Counted from the first letter of the stretch, positions 1 through 64,000 are shown. The stretch: 64,000 nucleotides of DNA from Dendrobates tinctorius (GCF_039654945.1 NW_027361891.1:10788001-10852000); one strand, 5' to 3'. Notes: generated from the letters alone by a model not told the origin. Program-made: numbers and translations.

Positions 1-3000
1 ACTCGGGACAAATGCCTGGTTCCACAATTGTTGCCAGTGGGTGATACCACTGCCTCTTCCCCTGTGCTAGGTGCTTGCCAATCTTCTGTCGATGACACTG
101 GTGCAGATGCCACCCTTCCTGCACCTGTTCTTGCACATTCTGAGGCATCATCAGGCACTTTCAATTCATTGTTCCAGCACAGCGTTCAGCTGTCCCTACC
201 CCAGGCCTTGGTGTGATGAAGGAGCTTGGCCTGTCTCAGTGTCTGAGTTCACAAGAATTACAGGCAGCTAACTGTTCCTACCCCCCCAGGGCCTGTAAGC
301 ATATTGAAGAAAACAGGATTTAGTGCTCCAGTGTTGAATAGCAAGGTCTTTTAGTATGATAATGAGATAAGGCCAAAAAAGAACTTCAAAGCTTGAGTAG
401 GAGCCACGCCAGCCTGGGGCATGAAGGTGCCTGGGGGCTTCAATTAGAATATTCCTGCCAGCTGGACACAGAAATACACATCCATTGTCTCTCCCAGCTG
501 CTCCGACTCCATTCTAGGATCATGGATTATGAGCACACCTTTCGAGTTATAGACTCATAAAAAATATCCGCGTGACCCTGAGGAAATCGCGCATCTGGTA
601 GTGCGGCTTCTGAGTCGGTGAGGGCTCTGGGACCTGAGATATAGAGATTGGCCCTCCACAGCAACCCAATGGGGCCATGTTTGCTCTCCACACGACAGGC
701 AAAACAAACCACATTCACTGGTACCTCTCGTGTCCTGATCCGATCATCCTGGAGGAAGTTAACCCCTTTCTTAGATATTGGGAATAAGTTCTGCAGGGAG
801 CTAAAGGGAGGAGATTATTAGCCCACCCTCTGACACAGGGGGGAGGAACCCAGCATCCTTAAGAACTGGGAACACATGGCAGACAGTCTCACTCACACAG
901 AAGAACCAGATGATGATCTAAGAAGGAACTGGGGACAGACCTGCCAAGGGAGCAGCGGCCCGCGCTTTGGGGTCTGTCCAGCAACTAAGATTCTTGTACC
1001 TGTGGACTGCAGAGCTCCCGGCATCCACAAGCAACCTACAACCTGGTAAATTGACCTCCAGCTTAATATCTCTAAGTATTGTACCATTATTGTTATATTT
1101 TTACTCTGACTGCAAATCCACTGTAATTCCGTTGTATAGCTTTCTGTATATTTCTGTAATTATCTAGTGCGCCATTAAGGCAATTAAACCACAAAATTAG
1201 TCTTGGGCTGATGCTTTTACTCTGATTACTGATCTTAGAATACCCAGCGGGTAACAGGACTTCCTCCCCGGCGGCCATTTGCTCTAGGTGCAGTTCCCTT
1301 ACTGACCTGAGAGACAAAGGGGGCGCCGGAGAGCTGTGCCTGTGTAGTTGCGTCACATTGGTGACGTGGGAGGAACCGGTCTTTCCTCCACACTTGGTAT
1401 GGAAAAGAAAGTTCACAGCCACCCACCTACAGTCCCAAATGCTACACGGGCACATTTCCAGGCTGCTTGTTGTGGAAATGTTGCTGTTTAGGCTTGAAGA
1501 CACAGAGGTTTTCTGAGGGCTCATGTATGCAGCCGTCCCTCAGTGCCCGGTGCCCAGCCGCCACTATTTCTCCCAGTGTGGTGTCCCCACTTTGTACCAG
1601 CACATGTCCAGAAACATCACCTGTGCCCTTACCAACACACTTACTTGGATTGTTCACTTAACGACTGACACTAGGACAAGTGCTTGTGGCCAGGAACATT
1701 AAATTTCCCTGATGGCACACTGGGTGAACATTGTGGAGGCAGGGGCTGATTCCCACCCTGGCGCAACACGTGCTACCAATGTCGAGGATTGCCGGCCCTA
1801 CTTTTATCTGTGTTCCCTCTAGTTCCTGCACCCCCTCCTACTTCTCCTCATCCTCCATCTCTGATGTGTTATCTCATAGCATGTCGTCCACACCAGATGG
1901 AAGCTGGAAGCCCTGCAGCACTGCCTCAGTGAAGTGGTAACAGGCTGAAGCTGAAGCTAATTTGTGTAGGAGTGAAATCGCACACCGCGGCAGTTATTGA
2001 AGGGAATAACAGACCAGACAAATCTGTTTCTCTCACTGCTGAACCTATAACCAGGCATTATCTTGTGTAATAATGACCATAACCTGGTTGCAGCTGTGAA
2101 GCCTGGCAAGCTCAGACATGAACAATGCTTGCCCCATGTCCTCAATTTGGTAGTTCAGTGTTTTCTGAAAACTTACTCAGATGGCACATCTGACGGCACG
2201 TAGCTTCTGATCAAGATACACTGCATCAATGTCCATTCCCGCAAGTCAGCTACAGCTGCTGCCGCTCTTGAAGCATTGCAGCAGCACATGCAAGTGCCAG
2301 ATCACGGATTGGTGTGTGACGTCACTACGCTCTACAACTCCACCCTGCACATTCTGGCTGGACTTTTTGAGCAGCAGAGGCCAGTTGTCGAATACCTGCT
2401 CCAACATTCCCATCGGTATTCTGGTCAGCCTCCACACATAACAACTGAAGAGTGGACATGGATGTCTGACATTTGTGCAGTTCTTCAAGACTTTGAGGAC
2501 TCCACAAAGACGGTGAGCGGCAATGACACCATAATCAGCACAACAATCCCACTTCTGTGCCTACTTAAACAGTCGCTGCTGACAATTAAACATGAAGCTT
2601 TGCATATGGACCATGTGGAGATGGGGGAAGGCATGAGACTGGGAGATACTAACCAGCCTAGCCTCATCTCATCTGCTCAGTGCAGATTAAGTAACAATTA
2701 GGAGGTGGAGGCTGAGGATGATGAACAGAACCTGGTTGCTAGCGCAACAGAGGCTAGTAACCACACAAGAATTGTCCCGTCTCTCCTACGTGGATGGGCT
2801 GAGGATGGGAATAAGGAGGAAGAGATGGAGAGTCGTCATCATGGTGGAGACAGGGAAGTGATGGCTGTAAGGACCTTGGCGCATATGACCGATTTTGTGT
2901 ACTGCTGCCATTCTTGTGACCCTTGCGTTATACAGTATTAATCTTAGCCAAAAAAGAGTATTGTTTGTTCACCCTGCTAGACTCAGGCTACATGTCCTTG

Positions 3001-3572
3001 CTTCTCTCCCTCCTGAGGTAGAGAGGTCTACTTACATGGTGCTATAGCAGAAGGCCATTGTGGAAGATATGTTGAAAAAATTCCCATCAGACAACACTAG
3101 CGGCAGGCGGCAAGCTTCCTTGATCAACCATGGAGGGGAGTTGAGGGAGACACACCGCAGGTACAGCAGAGGCAGCGGTACACTGTCAAATGCCTGGATC
3201 ACTTTCATGACACAATCTTAGCATCCGGGCTCTGATGACTGGGTATTTTTGACAAGGAGGGAAAGTTTATAAAGATGGTCAAGCAATACCTAACTGACAA
3301 AACCAGAGTACTCTTCATTTCCTCTGCGACCTTCAACTATTGGGTCTCAAAGCTGGACACCTGGCATGAATTGTCCCTCTATGCTTTGGAATTGTTGTGC
3401 TGCCCTGCTGCCATCGTCATGTCTGAGCTCGGGTTTAGTGCAGCCGGGGGTCTTAACAGACAGGCACTTTTGCCTGTCAATAGACAATGATGACAAGCTC
3501 ACTCTGCTAAAAATGAACAAAGCCTGGATTAGCCCCGACTTTTCCACACCACCAGATGACAGCAGCACGTAA
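1..3572 (+). pseudogene. Decayed hAT-superfamily (ZBED-like) transposase, split by a solo LTR at 212-1392
   Basis: Removing the insert joins SVQLSLPQALV to WKRKFTATH. ORF 2276-2701 contains CDVTTLYNSTLHIL (hAT 'TRWNST'-like). ORF 3275-3490 contains YWVSKLDTWHELSLYALELLCCPAAIVMSELGFSAAGG (hATC dimerisation domain). Many stops and frameshifts. Confidence 0.85.
212..1392. mobile_element. Solo LTR (1181 bp)
   Basis: TGT...ACA termini with 5-bp TSD CTTGG (207-211, 1393-1397). It interrupts the hAT coding sequence. Confidence 0.85.
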
Positions 3573-3589
3573 AGTGTTTTTAATCTTCA

Positions 3590-3850
3590 ATATTTGAATG
3601 AGGCCTGCCAGCTGTTGACTTCAAAGGTACATGGATGACCCTTCTTAGAATTTTTTTCTGGCTTTACACTGTATGCAGAGCCTTTTTGATTGTAAAAGTA
3701 CCACAACTACACTTTCTTAATATTTGAATGAGCCTCTCCAGTAGGTGCCTTAAGAGTGTATGGATGACTCTGTTTGTAATTTTTTGTCAAGCTTTACAGT
3801 TAGTGCATAACCTTTATGAGTCTAGGGGTACCAATACTTGACAATTTGAA
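3590..3850. repeat. Degenerate ~130-bp tandem duplication downstream of the hAT ORF
   Basis: TTTGAATGAG...ATGGATGAC...GCTTTACA...GTACCA recurs at ~3593 and ~3723. Confidence 0.55.
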
Positions 3851-4129
3851 CAAAATGTGTATGAAGCCCTCCTTCATGAGCTTCTCTACCATCAAAATTT
3901 TGGCATTTTTTGCTTCCTTCATAAATTACACTGAAACTTCCAATTTTTAATAAATATTTCAATTTTGATTTACTTTAATTTTTTAAAATGATATTTAAAT
4001 TTTGCCTTATATACAAGTAATTATACAGGAAAGAATGTTTAACATTTTTTTTCCTGTAAACTCCAATTTCTCTTTGATTTTGAATGTTTTATTGTCGGTC
4101 CTTAAAGTGGAGTAAAAGCGTGGCACATC

Positions 4130-4527
4130 TGTTCTCAGTAGCTGTTCTTGGAGCTAGAGATGCTTCCAGGGGTCTTATCCATGCTATTGTCATTCCATTC
4201 AGCACTTTTTCCATCCATTTCAACATTTAGCGGAGGATGTGAGGATGTTACCTTTAGTAGCCATTCAAACCCATTTGTGTCAACTTCTGGGCATGTTGTC
4301 AGGCCAAAACCACCAGGGTATGTGAACTTTTGATTGGGGTCATTTGGATGTTTTGGGTTGTCATTATGATTTAAAAAGAGAAAACACAGTAGTTTGACAA
4401 TAAATGGCTTCACCCAACCACTAACCATAAGTGGAGAAAAAGTTTGGTGTTACCATTCATATTCTCTGAAAAAAAGGCCATGAAAGCAAAAATTCTGCTG
4501 GGGTATATAAACTTTTGAGCACAACTG
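4130..4527. mobile_element. Terminal fragment of a Tc1/mariner element
   Basis: Ends AAACTTTTGAGCACAACTG|TA, a Tc1-type TIR plus TA. The left boundary is approximate. Confidence 0.55.
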
Positions 4528-4584
4528 TAACTATAAAATTATGTATTTTCGTCTATCCAGCCACATTTGGAGGAGAGAGTCAAT

Positions 4585-4800
4585 GCGAGGGTATTGTTCT
4601 GTTGTTGCTCCGTGGTGATTCTCAGGCTTACCCGAGTGCACGGCTGCATGCTCGTATTTCTATGCAGCTGCACACTCCGGTCCCGAGTGCCAGTGGCAGT
4701 GCCGGTATTGATGCGCGGGTTTCTCGCATCACACTCGCAAGTGTGACCCTGGCCTAAGCCTGAGAATCACCACGGAGCAACAACAGAACAATACCCTTGC
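4585..4800. repeat. 46-bp inverted repeat enclosing a Harbinger-MITE half
   Basis: 4585-4630 and 4755-4800 are reverse complements with 1 mismatch. The spacer ends GTGTGACCCTGGCC|TAA. Confidence 0.8.
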
Positions 4801-5036
4801 AGCTCCTATACACCATGTGCAGAATTATTAGGTAAGTTGTATTTGAGAGGATTCTTTTTATTATTGAATAACAACTATGTTCGCAATCAACCCAAAAGAC
4901 TCATAGATATCAAAGCTTAATATTTTTGGAAGTTGGAGTGGGTTTTTTTTAGATTTGGCTATCTTAGGAGGATATCTGTTTGTGCAGGTAACTATTACAG
5001 TGCAGAATTATTAGGCAACTTAATAAATACCAAATA

Positions 5037-5881
5037 CCATATATACTCGTGTATAAGTCGAGATTTTCAGCCCATTTTTTTGGGCTGAAAGTCCCCCTCT
5101 CGACTTATACACGAGTCATATACCGGGGGGATCGGCGGGGGAGGGGGAGCTGGGGTGTCAGATCATACTCACCCTTCTCTGCAGCTCCACTGCTTGTTCC
5201 ATGTTGTCGGCGCTGCTCTCTTCCTGCTTCAGCTGTCAAATGGAACCCGCTCATTAAATATGCGCATATTTAATGAGCGGGTACCACGTGACCGCTGAAC
5301 CAGGAAGAGAGCAGCGCCGACAACATGGAACAAGCAGAGGAGCTGCAGAGACAAGCGCCAGGACCCGGTGAGTATGAAGGGGGGGTTGGGAGGCATATTC
5401 ACCTGTCCCTGCGCTCTGCTGTCTTGCGTCCTCTGCAGTGACATTCAGGTCAGAGAGCACTATCGCTCTCTGCCTGCACAGTCACTGCAGAGCGCAACGC
5501 CGATGAGCAGGGGGCAGCAACTGAGGGGAGTATACAGTTTTTTGGATTTTTCTGTAAGAGAGGCAGCGGCAGCAGCAACATGATGGGGCCACTCACTGTG
5601 CAGCATAACTGGGGCCACATACTGTGCAGATAACTGGTGCCACTCACTGTGCAGATAACTGGGGCCACTCACTGTGCAGATAACTGGGGCCACTCACTGT
5701 GCATCATAACTGGGGCCACTCACTGTGCATCATAACTGGGGCCACATACTATGCAGATAACTGAGGCCACTCACTGTGCACCCTCGGCTTATACACGAGT
5801 CAATAAGTTTTCCCAGTTTTTTGTGGCTAAATTAGGGGTGTCGACTTATACTCGGGTCGACTTATACTCGAGTATATATGG
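5037..5881. mobile_element. Non-autonomous pogo/Tc2-type TIR element (MITE)
   Basis: TA|CCATATATACTCGTGTATAAG ... CTTATACTCGAGTATATATGG|TA. Internal palindrome 5178-5349 is centred on AATATGCGCATATT. Confidence 0.85.
5585..5780. repeat. 25-26-bp minisatellite (~8 copies) inside the MITE
   Basis: Unit GGGGCCACTCACTGTGCAGATAACT. Confidence 0.9.
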
Positions 5882-6387
5882 TATATACCCATCTCACTTG
5901 TTTATTTTCACCAGGTAAACCAATAGAGCAACACAAAATTTAGAAATAATCATTTCTGACATTCAAAAGCAAAACAAAAAAAATCAGTGACCAATATAGC
6001 CACCTTTCTTTACGATGACACTCAAAAGCCTTCCATCCATAGATTCTGTCAGTTGCTTGATCTGTTTACGATCAACATTGCATGCCACAGCCACCACAGC
6101 CTCCCAGACACTGCTCCGAGAGGTGTACTGTTTTCCCTCCCTGTAGATCTCACATTTTATGAGGGACCACAGGTTCTCTATGGGGTTCAGATCAGGTGAA
6201 CAAGGGGGCCATGTCATTATTTATTCTTCTTTTAGACCTTGACTGGCCAGCCACGCTGTGGAGTATTTGGATGCATGTGATGGAGCATTGTCCTGCATGA
6301 AAATCATGTTTTTCTTGAACGATACCGATTTCTTCCTGAACCACTGCTTGAAGAAGGTGTCTTCCAGAAACTGCCAGTAGGTCTGGG

Positions 6388-7233
6388 TGTTGGGCGTCAG
6401 GTTCCTGCAGCAGTTCAACAGGAATCCAGAGCCTCACATTCTGCGGTCTCCCATTATCTTTCGACCGCAGAGGACATTGCTCAGCAATCCCGGCTGCCCA
6501 AACCTGCTCTGTGGGGTTGGCTATTGCTGCCACCTTTGGGTCAGCAATGGCAATGCAGGCTGCTCAGCAGCAAATCACTCCAGAGGCTAAGTCCCTCCGT
6601 AGCTCTACTGAGCATGCTCACGAGACGATCTCCCATTGGAGCCACATGTCCAGGTCCTTCTCCAGATCTGATTGGTCCATCTCAGGGATTTGGAAGCTTC
6701 CGGAAGGTCCTGGCTATAAAAGGTTCGCATGGCCGCTTGGCCATGTGCTAGTATAGTTTCTAGTTGCTAACTGTGTGAATGATGGTGGATGCATGTACCT
6801 GCGAATGACTCATTAAGATCCCCTCCCTCTGATATTACGAGTGTAGTATAGGGACTTAGCTTTAGAGTCAGCACCAGCCAGTGGCAAGCTACAAGCCACA
6901 TTAGCATCCTCCACAGTGCTAGCGTCCGACAGTGCACTGGCAACCGGGCATTGTCGAATAGCGGCAGTGTCTCTCGCCGCGCTGCAGTCTGCAGCTCCTC
7001 TTGGCGTCCGCAGTAGCGATGCCGCAGGTTCAGCCTTTTGTGTTATCCTTTAGGCGTCTCTGTGAATATAACAGTGATTGCTCAGCACACCCAGGTGACG
7101 TTCAACCCGCGTGCATTATACTGCCATATTGTATGTCCGCCATTATCTAGCAGCAGTGTTAACACCTTCTGCACGGTGGACCCCGGGCGGCAAACGCACT
7201 TTACGTTATTTTATATTTAGTGCGTCCCTAACA
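6388..7233. mobile_element. Solo LTR (846 bp) inside the Tc1 transposase
   Basis: TGTT...AACA termini with 5-bp TSD CTGGG (6383-6387, 7234-7238). Confidence 0.85.
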
Positions 7234-8545
7234 CTGGGAGTTGAGCTTCACTCCATCCTCAACCCGAAAAGGTCCCACAAGTTCATCTATGATGATACCA
7301 GCCCATACCAGTACCCCACCTCCACCTTGCTGGTGTCTGAGTCGGAGTGGACCTCTCTGCCCTTTACTGATCCAGCCTTGGGCCCATCCATCTGGTCAAT
7401 CAAGAGTCGCTCTCATTTCATCAGTCCATAAAACCTTAGAAAAATCAGTCTTAAGATATTTCTTGGCCCAGTCTTGACATTTTATCTTATGTTTCTTGTT
7501 GAAAGGTGGTCGTTTTTCAGCCTTCCTTAGCTTGGCCATGCCCCTGAGTATGGCACACCTTGAGCTTTTTGATAATCCAGTAACGTTGCAGCTCTGAAAT
7601 ATGGCAAAACTGGTGGCAAATGGCATCTTGGCAGCTTCACGCTTGATTTTCCTCAATTCATGGGCAGTTATTTTGCGCCTTTTTTATCAACATGCTTCTT
7701 GCGACCCTGTTGGATATTTGCCATAAAACGCTTGATTGTTCGGTGATCACGCTTCAAAAGTTTGGCAATTTCAAGACTGCTGCATCCCTCTGGAAGACAT
7801 CTCACAATTTTTGACTTTTCAGAGTCCGTCAAATCTTTCTTCGGACACATTTTGCCAAAGGAAAGGAAGTTGCCTAATAATTAAGCACACCTTACATAGG
7901 GTGTTGATGTCATTAGACCACACCCCTCCTCATTACAGAGATGCAAATCACCTGATTTACATAATTGGCAGTTGGCTTTGAAGCCTATACAGCTTGGAGT
8001 AGGACAACATGTATAAAAAGGATGATGTGATCAAAATACTCATTTACCTAATAGTTCTGCACTCAGTGTATAAACTTACCCTGCCCTATGGGCAGGGCCA
8101 GAGCTACTCTCAGAGTTCCTAAACCTTGTCATGTGTGTTTTGTATCTATGTCCCTGGACCTCTCCTGTCTATGTTTTGGTACCAAAGTCCCTGCCTTCAT
8201 TCCTGCTTTGTCCTGCTTCAGCCCTGCTCTGTGTAGCAGAAATGCTCACTTGCTATGAACTCCGACCACTGGGCGGTGCTCATATCAATGTGGCAATGGC
8301 AATCACAGGGGTCTGTTATGCCAACCCATCAGCGACCCTTCATGTGACACAGGCGCTGATGGGCACGATTAGTGAATTGCGATTGTGTTAAATCCCGCTG
8401 TCAGCTGACATGTGCTGGAAAAGTTGCAGGCTCATCGTCGGAGCCCGCACGTCTAAGGTGGTAAAAAAGTTAATATTATCATCTCTATTTATGATTAGAG
8501 GTACTAGGTGTATTGTCACTAGTAGAGGATAGTACATGGCATATA

Positions 8546-9532
8546 CAGGTACTTCTCATAAAAATAGGTTATCATGAAAAAGTCAATTATTTCACTTCTT
8601 CAATACAAAAAGTGAAACTCATATATAGAGTCATTACAAACAGAGTGATTGATTTCAAGTGTTTACTATTGTTAATGTTGATGATTATGGCTTACACCCA
8701 ATGAAAACACAAAAGTTATTTCAGTAAATTAGAATACTTTATAACAGCTTGAAAAATGATTTTAAAATCCGAAATGTTGTTCTAATTAAATGTTTGTTCA
8801 GTAAATGCACTCAATACTAGGTCGGCGCTCCTTTTGCATCAATTGCTGCATCAATGCTGCGTGGCATGGAGGCAATCTGCCTGTGGCACTGTTGACGTGT
8901 TATGAAAGCCCAGGTTGTTTTGATAGCAGCCTTCAGCTCGTCTGCATTGTTGAGTCTGGGGTCTCTTCCTCTTGACAATACCCCATAGATTCTCTATGGA
9001 GATAAGGTCAGGTGAGTTTGCTGGCCAATCAAGCACAGTGATACTGTTGTTTTAAAACCAGGTATTGGTACTTTTGGAAGTGTGGACAGGTGCCAAGTCC
9101 TGCTGGAGAATGAAATTTCCATTTCCAAATAGCTTGTCGGCAAAGGGAAGCAAGAAGTGCTCTAAAATTTCCTGGTAGACGGGTGCACTGACTTTTCTCT
9201 TGATAAAACACAGTGGACTTACATCAGCAGATGACATGGCTCCCCAAACCATCACTGATTGTGGAAACTTCACTCTAGACCTCAAGCAGCTTGTATTGTG
9301 TGCCTCTCCACTCTTCCTCCAGACTCTGGGACCTTGATTTCTAAATTAAATGCAAAATTTACTTTCTTCTGAAAACAAAAACGTGGACCAGTGAGCAACA
9401 GTCCAATTCTTTTTCTTCTTGGTCCAGGTAAGACACTGCTGGACTTGTCTACTGGTCATGAATGGCTTGACACAAGAAATGTGACACTTGTAGCCCATGT
9501 CCTGGAAACGTCTGTGGGTGGTGGCTCTTGAA
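8546..9532 (-). mobile_element. Truncated Tc1 fossil
   Basis: TA|CAGGTACTTCTCAT terminus. Minus-strand ORFs contain WPANSPDLISIENLW, VKFPQSVMVWGAMS...QQDLAPVH and LFSEESKF. Confidence 0.85.
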
Positions 9533-10197
9533 GAAGGAAGAATCATTCAACGAAATGTGAGTCGGGGCCAGGAGTGTAACGTGCCACTTGGCATCCTATT
9601 TGTGGAGGTAGCGCAGGCCCAGGTAACATGTATTGGGCACAGGGTATCGGTCTTTTGTTATAAAAATTTTGCTTCTATAGGTACACTGACTGCAATTGCT
9701 ATCATGTTGTTCTATATGTAAACACAGGTATATTTGTAAAATTCACGTTATCCTGCACAAGCACTATAACACTACAGGCCACCTTATTGTCTATATAGTT
9801 ACAGGTATATCCTGTGCTCATACCCAAAGCTCTACTATTCATATGGTGGTGTGTAAAGAAATAATATTATATTGTTAATTTTTTTCTGTGCAGATATAGC
9901 ATGTTGATTGTATCCTTGTTGTTTAGAACAGTTGGCGTATGAAAGCTGAAAATCATTTTATAATGTTGATATCTATCTAAATTAATTGACATGATATATT
10001 TGGCCATGTATACACGTGTTCCTGTGTATTAATGCATACTGCTCCAGCTAACCGCCTTGTGTGTGTGTTTTATGGTTTGAGGCACTCTGTTTTTTAATTA
10101 ATCTGTGTATGTTTTAGAACTATTGAAATAAAATAACCTGTTTTAAATATTTTTCAATCTATATACGTAACACTTCTTGATCTATATGTGGTATATC
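9522..10197 (+). mobile_element. Penelope-like non-coding fragment starting with a degenerate hammerhead
   Basis: TGGCTC-TTGAAGA-N17-GAAA-TGTGA-GTC-GGGGCCA at 9522-9570, followed by an AT-rich body with AAATAAAA near 10127. The right end is approximate. Confidence 0.55.
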
Positions 10198-10205
10198 TAC
10201 TACGG

Positions 10206-10368
10206 CAGGGTTCCCCAATTCCAGTCCTCAAGGCCCACCAACAGATCATGTTTTCAGGATTTCCTTTGTATTGCACAGGTGAAGCAATTCTCACCTGAGC
10301 AAATACTAAGGAAATCCTGAAAACATGATCTGTTGGTGGGCCTTGAGGACTGGATTTGGGGAACTCTG
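10206..10368. mobile_element. hAT MITE (163 bp, near-palindromic)
   Basis: CAGGGTTCCCCAA...TTGGGGAACTCTG with exact 8-bp TSD TACTACGG. Confidence 0.9.
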
Positions 10369-10376
10369 TACTACGG

Positions 10377-12150
10377 GATCAGGCGATCAGTAACTATTGG
10401 CTGTTAAGAAAGCTTTCGATGAATGGAGGCAGTGGTTGGAGGAGGCTAGGCATAGAGTAGCAGTCTTTACTGATCACATAAATTTACTGTATACTGATGT
10501 TGCTAAGTGCCCACAGGGCCTTCTTTTTCGATTGGTTTGATATATCTCACTGGTACTAAGAATGTTAAGACCAATGCTTTATTATGTAGTTTAGTTCCAG
10601 AGTTGAGGGACAAAAAATCTTTCAAAATTGGGTGGGTGGTCGTGGGTGCTCTTGGGAATGATCTCAGACAGAGCATTGTGAAAGCTCAGGTTAGTGCAAC
10701 AGAGGTCTTGGCACCCGGCAAACTTTTTTGCCATCCTCATTTTGCACTTATCTTCTTAGCTAAATGCATGACTCTGTGTTGGCTGGACATCCTGGTTCCT
10801 GTGCCACATGGAGAGCTGTTTCATGATCCTTTTGGTGGTTGTGTGATCGAAAGGAAGTTGATGAGTATGTCGGTAAGTTCAGAATTTGCTCAAGGTCTAA
10901 ACCCTCTCTGCCTGCAGTCCCTCTCTCCCTGCAGAGACATCAGAGTGCCAGAGATCCCGTCCTGCCCCTCCCAGGTCTGCTGCTGCTCAGAGTGCATGCA
11001 CTCCTAGCAGGTCTCCAAGCATTGTGCTTAGAGCGTGCGCGCGCACCCTTCCTCATTCTTAAAGTGCTCATCTCTCCATCAGACTATCCTGTCTGCACTT
11101 TCTGTTCCTGTCATTTTCTCCACCTGTCTGCATCTGTTGGACATTTCCCTGGGCCATTCCAGCTATCCACTCCTAGGGGTAGGCCGCCATTTAGCCAAGG
11201 TCAAACCTAGAGTAGCACCTGGATCACCTTCCTTGTCTCTCCATGGATGGTGATGTCGTTAGCTGCTGTGTGTCCATGGTCGGATTGGGTGAGGCTCCTA
11301 GTCACACCCCTCCAGGTCTTACTTGGGCTTTGGCACAGTGGTTCCACCATCCAGCCCGTTACACTCTCTCCAGGCACCAACATGATTTCTTTTGCCTAAC
11401 GAGGTTCTGTCTCAACCTTGGACTCATCTGTCCATGGATTTCCCCACGTATTTGTCCAATTCTGGTGGTAACTGTAGTATGGGTAGTGGTTGACTGTTTC
11501 AGCAAGATGGTTCACTTAATTCCTCTACTAAAGTTGCCTTGGCTTAGAGTTTAACTACATTGTTTATCTTTTTTGTCATTAAGTTACATGGCATTCCTAA
11601 ATACATTACTTCTGGTAGAGGGTTTCAATTTGTGGCTAGCTTTTGATGTAGCTTTTGTTCCAGATTAAAAATTAAGCTTTCGTTCTTCTCAGATTATCAT
11701 GCTGAGACTAATGGTAAGACGGAAAGAATGAACCAAGAATTAGAACAATATTTTCAGATGTTTTGTTTTATCCAATTAAGAGGATTGGGTGGATTTTCTT
11801 CTTCTGGCTGAGTTTGCTTTCAATAACTGCACCTCTACTACTACAGGTACCTCACCTTTTTGTTGTTGTGGGCTTTCATACAGTTTTGGAAATTTTTCTG
11901 GTATGCAGTCTGCGGTCCCAGGGGAAGAAAGATATTTTTCCAATTTGATTTAGGCCTGGAGACAAGTTAAAAAGGGTCTTTTAATAACTAAGTAAATTGC
12001 GAATCGCAGACATAGGAGGATCAATGTCTTTAAGGTGGGACATTTTGTTTGGCTATCCTCAAAAAAATCTTCATCTTAAAAGTTCCATCAATGAAATTTT
12101 CTCCTAAATCTGTTGGTCCGTATAGAGTAAATAAGATCATTAATCCTTTA
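10377..12150 (+). pseudogene. Decayed Ty3/Gypsy pol (RNase H and integrase remnants)
   Basis: [28 protein letters not shown] (RNase H) near 10394-10480. VVWVVVDCFSKMVHLIPL, KLHGIP and ETNGKTERMNQELEQY (integrase). An LTR-like insert occupies ~10930-11363. Confidence 0.8.
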
Positions 12151-12584
12151 ATCTGTACAGTAATCGGCAGGGTCAGTTGCAGTTTTTTAGTATGTCACCT
12201 ATTTTCCCAAGTGAGTTTATACACTATCATAACACTATGTTATTTTTATGCAATATTGCTATTTATTTATTTACCGCAGGATATTTGCTCACTTTGTTTT
12301 TATCGTAAGTTTTCTCTGTTTAGTGACCAGTGTCAACATGCACCTACATGTTGCTTGCATACCAACACATATTCCAGTTCAGGTCTTTTGGTTTTTGTTT
12401 CAAATGTGTGCAAAATGTTTGCAAAAGGTCAAAAAAGACAAATCATAGTAGACACATTGATTCACAGCAATATTGGCTAATGCAGCATGTGATAGGTGAG
12501 CAATAATGAGATAAGAGAAAATGATTCATCCTACGTTGGCAAGTCTCAAGTAGACATTACTGGAGGTAAGCCATAAGCAATATA

Positions 12585-13725
12585 CACTCACTGGCCACTT
12601 TATTAGGTACACCATGCTAGTAACGGGTTGGACCCCCTTTTGCCTTCAGAACTGCCTCAATTCTTCGTGGCAGAGATTCAACAAGGTGCTGGAAGCATTC
12701 CTCAGAGATTTTGGACCATATTGACATGATGGCATCACACAGTTGGCGCAGATTTGTCGGCTGCACATCCCTGATGCGAATCTCCCGTTCCACCACATCC
12801 CAAAGATGCTCTATTGGATTGAGATCTGGTGACTGAGGAGGCCATTTGAGGGAGTTCTGTTCTTCCTTATTCAAAGATCCGAATTTCAATTCAGCGATAA
12901 AAGTGATAAAGGCTCGGATTGAGCCGAAACGTCGTATTAAATTATATCGCTTCTACTTCGTGCTATATATACTTGTTTGGCTCCCACATGTTTTGTATAT
13001 AATAAAAATAAGCACTTATTTGCATAAAGAAACCCCTCTGAGTGTGCGGTGAATTATATTATTATTGGTAATAGGACCTACAGGTCTGTTACGCCTGCAC
13101 CTCGCTATTGGACTTGAGTGCACGCTAACCTCCTGATTCGAGCTTTATGACATGGCGCATTATCCTGCTGAAAGTAGCCATCAGATGCCTGTTCTTAGCT
13201 GAGAGGAGTGGTACCCAGTGTGGTCTTCTGCTGCTGTAGCCCATCTGCCTCAAAGTTCGACGCACTGTGCGTTCAGAGATGCTCTTCTGCCTACCTTGGT
13301 TGTAACGGGTGGCAATTTGAGTCACTGTTGCCTTTCTATCAGCTCGAACCAGTATGCCCATTCTCCTCTGACCTCTGGCATCAACAAGGCATTTCCGGCC
13401 ACAGAACTGCCGCTCACTGTTTTTTTTTTCTTTTTCGGACCATTCTCTGTAAACCCTAGAGATGGTTGTGCGTGAAAATCCCAGTAGATCAGCAGTTTCT
13501 GAAATACTCAGACCAGCCCTTCTGGCACCAACAATCTTGCCACGTTCAAAGGCACTCAAATCACCTTTCTTCCCCATACTGATGCTCGGTTTGAACTGCA
13601 GGAGATTGTCTTGACCATGTCTACATGCCTAAATGCACTGAGTTGCCGCCATGTGATTGGCTGATTAGAAATTAAGTCTTAACACACAGTTGGACAGGTG
13701 TACCTAATAAAGTGGCCAGTGAGTG
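12585..13725 (-). mobile_element. Young internally deleted Tc1, copy 1, with a 283-bp insert
   Basis: TIR CACTCACTGGCCACTTTATTAGGTACACC at both ends and TA TSD. Near-identical to 33711-34609 and 47014-47912. ORF 13125-13577 begins MGKKGDLSAFERG. Confidence 0.95.
12851..13133 (+). mobile_element. Penelope-like short insert replacing 41 bp of Tc1
   Basis: Absent from the other two Tc1 copies, with no TSD and a target deletion. Contains GTGATAAA-GGCTC-GGATT-GAGCC-GAAACGTC (hammerhead-like variant) and AATAAA. Confidence 0.65.
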
Positions 13726-13870
13726 TATAGTCCACAAAAAGAAATTGATCACGCACTTCAGATAAAATGCAAAGTTTTATTCCTTCAATAAAAACATTTG
13801 TCAAAAGAGAGTTCACATCATCAAATGTCCAACTAAATAATCCAAGGAAAAAGTCCCAAGAAGGATTAAA

Positions 13871-14300
13871 GGCCCCGTCTCACATAACGAGATCGTTAGC
13901 GAGATCGCTGTTGCATCACCGATTTTGTGACGCAACAGCGATCTCACTACGTGTGACACATAGTGGCCACCCCCCGCTGGATATCGCTGATCGTGCTCGA
14001 ATGTCCCAGGCCATTTTCTGATCGTTGGTGTCCCGCTGGCCAGCATGTATCGCAGTGTTTGATGCCGACGAGTGACCTCGTTGGCGATGCAGAACTCAGG
14101 GACGCAGGCGTGAGTCGTCAGAATAGCTGCTGTGTGACAAGGTACCAATGACCGCCGAGGTCGTTATACGGATCGCTGGATCGTTGCTGCATCATTGAGT
14201 TGATCTGTCTGTTTGACAGCTTACTAGCGATCATTTAGCGACGCACCAGCGATCCTTACCAGGTCGTATCGCTGGTGCGTCGCTTAGTGTAACAGTACCC
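13871..14300. mobile_element. PIF/Harbinger-type MITE
   Basis: GGCCCCGTCTCACA...TGTAACAGTACCC|TAA with repeated (C)AGCGAT motifs. Same family as 32087 and 45753. Confidence 0.8.
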
Positions 14301-14645
14301 TAAGGTCTTGTTTGGCCACACTACAGGTGTTGCACTTATTAATTAGATTATTCATTGTGTGTATTGGTGGGGTTACTTAGGAGAGTTTTATATTCTGCTT
14401 GAGCTCCATTCTCACACTAGGTTATGAGTAAGAAGTGTTACCTTGAAACAAGTCAACCAAGACCTTGAACCTTCTTGGGAGTTTTTTATCTGATGATTTA
14501 GCCAGACATTGAAGATGTGGACTCTATTTTGACAAATGTTTTTATCAATGGAATGAAATTTTGTATTTTATATGAAGTGCTGGGTCAACCTGTTTTTGTG
14601 GACTGTCTTGCTATGGATTTGGGATCATGTGCACTCGTGGATAGG

Positions 14646-15157
14646 TAAGCCCCTGATGTAACCTGAAAGAAAAGAAAAATGAGTTAGATTATACTCACCC
14701 CGGTGTCCAGTCCGGTCCGATGGGTGTCGCCATCTGGGCCGGTGCCTCCCACCTTCTAGCGATAATGTCCTCCTTCTTACTTCTGCTGCGGCTCCTGTGC
14801 AGTCGTACTTTATCTGCCCTGTTGAGGGCAGAGTAAAGTACTGCAGTGCGCAGGTGCTGGACCTTTCTGACCTTTTCCGGCGCCTGTGCACTGCAGTACT
14901 TTACTCTGCCCTCAACAGGGCAGATAAAGTACTCCTGCGCAGGAGCCGCAGAAGAAGTAAGGAGGACATCATCAAGATGGGAGGCGCCGGACCGTGACAC
15001 TCACCGGCCCCGCCCCCTGGTGAGTATAATATAATTTGTTTTTCTTATCTTTCAGGTTACATTGGGGGCTTATCTACAGCATTACAGAATGCTGCAGATA
15101 AGCCCCTGATGGCTGTGGCCACAGTCTATAGGCCGAAAATGGGGTGACAGATTCCCT
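14646..15157. mobile_element. T2/Kolobok MITE (left end lost), internally palindromic
   Basis: Right end TGACAGATTCCCT|TTAA. Internal inverted repeats TACTTTATCTGCCCTGTTGAGGGCAGAGTAAAGTA. Confidence 0.8.
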
Positions 15158-15521
15158 TTAACTGCTAAACATTTGTGAACAAACTTAAATATGTATTTTA
15201 GCAAACTTTACAATGTTATATAATGTTATCATCCCCCACAACTTAAGAAATTGACAGCATGATGCATGTGAATCGAGTTGGACAGTACAAAGTTCATTCT
15301 AATGATCTTTTTACTGCTAGCCTGTAATGACGACAAGGACCATCCTCTACAGCTAGAGGAAAGAAGGTTTCATCAATATCACAAGCAGCAAATCTTTTCT
15401 GTGAGAAGAGTTAGATTATAGAATTCTCTGCTGCGTGATGTGGTTATGGTTGATTTACTAAAAAAAACTTGAGGGCCTGGATGTCTTTTTTGCAAAGTAG
15501 AATATTACAGATTAAGTACTA

Positions 15522-16648
15522 CTAGATTATGGCCCGATGCTATCGCATCGGGAGGATGCGATAGCATCACACCTCTTGCCATGTTAACCCTCAACACACA
15601 CACTCCTCTCACCTTTCACCATCTCCACTCACTCTTTCACTCCACATACGACCCCTTCTCTCACTCCGTCTCTCATACTCACGCCGTCATCGCCGCTGCT
15701 CCACGATCCCCGACATCTTCTTCCGCCAGCGCCATCCTGGATACAGACGTTGTCCACGCCGGCGACATGTTCTTGCGGCGACGCCATCTTGAGTATCGTG
15801 AAATCCCGCGATAGTCAAGATGGCGTCGCCGCAAGAACATGTCGCCGGCGTGGACGACGTCGGGATCCAAAATGGCGTTGGCGAAATCTCGCGAGTTTTC
15901 GCCGACGCCATTTTGGATCCCGACGTCGTCCTCGCCGGCGACATGTTCTTGCGGCAACGCCATCTTGACTATCGCGGGATTTCGCCGATCCAAAATGGCG
16001 TCACCGCATGAACATGTCGTCGGCGTGGACGACGTCGGGATCCAAAATGGCGTCGGCGAAATCTCGCGAGTTTTCGCCGACGCCATTTTGGATCCCGACG
16101 TCGTCCTCGCTGGCGACATGTTCTTGCGGCGACGCCATCTTGACTATCGCGGGATTTCGCCGATCCAAAATGGCGTCGCCGCAAGAACATGTCGCCGGCG
16201 TGGACGACGTCGGGATCCAAAATGGCGTCGGCGAAATCTCGCGAGTTTTCGCCGACGCCATTTTGGATCCCGACGTCGTCCTCGCCGGCGACATGTTCTT
16301 GCGGCGACGCCATCTTGACTATCGCGGGATTTCGCTGATCCAAAATGGCGTCGCCGCAAGAACATTTCGACGGCGTGGAGGACGTCTGGATCCAGGATGG
16401 CGCCGGCGGAAGAAGATGTCGGGGATCGTGGATCAGCGGCGATGACGGCGTGAGTATGAGAGACGGAGTGAGAGAAAGGGTCGTATGTGGAGTGAAAGAG
16501 TGAGTGGACGTGAGTGGAGATGGTGAAAGGTGAGTGGAGTGTGTGTGTTGAGGGTTAACATGGAAAGAGGTGTGCGGTGACGTCACCGGTTACAACTGGA
16601 CGGAAGTTGTTACAACCGGAAGTTGCTTAGGGCATTTATTATTATAGA
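15522..16648 (-). mobile_element. Non-autonomous Helitron carrying a palindromic CpG-rich array
   Basis: Minus strand reads A|TCTATAATAAT...CCCGATGC-GATA-GCATCGGG-CCATAAT-CTAG|T. This gives 5'-TC, a subterminal hairpin (15533-15552), 3'-CTAG, an A/T target and no TSD. Confidence 0.85.
15790..16345. repeat. 175-bp tandem repeat (~3 copies), each unit largely self-complementary
   Basis: CTTGACTATCGCGGGATTTCGC at 15964, 16139 and 16314. Each unit folds around AAATCTCGCGAGTTTT. Confidence 0.9.
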
Positions 16649-17079
16649 TATTCTGTGATGGGATGTTGATCCATGGAACTAGTCTGATTTCTGTAGTTAT
16701 AGTTGGGAAGGCATTGTTCCTGACATATAGAACAATTGGCATCTGCCTCATTTTGGATCAACTTGTAAAACTAGGTTGAACTTAATGGATTTCTGTCTTC
16801 TTTCAACCTTAAACCTATGAAGCTATGAAAACCCTATGTTTATGCAGTGGAAAAAATCAGCACAGATTGTGGGTTTTCACATCTCTAGCATTTTCATTCT
16901 GTTACTTATTATTTTGCAGATTTGTAGCTGATTTTAAGTATTACGCTGCAATGGTTAAAATCCAAAGTAAAATTTGCATCAAACCTCTTGTAACACTTTC
17001 AAAATTTACCCCAAATTTCTGCCCATTGCACTGTATGTGTCTGTCTGGTTAGTTATTATATCAGACACAAGATTCTGGC

Positions 17080-18305
17080 AGTGTTCCTGATCTTCAGCCA
17101 TCCCTCATGGGCTATAGCCTACAATTAACTAATATTAATTAGTTTTTTAAGTTGTAGCCTTTTTCAAATGTCACTAAAGATTTTTTATTGGATTAAAGTC
17201 ATGCAATTGGGATGGCCACTTTAGAATCTTCCAGGACTTCTTCTGAAACCAAGACTTGGGGGACTTTGAGATATGCTTGGAATCATGGTCCTTTTGGATG
17301 GTCCACACAGAAGGCATGCTTTCTCCTATGATTTCCTGAGACTTGATTGTAATTTATTGGTCTTAAAATGCTGCAGGTTTGCAGTAGAAGAAGAAGCAAA
17401 GCAGCCATAGACCCTCACCAAGTGACCTCCATGCTTGAATGTAGGCAAGTTGCTCTTTTCAGTTTATGCTTCATTCTTCCTGTTTCAGTATATATGGCTT
17501 AGCCATAGTCCAGAAAATTTCCAATTACTATTTCACAGAACATAATCTTAAAATTTCTATGGCCTATTTGCATGTTTTTCAGCATTATGAATCACTTCCT
17601 GTGCTTTTGGCTCAGAAGCAGTTGCGGACATACCAATGGTGCAACATATGCAGTCACAAATGCGCCCAAGAGGCAGGGGGGACATTTCCACCTCCAAAAC
17701 AGGTGGAATTATGCATAATAATGAACTATTGGACTGCAGAGGGCCCATATATTGATCTTGCACTCGAGAGTCTTTAGCCTCCTACCTCATCAGAAATATG
17801 GTGGCATCAGGCGACAGTTTCCTCTTTCTGTTACATCCAGGTAGAGTAGCAAATTTGCAACTTAATCTCTGAGGACATTCAATGCCTTTGCTATCTTTTT
17901 TGCTTCCTTTTCCTTGTTTGTGCAAAATAATATATCTTTTCTTCACATTTTTGACTACTCTCTTGACAACCTAAGAATATTTATTAGCAAACTGGAGGCC
18001 ATTGCCCATGAGGAATGGGCTAAGATTCCTCAGGAATGCTGCCATAAGCTGATGTTTGGCTAAGTATTATGCTTGTAGCAGGTCATAGCAACTAAAGAAA
18101 GAAGAATCTGAATAATTAGGAAACTGTAACAGTCATTAAAAGTGACATTTTGTGATAAATTTGGAGAAAAAAACTTGCTACGTTAGTTTTATTGAGATAG
18201 TTAAATCGCTCTTGTTTGATTTATTTATTGCAAGCAGCATAAAGGTTGTAAATTTTGTTAGGAAACCTAAGTTTCAACGTGGGTGGAATAATTTTGATTG
18301 CTAGT
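17080..18305 (-). mobile_element. Highly decayed Tc1-like remnant
   Basis: Antisense Tc1 phrases (CTTGGAATCATGGTCCTTTTGGA, CCTCCATGCTTGAATGTAGG) and an eroded TIR-like end GGTGGAATAATTTTGATTG. Boundaries are approximate. Confidence 0.45.
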
Positions 18306-18429
18306 GATGTGTAGAAGGCAAAATAGACAGGAAAACATGCAAGCAAATTTATCATTTCAGAATTAAGACTTGGATAGAAGACCACAACCATAAAGATTGT
18401 TTTGAATAAATAGACATTTACAGATCTAG

Positions 18430-19067
18430 ATAAAATGTTCCTTTACTGTTTTGAGCAATCTGACCTATTAATATGGGCATACAGCGCATTCTGACTGCTG
18501 TCACTCCTCTTCACTGTTCCTCCCTTCTATGGGCATTTGCACCACTGTTGTTCTGCGCAGGTGCCGACGAGTCACTGTAACATCTGCTCTCAGTGTTCTC
18601 CATCACTCAGAAAAAGGACATTTCTGACTTCCTTTTTCCCACCCTGCATAGTAAGCCTATCATTTGCACCTTTTCTGGGTTACTTAGAGCAGAAGCTACA
18701 GTGACTCTTCGGCGCCTGCGCAGAACAAAACTGGAGCCAACGTCCATAAAAGGGAGAAATAGCGAAGAGGACCAATGGCAGTTGGAATGTGCAGGCGCGG
18801 TATTTCCAGCCACACCCCTATCATCACAGGGATATAGTGATGATGTGGAATGAGAAAGATAAGATAATGAAGTGAGGAGGCAGCACTATCTTCAGGGCAG
18901 CATACACGCTATAGCCTGGAAGAACTCAATTCCATAAAGTGATAAAAGATGATTTTTCACAACATGGCATCTGATATGAGGCATACAGGGGTGACATTTT
19001 CAGCAGTCTATAACCTTTATACCCATGTTAATAGGTCAGATCGCTCAAATATGGTGAAACATTCCCT
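18430..19067. mobile_element. Old T2/Kolobok MITE
   Basis: GAGCAATCTGACCTATTAATATGGG (~18453) is inverse to CCCATGTTAATAGGTCAGATCGCTC (~19022). Ends ATTCCCT|TTAA. Confidence 0.6.
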
Positions 19068-20018
19068 TTAATAACATTTCTTTTTTATGTCATAGACTGA
19101 AAACCCCTCTGTTCTAATTTTGCTAATAAAGAAAAATTCTGAAACCAAGGATTGAGTGCTTCATGGCTTCTGAAATGGACAAGCCATTTTCTTTTAGACA
19201 TAACAATAATCCCCACATTCTAGAAATTTAAACACAACCGTCTACCTCACAAAGTGTGCGTTATTAAAAAATGTTTGTTTTTTTTATATACTTTCTTGTT
19301 TTAATAGTCCTGTATTAGACTTGTTTATGCCACTTGAATACATACTGTACAGTGGCCTGTTGCAGGTACTTTTGGGCTGTAAACCTACCTTTTCTTGACC
19401 CATTCTTTTTGGTGAAAAAAAAAGTGGGGGGGTGGTTTTTTAAATCTTTTAATAAGAGGACATATTTTAATTTTTGAATACCTGTTTTAATAGTCCAATT
19501 TAGCAACCGTACACCCCACAACCATACTGTTGTAAGGTTTTACAACTGTTACACTAGTCCAGTTTAACAACTGTACGTTCCACAACAATACTACTGGCTA
19601 TTGCCGCAACTTACTTTCCTTTTACTACGTAACAACATAGTTCTTAGGGTTACAGAATTTCTGCTAATGAAGGGGGGAATTCAAACCCAAAAATATTTCT
19701 AAAAATATACAAAAAATGAGTAAATATTTTGCACAGACGTTTTACTTGTGCAATTATACAATTGTACGGGTCACAAGAAAACTATTTCCATAAATTCCTT
19801 TCCAATGCGTATACCTACCGACCAACATCACATTCTTTATTGTTTTTTTTTGTTGGGAGGGGTAATAGTGTTTAATATTTTTATTAAACATTTCAGTTTT
19901 CCAACCCTACACTTCATAACCATGCTGTGACTTGTTGCAGCATTTTCTTGCTGTGTTTCTACTTTATGGCATTTGTTGTTAACTGGTTCCTTTTGGCAGA
20001 TGGAATTAATTTACTTAA

Positions 20019-22396
20019 CCCCTTCACCGCCTTGTGATTTTTCGCTTTTGCAATTTAGTTGTTTTGCTTCCTTTTTTCCCAGAGCCATAACGTTTTATTT
20101 TTCCTTCAATATAGCTGTATGAGGGCTTGTTTTCTGTGATGCAAGTTGCACTTTTGACTGACACCATTGATTCAACAACATAGTGTTTTGGAAAGCGGGA
20201 AAAAAATCCAAGTGCGGTGAAATTGCAAAAACAAAAGTGTTGTTTTTGTTTTCTTTATTTACCATGTTCAGTAAATGCTAAAACGGGCCTGCCAATATTA
20301 TTCTCCAGGTCAGTTTGAGTTCACAGATACCAAACATTTCTAGGTTGTTTTTTATTCAAGTGGTAAAAAAAAATCCAAAATTAGTAAAAGAAAAAGTCGC
20401 CATTTTATGAGACCTGTAGCTTCTCCGTTTTTTGGGATCTGGGGCTGGGTGAGGCTTATTTTTTTACACCCTGAGCTGAAGTTTTTATTGATACCATTTT
20501 TGGGTAGATATAATGTTTATATTGTCGGTTATTGCATTTTATTACAGTGTTGCAGAAGCCAGTCAAAAAAATTCTAGTGTTTCTGGGTCGCCCTCGCACA
20601 CCCAGGGCTGCGGGGCACTCGGTACCGGGCCGGTGTCAAGGCGGGAATGTGTCACAGCAGCGGTGACCCGGTCCGTGGCCCTGGGCGCCCAATATCAATG
20701 GCGGTGATGTTAATGGTGTTAAAGTTTATTAGGTAGTTCGTAACACCACCCGTGGTGTTTGGCAAGTAAGATGTTGAGCCAACGCTGCATGCAGATCCAC
20801 TGGGACTGATGGTGTGGTGCAGCAGAGATGGTATAGCTCCCCACAGGTGGAGCTGTAGTCCCAGGGCAGTGTAGGTGCAATGGATGAGGAGAGGCACAGA
20901 ATGGTATGGATGCTGGTACCCAGGTGTAGTGGTGCAGGAATAACTGGAGGACACCAGAGTATACGGTTCCAAAGCTTTGCTCACTGTTTGCAGTTCACAC
21001 AACTGCCTGCCTCCGTACCATGTTCTCCAGGTCAGGGCTCCAGCCAACCTCCAGGAGGGATGGAATTCTCCCATCCACACTCCACCAACATGTACCTTAC
21101 TGAATGACTCCTCCAATGCTCCTTTAGGTGCGAAGCACTCCAGTACTTAGTTACCCTGGAATGCCTCTCTCTAGGTGTTCCTAGTCTTTACTTGTATGAC
21201 AGACAGCTGTAGCCTGCTTCGGGGACTCCTCACTGCGTCCCGGATCTCTATTCAGTTGCTGTTGTGTCCCAAGTCTATGATGGGAGCAAGGCGTTAGCGG
21301 CTCACTATTCCTCCGGTGTCTGTTGCCGGACATAAAGATCCAATCAACCTCGGGGACCGGGCCCTGGCCTTTGCGCTCTCTGGAATGGAAGGGTTCTCTA
21401 TCTTTCTTCAACCAGCTTCCCACCGTCCTTCTATTCTCCTTCGTTCCGATCTGTTCTATCTCTCTTATGGAAGGTAGGTTATCAATCTTATCAGTCTCTT
21501 TCTCTGGTCTTTCTCGTGCCAGCAGCCCAGATCACTGGGACCTGCTGCAGCACGTCCCTCAGACACCCATCTTCTCTCTTCTCTCTCCTCTAACCAACTA
21601 ACCACTAACTCTCACTCTTCCCAGCACCTCTCATGTTACGAAGCCAGGGACAACAAAAGGCACCCTATGACCTTTCCAGCATAAAGCATGGATGAGTCTC
21701 TGCTGAACTATCCTGTGTGTGGGGTGCAGGTGTTGGAATGCGGAAAGGAGTTCCCAGCCTACCTGGATGGTGGGGCACTACACCTTAGGAGAAGGTGCAG
21801 TACCTCTGTGGCGACTGAAGCCTCAGGGGCACCACATTTCGATCCTGCTTCTTGTTACACCGTTTACTGATCAGATTAATTTAGTTTATGCTTTGATAGA
21901 TTGGACATTTCTGAATGCAGCGATACCAAATATGTGTATTTTTTTAAATTGTTCTATTTTGAGTGGGCAGAAGGGGGACGATTTGAACTTTTGGGGTTTT
22001 TTATGTTTTCATTTTTTTTTTTTTTTTTGCTTTTCACATGCTTCAACCCCTTATGGGACTTGAAGCTATGGCTGTCTGATCAACTGTGCCACACATAGCA
22101 GTGCATCAGCCTGCATTTATAGGAGATTTATAATAACAAGCAAGGGGGTCTTCTGCAGACCCCTGGCCGTCATAACAACGCTTTGACGCCCCGTGATCAC
22201 ATGACAGGAGTGCTGATGGGTGTGCCTTGCGACTTGTTTCTGCGGGGCGCATGTTAAATGCGGCTGTTAAATGCACATGACAATTGATCAGATCAGCTGT
22301 CATGTGCAGGGAAAGATGCAAGCTCAGCATCAGGGCGCGCATCAAAGGCAGGGAGATGACCTTGGACGTAGCTATACACCCAAGGTTGTTAAGGGG
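20019..22396. mobile_element. Non-autonomous piggyBac-type element containing a solo LTR
   Basis: TTAA|CCCCTT...AAGGGG|TTGA. The body resembles 24757-25951 and 54345-55419 in reverse. Confidence 0.75.
20584..21836 (-). mobile_element. Solo LTR (Gypsy-like), same family as 22796-24125
   Basis: Minus strand TGTGGTGCCCCTGAGG...GCGACCCA with 4-bp TSD TTTC. Confidence 0.85.
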
Positions 22397-22795
22397 TTGA
22401 AGCAAAAATATGCAAGCAAATTATGATACTGAATCGAGACATTTAAATGAACAAGTCTGTTTTGCAACCCCGTTTACAGTATCACTGGCAGGCTGATGTT
22501 GCATTATCCTTTTTGACCATTATGTAGGAGCAGACATATCGCTGCTGCAGCTGATGCTGCTGCATCGGGGCCCAAATGTGGAGGGAAGCCCGCCGAAACC
22601 AGTGACTACTTCAGCTGGATGTGTGTTGTGGCGAAAGTGGCCTGCCATCTCTCTGCATTGCAATACATGCTGCCTGCCAATCAGAGACCAGCAGCTTATG
22701 TTGGCATGTCTGTGACTGGTGGCGCATGGCAGTGACATGCAACATTCCGGGGATGCCAAAATCAGCTACTGGTTCCTGTTCCTGCTATAGAAGAG

Positions 22796-24125
22796 TGTGG
22801 CGCCCCTGAGGCTCAGTCGCCACAGAGGTACTGCACCTTCTCCTAAGGTGTGGTGCCCCACCATCCAGGTAAGTTGGGAGCTCCTGACCATGCTCCAACA
22901 CTCGCACCCCACACAATAGAGTAGTTCAGCATAACCACATTGCGGCTCCTTGCTTAGAGAGAAGCAGAGCACCTTTGGTGGTTCCCTGCTTGGAACACTA
23001 GACGTGCTGGGAGGTGGGTGGAGTTTTGACTAGATATAAAAGAATGGGACAGTTCCAGGATTGAGAGGTTCAGTCGGGGTTCAGTCTGACAGGAGGTTGA
23101 GTTGAGTTTGACGAGGCCACTCGGAGAGGAGTGGGGATCCCTGGAAGAGGGATGGAGGAAGGAGTGCTGCAGCTGCCTCAGTGACCTGAGCCAGCTGGCA
23201 CGGGAAAGGAAAGAAGGAGAAAAACATTGAACCGAAGCCTGAGCTTCCATGGAAGGGAAAGACAAGTATGGAACGTAGGAGTTAAAGGGAACACAGAGGA
23301 CGTGGGTTAGAGGAAGAACCCTGCCTAGAAGTTCTAAGCACAAGGCCGGGGCCCGGTCCCCGAGGTTGTATGGACATTAATGGACATTGGTGGAGTAGTG
23401 GGCTGTAAATGCACTACTCCCATCTAAGACTTGGGGGCTTGGGGGCACAACAGCAACATGGATAGAGAGCCGGGACTCAGGAGTAAGGAGTCCCCGAAGC
23501 AGGCTACACCTGTCTGCCGTACAAGTAGAGTTCTTGGGAACATCTGTCAGGAGGAACTCCAGTGTAACTCAGTACTAGGAGATCTTCACACTTAAAGGCG
23601 CTATAGAAGAGACGTTCAGAAAGGCACATAACTTGGCGGAGCGTGGAAAGGAGCATTCCATCTTGCCTGGAGGTTGACTGAGTCCCTGACCCGGAGGACA
23701 CGGCACAGAAGCGGGCACTACAGACTGTGAGTAAAGCTTTGGAACTACATGCCCTGGTGTCCTCCATTCCTTCCTGCGTCTGTCCGCCTGGCACTGCTAC
23801 ATCCCCTGCGCCGGACACTATACCATCTAAGTGTCTCCACATCTACACTGCCCTGGGACATCAACCCTGCCTGTGGAGGGCTATAACACCATTGCTGCAC
23901 CTCACCATCTGTCCCAGAGGGTCTGTCTGCCGCGTCGGGTTAACACCTCCCTTGCTGAACACCATAGGTGGCGTCACAAACTATTCATCTAACTACATTC
24001 CACCATTCACATCCCCCACCATTGCTTGGGCGCCCAGGGCCACGGTCCGGGTCACTGCTGCTGTGACACGTCCCGCTGATACCGGCCCGGTACCGAGTAC
24101 CCCAAAGCCCTGGGAGGGTGACCCA
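22796..24125 (+). mobile_element. Solo LTR (Gypsy-like)
   Basis: TGTGGCGCCCCTGAGG...GTGACCCA with 4-bp TSD AGAG. AGTAAA signal near 23731. Confidence 0.85.
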
Positions 24126-24184
24126 AGAGGACACCGCACAGCGTGGAGGAAGGTGGGTAGTATCTTTTTTTATAATGTATTATT

Positions 24185-24475
24185 ATTCCTGGAAATAGAC
24201 CTTGATGGTGCACATTATGTCTGGAAATGGACCAAAATGAGGCACATTATGTCTGGAAATGAGCAAGGATGAGGCATATTATACCTTGAAATATGTCAGG
24301 ATGGGGCACACTATATCTGGAATTAACCGAGGATGAGGTTAATTATACCTGGTAAGGGACCAGCATGGGGGCATATTATACCTGCAAATAGACCAGGATG
24401 GGGCTCATTACACTTGGAAATGGACCAGGATGGGGCACATTACACCTGGAAATTGACCAAGATGGGTCACATTTT
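24185..24475. repeat. ~31-bp minisatellite (~9 degenerate copies)
   Basis: Consensus GGACCAGGATGGGGCACATTATACCTGGAAAT. Confidence 0.8.
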
Positions 24476-24579
24476 ATTTCTTTCAGTTGATTTATTGGAA
24501 GAGATGGGCTGTCAGCCTTTGCACACAGGTGACATAGGGTCAGATATGATGGAGGGCATGATTGTAATGCCATGTTGTA

Positions 24580-24756
24580 TTGCTGGCCCAGTGCTACTGC
24601 TGAGGTGTTATGGAAGCCCAAGTTGCTTTGATAGCAGCCTTCAGCTTGTCTGCATTGTTGGGTCTGGTGTCTCTCTTCTTCCTATTGACAATATCCCATA
24701 GATTCTCTATGAGGTTAAGGTCGGGCAAGTTTGCTGGCCAATCAAATACAGTGATA
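24580..24756 (-). mobile_element. Tc1 fragment, same family as 8546-9532
   Basis: Matches 8885-9043 (GATAGCAGCCTTCAGCT...TTTGCTGGCCAATCAA). Confidence 0.75.
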
Positions 24757-25951
24757 CATTGCATTAAAATGCAATTGTCAGGATCCTGTCAGCGCCAGCG
24801 TGCAGCCTCCGCTGAGCAGGGACTCACCCGCACTGTAGGGGGCCTGGGGTCAGGTACAGCCAGAAAGTACAGATACACAGGACCTGTGGACGCTGAAGTT
24901 TAGCAAGCAGTCACAGGACCTACGGTCTTGTGACTGCAAGGGGGTGGGGCTTAGCATCCTGCTTTCAGAGATGGCTGGACACTATACAGAAATACTCAGA
25001 GTCAAGCAAAATGGAGGTCATACACAGAGATATCAGTAAAATACCAGGGATGAGACAGAACGGATAGTCAGGGCCAAGCAGAAGTCAAAACCAAACAGAC
25101 ATAGAAGGTACCAAGCAGAATCCAAAGCAATATCCAGAGAACAGACCGAGTCGTACACAGAGAATCAAGCAACTAGAACACAGCACAAACACACTCAGGG
25201 GTCACCACACAATGCCAAGGGCGAAAGTATAACTGACGGGGATGGGAGCGTCCTGAGGCTATAAGAAGCCTCTCCCAGAACCAGGGAGAGGCCACAATCA
25301 TAGCCCCAGGTGTGCAGGTAAGCCTGCACTGGGATCACAACCTTTAACCCCAGAAATGCCAGTCATCAGCACTGGTTCCAGACATTAACCCCACGTGTGC
25401 GAGTCAAACCCACACTGAGATCATGACAGCAATAATGGGCGATCAAAAGATCATATCTGCACCAAAATGGTATCATTAAAAACGTCAGCTTGGCACGCGA
25501 AAAATAAGCCCTAATTCAACCCAAGATCATGAAAAATGGAGATGATACAGGTTTCGGAAAATGGCGCAATTTTTTTTCTTTTAAGAAAGTTTGGAATTTT
25601 TTTTCACCACTTAGATAAAAAAGAACCTAGACATAATTGGTGTCTATGAACTAACAATGACCTGGAGAATCATAATGGCAGGTCAGTTTTAGCATTTATT
25701 GAACCTAGTAAAAAAGCCAAACAAAAAACCAGTGTGGGATGGCACTTTTTTTTGCAATTTCACCGCACTTGGAATTTTTGTTTCCCGTTTTCTAATACAC
25801 GACATGGTAAAACCAATGGTGTTGATCAAAAGTACAATGCGTCCCGCAAAAAACAAGCCTCACATGGCCATATTGACTAAATAAAAAAGTTATGGCTCTG
25901 AGAAGAAGGGTAGCAAAAAACAAAATCGAACAAAGTTCTGGTCATGAAGGG
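24757..25951. mobile_element. Right part of a piggyBac-type MITE containing a solo LTR
   Basis: Homologous to 54875-55419. Ends GAAGGG|TTAA. Confidence 0.75.
24776..25428. mobile_element. Solo LTR (653 bp)
   Basis: TGTCAGGAT...ATCATGACA with 5-bp TSD GCAAT. Confidence 0.85.
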
Positions 25952-26089
25952 TTAAGAGTTCTGCCTCCTACAGTCTAATTAAATGCTCCTAATCAACTCG
26001 TTATCTGCATTAAAGATATCTATCTTACATAGTCACCTTTATAAAAGACTCCTGTCCACAAACTCAATTAATCAGTCAGACGCTAACCT

Positions 26090-26870
26090 ATAGAAAGAAC
26101 AAGAATCCTTCAAAAGCAAGATAATTAATGATTATTTTTATTCTGTTACCAATATAATTTAAAAACATAATAATGACATAGAACACAGGAGATGGCAACA
26201 CTTACTATACAAACACCCCTTCTGAGGAAGAACAAGCCGAAACGCACGCAAAGGGGTCCACTGTCGCTAGTCCAACTTTGGATAAATACATGTACTGGTA
26301 ACTCTGACCTAAGTACCATAGAAAATGTAATTTTTGCAAGCAGTAACCTCCCTGGCCTGTGTGCAGACTTTGGGTTCTGATTGATGTTATTATAGCTTTA
26401 TCTTTTATATCCGTCCCTTATGATTTGCAGTATAGGTTAGGGACACCTTCCAGCATCATCCTGCATTATTTCATCATTTTAAGCACTTGGCACTTTTTGG
26501 GAAAAATTTGTACCTTACGTACTATACGGCTTCCCAAGATGTCTGTTATGATGCATGTCACCTATTGATACTAACTGCTGCTCTAAGGGATATTGCTTGC
26601 ATTAGGTGTTTACCATTTTTTTTTCTTTGTGCACTTTATATTTAATAATATCTATATGTATTGATTATTTATTCGCTTGCACAGTGTATTTCATTTTCTG
26701 TACAGTAAGTGCTGCCATCTCTTGTGTTCTATGTCATTATGTTTTAAAATTATTTTGGTAATTGAATAAAAATAATTATTTATTACCTTGCTTTTGGAGG
26801 ATCATTGTTCTTTCTATAGGTTCTCAGTTTTCAGGGTCCTCCGTGTTATTAGATAGGGCTTCATAGGCTC
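26090..26870 (+). mobile_element. Penelope-like inverted-arm element in the Tc1 5' UTR
   Basis: 26085-26211 is the reverse complement of 26699-26822 and is followed by a ~50-bp tail. The forward part begins with a hammerhead motif at 26215-26257. No clear TSD. Confidence 0.75.
26215..26257 (+). ncRNA. Degenerate minimal type I hammerhead ribozyme
   Basis: ACCCCTT-CTGAGGA-AGAACAAGCC-GAAA-CGCAC-GCA-AAGGGGT. Stem I is 7 bp. The cleavage triplet is mutated (GCA) and stem II is weak. Confidence 0.6.
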
Positions 26871-27350
26871 CTCTACAACATGGGCAAGACCAAAGAGCTT
26901 TCTAAGGATGTCAAGGACAAGATCATAGACCTACACAAGGCTGGAATGGGCTACAAAACCATACGCAAGTCGCTAGGTGAGAAGGAGACAACTGTTGGTG
27001 CAATAGTAAGAAAATGGAAGTACAAAATGATTGTTAATCGACATCGATCTGGGGCAACTTGCAAAATCTCACCTCATGGGGTATCCTTGATCATGAGGAA
27101 GGTGAGAGATCAGCCTAAACCTATATGGGGGAACTTGTTAGCGATCTGAAGGCAGCTGGGATGACATTCACCAAGAAAACCACTGGTAACACATTACACT
27201 GTAAAGGTTTAAAATCCTACAGTCCCCCCAAAGGTTCCCCGGCTCAAGAAGGCACATGTGCAGGCCCGTTTGAAGTTTGCCAATGAACACCTGGATGATT
27301 CTGTGAGTGATTGGGAGAAGGTCCTGTGTTCAGATGAGACAAAAATTTAG

Positions 27351-27695
<345 letters not shown>

Positions 27696-28499
27696 TAGAA
27701 AACTTAAGGAGGGAGTTGAAGCTCCGAGTTGTCATGCGACAGTCTCCAAATCTTAATGATTTACAGGTGATCTGCAAAGAGGAGTGGACCAAAATTCCTC
27801 CTCAAATGTGCACAAACCTCATCATCAACTACAAAAAAAGTCTGACTGCTGTGCTTGTCAACAAGGGTTTTGCCACCAATAAAAAAGTCTTGTTTGCCAG
27901 AGCGATCAAATACTTATTTCTCACAGGAAAATGAAAATAAATGTATATAATTTATACAATGTGATTTTCTGGATTTTATTTTTGATATTCTATCTCTCAA
28001 TGTTAAAATTAAGCTACTCTTAACCCCTTTAGCCCCCAAAGGTGGTTTGCACGTTAATGACCAGTCTAATTTTTACAATTCTGACCACTGTCCCGTTATG
28101 TGGTAATAACTCTAGACCACTTTAATGGATCCCGGATTATGAGATTGTTTTCTCATGACATATTGTTCTTCATGTTAGTGGTAAAATTTCTTTGATATGG
28201 CTTTATTTTTATTTATTTGTGAAAAAAATGGAAATTTGGCAAAAATTTTGAAAATTTCGCAATTTGAATTTTCATTCCCTTAAATCACAGAGATACAGTA
28301 TGTCACGCAAAATATTTAAAATGTAACATTTACCACATGTCTACTTTTCATCGGAACAATATTGGAACCAACTTTTTTTGTTAGGAAGTTATAAGCTGAC
28401 CAGCGATTTCTCATTTTTACAACACTATTTTTTTTAAGGACCACATCACATTTGAAGTCACTTTGAGAGGTATATGCAGTATGATAAAAAATAGCCAAA

Positions 28500-29750
28500 C
28501 GTGACACCATTCTAAAAACTGCACCCCTCAAGATGCTCAAAACCACATTCAAGAAGTTTATTAACCCTTCAAGTGCTTCACAGAAATTTTTGCAATGTTT
28601 AAAAAAAACTGAACATTTAACTTTTTTCACAAAAAAATTAGTTCAGATCCAAATTATTTTATTTTCCCAATGGTAACAGGAGAAATTGGACACCAAAAGT
28701 TGTTTTGAAATTTGTCATGACTACATTGATACCACATATGTAGGGTAAACCACTGTTTGGGCGCATCTCAGAGCTCAAAAGACTTTTTCAACCCAAAATT
28801 GGCTGGAATTGAGATCGGACACCATATCAAATTTGGAGAGCCGTCATGTGCCTAAACAGTGGAAACCCCTCACAAATGACCCCATTTTGGAAACTACACC
28901 CCCCCAAGGAACTTATCTAGATGTGTGGTAAGCATTTTGAACCCCTAAGTGCTTCACACAAGTTTATAACGTAGAGCAGTGAAAATAAAAAAATCATATT
29001 TTTTCCACAAAAATGATTTTTTGCCCCCAATTTTTTATTTTCCCACAGGTAACAGGAAAAATTGGACCCCAAAAGTTGTTGTACAATTTGTCCTGAGTAC
29101 ACTGATATACCATATATGTCGTGGTGAACCACTGTTTGGGCGCATGGCAGAGCTCAGAAGGGAAGGATCGCGCTTTCACTTTTTCAATGCAAAATTAGCT
29201 GGAATTAAGATCAGACGCCATGTCTCGTTTGGAGAGCCCCTGATGTGCCTAAATAGTTGAAACCCTCACAAGTGACCCCATTTTGGAAACTAGACCCCAA
29301 AGGAATTTATCTAGATGTGTGGCAAGTATTTTAAACCCCCAAATGCTTCACAGAAGTTTATAAAGTAGAGCCGTAAAAATAAAAAATCATATTTTTTTTA
29401 CAAAAATTATATTTTCGCCTCCAATTTTTTATTTTCCCATGGGTAACAGGAGAAATTTGACCCCAGAAGTTGTGATGCAATTAGTCCTGAGTACACTGAT
29501 ACCCCATATGTTGGTATAAAACACTTTGGGCGCACTGCAGAGCTTGGAATGGAAGGAGCGCCGTTTGACTTTTTCAACGCAAAATTGGCTCGAATTGAAA
29601 TCGGAAGCAATGTGCCATGTCGCATTTGGAGAGCCCCTGATGTGCCTAAACAGTGGAAACCCCCATAAGTGATTCCATTTTTGAAACTAGACCCCCGAAG
29701 GAACTTATCTAGATGTGTGGTGAGCACTTTCAACTCCTAGGTGCTTTTGG
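28500..29750. repeat. ~395-bp internal tandem repeat (~3 copies)
   Basis: CCATTTTGGAAACTAGACCCC...TTATCTAGATGTGTGG recurs near 28880, 29276 and 29673. Confidence 0.8.
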
Positions 29751-31434
29751 CGGGTGAGGAGCCATTTTGCTTTTCCAGAGCCTTTGTGCTACTAGTAGTG
29801 TTGAAGCCCCCTATATTTCTGTTAACAGATGTCGGACCTGAGTGAGAGCTTGCTTTTTTTGAGGATTGAGCTGAAGCTTTTATTGGGAACATTTTATACA
29901 ACATTTGGGATCACATTTATCCAGCGCTCTACGCTGAGCACTTACTTTGGGGTTTCCATCTAAATCTCTGAGTTACGTGATTCAGATGAAATCCCTGAGG
30001 GATCCATTCACTATAGTAGGGCAGCAGAGTTACTCTGGACTCCATCTGGCCTCTGTGCAGCAGTGTTCTTCTTTTCAGATGGCACTTTAATGCGTTCCTA
30101 AAAATGCAGCGCTGGATCACAGGTCAGATGGCGTCCACACTGCCTCTGACTGCCTCATTATAGGGAATCTTCTGAGGTTCCATCTAAATCACGTATTTCA
30201 GAGATTTACATGGAAACCCCGGTGCAAGCGCTAAGCGCAGGATAAATTTGTGCGGAGCCTTACTGCGATATTTGGGAGGCAGAATGAAAAAATCAACATC
30301 ATGTGATGAATTGTTTTTATTTATTTTTCATGCTGTTCCTTGTGCAGTAAAAGTGATTAGGCGACTTTATTCTTCAGGTCGGTGCGATTACAGTGATACC
30401 AGATTTAGGCATCTTTCACACGTCCGTGTCTCCGTACATGTGGTGACAGTTTTCATATGTACCAGAGACACGTACACACGCAGACCCATTCATGTGAATG
30501 GGTCTGTGCACATGTCAGTGTGTTTCCACGGATCGTGGGCAAAACATGCTGACATGTCCGTTTTTAAATGACAGCATGGGCCGCAAAACATCCTGCACAC
30601 GTGCACACAGATAACACACATGGATGTTATCTGTGTGACATGCATCGGCACTGGGGAAGAAGCATTACAGTAAGCCCTGTTCCCTGGCAGCAGGTGCTGA
30701 ACACGGCTTTCATCATTCTCCCCTGCTCTTCCGGCATTTGGTGCGAGCAGGGGAAAATGATGAGAGTTATATTTAAGTGATAAAAGGGACAGCGGTGCTA
30801 GCAGGGATATCACCGAGGTCACGGCAGTTAACACCGGCGGAGAATGCAGCCTTTGTGACTGGCAGTAACCTTGATGACGTCACCACCGATCACTGATGCT
30901 GCGCTCGCAGCAGTTCATTCCCCAGTGGTTCTCAGCCTGGACAGTCGCATCCTGGCACAGTCCAGGTTTAAAGCTGTTTATCCCCCAAACGTGGATTATG
31001 GTGTGGGACAGAACAACGGAGAGGTGAGGGATATTGTTGTTTTTTTATATTTCGTTTATTACAGGAGAATGAGGGCTTCTGTGGAATTAGGCATTAGGTG
31101 AGTAAAACTGTGTTTATTATTTTTAAATAAAAATGGAAAACTGTGTTTTGTTTTATTTCTAATAAAAGTCTTTATTGTGGCTGTGTCTTTATATACCATA
31201 CAACTATAAGATTAGTAATGGATAGGTCTTATAGACACATCTCCATTACTAAGCTGTAGACTTGATGTCACCTGACAATACAAAGGTGACATCAATCCCA
31301 CAAATATGAACCCCACTTGCCACCACTACAGCGCAAGTGGGAAGAGCAGAACCAGCGCCACAATTGGCACATCGAATAGAGGTGCCTTTTCTGGGCGGCT
31401 GCAGACTGCCAGTTTTAGGCTGGGGGGTTAATAT

Positions 31435-31670
31435 TAGAGTTGTGTGAACTGGTTTGGATTTGGTTCTGAATATAATCAGAAGTGAATATACTTTTTGCAA
31501 TATTCATCGAACACAGCTGAACTTCATTAGAGTCAATGGGAGTCGAAATTACCGAATACTTTTGAAAACGTTCATCATACATACATTCGGCATGAATAGA
31601 GAACCCATATGGCACGAATATGGCAAATTCAGATTCAGAGACCGAATCTGAACAAATTCGCTCAAGTCTA
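31435..31670. mobile_element. hAT-type MITE
   Basis: TAGAGTTGTGTGAA...TTCGCTCAAGTCTA. Degenerate 8-bp TSD GTTAATAT / GTCAATTT, with the right copy displaced by the BEL insertion. Confidence 0.7.
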
Positions 31671-32086
31671 GTTGTTCTGCCCATTCATGTGTAGCAAGAC
31701 ATTTCTTAAGTGCTGTTCCAGCTATGGCCATTAGATGTCATAGTTGCCCTTCTTTTTCCTATTCTTGGAGTTAGGGTCTCCTTTCCCTTTAATTGTTATT
31801 CTGTTCAGAACCGCCCCTTCATCTTCCTGTGCTGAAGCATGTAGCCATGTTCCCTCGGATCCCTGAGCTGCTCACACGTGTCCAGCTTCCTGCAAAATCA
31901 TTGCTTATATCAAGCTGATTCCAGTGAGGTTTAATGCAGTTATGTGTTATGTGTTGTGTATCTTTGTTGGCTGGCCATGATGTAGCCCCATGATGTTGCA
32001 ATGTATTTTCAGTTTCTTATAATGCTTTTACACTGCATATTAGACAGATGCTCCCTTGTTCATTTAGCACAATGCTTGCAGCCTAA

Positions 32087-32494
32087 AGGTACTGTCACAC
32101 TTAGCGATGCACCAGCGATCCCGACCAGCGATATGACGTGGTCAGGATCGCTGGTGCATCGCTAAATGGTCGCTAGTGAGCTGCCACACAGGCATATCTC
32201 ACCAGCGACAAAGCAGAGGTCGGGGGTCGTTACTTACCTGTCAGACGGGGCGATCCTGACATCCTCCCACCCGCGTCCACGCGTCGCTCGTTGGCGCCAC
32301 AGGAAGCCCAGCAGGAAGCTGACGACGAGAAATGGTCCAGGACGTTCTCGCGCGATCAGCGATAATCAGCCGGGGAGCCGGTCGGAGGTAAGTATCAGAC
32401 ATAGCGATATCGCGAGCAATATCGCTGCTACGTCACAAAAACCAGTGACGTTATAGCGATATTGCTAGCGATATCGCTTAGTGTGACAGGCCCT
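32087..32494. mobile_element. PIF/Harbinger MITE inserted in the BEL 5' LTR only
   Basis: TAA|AGGTACTGTCACAC...GTGTGACAGGCCCT|TTA. The 3' LTR has the empty site GCCTAAGTTG. Confidence 0.9.
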
Positions 32495-33710
32495 TTAGTT
32501 GTTTAGATATCTCTTTTCTCTTTTCACTGCATTGTGTGTTGTATTGTTCAGCCTCTGTGGTGATGCCTACTGATGTAACAGCACTCTGTAATACTGCCTG
32601 CTACTGTTATGATAGTACCCTGTATTATTGCTGTGTTAATTTTTGCCAGTACTGATGTATTGTACTGTCTGTTTCTTTATAGTTTTTACCTGAAATCATC
32701 CACTTCTATATCTCTGATATCATCCACTTCTACTGTATATCTCTGATCTCATCCACAATTGTGTTCACCAATCTCCTCCTTTATATCATCCGTTATCATC
32801 TACCATTGTTGTTCACATCATCCTAATAAATATAGACTTAAGCACCCATACAGTCTTGTTACTGGGAGTGGATGAAGGGTTTAGCCGCATGCTGGAGTCC
32901 ACACAGCATCATATGTGGAAAAAGGCAGAACAATAAAATCGGAACTGCTGGTTACAGGCGGAGGTTACACAGGCTGTAAGGGACCACTATCACCCAGACT
33001 GCACCACATACGGGTATTACAGCAGCCGCCATACAGCCGCAGGGAATAAGAGCCCAGGGCACAGTAAAGGGCCGCCGGTCGCACACGGTGATTGCATAGA
33101 CTGTACTGGACCATTAACACCCACACTGCTCCGCATACGGGTATCACAGCAGCAGTCATACACCCGCAGAATGAGAGTGCAGCCCGCCAATAAGTGCTAC
33201 ATTATTCCCGCCACTCTGAAGTCTGTCTATACATAGACTCAGTTTTCCCACCAATATACTCAGCAGTACGCAGCTAAATGCACAATGTCTCGAAACAGCA
33301 CATCCTCACTCAAAACGGGATCACGAGCAAGTTCCAACAGGTCGTCAATAGCAGAGCTCGCTTCTGTCACTCGTGCTGAAGCCGAAGTGGCCAAAGAAAG
33401 ATCCTCCTTCGCCGAACGAGAAATGCATCTAAAGCTGAAACAAGCAGATGAAGATACAGAAACTGCATGTCTGCATGCTGAAACCGCACATTTGCAGGCA
33501 GAGATAATCGGAAACTGCATGTTTGCAGGCAGAGCTAGAAAGACTTGAAGACAACAAAAAATAGGAGCAAAAGAACCTCTATTGAATAATATAAAATATA
33601 ATATTTTATTAATTCAGTTTTAAAATTCTGTAAAAATTACATCATATGGACAAAAAGTATATAGAAAGACACAGACAATAAAAATCTGAGGCAACAGAGT
33701 TATATATATA

Positions 33711-34609
33711 CACTCACTGGCCACTTTATTAGGTACACCTGTCCAACTGTGTGTTAAGACTTAATTTCTAATCAGCCAATCACATGGCGGCAACTCAGTG
33801 CATTTAGGCATGTAGACATGGTCAAGACAATCTCCTGCAGTTCAAACCGAGCATCAGTATGGGGAAGAAAGGTGATTTGAGTGCCTTTGAACGTGGCATG
33901 ATTGTTGGTGCCAGAAGGGCTGGTCTGAGTATTTCAGAAACTGCTGATCTACTGGGATTTTCACGCACAACCATCTCTAGGGTTTACAGAGAATGGTCCG
34001 AAAAAGAAAAAAAATCCAGTGAGCGGCAGTTCTGTGGCCGGAAATGCCTTGTTGATGCCAGAGGTCAGAGGAGAATGGGCATACTGGTTCGAGCTGATAG
34101 AAAGGCAACAGTGACTCAAATTGCCACCCGTTACAACCAAGGTAGGCAGAAGAGCATCTCTGAACGCACAGTGCGTCGAACTTTGAGGCAGATGGGCTAC
34201 AGCAGCAGAAGACCACACTGGGTACCACTCCTCTCAGCTAAGAACAGGCATCTGATGGCTACTTTCAGCAGGATAATGCGCCATGTCATAAAGCTCGAAT
34301 CATCTCAGATTGGTTTCTTGAACATGACAATGAGTTCACTGTACTCAAATGGCCTCCTCAGTCACCAGATCTCAATCCAATAGAGCATCTTTGGGATGTG
34401 GTGGAACGGGAGATTCGCATCAGGGATGTGCAGCCGACAAATCTGCGCCAACTGTGTGATGCCATCATGTCAATATGGTCCAAAATCTCTGAGGAATGCT
34501 TCCAGCACCTTGTTGAATCTCTGCCACGAAGAATTGAGGCAGTTCTGAAGGCAAAAGGGGGTCCAACCCGTTACTAGCATGGTGTACCTAATAAAGTGGC
34601 CAGTGAGTG
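33711..34609 (+). mobile_element. Young internally deleted Tc1, copy 2 (899 bp)
   Basis: Perfect 29-bp TIRs, TA TSD in a (TA)n run, ORF 33859-34383. Confidence 0.95.
33859..34383 (+). CDS. Truncated Tc1 transposase: paired-like DNA-binding region plus frameshifted tail (174 aa)
   Basis: MGKKGDLSAFERGMIVGARRAGLSISETADLLGFSRTTISRVY...ISERTVRRTLRQMGY. The catalytic remainder QQDNAPCH...WPPQSPDLNPIEH lies in another frame. Expression is unknown. Confidence 0.6.
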   Translation: MGKKGDLSAFERGMIVGARRAGLSISETADLLGFSRTTISRVYREWSEKEKKSSERQFCGRKCLVDARGQRRMGILVRADRKATVTQIATRYNQGRQKSISERTVRRTLRQMGYSSRRPHWVPLLSAKNRHLMATFSRIMRHVIKLESSQIGFLNMTMSSLYSNGLLSHQISIQ

Positions 34610-34656
34610 TATATGGACTGTGGACAATAGGTCCACTGTGCTGTCAGATACCGCAG

Positions 34657-34692
34657 CCCCAACACTCATTTCACGTAGGCTTCCTCAGGGGG
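34657..34692 (-). ncRNA. Degenerate minimal hammerhead ribozyme
   Basis: Minus strand CCCC-CTGAGGA-AGCCTACGT-GAAA-TGAGT-GTT-GGGG, a CpG-decayed version of GAAACGCGCGT(T/C). Confidence 0.55.
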
Positions 34693-35220
34693 CTGTAATG
34701 CGTGTTGAGGCTGCGGTATCTGACGGCACAGTGGACCTATTGTGGTATGACCTTCCTACCTCTTTTCTTTATATCCTGACTTTAATCTACTGAATTTTGA
34801 TGTTTTTTGGCACCTCTTGGCTGGACAGCATGTGCAGGGTATTATATATATGATAGTGCACTGGTTGCTACAAGTAGTAGATACATATATATGTATAATA
34901 TAATAATTGTCTCAATGGCTTGGATATAACTTTTGGTCTTTTTACCTGGTCCATATATATATATAACTCTGTTGCCTCAGATTTTTATTGTCTGTCCTTC
35001 TATATACTTTTTGTCCATATGATGTAATTTTTACATAATTTTAAAATTGAATTAATAAAATATTATATTTGATATTATTCAATAGAGGTTCTTTTGCTTC
35101 TATTTTTTGTTGTCTTCAAGTCTTTCTAGGACTCCACTTGGTAGTGACAGGGACAGTCACACTAGTTTGTTAGGCACCTCGCCACTGCAGGGCCTGTGGA
35201 CTTAACGGATAACACTAATT

Positions 35221-35740
35221 CTATATATCCTTTCCTACTGCTTTATATCTATCTATTTGACTCCCCTGATGAATCCCCACCATTGGAGAAGAAACGCGTC
35301 GGGAGCTTCTGTCTATTTTCCCCTTATCAGTGGGGGTGTCCACTACAGGATGCACTTGGGGCCTGTCCTTGTTAGGACAGAAGTAACACTGGGGCACGAC
35401 AGCGAGTGTAGGGGAATACTTTACATTAACACTGGTTTTCCCATGTCTCAGCTCCCCATGAGTGGATCGTATCTCCAGCAGGATACGCCCTGATGCTGGA
35501 ATGCTATATCTAATACCAATGGTGAGACCAAACCATTTTTTATTGAGCACTGGTTCACATGAGCACTTTTTTGTAATGTTTTTGTGTGTTGTGTCCTTTT
35601 AATGGTTCATTAAAGGTTATGTTTTAATTGACTTTATGTGGGATACTCTCTAGGCTGTGTGCAACATTTGACCCCTGAGGGTTTTTTTTGGAATAGTGTC
35701 AAAAAGCTCACACTATAGCTGAGTGCACAGCTCCCATCCC
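35221..35740 (+). mobile_element. Second Penelope-like pseudo-LTR-type fragment
   Basis: Begins with a hammerhead, has a T-rich body with ATTAAA near 35609 and a short tail. BEL gag resumes at ~35741. Confidence 0.65.
35261..35305 (+). ncRNA. Minimal type I hammerhead ribozyme with complete catalytic core
   Basis: CTCCC-CTGATGA-ATCCCCACCATTGGAGAA-GAAA-CGC-GTC-GGGAG. Stem I CTCCC/GGGAG, stem II TCCCCA/TGGAGA (1 mismatch), palindromic ACGCGT stem III. GUC cleavage predicted after 35300. Confidence 0.8.
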
Positions 35741-38270
35741 GCCTTAAAGAGACACCTTCACCGAGAAGGTACTGCACAGACTATCTGGAGTCAGAAGCGT
35801 CTTACTGGTATGGTGATACACCACACACTAGACATGACTATAACACACCGGCTCATGCCAGCACTGACGGAGTCACCATGGACTTTGCAAAGTTTTTTGC
35901 TTGCCGAGAACTGGTTACAAAAGGACTTGTAAAGTTCACTGACAAACCCGAGAACTATAGGTTATGGCGAGCCTCGCTCTGGAACGCCATCCATGGTCTG
36001 GACCTTTCTTGTAGTGAGGAGTTAGATCTCCTAGTAAAGTGTCTCGGAAGTGAGTCGGTCGAGCATGCCAAAAGACTAAGAGACATTAATATAAAGCATC
36101 CATGCACAGGTCTATGTAAAGTGTGGGAAATACTTGATGAATGCTATGGGACAGTAGAAGTCATAGAGAATGCTTTGTATAAAAGAATTGATGATTTTCC
36201 TAAGATAGGACTTAAAGGTTATCAAAAGCTTAGAGAATTGAGTGATTTATTGATAGAGTTACAGGTTGCCCAGGAGAAAGGAGATTTGCCCTGATTGGCA
36301 TTCCTAGACACCGCTAGGGGTGTCAATCCGATAATACAGAAACTTCCTTACAACCTACAAGAAAAGTGGGTTACATGTGGTTCACGGTATAAACAAAATC
36401 ATAATGTACCTTTCCCTCCTTTCACTGTATTTGTTCATTTTGTCACCCAAGACAAGATCAGATCAGAAATGACCCTAGTTTTGATTTTACCCTGTAGTGT
36501 TCCACTGCCCCCGGAGTCAATCCAGTAGGACACCCGTAGCAGTCCACAAAACTAACATTGTTTCCACAGGCCCTCCTCACAATGTGAATAAACCCCCTCC
36601 AGACAAGAACAAGCCTCAGGATGTCAGTAAACAGTGTCTTCTACACAAGAAACCACATCCTCTACTAAAATGCAGAGCCATCAGGGAGAAGTCTTTGGAG
36701 GATCGCAAAGGTTTCCTCAAGGAGAACAACATCTGCTTCAAATGTTGTGCCGCAACCTCTCACTTCGCCAGTAACTGTGAAGCTAGCGTGAAATGTGCAT
36801 AATGCAGCAGCACGAATCACAATACAGTCTTGCACCCTGGATCAATTCCACGAGTGTTGTCGCAAGCAGAGGAGCAAGATGGGAAGCAGAAGGACACTGA
36901 CGAAGACACCCCGGTGGTCAGCTCTAAATGTATGGAGAGCTGTAAGGGACTCACAGGAGGAAGGTCCTGTTCAAAAATCTGCCTTGTCCGAGTCTATCCA
37001 GCAGGCCGCAAGGACAAAGCCCTCAAGATATATGCAATCCTGGGTGACCAAAGTAACAAATCCCTAGCCAGGTACATCTTCTTTGACAACTTCAGCATTT
37101 TAGGCCCTGGTTCTCCCTATACCCTGAGGATGTGTTCAGGTACCGTTGAGACGGCGGAGAGAAAAGCAACCGGACACAAGGTGGAGTCCATAGATGGCCA
37201 AACATGCCTATCGTTACCGACCATCCTGGAGTGAAACTAGATTCCTAACAACAGGTCAGAGATACCTTCACGGGAGGTGGCGTCACATCACCCCCATCTG
37301 AAGCGTATAGCCCACCTGATACCTGAGTCGGATCCAGAAGCCCCAATAGTTCTACTCCTGGGAAGAGATATACTGCGAGTCCACAAGAATAGAGAATATA
37401 TAAACGGCTCCCAAAACGCTTCGTACGCATTGAGGCTCGACCTTGGAAAAGTCATAATAGGAGATGTCTGTCTAGGAGGAGTACACAAACCGGCCTCAGT
37501 AAACAGTATGCTTACCAGCACACTAGAAAATGGACGTCCATCTCTCTTCCAGACATGTCACAATAGTCTGCTGGTAAAGGAATTTCCAAACAGAAGTCCC
37601 CTACCTTGCCCTTTCTCAGTACCTACCAATGAAGATCACGCCTGTGAAGGTGAACAAGACCACATGGGATGTATGGTCTTCCACAGGACAAAGGAAGATG
37701 ACAAGGTAGTGATATCCATAGAAGATAGGATGTTCCTGGACATCATGGATAGACAAATAGTTAAAGACGAATCCAACAGTTGGGTCACACCTTTACCATT
37801 TCGACCTCAGAGAAGGTGCCTACCTGACAACAGGGAACTGGTCTACAGCCGATTCATCTCCCTCAGGCACAAGCTTCAGAAGTCACCTGAGACGAAGGAA
37901 CACTTCTTTACCTTCATGGGGAAGATATTCCAGAACAACCACGCAGAGATTGCACCTGCACTTCAGCCTTCAGAGGAGTGTTGGTACCTGCCCATTTTCG
38001 GAGTATACCATCCTAAGAAGCCAGGTCAAATACGAGTGGTATTCGACTCAAGCGCCAAATGCGAAGATGTTTCATTGAATGATGTCCTACTGTCGGGTCC
38101 AGACTTCAACAACAGACTTCTGGAAGTACTACTCTCTTTCCGCAGAGATGCGGTGGCATTTATGGCTGACATACAACAAATATTCCACTGTTTTCTCGTC
38201 AGAGAGGAACACAGAAACTACTTTAGGTTCTTCTGGCACCGTGACAACAATCCGGACAAAGAAATCACAG

Positions 38271-38840
38271 TGTGCTGTTCCATCTAAGGTTATGATTGTA
38301 TGCTTATATAATTGTGTTATGTTACCTTTCTTTGTATTCAGTTTTGCATTTGGTCTGCTGCCACCTGCTGTCCTTTTCTGTATAGCAGATGGCAGCTAAT
38401 TAATTCTAGTACATGCCTCCCACTTCCAGGTCAGTGACTCCTTCTCTTCCTGCCGGTGGCCATTACTAGTTTCTTTTTCACCTGGGAGAGACACGCTTAC
38501 CAGGCTGTGGAAGGCATCAGTTTTTTGACCACACGCAATTTGCTAAATTTGCTGAATCATCTTGCTGCATACCTTGCTGCACACATCTTGCTGTACCACC
38601 TGGGTTGTTACACCTGCATTTCTGGAGAAGTACTGCATTACCAATCATACGCTGTATGTCCAGATTTCCAATAAAAAAGTCTGGACTTCACAATATCTGG
38701 TGTGTATCATCTCTCCGGACGCATGAAGAGCAAAACAGCAACAATGGTCCTGTCTTCTCTGCATCAAGGAAACGGAAGGTAGGAATCTCTCCCAGCCCCA
38801 CTCAACTACACCTCCATTCGCCTCATGTGGGGACAAAACA
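38271..38840 (+). mobile_element. Solo LTR (570 bp) inside BEL RT
   Basis: TGT...ACA termini, TSD CACAG, AATAAA at 38670. Excision restores KEIT-EYRMRVHIFG. Confidence 0.9.
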
Positions 38841-40190
38841 CACAGAATACCGGATGAGGGTGCACATCTTCGGAAACAGCCCTTCCCCAGCAGTCGCTGT
38901 CAACGGCCTCCGAAATTCCACCAAAGAGGGCAAAGAAAAGTATGGGTCAGACATCAGATCCTTCATAGAAAAGGACTTCTACGTAGATGACTGTTTGAAG
39001 TCCACACCGACAAATGAGGCTGCAATCAGGCTACTAAAAAGGGCACAAGAAATGCTCGCTCAGTCTAACCTAAGGTTACACAAGATTTCCCCCAACAGCC
39101 GAGAGTTGATGGAAGCCTTTCCCTCTTAAAACTATTCCAGTGATCTAAAGGACCTAGACCTAAGCATCGACTCCCTTCCCATGCAGCGGAGTCTTGGATT
39201 GCTTTGGGATCTAAAGACAGATGCCTTCACCTTCCAGATAAGTTAAGACGAGAAACCCTTCACACGCAGAGGGGTTCTCTCTTTTGTGAATAGTCTACAC
39301 GACCCCCTGGGATTCGTAGACTGGAACTATCCAAGGAAAAATGATGCTAAGAGACTTCACTCAAGACGTCTGATAGGGAAAATCCACTTCCAGCAGAAAA
39401 AGCAGACCTGTGGGAAGAGTGGAGGAGTTCTCTCAAGGCCTTGACCGACCTTCATGTGAAATGACCGTATGCTCCTGTGCCATCCACAGAAGTCAAGACA
39501 TGAAGACTTTGTATCTTCTGTGATGCATCAGTCAAAATGATTGCAGCAGTAGCATACCTCAAAACCATAGATCTGAATGAACAGAGCCACATCGGGTTTG
39601 TGATGAGCCGGACTAAACTGGCACCAATCTGTGAACACACAATACCCAGACTGGAACTCTGCGCTGCTGTCCTCACAGTTGAGTTGTCTGAGCTTATCTC
39701 AGATGTGATGAATCTGGAGATCAAAAATGCAGAGTTCTACACCGATAGCAAGGTGGTATTAGTATACACCTGCAAATTTGACGTTTTCATGTCTATGTCA
39801 GGAAATAGGTACTGAGGATAAGAAGATCCACCTGCCCTAATCAGTGGCACTATGTGCCTACTCACCTCAATCCTGCTGGCCATGCGACTAGATCCGTTGC
39901 TCCAAGTCATCTTAAGGACACTACATGGTTCACAGGCCCTGCTTCCTTGTACCGTTCGATGCCCAACATCGACAGGCATGATGTGTTCGAACTATTGGAT
40001 CCAGATGCCGACGAGGAGCTCCTTCCTCGAGTGTCTGCTCTGCATACAGAGATTTCAAGCCATCACCTGGAATCTCATCGGTTCAGCAGGTTCTCTACCT
40101 GGAAGTCACTTGTTCGAGCCACCGTTTGTGGCCCAGTCCTACAAGTCAGCATTACCTGCAAGCCAGAGACCTTGTGAAGGTTGACATCCC

Positions 40191-41065
40191 TGTTATGAGA
40201 GGGAAAGCGAGGAGGAAAAGCAAGACAACAAGCTAAGTCTCAGAAAACCAGAGAAGTTGGTAACTATGCAGATTGCCGATCCCTGATCTTAACCGCACAA
40301 CTAGCAGCAGTCGTGGAGCGTTCCTACATTGGTCCTAGACGCCTCGTCACAACCAGAGAACTACATAAGCCTAAAGCAGGAAAAGAGGAAAACTAACTGC
40401 CCCAGAGCAGACCCCAAAGGAAAGACAGCCCCCCACATGTATTGACGGTGAAACAAGATGAAAATACAAACAAAGGCAGGAAAATAGGCTAAGCAAACGA
40501 TGGGGCCCGGCTAACTAAAAAGGACAGAAAAGGAAAGACACTGTCTGCAATCTGCCAAAAACAACCTACAAAAATATTGTCCAACACTTCTGATAGCAAA
40601 ATTAACCCTGAAGTCACTAGACTTCTAAACCTATTTCAGCACTCTGAAATATTCTGAGACAGAGCAAAAAAGAGGCCAATCTAATAAGGGACAAAAAGCA
40701 GATTGGCAAATACTGATTAATAGGAGTGGAATATCAGCATAGCCCCAGCAGGGGCAGGCTGATTACGCAACAAACTGAATTGACCAAGAAGCGCAAGTGT
40801 GAACATTAGCAAAAAACAAACTTAACTTGAGAAGACTGGAAGAGAGCTGAAGTCCAGGACCTGAGAAGCAGACTGAATCACCAGCACCCGGGTAGGGCGT
40901 CGGCTGTCTTATATCCAGTCTGATACTCCAGAGATCCAATCGTTATCTTCCTCATCAGGTGGCAGATCACTACCACTTAAACCAACCGCACTACCTCCTG
41001 TCACCACCAGAGAGAGAACGGGAGGGGAACTCTCAACTAGTGGAGCACAAAATGAGTTCATGACA
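40191..41065. mobile_element. Solo LTR (875 bp) inside BEL pol
   Basis: TGTTATGA...TCATGACA with 6-bp TSD CATCCC/CACCCC (1 mismatch). Confidence 0.8.
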
Positions 41066-43559
41066 CACCCCACTACAAGCATGTGTATACCGCGCTCAAC
41101 CAAAAGAACCAAATAGAGGGATTTGTTGATGCCAAGCAGGGAGTGTTCTGCCCATTCATGTGCAGCAAGACATTTCTTAAGTGCTGTTTCAGCTATGGCC
41201 ATTAGATGTCATAGTTGCCCTTCTTTTTCCTATTCTTGGAGGTAGGGGCTCCTCACCCTTTAATTGTTATTCTGTTCAGAACCGCCCCTTCATCTTCCAG
41301 GGCTGAAGTATGTAGCCATGTTCCCTCAGATTCCTGAGCTGCTCACACATGTCCAGCTTCCTGCAAAATCACTGCTTATATCAAGCGGATTCCGGTGAGG
41401 TTTAATGCAGTTATGTGATATGTGTTTTTTATCTGTGTTGGCTGGCCATGATGCAGCCCCATGATGTTGCAATGTATTTTCAGTTCCTTGTAATTCTTTT
41501 AAACTGCATGTTAGACAGATTCTCCCTTGTTCAGTTAGCACAATGCTTGCAGCCTAAGTTGTTTAGATATCTCTTTTCTCTTTTCACTGCATTGTGTGTT
41601 GCATTGTTCAACCTCTGTGGTGATGCCTACTGATGTAACAGCACTCTGTAATAGTGCCTGCTACTGTTATGATAGTACCCTGTATTATTGCTGTGTTAAT
41701 ATCTGCCAGTACTGATGTGTTGTACTGTCTGTTTCTTTATAGTTTTTATCCGAAATCATCCACTTCTATATCTCTGATGTCATCCACTTCTATATCTCCA
41801 ATCTCATCCACAATTGTGTTCTCCAATCTCCTCCTTTATATCATCCGTTATCATCTGCCATTGTTGTTCACATCATCCTAATAAATGTAGACTTAAGCAC
41901 CCATACAGTCTTGTTACTGGGAGTGGATGAAGGGTTTAGCCGTGTGCTGGAATCCACACAGAGTCATACATGGAAGAAGGCAGAACACTAGTCAATTTCC
42001 ATGGCCCTTTACCAGCCTGGCCCAGGCCCCAGCTGTCAGCTTTAACAGTGCTGGTTGTCAAAAATGGGGGACCCCACGCTGTTTTTTTAAATTATTTATT
42101 CAAATAATTTAAAAAAAACAGCATGGGGACACCTCAATTCTTAATAACCAACCTTGCTGAAGCTCACAGCTGATCATTGCAGCCCCCAGCTGTGAGTTTT
42201 GCCTGGCTGGTTATAGAAAATACAGGGGAACACACACTATTTTTTTCATTCATTTATTTATTTATTTATAGCGCAGGCGACGGCTGATGAATACCCCCAT
42301 CAGCCACTCCTGTTGTTACAGTTATTAACGGCAGCAGGGGTAAGCTGATGGGAGTAATAGTCCCATCAGCCGCCGCCTGCTGTCTCTTTTATCAGTTAAA
42401 TATAACTCTCAGGGAAAAATGATGAGAGCCATGTTCAGCACCCGGCGCCAGGGAACAGCGCTTACTGTACGCTTCTTCCCTGGCGCCCGTTCATGTGGTA
42501 CTGATATGGCACCCGGATGCCACAAGTGTGCCACAAGTATTACACACATGGACACTTACATCTCCGGTACCGTTTTTTTATTTTGAAATGCAATATCTTT
42601 TTTATTATTTTTTAAAATATTTTTTATATTTTTACAATTATGTAAACTTTTTTTCTAACTTTTTTACTTTGTCCCAATATGGGACAATCATTTTTTGCAG
42701 GCTGATCGCTTCTATAGCATGGAACTGAAGCCGCCTCCCCATGCTATAGAAGCTGTCAGCTCTGCACTGACAGACAAACTTGCTCATCATGCACTATGCA
42801 TGATCAGCAAGTTTCCTAACTCTGGTGACCCGGATGTCGTCATGACAACATCGGGCCACCATGGCAATGATCGGGACCCCTCGTCACTCCGCAGAATTTC
42901 AGGGGGGTTAAAGTGCCTGTCTCTGACCGCTCCTGGCACCTAGTGCCAGGTGTCAGCTGTCAGGATCAGCTGACACCCGGTGGCGATTGCCTGCACACCC
43001 CCAGTGTGTGCGGGTGATTGCTCGGACATAATATTCCGTCCATGGTCAAATAGGCCCAGGGCACATGGGCGGAATATTACGTAATGTAAGGGGTTAAAAT
43101 TGTAGATTGCTCATATCTTTGTCAGTGGGCAAACTTACAAAATCAGCAAGATGAACAAGACTAAAGCTGTCCTCCTTCTTCTCCTCATGATCGTCTCTGG
43201 TAAAATGTCTGCACCCATAAGTAGTGCCTTTTCATTGTCAATAGCTCCATCATCATCCCCATCTACTGCTTTCTGTACTCTTTTCTTCCTCCATTGCATC
43301 GCCAGTTATCCTTTTGTGTGCCCAAGATACATGTTCAATCCGTCATTTGTATAAAATGAAGTCCCACATATCCAAGTTCACCAAAATTAATGGAAACCTC
43401 ATTGAATTTTCTGCCTTTTTGGAAAAGAATCGAGTACATTCAGCCTCAATGGAAGATACCTAACTGCCTGGTTTTTTATTTCATAATACCCAGTGTCCAT
43501 TATTTATAAGAAAAAGCCATCCTTGCTTTGTTTGGGCCTTTGCACAAGCACTCAAAGTC

Positions 43560-44335
43560 CATGTTAGATGCAGCAGGATGTAGAGGAGGAGGTGCAGCAG
43601 AAGATAAATGTGGAGGAGGACATTGGCTTGGTTCAGGCAAGAGTTAAGGCTGACAGAATGAAAATAACGATAATGTTGGAAATGACAACCAATTATTGCA
43701 ATGGGTTGTTGAAAGTGAAACAACGTGTTCACAACCCCTTGATTGTGCTAGCCAGCTTGGTAATATTTATGTGTATCGTTACCATCAAGCAAAGAGATGG
43801 CTGTTGGATTATCATATTTTTAGACCCTTACTATAAAAAAACTGTTGGAATTTTTTTCTGTTTTTTGAATGGAAGCCGAAATTGGCGTATTACCAGGATA
43901 AGCTACATATCCTGCTTGATGAAGCTTTCGCAGAGTGGACGTCTGCCGACCAAATTTCTGTCAAGGGAGACTCTTGGTTCACTCCACCGACATGTGCCAG
44001 CAGTACAGCTACAACAAACAATCGAGGCATCAGTGATGACAGTGTATATGTCATGATGGATCAGATGTATCATCTGCCATTAACCCAAACTGATGCACAT
44101 GGAACTGATTGATCATGCAAGTTCAGTCGATCCTTCTGTGACCTTTTTCCAGAGGATATCCTGAGCCTCAATCCTGTGGACTTATGGGTTAGTCAATTGG
44201 ACCAGTGGCAAGAACTGGCCCAGTTTGCTACACTCTCCAGTGTACTGTCAGAGAGGGGATTCAGCTCTGTCAGTGGTTTTGTCACACACAAGCGTACCAG
44301 GTTATCCTCCACAAGTGTGTAACCCCTTACATTTG
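43560..44335 (+). pseudogene. Decayed hAT transposase C-terminal fragment
   Basis: WIIIFLDPYYK (LDPR-like), plus LWVSQLDQWQELAQFA and SSVLSERGFSSVSGFVTHKRTRLSSTSV (hATC). Confidence 0.7.
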
Positions 44336-45752
44336 AATCAGTACTGACTTTCATTCATATATTCATAATGCCAATGATTATATCATCTGTCCCATCTGCC
44401 TGCCTGTCTGTCTTTTGTCTTCTGCTGCCAGTGCCAATGTGAACGTAGCCTAACTGGTGGCTTCAGTCACTGTACAGCCACACATCTTCCTGTCCACTCT
44501 GTCTTGTATCTGTAATATACTACTGCTGAGAAGCATACTATTATTGGGGTAGACAAACATGAAACAGCCCTGAAATTAGGGCTTCATTTTTGAACGGCTT
44601 ATTGCAAGCCATTGCTTCACTTTGAAACAACTAACCTTTTTCTGTCCCCTAAATAAAGGAATAATTTTTGGACAGCTTGATAAAAAGTCATTTGTAATTG
44701 TTTAAACTGTTTACCGTTGTAGTTTTTTATCTTGAAAAAGGATCCAGTGTAGCTCCAAAACTCATGTAACTGGACCACTTGTTCCACATTTGAAGGCTTA
44801 TCTACAACAGGTGGCGCAGCTTTTTAACCGTGCACACTTCCTATTATTTAATGTATTTGCTGAGGACCATCCTCCAGCACACGGCGCAACAGCTGGTATT
44901 TACAGACTTTCAAAGCTGTTGTGCTTGTGACAACCCCTCTAGGTGAGCACACTTCCTTCTCTGTCATGTTTGTATGATATCATCCTATATCTGTCACCCT
45001 TTAGCACATAGACAATTATAATTATTTAGTCATTTTGAGAATAGAAAACCTGTCTCATCCAAAAAGGGGATCATTTTTTAATTGCTAGTTCAGAAGCCAC
45101 TACAGAGCAAAGCTCTTGATATTACCAACACAGGGATACAATTTGCATCATCATGTTTCAAAAAGCCACGGTTCCTCCCATTTACACAGTCTATATATAA
45201 ACGCCGACAAGACAGGCATCTTCCCCTAGAAAGGAATAATTTTTGGATCATTTCAAAAATTTAAAGTAGCACTTTGGTGGGTTTTTTTTTGTAATTTACC
45301 CTTTTGGTATCAATGATGTGTGTATGTGTAATGGGTGCTCGCATTTGTAACCTGCCTGATCACATTGTCTTCTGTGTGTAATGGTGATTACTTTCTCAAT
45401 GCAAGTCTATGAGACTCAGAACGAGGCTTTCTAGCTTCGTTCTGAGTTTCTGACTTGCATTGAGAAAATGTAGAAAGTGACTTTTGCTTCACACAGCAGA
45501 TACTGTTTGAGTCGGCAGGTCACAAGTGCAGTCATGGTGCTAGAGAATACTGAAGCGCCAATGAAAATGGCAGGAGACTGTGATCGGTGGATATGTTACT
45601 GCACCTATTACACATACTCATATCATTGTTACCATAGGAAAAAATTAAAAATATCACTGGAGTATTTCTTTGAATAGTTTGAAAATTCTGTTACTGCATT
45701 GTTTTGTTAAATAAGCTGTTGTTCACCATTAGTCCCAACCATTTTCTTTTAA

Positions 45753-46971
45753 GGGCCTTTCACTAGCGATATCGCTAAAGCGTCACCAATTTTGTTGCAC
45801 AACAGCGATATCGCTAGTGATCTCGCTTTGTGTGACACGTACCTGCGACCGGTACCCCCGCTGGATATCGCTGATCACGCTCGAATGTCCTGGGACATTT
45901 TTTCCTCGTTGGCATCCTGCTGGCGCCGACTAGCGACGTGTTGTGAGTTCATTTTTCCCTTCACCAGTGAGGTCTGATGAACTCCCTCTTCTGGCGAAGG
46001 AAGGTAGTGAGGCTGATTACCAAACAGCTGAGCAGGTAGATGATGACTGGGTCACAGGAACTGATGACTGGATATAAGGCAGCCGACGCCCTGCTGCCTT
46101 GCTGGTGATCTTCCCGCTGGATTCTTGGAGACCAGTCTGATTTCTGCTTCTCAAAGCTAAGTTTTGCTCTACCTTTTGTACACTTTAGTTCTGGTTTTGT
46201 TTGCCTTGTTTTTTGGAGTTCAGCCATCCCCGGCCGGGGGTGAGCTGAATTCCATTTTTTGTCTCTGATCTGTTGATCTCTGGCTCTGTCTTCAGAATAT
46301 ACCTGAGTGCTGATATAGTCTTTTTGAAGCCTAGCGACTTCAAGGACTGTTTTTCCTATCAGTCTGTTGGTTCATTTTTGGATAGGGTTTTTGTGGATTT
46401 CAGACAGCAGCTTTTCTATCCTGTCTTATTTAGTTAGCTTGGGCCCCATCATTTGCTCAACCTATCTTTCTATCTGTGTTAGTGTTTTTCATCTTGCTTC
46501 ACAGTCATTTTATGTTGGGGGCTGCCTATTGCTTTGGGGTCTGCTCTGGGGCAGTTTAGATTTCCCCTTTCTGTCTTTAGGCTAATTTAGTTCTCCGGCT
46601 GTGATCGAGGGGTCTAGGGCACCGTAGGAACCCCCCACGGCTACTGCTAGTTGTTGTGGATAGGTTCAGGGGTCTGCAATCGGATAGCTTCCAACTTCTC
46701 TGGTTTTCTTGACTTAGCTATTATTTTTGTTTTTTCCTCCTTCGGTGACTCATCCATAACAGCGACGCATGGATGCAGGCGGAAGTCATCATCATCGCTG
46801 CGGTGTGACAGGTAACAGCGACCGCTGACGGATCGCTTATCGCTGCTTCGTCGCTGGTGAGATCAGCCTGTTTGGCAGCTCACTAGCGACCATTTAGCGA
46901 TGCATCAGTGATCCTGACCAGGTCGAATAGTTGTCGGGATTGCTGGTGCATCGCTAAATGTAACGGGACCC
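45753..46971. mobile_element. PIF/Harbinger MITE split by a solo LTR
   Basis: TAA|GGGCCTTTCAC...TGTAACGGGACCC|TTA. Homologous to 13871-14300. Confidence 0.8.
45939..46761. mobile_element. Solo LTR (823 bp)
   Basis: TGTTGTGA...CCATAACA with exact 6-bp TSD GCGACG. Confidence 0.85.
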
Positions 46972-47013
46972 TTAGTCAGTTAGGTTGAGGACATTTATAA
47001 CCAAGAAAATATA

Positions 47014-47912
47014 CACTCACTGGCCACTTTATTAGGTACACCTGTCCAACTGTGTGTTAAGACTTAATTTCTAATCAGCCAATCACATGGCGGCAACTCA
47101 GTGCATTTAGGCATGTAGACATGGTCAAGACAATCTCCTGCAGTTCAAACCGAGCATCAGTATGGGGAAGAAAGGTGATTTGAGTGCCTTTGAACGTGGC
47201 AAGATTGTTGGTGCCAGAAGGGCTGGTCTGAGTATTTCAGAAACTGCTGATCTACTGGGATTTTCACACACAACCATCTCCAGGGTTTACAGAGAATGGT
47301 CCGAAAAAGAAAAAAAATCCAGTGAGCGGCAGTTCTGTGGCCGGAAATGCCTTGTTGATGCCAGAGGTCAGAGGAGAATGGGCATACTGGTTCGAGCTGA
47401 TAGAAAGGCAACAGTGACTCAAATTGCCACCCGTTACAACCAAGGTAGGCAGAAGAGCATCTCTGAACGCACAGTGCATCGAACTTTGAGGCAGATGGGC
47501 TACAGCAGCAGAAGACCACACTGGGTACCACTCCTCTCAGCTAAGAACAGGCATCTGATGGCTACTTTCAGCAGGATAATGCGCCATGTCATAAAGCTCG
47601 AATCATCTCAGATTGGTTTCTTGAACATGACAATGAGTTCACTGTACTCAAATGGCCTCCTCAGTCACCAGATCTCAATCCAATAGAGCATCTTTGGGAT
47701 GTGGTGGAACGGGAGATTCGCATCAGGGATGTGCAGCCGACAAATCTGCGCCAACTGTGTGATGCCATCATGTCAATATGGTCCAAAATCTCTGAGGAAT
47801 GCTTCCAGCACCTTGTTGAATCTCTGCCACGAAGAATTGAGGCAGTTCTGAAGGCAAAAGGGGGTCCAACCCGTTACTAGCATGGTGTACCTAATAAAGT
47901 GGCCAGTGAGTG
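47014..47912 (+). mobile_element. Young internally deleted Tc1, copy 3 (899 bp)
   Basis: Same TIRs and TA TSD. ORF 47162-47686 differs from copy 2 at 3 residues. Confidence 0.95.
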
Positions 47913-50134
47913 TATTTATAAGGCTGTGTTTGTGTTAAAGACCTCAAAAGAGGTCCAATACACTCCTAGGATTGTTATACATGTCTTTTCTGAAAAAGTA
48001 GTGACTTTACAATATTGGGATTCAAAGTGAATTTATAGGCTGCAAATCAAATTTGGGGGAAAATTTGGCAAATGCGGTAAATTTGAATTTCAAACGATCT
48101 ACTCATCTCTATTTGCAACATTTATTTTTTAAGTAAGATGGTTAATCTACTTACCGTCATCTCATTAATTTTTTTAACTGATGTTATACTTTGTACTTGT
48201 CTCGTTGAAATTTCTAATTTATCAGTAGAAAAAACAGTGCCAAATTCACGAGCTTTCATTCTTGCACATATATAATTGTAAATGTCTCACCTCACTTACT
48301 TTTGTCATTACTCAAAAGTTTTATATACTTGACATTCCCACTTTGAAGGTCACTTTCTTGTTCATTTTAGATGGTGATATATTCGTGCACAGCATTGGTC
48401 AGAATTTTGATTTGTAACTGGCTGTACTACTTAAAGCATTACTATTTTATGGTTTGCAATTATTTTTACTTGCACATACATTTAAAACATTTTGCCAAGG
48501 TCATAGCTGGCTTAATTCAGCTTACTTTCGCAGTTCCTTATCATATATTTTAATATGTATACAATGTTACATAATTACATAACTTCAGAGATGTCTGACA
48601 CCAAAGGTTAGCACAGCTATCAAAATATTTATCCTAAATGTAAATTACTTACAGGCACACAAACGCCTTTATAGAATAGATTTCTTATTCATTCATACAG
48701 TGCTATTTAATAATGTCCCAAAATGCACTCTGCATAGCAACAACCGTTACCTTGGAAATGCCTGATGTCGTCAGTCTAATAGAAATTATTTAAAGGGGTT
48801 TTTCCAGGCTGAAAAAGTACAGAACTGTGAAAGTGTGTGTCGTATACACTGTCATGATTCCCCTGTACTACCCCCTGCATGAGTGGGTGGTCATACGACA
48901 TATTCACGTAACACTATATCAACAATAATCTTGGTCTTCCATATTTATCTTGGCCTTGCAGATTTTACTTCTGTTACAATAAAAACTAAGCATGTTCTCC
49001 TGATGAACCTATTGACTGAATTATATACAGTATATCACAAAAGTGAGTACACCCCTCACATTTTTGTAAATATTTAGTTTTTTAATGGGACAACACAAAG
49101 ATATGACACTTCCATACAACATAATGTAGTCAGCATACAGCTTTTATAACAGTATGCTCTCTAAATAACTCAACACACAGCCATTAGTATCTGAAGTGCT
49201 GGCAACAAAAGTGAGTACACCCCTAAGTGAAAATGGCCAAATTGTCAATATTTTGTGTGACCGTCATTATTTTTAAGCACTGTCTTAACTTTGTTAAGTA
49301 TGGAATTCACTAGAGCTTCACAGGGTGTCACTGGAATATTCCACTCCTCCATGACGACATCACAGAGCTGTTGGATGTTAGAAATCTTGTACTCCACCTT
49401 CCATTTGAGGATGCCCCACAGATGCTCAATAGGGTTTAGGTCTGGAGCAGGGTAGGACTGGCCCATCGGAGAATCCTCTGGTGGGCCCAGGCACTTACAT
49501 CTGCTGCCATACAGGGCTGGCAGCTACCTAGGGCCCCCCAGCTAATGCCTTGTTGCTAATAGCAGTACACCCAGCTGCTATGGGGCCCCTGAGTCAGGGG
49601 GATCTGACCGGTGCCAGCGGAGCAGCAGCTGGAGACAGGAGCCTGTCCCTGCTGCTAAAGAGAAATTAATATTCACACTTCCCCACACCCCCAGAGGCAT
49701 GGAGAGGAGTGAATATTCATTTCACTTTAATAGTGGGCAGTGTTAGCCGCAGGCTGAGGCTAACACTGCCTGCAAGAGCAGACACACCCATGTAAAGCAG
49801 AGGCCAGAGGTGGGCTCCTGCAGGGTGGCTAACCCTGAGGGCAATCGGCGGGCAGGGAGCGATCCTTGCAGCTCCACTGCCTACAGGACAGAACGGCAGC
49901 AGAGCAGATCTTCAGGGATTCGATGCTGTCCTGTTTCCTGCCCGGCACTTCTTGTCTGACAGAGTGGTGCAGCTGGATGACATCATTCAGTGCGCGGCTG
50001 TTTCAGAGAGAAAGCTGCCGGCGACGAAGATGCTGCGGCTGTGGGGAAAGTGCGGAGAGGTGAGTGGTACTGTGTGTCTGTGTGCTTATGTGCAACAGTA
50101 GTGCTGTGTGTGTGCAGTGCTGTGTGTGTATTGG

Positions 50135-50900
50135 AGTTGGCAATGATGTGGGTGATGGAGAGCAGTGATGGGGTGGTAGGGGAGAAGGCAATGTTGGGGG
50201 TGTTGGAAAGGACGATAGGGGTGGTGGAGGAGGAGGCAATGATGGAGGTGATGGAATGGGTAATGATGAGGTGGTGGGAGAAAAGGCAATGATGGTTGTG
50301 GTGGAAATGACAATGATGATAGTGGTTCGGGGGGGAGGCAATGATGGAGGTGTTGGAGAGGGCAATGATGGGAGTGGTGGGGGAGAAACCAATGATAGAG
50401 GTGGCGGAAAGGGCAATGATGAGTTGGTGGGGGAGGAAGCAATGATGGGGTAGGTAGAAGGCAATGATGATTGTGGTGTAAAGGACAATGATGGAGTGGT
50501 GGAAAGGACAGTGATGGTGGTGGTGATGGGGAAGGCAATGATGAAGGTGGTGGAATGGGCAATGATGGGGGTGGTGGGGGAGAAAGCAATGAAGGAGGAG
50601 TTGGAGAGGACAATGATGGGAGTGGTGGGGGAGAAACCAATGATAGAGGTGGCGGAAAAGGCAATGATGAGTTGGTGGGAGAGAAAGCAATGATGGGGTA
50701 GGGAGAAGGCAATGATTATTGTGGTGGAAGGGACAATGATGGAGTGGTGGAAAGGACAGTGATGGTGGTGGTGGTGGGGGAGGCAATGATGGAGGTGGTG
50801 GAATGGGCAATGATGGGGGTGGTGGGGGAGAAAGCAATGATGGGGGTGGTGATGAAGACAATGATGGGGTGGAGAGGGAGAACAATGATGGAGGTGGGGG
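50135..50900. repeat. G/A-rich 21-25-bp minisatellite
   Basis: Unit core GGCAATGATGGRGGTGGTGG, with a higher-order ~240-bp repeat (50365-50600 vs 50613-50845). Confidence 0.9.
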
Positions 50901-51632
50901 GAGCTGAATTATACCTTATGAAGGTGGCTGCATTATACTATATAAAGGGATTGCATTTTACCCTATGAAGGGGGCAGCACTATACCCTATGAGGGGGGCT
51001 GCATTACACTATATGAGGGGGGCTGCATTATACCATATGAGGGGGCTGCATTTTACTATATGAAGGGGCTACATTATACTATATGATGGGGCTGTGCTAT
51101 ACTTTGAGTGGGCTAAATTATATTCTGTGGGGGGATCTGCATTATATTCTGTGTGGGGGCTGCATTATTGTCTCACGGGGCTACATTATATTCTGGGGGC
51201 TACATTATACTATATAAGGGAGGCTGCATTATGCCCGGAGGGGGCTAGAGTATATTCTATGGGGGCTGCATTATACTCTGATGGGTCTACATTATATTCT
51301 GTGGAGGGGCTGCATTATACTATATGAGGGGGACTGCATTATACCCTATGAGGGGACTACATTATATTCTATGAGGGGTGCTGCATTATACCCTATGAGG
51401 GGGCTGCATTATATTCTATGAGGGGGGCTGCATTATATTCCATGAGAGAGGCTACATTATATTCTATAAGGGGGCTACTTTATATTCTTTGAGGGGGCTA
51501 TATTATATTCTATGAGGGGGCTGCATTATATACTATGAGGGGGGCTACATTATATTCTATGTGGGGCTACTTTATATTCTATGAAGGGGCTACATTATAT
51601 TCTATGAGGGGGCTACTTTATATTATATGAGG
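50900..51632. repeat. 21-23-bp minisatellite
   Basis: Unit GGGGGCTRCATTATAYTCTATGA. Confidence 0.9.
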
Positions 51633-52558
51633 GTCTACCACAATTCCTGCTATATAATTAAGACATGTACTACCTTATATTACACCCTGATATTAGCATG
51701 TTTTACCATACAATTGGTTGTCTTGTATTTATTTCTATGTAGCTACATAGTGGGCCCCAAGAATCATTTTCTCTGGTGGGCCCAAGGTGCTCCAGTCCAA
51801 CACTGGTCTGGAGGTATGCTTGGCCACTCCAGCTCATTTATCCTCAGTTTCTTTAGCAAGGTAGTTGTTGTTTTAGAGGTGTGCTTGGGGTTGTTATGTT
51901 GGAATACTGCCCTACAGCCCAGTTTCTGAAGGAAGGGGATCATGCGCTGCTTCAGTATATCACAGCACATGTTGGCATTCATGGTCCCCTCAATAAATTG
52001 TAACTCCCCACAGCCAGCAGCACTCATGCAGCCCCAAACCCTGACACTCCCACCACCCTTCTTACAATAGTCAAGACACACTTGTCTTTGTGCTCCTCAC
52101 TTGGTTGCCGCCACACACGCTTGACACCATCTGAACCAAATAAGTTTATCTTGGTCTTATCAGACCACAGGACATGGTTCCAGTAAGCCATGTCCTGAGT
52201 CTGCTTGTCGTCAGCAAAAGTTTTTTGGGACTTTCTTGTGCACCATCTTTAGAAGAGGCTTCCTTCTGGGACAACAGCCATGCAGACTAATTTGATGATG
52301 TGTGCGGCATATGGTATGAGCACTGGCTTGCTGACGTCTCCCATTAACCTCTGCAGCAATGCTGGCAGCTCTCATACGTCTATTTTAAAAGACAACTTCT
52401 GGATATGACGCCGAGCACGTGTACCCAATTTCTTTGGTTGACCTTGGCAAGGCCAGTTCTGAATGGAACCTATCTTGTTAAACCACTGTATGGTCTTGGC
52501 CACTGTGTTGCAGCTCAGTTGCATGGTGTTGGCAATCTTCTTATAGTCTAGGCCAACA

Positions 52559-52966
52559 GTGGGGAATCTATGGCACGCAAGCAAGAGGGGGCATGCAGAG
52601 TCCTCCCTGTGGGCACACATGCTATCGCCATTCCGCATCAGTGGACTGAGGATGGTGGGTGAGGAGCCCCTACGTCACCAGCTCTTACTTTAGCTGGATT
52701 TGTGTCCTCGGACACAGATCCAGCTGATGTGTATTGCAGCGCACACACTCACCAGGTCCATGCAGACACTATCCTGAGCTGGCGGACCCACAATATTATA
52801 TGGACTTTTTACTTTGTGTTTTCACTTTGTGCCAGAAAAGGCTGTTCTTTTGTTTGATTCTATGAGCGGTTTATGCAGTCGTAATAAACCTGCCTGGACA
52901 TTTTTTTCATGAAACCGCTTCCCGTGCCTACCTCAAACAGCAGCACAGTGACTACAAAATCCTACA
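52559..52966 (+). mobile_element. Possible LTR fragment
   Basis: AATAAA at ~52883 and an ...AATCCTACA end. No TSD seen. Confidence 0.35.
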
Positions 52967-53399
52967 AGACATACAGTATATCACTTATAATCAGACAAAT
53001 ATCACTTATAATCTTAATGATTTGTTGCGGTCATTTAATGTGTCTGTAAGAAAAGTTGGCTCGCTGTGATTATTTGAGATGCTGTGCAGAAAAAATAAAA
53101 AATACATTTGGCATCCCTGGCTTGGACAAGTTATTCGCTGCCATTATCTGGTGTCTTCAGCAGTGCATTATTGCTGACTTCACTTATGACATGCTGCTGA
53201 AAGCGCCTGGCCACGTCAGTCATTCACAGGTCCTGGTGGTACTGCTGACACTTTGAACTGTGGCATCTTCCTACCTGGGCACACGCAGCGGACTGTACTG
53301 GATAAGGTGAGTATAGCTTTATTTTGCTTTTTTTTTTTTTTAATTTACCAAGTCATCTGTAACGTTTTAATTTTGCCTGAACAACCACTTTAAGTCTAT

Positions 53400-53690
53400 C
53401 TATTCCTTCAGATGGAACCTGAAAACCCATCTCTTCAGGAAAGCCTACAGCCTGCAATGATCCCCGCTGACTCCTCACCACTAGAGGAGCTGCTGCAACC
53501 CCCCAACCTACTGTCTCCTTCCCCACCATCCTGTAGCATGTAAGCCCGAAAGGGCAGGGTCCTCTCTCCCCTCTATATCAGTCTGTCATTGTTAGTTTAC
53601 TGTAAGTGATATCTGTAATTTGTATGTTACCCCTTCTTATGTACAGTACCATGGAATCAATGGCGCTATATAAATAAATAGTAATAATAA
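53400..53690 (+). mobile_element. L2-clade LINE 3' end
   Basis: FRWNLKTHLFRKAY C-terminus, then TGTAAGCCC...GGGCAGGG and GGCGCTATATAAATAAAT(AAT)n tail. Confidence 0.8.
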
Positions 53691-54344
53691 TTCATTGTTA
53701 TCAATTGGGGGACCGTGTAGAGAAAGCACATCATGACATTTTTACTTTTGCTACAGTGTCAGATGAGGTGAGATTCAATTCTACTTAAGAATGCCAAAGG
53801 AAAGCCTTAGAAAAGATGACAGGTGAAGCTCAGTGGTATTTAAACATTGTTATGATTGCAACATGAACTCTTATCCCTTTAGCTAAGTTGTCACTGGATC
53901 TTACTAAAACCAGCGTTGATGATTTACCATTGATTTCTGGAAATATCACTCAACATCCGATGTTCTGCTCTCATAGGGACTCATAATAGACGTAATATTC
54001 ACTAGTTTACCCTTTTTCAAAAAAGCAATACACCTGTGCAGTCATGAGAAAAAGTCAAAGTCAATAACTGTCTCCATATCTCTTTTATACTGTACTTAGA
54101 TGAAAAAAGCTGTGCCGATGCAGGTCTGCTTCTCCACTTGTTCTCTTTTTAGATGTTGCCCAAACAGGAGGTTTGCAGAACATAAATCAGGGCACCTCTG
54201 GTGTCTTGAAATGCGTGTCTCACAGAAGATACTATCTACCCTCTACTTATTTGGGTTGTACCATAAAAAACATTTATTACTTATACAGATGCTGAGACTG
54301 CTACTCATCCCAAAAAGTAGGGTCCACTGTGTGAATGTTTATTA

Positions 54345-55419
54345 AACACTGACAGCGGCATTTAACAAGTGCTTCTGGCAATCGCGCCGGATATCCGCCC
54401 ACCGTTGACCCACGTCACATGATCGCGGGTCACCAGTGTGTTGGCATGACAACCGGAGGTCACCTGGAGACCTCAATGGTTGTCACAGCCGGCGTGCTGT
54501 GAGTGCCACCCAGTGGTCGGCGCTCATAGCAAGTGAGTAATTACTACATGGAGCCGAATTGATCATCGCCTGTACGTAGCAGAGCCGATCGGGTTCTGTC
54601 AGCTTCTAGTCTCCCATGGAGACTATTGAAGCATGCCAAAAGTAAAAAATGTTTTTAAAAATGCAAAAAAAATAAAAAAATATAAAATTTCAAATCACCC
54701 CCCCTTTTGCCCCATTCAAAATAAAACAATAAAAAAAATCAAACATACACATATCTGGTATCGCTGAGTTCAGAATCGCCTGATCTATCAATGAAAAAAG
54801 GATTTACCTGATTGTTAAATGGCATAGTGAGAAAAAGTCAAGACGCCAGACTGACCTTTTTTCGGTCGACGCGACATTGAATTAAAATGCAATAACGGGC
54901 TATCAAAAGGTTGTATCTGTACCAAAATTAAGAACATCAACTCGGCACGCAAAAAATAAACCCTCAACCAACCAGAGATCACGAAAAATGGAGATGCTAC
55001 GGGTATCGGAGAATGGTGCCATTTTTTTTTTTTAACAAAGTTTGGAATTTTTTTTCACCACTTATAAAAAAAAAGAGCCTAGACATGTTTGGTTTCTATG
55101 AACTCGTAATGTCCTGAAGAATCATTATAGCAGGTCAGTTTTAGCATTTAGTATTTAGTGAACCTAGTAAAAAAGCCACACACAAAATCAAGTGTGGGAT
55201 TGCACTTTTTTTTTTGCAATTTCCCGGCACTTGGAATTTTTTTCCCCATTTTCTAGTACATGATATGGTAAAACCAATGTTGTTGTTCAAAAGTACAACT
55301 TGTCCCGCAAAAAACAAGCCCTCACATGGCCATATTGACGGAAAAATAAAAGTTATGGCGCTGGAAAGGGAGTGAAAAACGAAAACGCAAAAACGAAAAT
55401 ACTTCCTGTAGTTAAGGGG
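54345..55419. mobile_element. piggyBac-type MITE, right portion
   Basis: Ends AAGGGG|TTAA. Homologous to 25434-25951. Confidence 0.75.
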
Positions 55420-56248
55420 TTAAGCTGTGGAATTCATGGTCCTGGCCAGTCAATACCATTGGCTAATGGTGGCCTGCACAGCCGCAAGGCCCTCACTTTT
55501 ATCAACACCCCCGCCAGGAGCCACAATTTTCTGTAAAGTGCCAGGGTGTTATGAAGCAGGACAGTTTACAAAAGCATGGAAAGGTGCAGCTGCCCCGTGG
55601 CAGGAGGAAAGGGTTCTTCCAGATGTATTATGACAAAAACGGAAACTGGCGTGTTTCTGCTAAACCAAGTGTCACTTGATTTTTATACCTTCAGAAATGC
55701 ACCAGTCCGGTGCGTGTTTGTAGTAATAAAACTGATTTGGAATCCCAAGGCTCTTCATTCCCACAGCGCAGACCACCTAAACGTGCCAGTAGCCATTTTT
55801 GCCAAGATATAAATATTGTAAACTAAGGCCAACACTTTTGTTGGCAGCTTGTTGACTTGGAGACTGATCGCCACCCTCAGGCTCTTGGACTAGAGGCCCA
55901 CATTCAAATTACAGAAATGATGTCCGAACCTGCTGAGTTTGGTGGGACCAGTAAAATAATGTGTATTGGGGCCTCCTAGCTCCTTCCAATGCATGATATT
56001 AGATAGCTTGCTCCCCTCTCCCCATGTAAAACATGCCCACTCAGCCAACAATACGTATGTCCATGATGGATGGAAGAGATGTCAGTCAAATAAGCATGTG
56101 GGCACTTTTAGTTAAAGTTAAGAAAACAAATTGACAATGTTACTATTCTTTAATGTTGACTTTGTTTTCTGTTTTGTTTTTTTTGGATTGGGGTCATCAT
56201 TAAAGACCTAGCAGTTATTAATATAAAAAGTATTTGTAGTGTTCTTAA

Positions 56249-56423
56249 AGGGAATCTGTAGTAGGTTTTTGCTACCTCTTCTGAGAGCAGCATGACGTAA
56301 GGGAAGAGACTCTGAGTCCAGCAAAACACAGACTAGTAAGTGACACATCATTAAAATCAGTGTCTCAGCCCCTACCTCATGCTGCCCTCAGATTACACAA
56401 CAAAACCTGCTGACAAAGTCCCT
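56249..56423. mobile_element. Short T2/Kolobok MITE
   Basis: TTAA|AGGGAATCTGTAGTAGG...CCTGCTGACAAAGTCCCT|TTAA. Confidence 0.75.
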
Positions 56424-57638
56424 TTAACTGCCAGGGTAATAGATACATGATGCCTGAGAGCAGGGAGGATTCTGGTCCTCTTTGGTTTTGGGTTATCTTT
56501 CAGCATGCATCACTGAACACAATTTCAGTTGATATTGGAAATGGAATCCAAATGTATATTACTTACAGGGTCTGGCCAGCGTGGATTCAGAGCTTGTTAA
56601 TGCCCAGAACTTGCTGATAAATAAATCATATTGAACAGTAAATATTCATAAAGAAGAAAATGAAGTTCAATTATTGCCCGAGTAAAGGCTGACAGTATTA
56701 TAGCTCTAATGAGAAGTCATCCTTATAAAAAATAAATGGAGCTTTTCTTAACATATTTTGGATGATACATGCAGACTGAAGATTTGAGTTCTAGGAATGT
56801 GTTATCTTCCCTAGGCAGATCTGTGACCGGGCTAATAGGATTATTTGATTGTTACAGCTGTTAAATAGGTTCAGTTATTTTCCAGGAATAACAGGAAGTC
56901 AGTGATAAACTCTAAAGTCATATAAAAGCACATTCCGGTCTGATATTAAAAGGGTTGTCTGGTCTTCTGCTAAAAGTCTACTGTCCCTCTATGTAAGTCA
57001 CATACTTACATTTAAGTGACCACCCGCTCTTACTGCCAATACCGGTGAATCCTGACAGTGTGCGCACTACGCACTGTGAAGATCCAGGAGTCTGCAGCTA
57101 GATAGAGTCAGAAGACTGCACAACCTCATTACGTTGCTTCTCACTTCTTACATTTGTTTTGAAGTAGCTGTAATAAGTTTTACAAGATTTTGCCATAGCC
57201 TACAGTTGTCCTAATGTCGTCTGCCGTGCATTCCACAGTTGCTGGTAAACCTTTGCAGAAATAGACAGGCTAACTTTATGTGGAATGCAAATTGATATGC
57301 AGTGGCTTGCGCAAGTACTCACCCCCTTGGCTTTTTACCTGTTTTGTTACATTACAACCTGTGTTTAAATATCCAGTTTGTGTGACACATCAGCAATAAA
57401 TAGTGTAAGTTGGTAAAGTGAAGTGAGAAAAATATAGGAATAAACTAAGTTTATGGGATCACATAACTAAAACTTGGCATGTGGCATATATATTCACCCC
57501 TTTTGCTATGAAGAATCTAACAATTTCTGGTGCAAGCAATTACCTTCATAAGTCACATGCTTACTGATAGGAAGTCCACCTGCGTGCAACTATCAATATA
57601 TACCCACCTTTTCTGAAAGGCCACAGAGGCTGCACCAC

Positions 57639-58633
57639 TAGGGATGGGCGAATCCTGAAATATTCGGAATCGCTAGGCTGTAACGAGTCCGACTTGGAAA
57701 ATCGCTATTCGTTGCAAGTCTAGCGAGTCCAATGTTAATGAATGGGGATGTGAGTTTTGCAGCGATTCCTGTGCTGGGGAGGAGGAGAATGGGGATGTAG
57801 AGTTCTTAGCGATTTTGTGTCAGCAGCTGGACACAAAATCGCTAAGGCCGGTTTCACATTAGCGCTTTTTAAGCGCACGCACGGCCGGGGGTAGCTCCGC
57901 CCCCGAGCCGGCTCTCTGCCCGGCGTGCCCGCCCCTTGCTTATAGCACGCCAAAATCAAACTTTTCGGATTTTGGCGCGCACGGCGCACCGTCAGAAGTG
58001 CGCAGCGCAGGTCAAAGCGCAACTAGCGCACGGCCTGCGCACGATCTGCGCACCCTATGCTAAAGATAGGGTGCGCCGATCGCAGGCGCCGCTGTCCGCT
58101 AGGAGGCGGCGCTATAAGCAAGGGGAGGGCACGCCGGGCAGAGAGCCGGCTCGGGGGCGGAGCTACCCCCGGCCGTGCGTGCGCTTAAAAAGCGCTAATG
58201 TGAAACCAGCCTAAGAAACTAGGATTGCTTGTTATTAAACTGTGAAAAAAGTAGCTAGAGTTCTCTCTGTTTTGCGATTCCTGTGCAGGGGAGGAGGAGA
58301 ATGGGGATGCGAGTTTGCCAGCGAGTCCTGTGCTGGAGGGGGGAGAGAGAGAGAGAGAGGAGAATGGGGATGAGAGAGAGAGAGAGAAAAAAAAAAATCC
58401 TAGCTAGTTTTTTCACAGTTTAATACAAGCAATCCTAGTTTCTTAGCGATTTTGTGTCCAGCTGCTGACACAAAATCGCTAAGAAACTCTGCAAAAACTA
58501 GGATTGCCATTCATTTGCATTGGACTCGTTACTGTGCGAGTAATCGCTTGGAAACTCGCAGAGTACCGACTCCTGCGAGTCCCCTACTATTCGCAGAGTA
58601 ACGAGTCCTAATGAGTAGATTCGCCCATCCCTA
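57639..58633. mobile_element. hAT MITE inside Tc1
   Basis: TAGGGATGGGCGAATC...GATTCGCCCATCCCTA with exact 8-bp TSD TGCACCAC. Confidence 0.9.
57846..58211. mobile_element. GC-rich PIF/Harbinger MITE with ~100-bp TIRs
   Basis: TAA|GGCCGGTTTCACATTAGCG...CGCTAATGTGAAACCAGCC|TAA. Confidence 0.9.
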
Positions 58634-59952
58634 TGCACCACCATTAAGAAAGAGACACCACTAACCAAACAACACCATGAAGATCTCCAAACAAGTCAGG
58701 AACAAAGTTGTTGAGAAGTACAAGTCAGGGTTGGGTTATAAAAAACCCCTCAATCTCTGATAATCCCCCCGGAGCACCATCAAATCCATTATCATCTAAT
58801 GGAAAGAACATGGTACCACAACAAACCTACCAACAGAGGGCTGTCCACCAAAACTCTCAGCCCGGGCAAGGAGGGCATTAATCAGAGAGGCAGCACAGAG
58901 CAAAGGTCACCCTGTAGGAGCTGCAAAGTTCCCAATCAGAGACTGGAGTATCCATCCATACGACCACAATAAGCCGTACTCTCCATAGAGGTGGCCTTTA
59001 TGGAAGAGTGTGATGTAAATATACTGAATCTGTCTAATGTGTATTGGCTGTTACCAAGAACTGCAGATCAACCCCTAATTAATTACACAAGTACTGATCT
59101 GCAGTACCCAGCAGTTGCCGCTACACATTAAACAGAAATGTGCCGCTCTGTTCAATTTTTATATCCGGCCACTGCAGAAGCTAATAACAGCAGATCGGCA
59201 TGAGTGTCGGGTGTACAACCCCCGCTGATCTAACATTACCAGCTAATCAAAATTTTATGCTGGAACAAACCCTTTAAATAGATCCCGGAGAGCATCCGTA
59301 CAGTGTGACTCTTTGTGTTGGAGTCTTGTGAAAACACTTGATCTAAAAAGCTGGTTACCAAACCGATGCTGACTGATTCACTGGATTGGTTTACAATCAG
59401 TTTATGGATCACTCATAAGAAGCATGGGCAACAAAAGAAGAGTCATTCATTCCCCATCAGTACTAACTGCTATCACAGGAACTGGGCAGACAAGAAGATG
59501 GAAGCGGTTTTGTTTTTTTATTTGCACTGAATGTGAAATGCTGACAGACGTAACAGGTTTATTACGGGGGTAATATAAAAACATATTACATTTCTTATTA
59601 CATTGTAACTGAAATAGCAAAACTGTCCAATAACTCAGTATTGAACTCCAATGTTATATACAAACCACTGACAAAGATTACAAATGGCAGGAAGGGTTTT
59701 TCACAGTGTTTCCGTCCTTGTAAAATAAAGCTATTGCTACATGTGAAAAGGAGGAGAAAATGAGATTTTAGAATACATGTTCCATAATCCCAGAGGCGTG
59801 CCGGGCCAAACTGGTACAAATATATGAAGCAACCAATCACTTTAACTCTTCAATTTGTCCTATAAAATGCAGTCTGAGGTGCGCAGGATATTTCAGGTAA
59901 CTGCATTAGTTTTCCATTGCACTATTTTTTATTTATCACCTCCGATATATAT

Positions 59953-60312
59953 GGGCTCATTCAGACGTCCAATTTTCACGAATAAGTGCTATGTGTATTT
60001 TTCATAAATAGTACTCATCACCTGCGCTAGTCTATGGGGCGATTCACATGTCCGTGATTTTTCGCAGACTGAGAGTCCACCGAAAATCATGGAGACATGT
60101 CCAATTTTCATCTGAAGGTCAGATTGCGCTCGGTCACGCACGTCATTCAAATACGGTCCTGTTTTCACAGATTGTCAAAATAGAGAAGGCGGAGAAGCTT
60201 TTTATTCTTCTCCATGTTCACGAAAATCGGATCACACTCTGATCAAAGTCTGATCTGCATAATCCGTCCATTTTTCTCGTATGTGGAAAAATGGGACGTG
60301 TAAATGGGCACC
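59953..60312. mobile_element. Old Harbinger-type MITE
   Basis: GGGCTCATTCAGACGTCC...GGACGTGTAAATGGGCACC. Confidence 0.6.
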
Positions 60313-60977
60313 AAGGCAATGATTCAGATAAGAAAAAATGATGATGCCTCATACTTGTGTACTTATAGCTTAGTTATGAATATTTCTGACCTTCACCTAC
60401 TCTCAGTTTAAATTAGTGGCCGGTCAGGATGTAAGAATCCTTTATACACACAGCCTACTGGCTAAGCTGTTTATAGAGGTAATACAATTATTAATATTGT
60501 GTTATTAAAAAAAGGGGGAGCAATATTAGTGGGTTCTGCAATATGTGACTGCAGTAAACATTTCGAGCATACTCATTATTACTACTGATGAAGCAACACT
60601 AATATCCTGTCCTAAAATTACGGTAGATTTTCACCAGTTCTTGAAGAGAAAATTGAAGAAAGGGAGTGTGTATAACTAGAGAAGAGTATAACATCTCCGC
60701 ATCACAGGCTAAAGGCAATGGGATGCTATTACTTGGAGAACACCTAGGTGAGAGAGAATTTGAGATGAAAGAACTGACGCACCCCAGGCAAAAAGTGTCA
60801 CCTTTAATAGCAATAAATGTAGAAAATATAAAGGTGATGGCCACCCCTTTCTTCCTAAAACAATATGGTCTAAAAATGAAAAAAATAAAAAGTATACTTG
60901 TTTCACCGTTGTGGCCAGTGATTCACTGCTGTGGTCTCATGTCACTAAGATGGGGTAGACTGTAGAGAGACAATATC

Positions 60978-61210
60978 TAACATAGTAACATAGTTAGCAA
61001 GGCCGAAAAAAGACATTTGTCCATCCAGTTCAGCCAATTTTCCATCAGAATAAATCCCCAGGTCTACATCCTTCTAAAGAACCTAATAACTGTAAGATAC
61101 AATATTGTTACGCTCCAGGAAGACATCCAGGCCTCTCTTGAACCCCTCGACTGAGTTCGCCATCACCACCTCCTCAGGCAAGGATTCCAGATTCTCACTG
61201 CCCTAACAGT
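60978..61210 (-). mobile_element. CR1 LINE 3' end
   Basis: (TAACATAG)n tail, AGGCCGAAAAAAGACATTTGTCCATCCAGTTCAGCC, and antisense TVRAVRIWN...FKRGLDVFL. Confidence 0.85.
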
Positions 61211-62234
61211 GTATATCTGTATATATCTATTTATTCTGTTCTTGTTAGACCAACATGTGAACACTGCAGCAAATCACTGGTTGCAGCAAAGAACAATGCA
61301 CTACCTCTACAGCCAGAAGAGGTGGCTATATTTTTTTTTAAACCTTGCTTGGCTCCACTTAAGAAATAACAAAGGACAACCCCTATAAGACTAATTATCA
61401 ATGACGAAGTTATCTCTATACTTTACACTTATTATTATATATTTAGATTCTTCTAATGCTTCACAAATATTTTTTCTATTGCAAAATATAAAACATGCAA
61501 AAATACTGAAAAACAGTATTTACTGGATCTTTAACCCATTGTGCTAGGGTGCTTGGCAGTGAAGTAGGATGTCTGTCCAGCACTGGCAATAAATGTATTT
61601 TTCATACATAACAACAATATAGGTAATATTTAAATAAATATGATTAAACATAAGTTAAAAGCAAATATTTGCTAAAGTATTGTATTATAAGTTACATATC
61701 AAACTAGCTAGGTAGCATGAAAGTGTGAGTGCTCTGGCTTCACATACTGAATAAGGAGATCTTCATGCAGCCATTATATCATGTATTATCCAACTACAGC
61801 ATGTAGCTCCTCTGTGGTTACATGTAACCAAACCTAGGTGGCCACAATGGAGAAGATGGAAAAAATGTTTCTCCATCTTCTCCTCATCAATGAGAATCAC
61901 ATCACATTCTCATCAGAGTCTGATCAAAGTATGATTAGCATAACTGATAAGATTTTCTTGGATGAAGACCCATAAAAAAAGAGGTAAAAGGAACCCTATC
62001 CAAACTGGCCATCCTTGGTGTAGGTTATTTGGTTTTGACTTACTTTAAGATTCCCCAAAAGCTCTAAATCTTATGATCTACTTGGACAAGCCACTAGCAC
62101 CAAGAAGGATTGAGAGGAGTTGGTCTGCCATATATCCTCTTTAGCTTAGGCACCAAGCTTCCTACAGGCCTTGGGTTATAAACTTCAATGAGTAGTTTAG
62201 TAAGTACAATTGTATAGATTTGTGTTGAGAAAGA

Positions 62235-62471
62235 GGCAGCATGGCGACTCAGTGGTTAGCGCTGCAGCCTTGCAGCGCTGGGGTCCTGGGTTCGAGTCCC
62301 ACCAAGGACATCTGCAAGGAGTTTGTATGTGTTTGCGAGGGTTTCCTCCCACATTCCAAAGACATACTGATAGGGAATTTAGATTGTGAGCCCCATTGGG
62401 GACAGTGATGATAATGTGTGCAAACTGTAAAGTGCTGCGGAATATGCTAGCGCTATATAAATATTATTATT
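62235..62471 (+). mobile_element. tRNA-derived SINE with L2-like tail
   Basis: A box TGGCGACTCAGTGG, B box GGTTCGAGTCC, core GGAGTTTGTATGT...GGGTTTCCTCC, tail GCGCTATATAAAT(ATT)n shared with the L2 end at 53665. Confidence 0.85.
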
Positions 62472-64000
62472 TAGAAAGACACATGTCCATAAAGTTCAAC
62501 CAAGGGATACAAAAGGATAAAGGGAAGGGATATACAGTATGTACAGCCTTTTCCTTTCTGGTCCTGTCGATAGGAACATCCTAGATGTTAATGGTTTATT
62601 TCTTATGGACTGGCCTTAATATGTGGACATTACCTATATCTCTGCATTTCCAAATAATAGTATACAGTAAAGCCCTTCCCATATATCTACCCACTTCCAT
62701 AAAGTACAGCCAGTGTAAAACTTCACTTTAAGAAGCATTGAGTCAGAATTCTAATAATTGTCTGGCCATTTCCCAATGAACATTTTAATTACCATGGTAA
62801 CCTGCAATTCGGATAACAAACCTTTGCAGATAATGCTTGTCAGTGTGACCCAGAGGCTATGTCTGCATTTCATGTTCCAGTTTGAGTGTATACCGGGTCA
62901 CAAGATTAGTCTCCGCTGTTGTATTACTTGTTTTTACAGGATATACTTTGATCCACAGTATGATAAACCGGCTAATAAATGCATTCTGGTTCAGTAAGAA
63001 CGTAATAACTAATGAGTGGGCTGAAACATCCAAGTGCTAATGTTTAGATGTAACTTTATCGCAGCCTGCTTATGTTATATATTACACTTGTATATGATAG
63101 TAAGAACATTCCTTTAATATCTTGTAGAAACTCAATGCTCTTCCATGTCATATCTATATACACCCAGGCCAGAAATCACATTGGCAATGGTTTACCACGT
63201 AGCTCAGTTTCGGCCACTAAAACACCACTTTTTAAGTGCCATAGTTCTAAATAGCTTATATTATATGGATTCATTAATTACACAAGTGCCTAGGTTATGG
63301 CCGAGTGCAAATCGTTGGGTGAGAGTAATACATTCTGATACATTCAGCACTTGATATACTAATGGACTGAGAATATACAGAATAACATATATCTAACATT
63401 AGCTGAATATTTGGGACTTTTTATAAATGGAAACCCCTAGACTTTCCGGCCTATGTAAGTGCATAAAAGCTCTACTTTTTATCGTAATTGCTTAGTACGA
63501 GAGAATAATGCTTGGATTAGAGAATAGGCACGCAGTGACAAAAGCCACCATTACGAACTATAAAGTGAGAGCAATCTTGTGGTATTATACACAGCATATT
63601 TCCATTTCAAGCATAAAAACACAAGCCCAATCTCTACATGGTTTATGAAGTATGCTCCTCATATTTCATGGACAGATCACTCCTGTTTTTTTATTCTACA
63701 TGAAAATAATGTTCTTAACCAAATGCGGAAGATGAAGCGGTCCCTGACACAGGTGAGATTGGAAAATATATCATTGAGATGTCAATGCACTAATGCAAAT
63801 GTGCTGGATACATTGACACAATGCAGATCGTCAGCTATTGCAGAATGGTCAGAGTTCATCCAGGGTCTTCAATTTTTACAACAAGGAGTTAAGTAAACAG
63901 TCTGTAAATAGGAATATATATACATATATCATGAGGCTTGATGTGATGTACAGGTATATTACATATCCATTACAAGATGCAGAAGAAATACTGAAGATAC

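What the first reader, a model, noticed from the sequence alone, without database searches (positions are those of the whole stretch)
15522..16648. Helitron filled with a palindrome-of-palindromes bearing ~14 YY1-like motifs
Seen: between canonical Helitron ends, ~15579-16563 is one large imperfect inverted repeat. Its outer arms are pyrimidine-rich and purine-rich, around three 175-bp units that are each largely self-complementary. CAA(A/G)ATGGCG or its complement occurs about 14 times, and CpGs are dense and largely undecayed. Established: CAA(A/G)ATGGC is the YY1 core, and Helitrons move by rolling-circle via ssDNA. Inference: a young mobile CpG-island-like YY1 array that would fold into a highly branched ssDNA or cruciform and could act as a portable regulatory or looping element.
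Basis: partly seen in the sequence, partly recalled or inferred. Interest (0 to 1): 0.72.

Follow-up and report, generated by a model that had tools for sequence, protein, structure and literature searches.

The report
Helitron carrying palindromic YY1-motif array
A 1.1-kb non-coding rolling-circle transposon (Helitron) in a frog-type genome carries a hairpin-forming, CpG-rich array of 175-bp repeats with 14-16 YY1-type sites. The structure is real, but nothing tested here shows it is more than a young selfish element made of known kinds of parts.

Summary
Window 15522-16648 is a non-autonomous Helitron on the minus strand. It has a 5' TC, a 14-bp hairpin 10 nt before a 3' CTAG, and an A|T target. 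Its body (15568-16574) is one long inverted repeat around 3.9 copies of a self-complementary 175-bp unit. It holds 14 exact CAARATGGCG sites (0.2 expected) and has CpG o/e 1.47, against 0.46 for the window.

- The 14 motifs are four per unit copied by amplification, not 14 independent events.
- The "palindrome of palindromes" reduces to one foldback, a nested hairpin in each arm, and a 175-bp tandem amplification.
- Five of the eight private substitutions among units are CpG transitions, so high CpG fits youth better than protection.

Two things are new here. The body is bounded by TTAA|CCC...GGG|TTAA, so it may be a nested piggyBac-type foldback MITE inside a 156-bp mini-Helitron. ETS, CRE and BANP-type motifs and outward-facing GTGAGT sites give it the look of a bidirectional housekeeping promoter.

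YY1 binding, hypomethylation, transcription and looping were not tested. I could not fetch any other copy. Earlier unchecked notes of this scan report similar Helitron/YY1 palindromes elsewhere in this genome (s1-382954, s1-377151, s1-364626).

The parts
15522..16648 (-). Whole non-autonomous Helitron, 1127 bp, inserted between host A and T
   Evidence: TC...CTAG ends on the minus strand, no target duplication, and no coding capacity (one search gave no protein relative; the ORFs are stop-poor CpG-rich artefacts).
16559..16648 (-). Left terminal sequence (5' end of the Helitron). It starts TCTATAATAATAAAT and carries two ETS-type sites (16600, 16616) and a 14-bp palindrome around a perfect CRE, TGACGTCA (16575-16588).
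15522..15568 (-). Right terminal sequence. A 14-bp perfect hairpin (15536-15549 / 15555-15568, loop GGGAG) is followed by 10 nt and then CTAG.
   Evidence: the hairpin forms on its own in the fold of the full element.
15568..16574 (.). Long imperfect inverted repeat (foldback body) with its centre at 16066/16067
   Evidence: I1, I2, I9; alignment of the two halves; fold.
15584..15587 (.). Left TTAA, directly followed by CCCTCAAC..., which starts a candidate piggyBac-type terminal inverted repeat
   Evidence: It is the only TTAACC...GGTTAA pair with matching termini (19 of 20) in the window.
16555..16558 (.). Right TTAA, directly preceded by ...GTTGAGGG
15588..15715 (.). Left outer arm, pyrimidine-rich on the + strand (purine fraction 0.27), with GTGAGT-type sites on the minus strand that face outward
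16417..16554 (.). Right outer arm, purine-rich (0.72), with four GTGAGT on the + strand facing outward, one of them AAAG|GTGAGT at 16529. It also contains a 10-bp tandem duplication at 16500-16518.
15716..15815 (.). Degenerate outer half-unit R0 (15716-15791) plus a spacer in flipped orientation (15792-15815)
15816..16340 (.). Three full 175-bp units. Each consists of a forward 76-nt half, a reverse 76-nt half and a 23-nt spacer, with four YY1-type sites and 30 CpG per unit.
16341..16416 (.). Degenerate outer half-unit F4, the mirror of R0
15884..15899 (.). Unit centre AAATCTCG|CGAGTTTT (BANP-type CGCG palindrome). The same centre recurs at 16059-16074 and 16234-16249.
   Evidence: motif taken from the paper abstracts listed.

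Best explanation
This is a young, non-coding (non-autonomous) Helitron of the canonical Helitron1 type. It would be moved in trans by a RepHel transposase encoded elsewhere.

Shown here: the 5' TC, the 3' hairpin plus CTAG, and insertion between A and T without duplication.

Inferred from the Helraiser model: the transposase nicks the minus strand at the 5' TC and unwinds 5' to 3'. The 14-bp hairpin stops it for cleavage after CTAG. The excised strand, probably circularised, then reinserts at an AT.

The cargo is a CpG-rich foldback. It has an outer inverted repeat and a hairpin nested in each arm. A 175-bp segment lying between two direct copies of a 76-nt half-unit was then amplified to three full units by slippage or unequal exchange. 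That amplification multiplied four YY1-type sites per unit to 14-16.

High CpG is mainly a sign of youth and of the TE origin of the cargo. It is not evidence of host protection.

The motif set (YY1, BANP-type centre, ETS, CRE, outward GTGAGT) looks like a vertebrate bidirectional housekeeping promoter. If it does anything, it most plausibly serves the element itself, keeping copies open or transcribed in the germline as the YY1-bearing monomers of mouse L1 Tf do. In the single-stranded intermediate the body would zip into a roughly 480-bp branched stem that places the two Helitron termini side by side. That last point is inference only.
For: - End features. They match the published Helraiser/Helibat hallmarks (5'-TC/CTAG-3', palindrome 11 nt from the end, AT target).
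- Array and inverted repeats. The forward and reverse halves carry fixed differences shared by all three units, so the 175-bp unit, not the half, was the amplified piece.
- Unit divergence is 8 changes in 525 nt, and 5 of the 8 are CpG transitions. By my binomial estimate P is about 0.02 against a 23% expectation.
- No coding capacity. No Rfam family. No host gene detected in the window, which is transposon-rich and holds three 99-100% identical Tc1-like copies. That shows very recent transposon activity in this genome.
- Fold z = -74.
- Precedents: rolling-circle elements carrying short arrays of 140-180-bp monomers; Helitron-borne promoters; YY1-dependent tandem L1 monomers.
Against: - Only one copy could be read. 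Mobility of this family, and the sharing of its ends by other copies, rest on unchecked notes of this scan.
- No RepHel gene lies in the window.
- CpG sites changed only about 3 times faster per base than other sites (5/180 against 3/345). That is less than the roughly tenfold expected for fully methylated DNA, so partial protection from methylation is not excluded. The counts are tiny.
- T2-like MITE cores in the same window keep CpG o/e of about 1 at only 72-80% identity. This hints that some TE-borne CpG cores in this genome may resist decay.
Confidence: 0.7

Rival explanations
1. One reading: the family is a portable, methylation-resistant CpG island. Its YY1 array (with ETS, CRE and BANP sites) acts as a bidirectional promoter, enhancer or YY1-mediated looping anchor wherever it lands. 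The outward GTGAGT sites let it splice into neighbouring exons.
For: - The sites match the YY1 consensus CGCCATnTT exactly: 14 found against 0.2 expected.
- The unit centre contains AAATCTCG, reported as the optimal BANP BEN-domain site.
- ETS x2 and a perfect CRE lie in the left terminal sequence, and GTGAGT sites face outward in both arms.
- CpG o/e is 1.47-1.70.
- Precedents: the NUBPL promoter of HelibatN3 drives chimeric transcripts; YY1 sites are needed for L1 Tf monomer promoter activity and synergy; a YY1-bearing transposon wave occurred on the Poecilia picta X.
Against: - There are no expression, methylation or binding data.
- The motif count is inflated by duplication of a single unit.
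- Five of the eight private substitutions are CpG transitions. YY1 binding is blocked by methylation of its CpG.
- GTGAGT recurs in a low-complexity GTGAG-rich arm, so the splice-donor look may be incidental.
- No gene was detected nearby.
Confidence: 0.2
2. Rival for the origin: the body is not native Helitron sequence. It is a 967-bp piggyBac-type foldback MITE (15588-16554) that inserted at a TTAA in the middle of a 36-bp palindrome of a 156-bp miniature Helitron. The composite may since have spread as a Helitron.
For: - TTAA lies immediately outside CCCTCAAC... and ...GTTGAGGG on both sides, with 19 of 20 terminal bases complementary. It is the only such pair in the window.
- The chance of TTAACCC occurring in the outer 40 nt of an arm is about 0.003.
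- TTAA target plus CCC/GGG termini is the piggyBac signature (my own knowledge). The Kolobok/T2 alternative requires AGG termini, and that is not met.
- Miniature Helitrons of about 152 bp are known in frogs. MITEs carrying amplified internal tandem repeats are known in Xenopus (Xmix/Xstir).
Against: - The inverted repeat continues 16 bp beyond each TTAA with a single mismatch. That is unexpected for a random target and requires a palindromic target site.
- TTAA is itself palindromic and lies inside an inverted repeat, so its presence on both sides is not independent evidence.
- No free copy of such a MITE and no empty 156-bp Helitron was seen in the window.
Confidence: 0.35
3. The palindrome or the number of units is an assembly artefact, for example a chimeric palindromic long read or a collapsed or expanded array.
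For: Long zero-spacer palindromes and short tandem arrays are error-prone in assembly. No read-level data were available here.
Against: - The palindrome sits exactly between two different, canonical Helitron termini.
- The arms differ by about 5% and by a 10-bp indel, and the two central spacers break the symmetry. A read-through artefact would give a clean mirror image running off into the flank.
- Earlier notes describe similar elements at other loci.
Confidence: 0.03
4. The main consequence is at the RNA level. Read-through transcription of the foldback gives a long double-stranded hairpin RNA that is processed into small RNAs, which silence the family.
For: The same complementarity that gives the DNA fold would hold for RNA. 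The idea itself rests on my general knowledge of inverted-repeat transposons as small-RNA sources.
Against: There is no transcript or small-RNA evidence, and no host transcription unit was detected around the element.
Confidence: 0.1

Closest known systems
Helibat/Helraiser-type canonical Helitrons, including HelibatN3 with the captured NUBPL promoter (PMC4778049)
   Same: 5'-TC and CTAG-3' ends, a subterminal palindrome about 10-11 nt from the 3' end, an AT target without duplication, and non-autonomous copies that carry a promoter-like module with a splice donor.
   Different: The cargo here is a palindromic tandem array. It is not a recognisable one-way gene fragment (promoter, first exon, donor), and no source gene is known. 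No transcription is shown.
Rolling-circle elements with central tandem repeats: oyster Cg_HINE and Drosophila DINE-1 Helentrons (PMC7492417, PMC4067079), and Xenopus Heli2Xen with 166-bp minisatellites (PMC12001565)
   Same: Non-autonomous elements whose body is a short array (about 2-7 copies) of 140-180-bp monomers, with copy number varying between insertions.
   Different: Those are Helitron2/Helentron-type elements with subterminal inverted repeats. This one has Helitron1-type ends. Its monomers are self-complementary, CpG-saturated and set inside a long foldback.
Heli1Xen1 of Xenopus and other vertebrates (PMC12001565)
   Same: A vertebrate Helitron1 family with TC/CTAG ends and abundant miniature non-autonomous copies of about 152 bp.
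   Different: Its hairpin is CCCGTTA...TAACGGG and its left end has TATATAAA. Here the hairpin stem is GATGCTATCGCATC and the left end is TCTATAATAATAAAT, so this is a different family.
Mouse LINE-1 Tf 5'UTR monomers (PMC11602158)
   Same: A transposon-borne tandem array of about 200-bp CpG-rich monomers, 2-4 per element, each with a YY1 site. There the sites are required for promoter activity and for synergy between monomers, and binding is blocked by CpG methylation.
   Different: That element is a retrotransposon with its own genes to express, and its monomers are direct repeats facing one way. Here the element is non-coding and the sites alternate in orientation in pairs.
Xmix/Xstir T2-MITEs of Xenopus and the Tetris foldback element of Drosophila virilis (PMC6004289, PMC4079207)
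   Same: TTAA-targeting or foldback DNA elements whose internal segment is amplified into tandem repeats.
   Different: T2/Kolobok termini are AGGRR, whereas here they are CCC...GGG. The whole structure also sits inside Helitron ends.
Clustered YY1 sites of Peg3/Xist control regions, and the YY1-bearing piggyBac-like transposon wave on the Poecilia picta X (PMC11602158 discussion; PMC10760456)
   Same: Dense arrays of CGCCATnTT sites whose CpG makes binding methylation-dependent. In P. picta the sites were spread by a DNA transposon.
   Different: Those have methylation and expression data behind them. Here there are none, and the density results from a single recent amplification.

Membership tests
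Canonical Helitron (Helitron1 type), non-autonomous | 5' terminus TC | tested here: met
   The minus strand starts with TC at 16648-16647.
Canonical Helitron (Helitron1 type), non-autonomous | 3' terminus CTRR | tested here: met
   The minus strand ends with CTAG at 15525-15522.
Canonical Helitron (Helitron1 type), non-autonomous | Short GC-rich hairpin about 10-20 nt upstream of the 3' end | tested here: met
   A perfect 14-bp stem with a 5-nt loop ends 10 nt before CTAG. It forms independently in the fold. Helraiser has its palindrome 11 nt upstream.
Canonical Helitron (Helitron1 type), non-autonomous | Insertion between host A and T, no target-site duplication, no terminal inverted repeats | tested here: met
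   The flanks read ...gtacta | tattctg.... The termini are not inverted copies of each other.
Canonical Helitron (Helitron1 type), non-autonomous | Multiple copies sharing the termini, empty sites, and a RepHel-encoding partner | not testable with these tools
   There is no second copy and no paralogous empty site in the window, and no RepHel domain among 20 ORFs. Public scans gave nothing usable. Only unchecked sibling notes exist.
Helitron2 / Helentron (HINE, DINE-1, Heli2Xen) | Subterminal inverted repeats at both ends and a 3' end without CTRR | tested here: not met
   The ends are TC...CTAG with a single 3' hairpin. Only the tandem-repeat cargo resembles this group.
piggyBac-type MITE (for the body 15588-16554) | TTAA target duplication flanking termini that begin CCC and end GGG | tested here: met
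   TTAA at 15584-15587 and 16555-16558; termini CCCTCAAC... and ...GTTGAGGG, 19 of 20 complementary.
piggyBac-type MITE (for the body 15588-16554) | Sequence outside the duplication is unrelated target DNA; free copies exist elsewhere | tested here: inconclusive
   The inverted repeat runs 16 bp beyond each TTAA. No free copy is present in the window. The rest of the genome could not be searched.
Kolobok / T2-MITE | TTAA target with AGGRR termini | tested here: not met
   The termini are CCC/GGG, not AGG.
CpG island (sequence criteria only) | At least 500 bp, GC at least 0.55, CpG o/e at least 0.65 | tested here: met
   1120 bp, GC 0.57, o/e 1.47.
CpG island (functional sense) | Unmethylated in the germline | tested here: inconclusive
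   Five of the eight private substitutions are CpG transitions, which points to some methylation. Only 5 of 90 CpGs are lost. Direct methylation data were not available.
YY1-bound element | Sequence match to CGCCATnTT / AAnATGGCG | tested here: met
   14 exact CAARATGGCG. Consensus taken.
YY1-bound element | YY1 occupancy in cells or in vitro | not testable with these tools
   Needs EMSA or CUT&RUN in frog cells.

The most novel reading that the evidence does not exclude
A Helitron family, perhaps after swallowing a piggyBac-type foldback, spreads ready-made, methylation-resistant bidirectional CpG-island promoters through a giant frog genome. These carry paired YY1 sites, a BANP centre, ETS and CRE sites and outward splice donors. 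Unrelated transposon families in the same genome (T2-like MITEs, Penelope-like and piggyBac-like elements, according to earlier notes) would have converged on the same housekeeping-promoter design as a way to stay open in the germline.
Probability: 0.12. Interest if true: 0.7.

Novelty: new variant of a known kind. Interest (0 to 1): 0.38.

Why it matters
If the family is unmethylated and bound by YY1, it would be a natural system for studying how a DNA transposon carries a complete CpG-island promoter to new sites in a vertebrate. It would also show whether dense YY1 arrays can nucleate open chromatin or loops. The possible Helitron-plus-piggyBac composite would be a clear case of one transposon class hitch-hiking inside another. 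The foldback body that brings the two Helitron termini together in the single strand suggests a testable aid to rolling-circle transposition. As things stand, it is a well-preserved example of known themes: Helitrons carrying tandem repeats or promoters, and transposon-borne YY1 sites.

Tried and rejected
- Other copies in the window: none for either terminus with up to 3 mismatches. None for the whole element by blastn with word size 9. None for the candidate piggyBac-type terminus.
- Paralogous empty site: the flanks are unique in the window.
- Public collections: a 23-nt unit pattern in the metagenome contigs gave one hit (L001). It is a chance match in a high-GC, bacterial-looking coding region with no repeat around it, so it was discarded. 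Viral contigs gave nothing for the unit or for the 3' terminus. No fetched contig looked human.
- Reaching other copies through called ORFs: the 159-aa ORF across the array found no protein relative. This also argues against coding capacity.
- Rfam at gathering level: no family anywhere in the window.
- Pfam on 20 long ORFs: only Tc1-type transposase helix-turn-helix domains. No RepHel and no host gene.
- Heli1Xen1 membership: rejected because its hairpin and left end differ.
- NRF1-type GCGCATGCGC: absent. A ZNF143-type ACTAYRNNNCCCR reading of the 23-nt spacer fails at two positions by inspection.
- Selective constraint on the YY1 sites: not testable with 8 substitutions. One falls in a motif, at its degenerate position, against 1.8 expected.

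Full report
OBSERVATION

- Tandem Repeats Finder reports one array at 15730-16408: period 175, 3.9 copies, 92% matches and no indels.
- The repeat finder gives three full units spaced 175 bp apart that are 94-96% alike. It also finds a set of inverted repeats that together make 15568-16574 one long imperfect palindrome centred at 16066/16067.
  - The outer arms, 15568-15632 against 16510-16574 and 15624-15791 against 16341-16508, are 95-97% complementary.
  - Each unit is a palindrome with a zero spacer, with arms of 76-92 nt that are 91-96% complementary.
- The outer arms have purine fractions of 0.27 and 0.72.
- CAARATGGCG occurs exactly 14 times in the 64-kb window, always inside the element. 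Shuffles give 0.2 expected and a maximum of 1. Two degenerate CAGGATGGCG copies bring the ATGGCG cores to 16.
- The element has 133 CpG in 1127 bp, GC 0.57 and CpG o/e 1.47 (1.70 in the core). The window is 0.46 and the right flank 0.10. It is the longest and strongest CpG island in the window.

HELITRON ENDS

The ends are canonical but lie on the minus strand.
- Read on that strand, the element starts with TC at 16648.
- It carries a perfect 14-bp hairpin (15536-15549 / 15555-15568, 5-nt loop).
- It ends 10 nt later with CTAG at 15522.
- The host bases on either side are A and T, and there is no target duplication.

These are the hallmarks described for Helibat/Helraiser: 5'-TC/CTAG-3', a palindrome 11 nt from the end, and an AT target. 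The hairpin and left end differ from Heli1Xen1 of Xenopus (CCCGTTA...TAACGGG; TATATAAA), so this is another family. The element is non-coding. Its long ORFs occur in several frames of a stop-poor CpG-rich repeat, and the longest array ORF has no relative among 5.8 billion proteins. Rfam finds nothing.

ANATOMY OF THE BODY

Written on the + strand, the body reads: left arm, R0, flipped spacer, then (F, R, spacer) three times, then F4, right arm.
- F and R are the two orientations of a 76-nt half-unit, each with two YY1-type sites 52 nt apart.
- The spacer is 23 nt. The outermost left spacer is inverted relative to the other three.
- F and R carry fixed differences that all three units share. 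The 175-bp piece (F, R, spacer) was therefore the unit of amplification, after the two halves had diverged.

A tandem array of self-complementary units is automatically a global palindrome. The "palindrome of palindromes" therefore reduces to three events:
1. A foldback with zero spacer.
2. A hairpin nested in each arm (R0 or F4 against its neighbouring half, across the 23-nt spacer).
3. Tandem amplification of the 175 bp lying between two direct copies of the half-unit.

The 14 motifs are thus four per unit, multiplied by amplification. They are not 14 independent occurrences.

MOTIFS

- The sites match the published YY1 consensus CGCCATnTT. The Peg3 and Xist sites GCCGCCATTTTG and GGCGCCATCTTT are examples.
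- Each unit centre reads AAATCTCG|CGAGTTTT. AAATCTCG is reported as the optimal site of the BANP BEN domain, and TCTCGCGAGA as the BANP motif.
- The Helitron left end carries two ETS-type sites (16600, 16616) and a 14-bp palindrome around a perfect CRE (16575-16588).
- GTGAGT sites face outward in both arms, one of them AAAG|GTGAGT at 16529. They lie in GTGAG-rich low-complexity sequence, so they may be incidental.

On paper this set resembles a bidirectional housekeeping promoter. None of it has been tested.

CpG AND AGE

Against their majority consensus, the three full units show 8 private substitutions in 525 nt. Five of these are CpG-to-TpG or CpG-to-CpA.
- CpG positions make up 34% of the unit. 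With a 2:1 transition bias I expect about 23% of changes to be of this type. My binomial estimate for 5 or more of 8 is about 0.02.
- The copy has therefore probably been methylated in the germline for at least part of its life.
- Its high CpG content is most simply explained by youth. The unit divergence is about 1.5%, and the zero-spacer palindromes and terminal hairpin are intact.
- Two caveats apply. CpG sites changed only about three times faster per base than other sites, and the counts are tiny. Partial protection from methylation is therefore not excluded.

The window is a transposon-rich stretch with very recent activity. Three internally deleted Tc1-like copies are 99-100% identical. 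No host gene was detected.

SINGLE-STRAND FOLD

The minus strand of the body folds as DNA to -600 kcal/mol, against -189 +/- 5.6 for shuffles (z = -74). The full element reaches -638 kcal/mol, with the terminal hairpin and the left end left outside the big branched stem. That stem would place the two Helitron termini next to each other. Whether this helps circle formation is inference.

The body is bounded by TTAA (15584-15587) followed by CCCTCAAC..., and by ...GTTGAGGG followed by TTAA (16555-16558).
- Nineteen of the 20 terminal bases are complementary, and it is the only such pair in the window.
- A TTAA target with CCC/GGG termini is the piggyBac signature (my own knowledge). The Kolobok/T2 alternative requires AGG termini.
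- Removing the 967-bp body and one TTAA leaves a 156-bp mini-Helitron. That is close to the 152-bp miniature Helitrons described in Xenopus.
- Against this reading, the inverted repeat continues 16 bp beyond each TTAA with one mismatch. The target would therefore have had to be a 36-bp palindrome. In addition, a TTAA inside an inverted repeat is bound to appear on both sides.

I give this origin about 0.35.

OTHER COPIES

I could not read any other copy. The window has none. The metagenome scan gave one chance match in a bacterial-looking contig. Viral contigs gave nothing. None of the fetched DNA looked human.

Earlier notes of this scan, unchecked and without sequence, describe similar elements in the same genome:
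- Helitrons with a roughly 1-kb CpG hairpin and about 12 YY1 sites (s1-377151, 1114 letters).
- About 10 YY1 sites plus BANP, CRE and ETS motifs (s1-382954, 975 letters).
- A 700-bp palindrome with seven YY1 motifs next to CRE and ETS sites (s1-364626, 768 letters).

Those lengths are near the 1127, 952 and 777 bp expected for three, two and one units. That would fit a multi-copy family with variable unit number, but I did not verify it. Follow-up notes name the genome as the dyeing poison frog (s1-362257). I did not check this myself.

MECHANISM AND RIVALS

Best reading (0.7): this is a young non-autonomous Helitron moved in trans by a RepHel enzyme.
- The end features are shown here. The transposition steps are inferred from Helraiser.
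- The cargo is a transposon-derived CpG-rich foldback with an amplified 175-bp minisatellite.
- The promoter-like motifs, if used at all, serve the element itself, as YY1 sites do in mouse L1 Tf monomers.

Rivals:
- A functional portable promoter or looping element, 0.2.
- A nested piggyBac-type MITE as the origin of the body, 0.35. This is compatible with the main reading.
- Hairpin RNA as a source of small RNAs, 0.1.
- An assembly artefact, 0.03. It is made unlikely by the distinct termini, the roughly 5% arm divergence, a 10-bp indel and the asymmetric central spacers.

COMPARISON AND NOVELTY

Each ingredient has a precedent:
- Rolling-circle elements with short arrays of 140-180-bp monomers: oyster Cg_HINE, DINE-1 and Xenopus Heli2Xen.
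- Helitron-borne promoters with splice donors: HelibatN3.
- Transposon-borne YY1 arrays: L1 Tf and the Poecilia picta X wave.
- Frog MITEs with amplified internal repeats: Xmix/Xstir.

A full-text search for Helitron together with YY1 returned nothing comparable. The combination of Helitron1-type ends, a foldback body, self-complementary CpG-saturated units and a housekeeping-promoter motif set is, as far as I could see, undescribed. I therefore class it as a new variant of a known kind, with moderate interest (0.38). Methylation, binding and genome-wide copy data are still needed.

Noticed in passing
window 12580-13729 (-), 33706-34614 (+), 47008-47915 (+): Three internally deleted Tc1/mariner-like copies with 33-bp terminal repeats and intact HTH_Tnp_Tc3_2/HTH_23 N-terminal ORFs. 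They are 99-100% identical to one another, and the first has about 283 bp extra. This is a sign of very recent DNA-transposon activity in this genome.
   Followed up: partly
window 13866-14305 and 32083-32498 (also 45741-46060): T2-like, TTAA/AGG-ended palindromic MITE cores packed with AGCGAT/ATCGCT hairpins. They keep CpG o/e of about 0.9-1.1 although the copies are only 72-80% alike. Either they belong to different subfamilies or their CpG cores resist decay, which bears on whether TE-borne CpG islands are protected in this genome.
   Followed up: partly
window 57601-58531: Another CpG-island-like block (760 bp, o/e 0.99) built of nested inverted repeats, with 105-nt arms 97% complementary and a perfect 44-nt pair 595 nt apart. 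It is probably another foldback-type element.
   Followed up: no
window 50132-51633: Two adjacent G-rich minisatellites with strong GC skew (0.49). One has periods of 24/51/248 nt (50132-50897) and the other 23/47 nt (50899-51633). The long ORFs there are repeat artefacts.
   Followed up: no
The Rfam scan of the whole window at gathering thresholds returned no family at all, hammerhead included. I did not run a more permissive scan.
   Followed up: no
window 13729-13872 and 14463-14604: A 144-nt inverted repeat, about 80% complementary, brackets the T2-like MITE directly beside the first Tc1-like copy. This suggests nested insertions just upstream of the Helitron.
   Followed up: no
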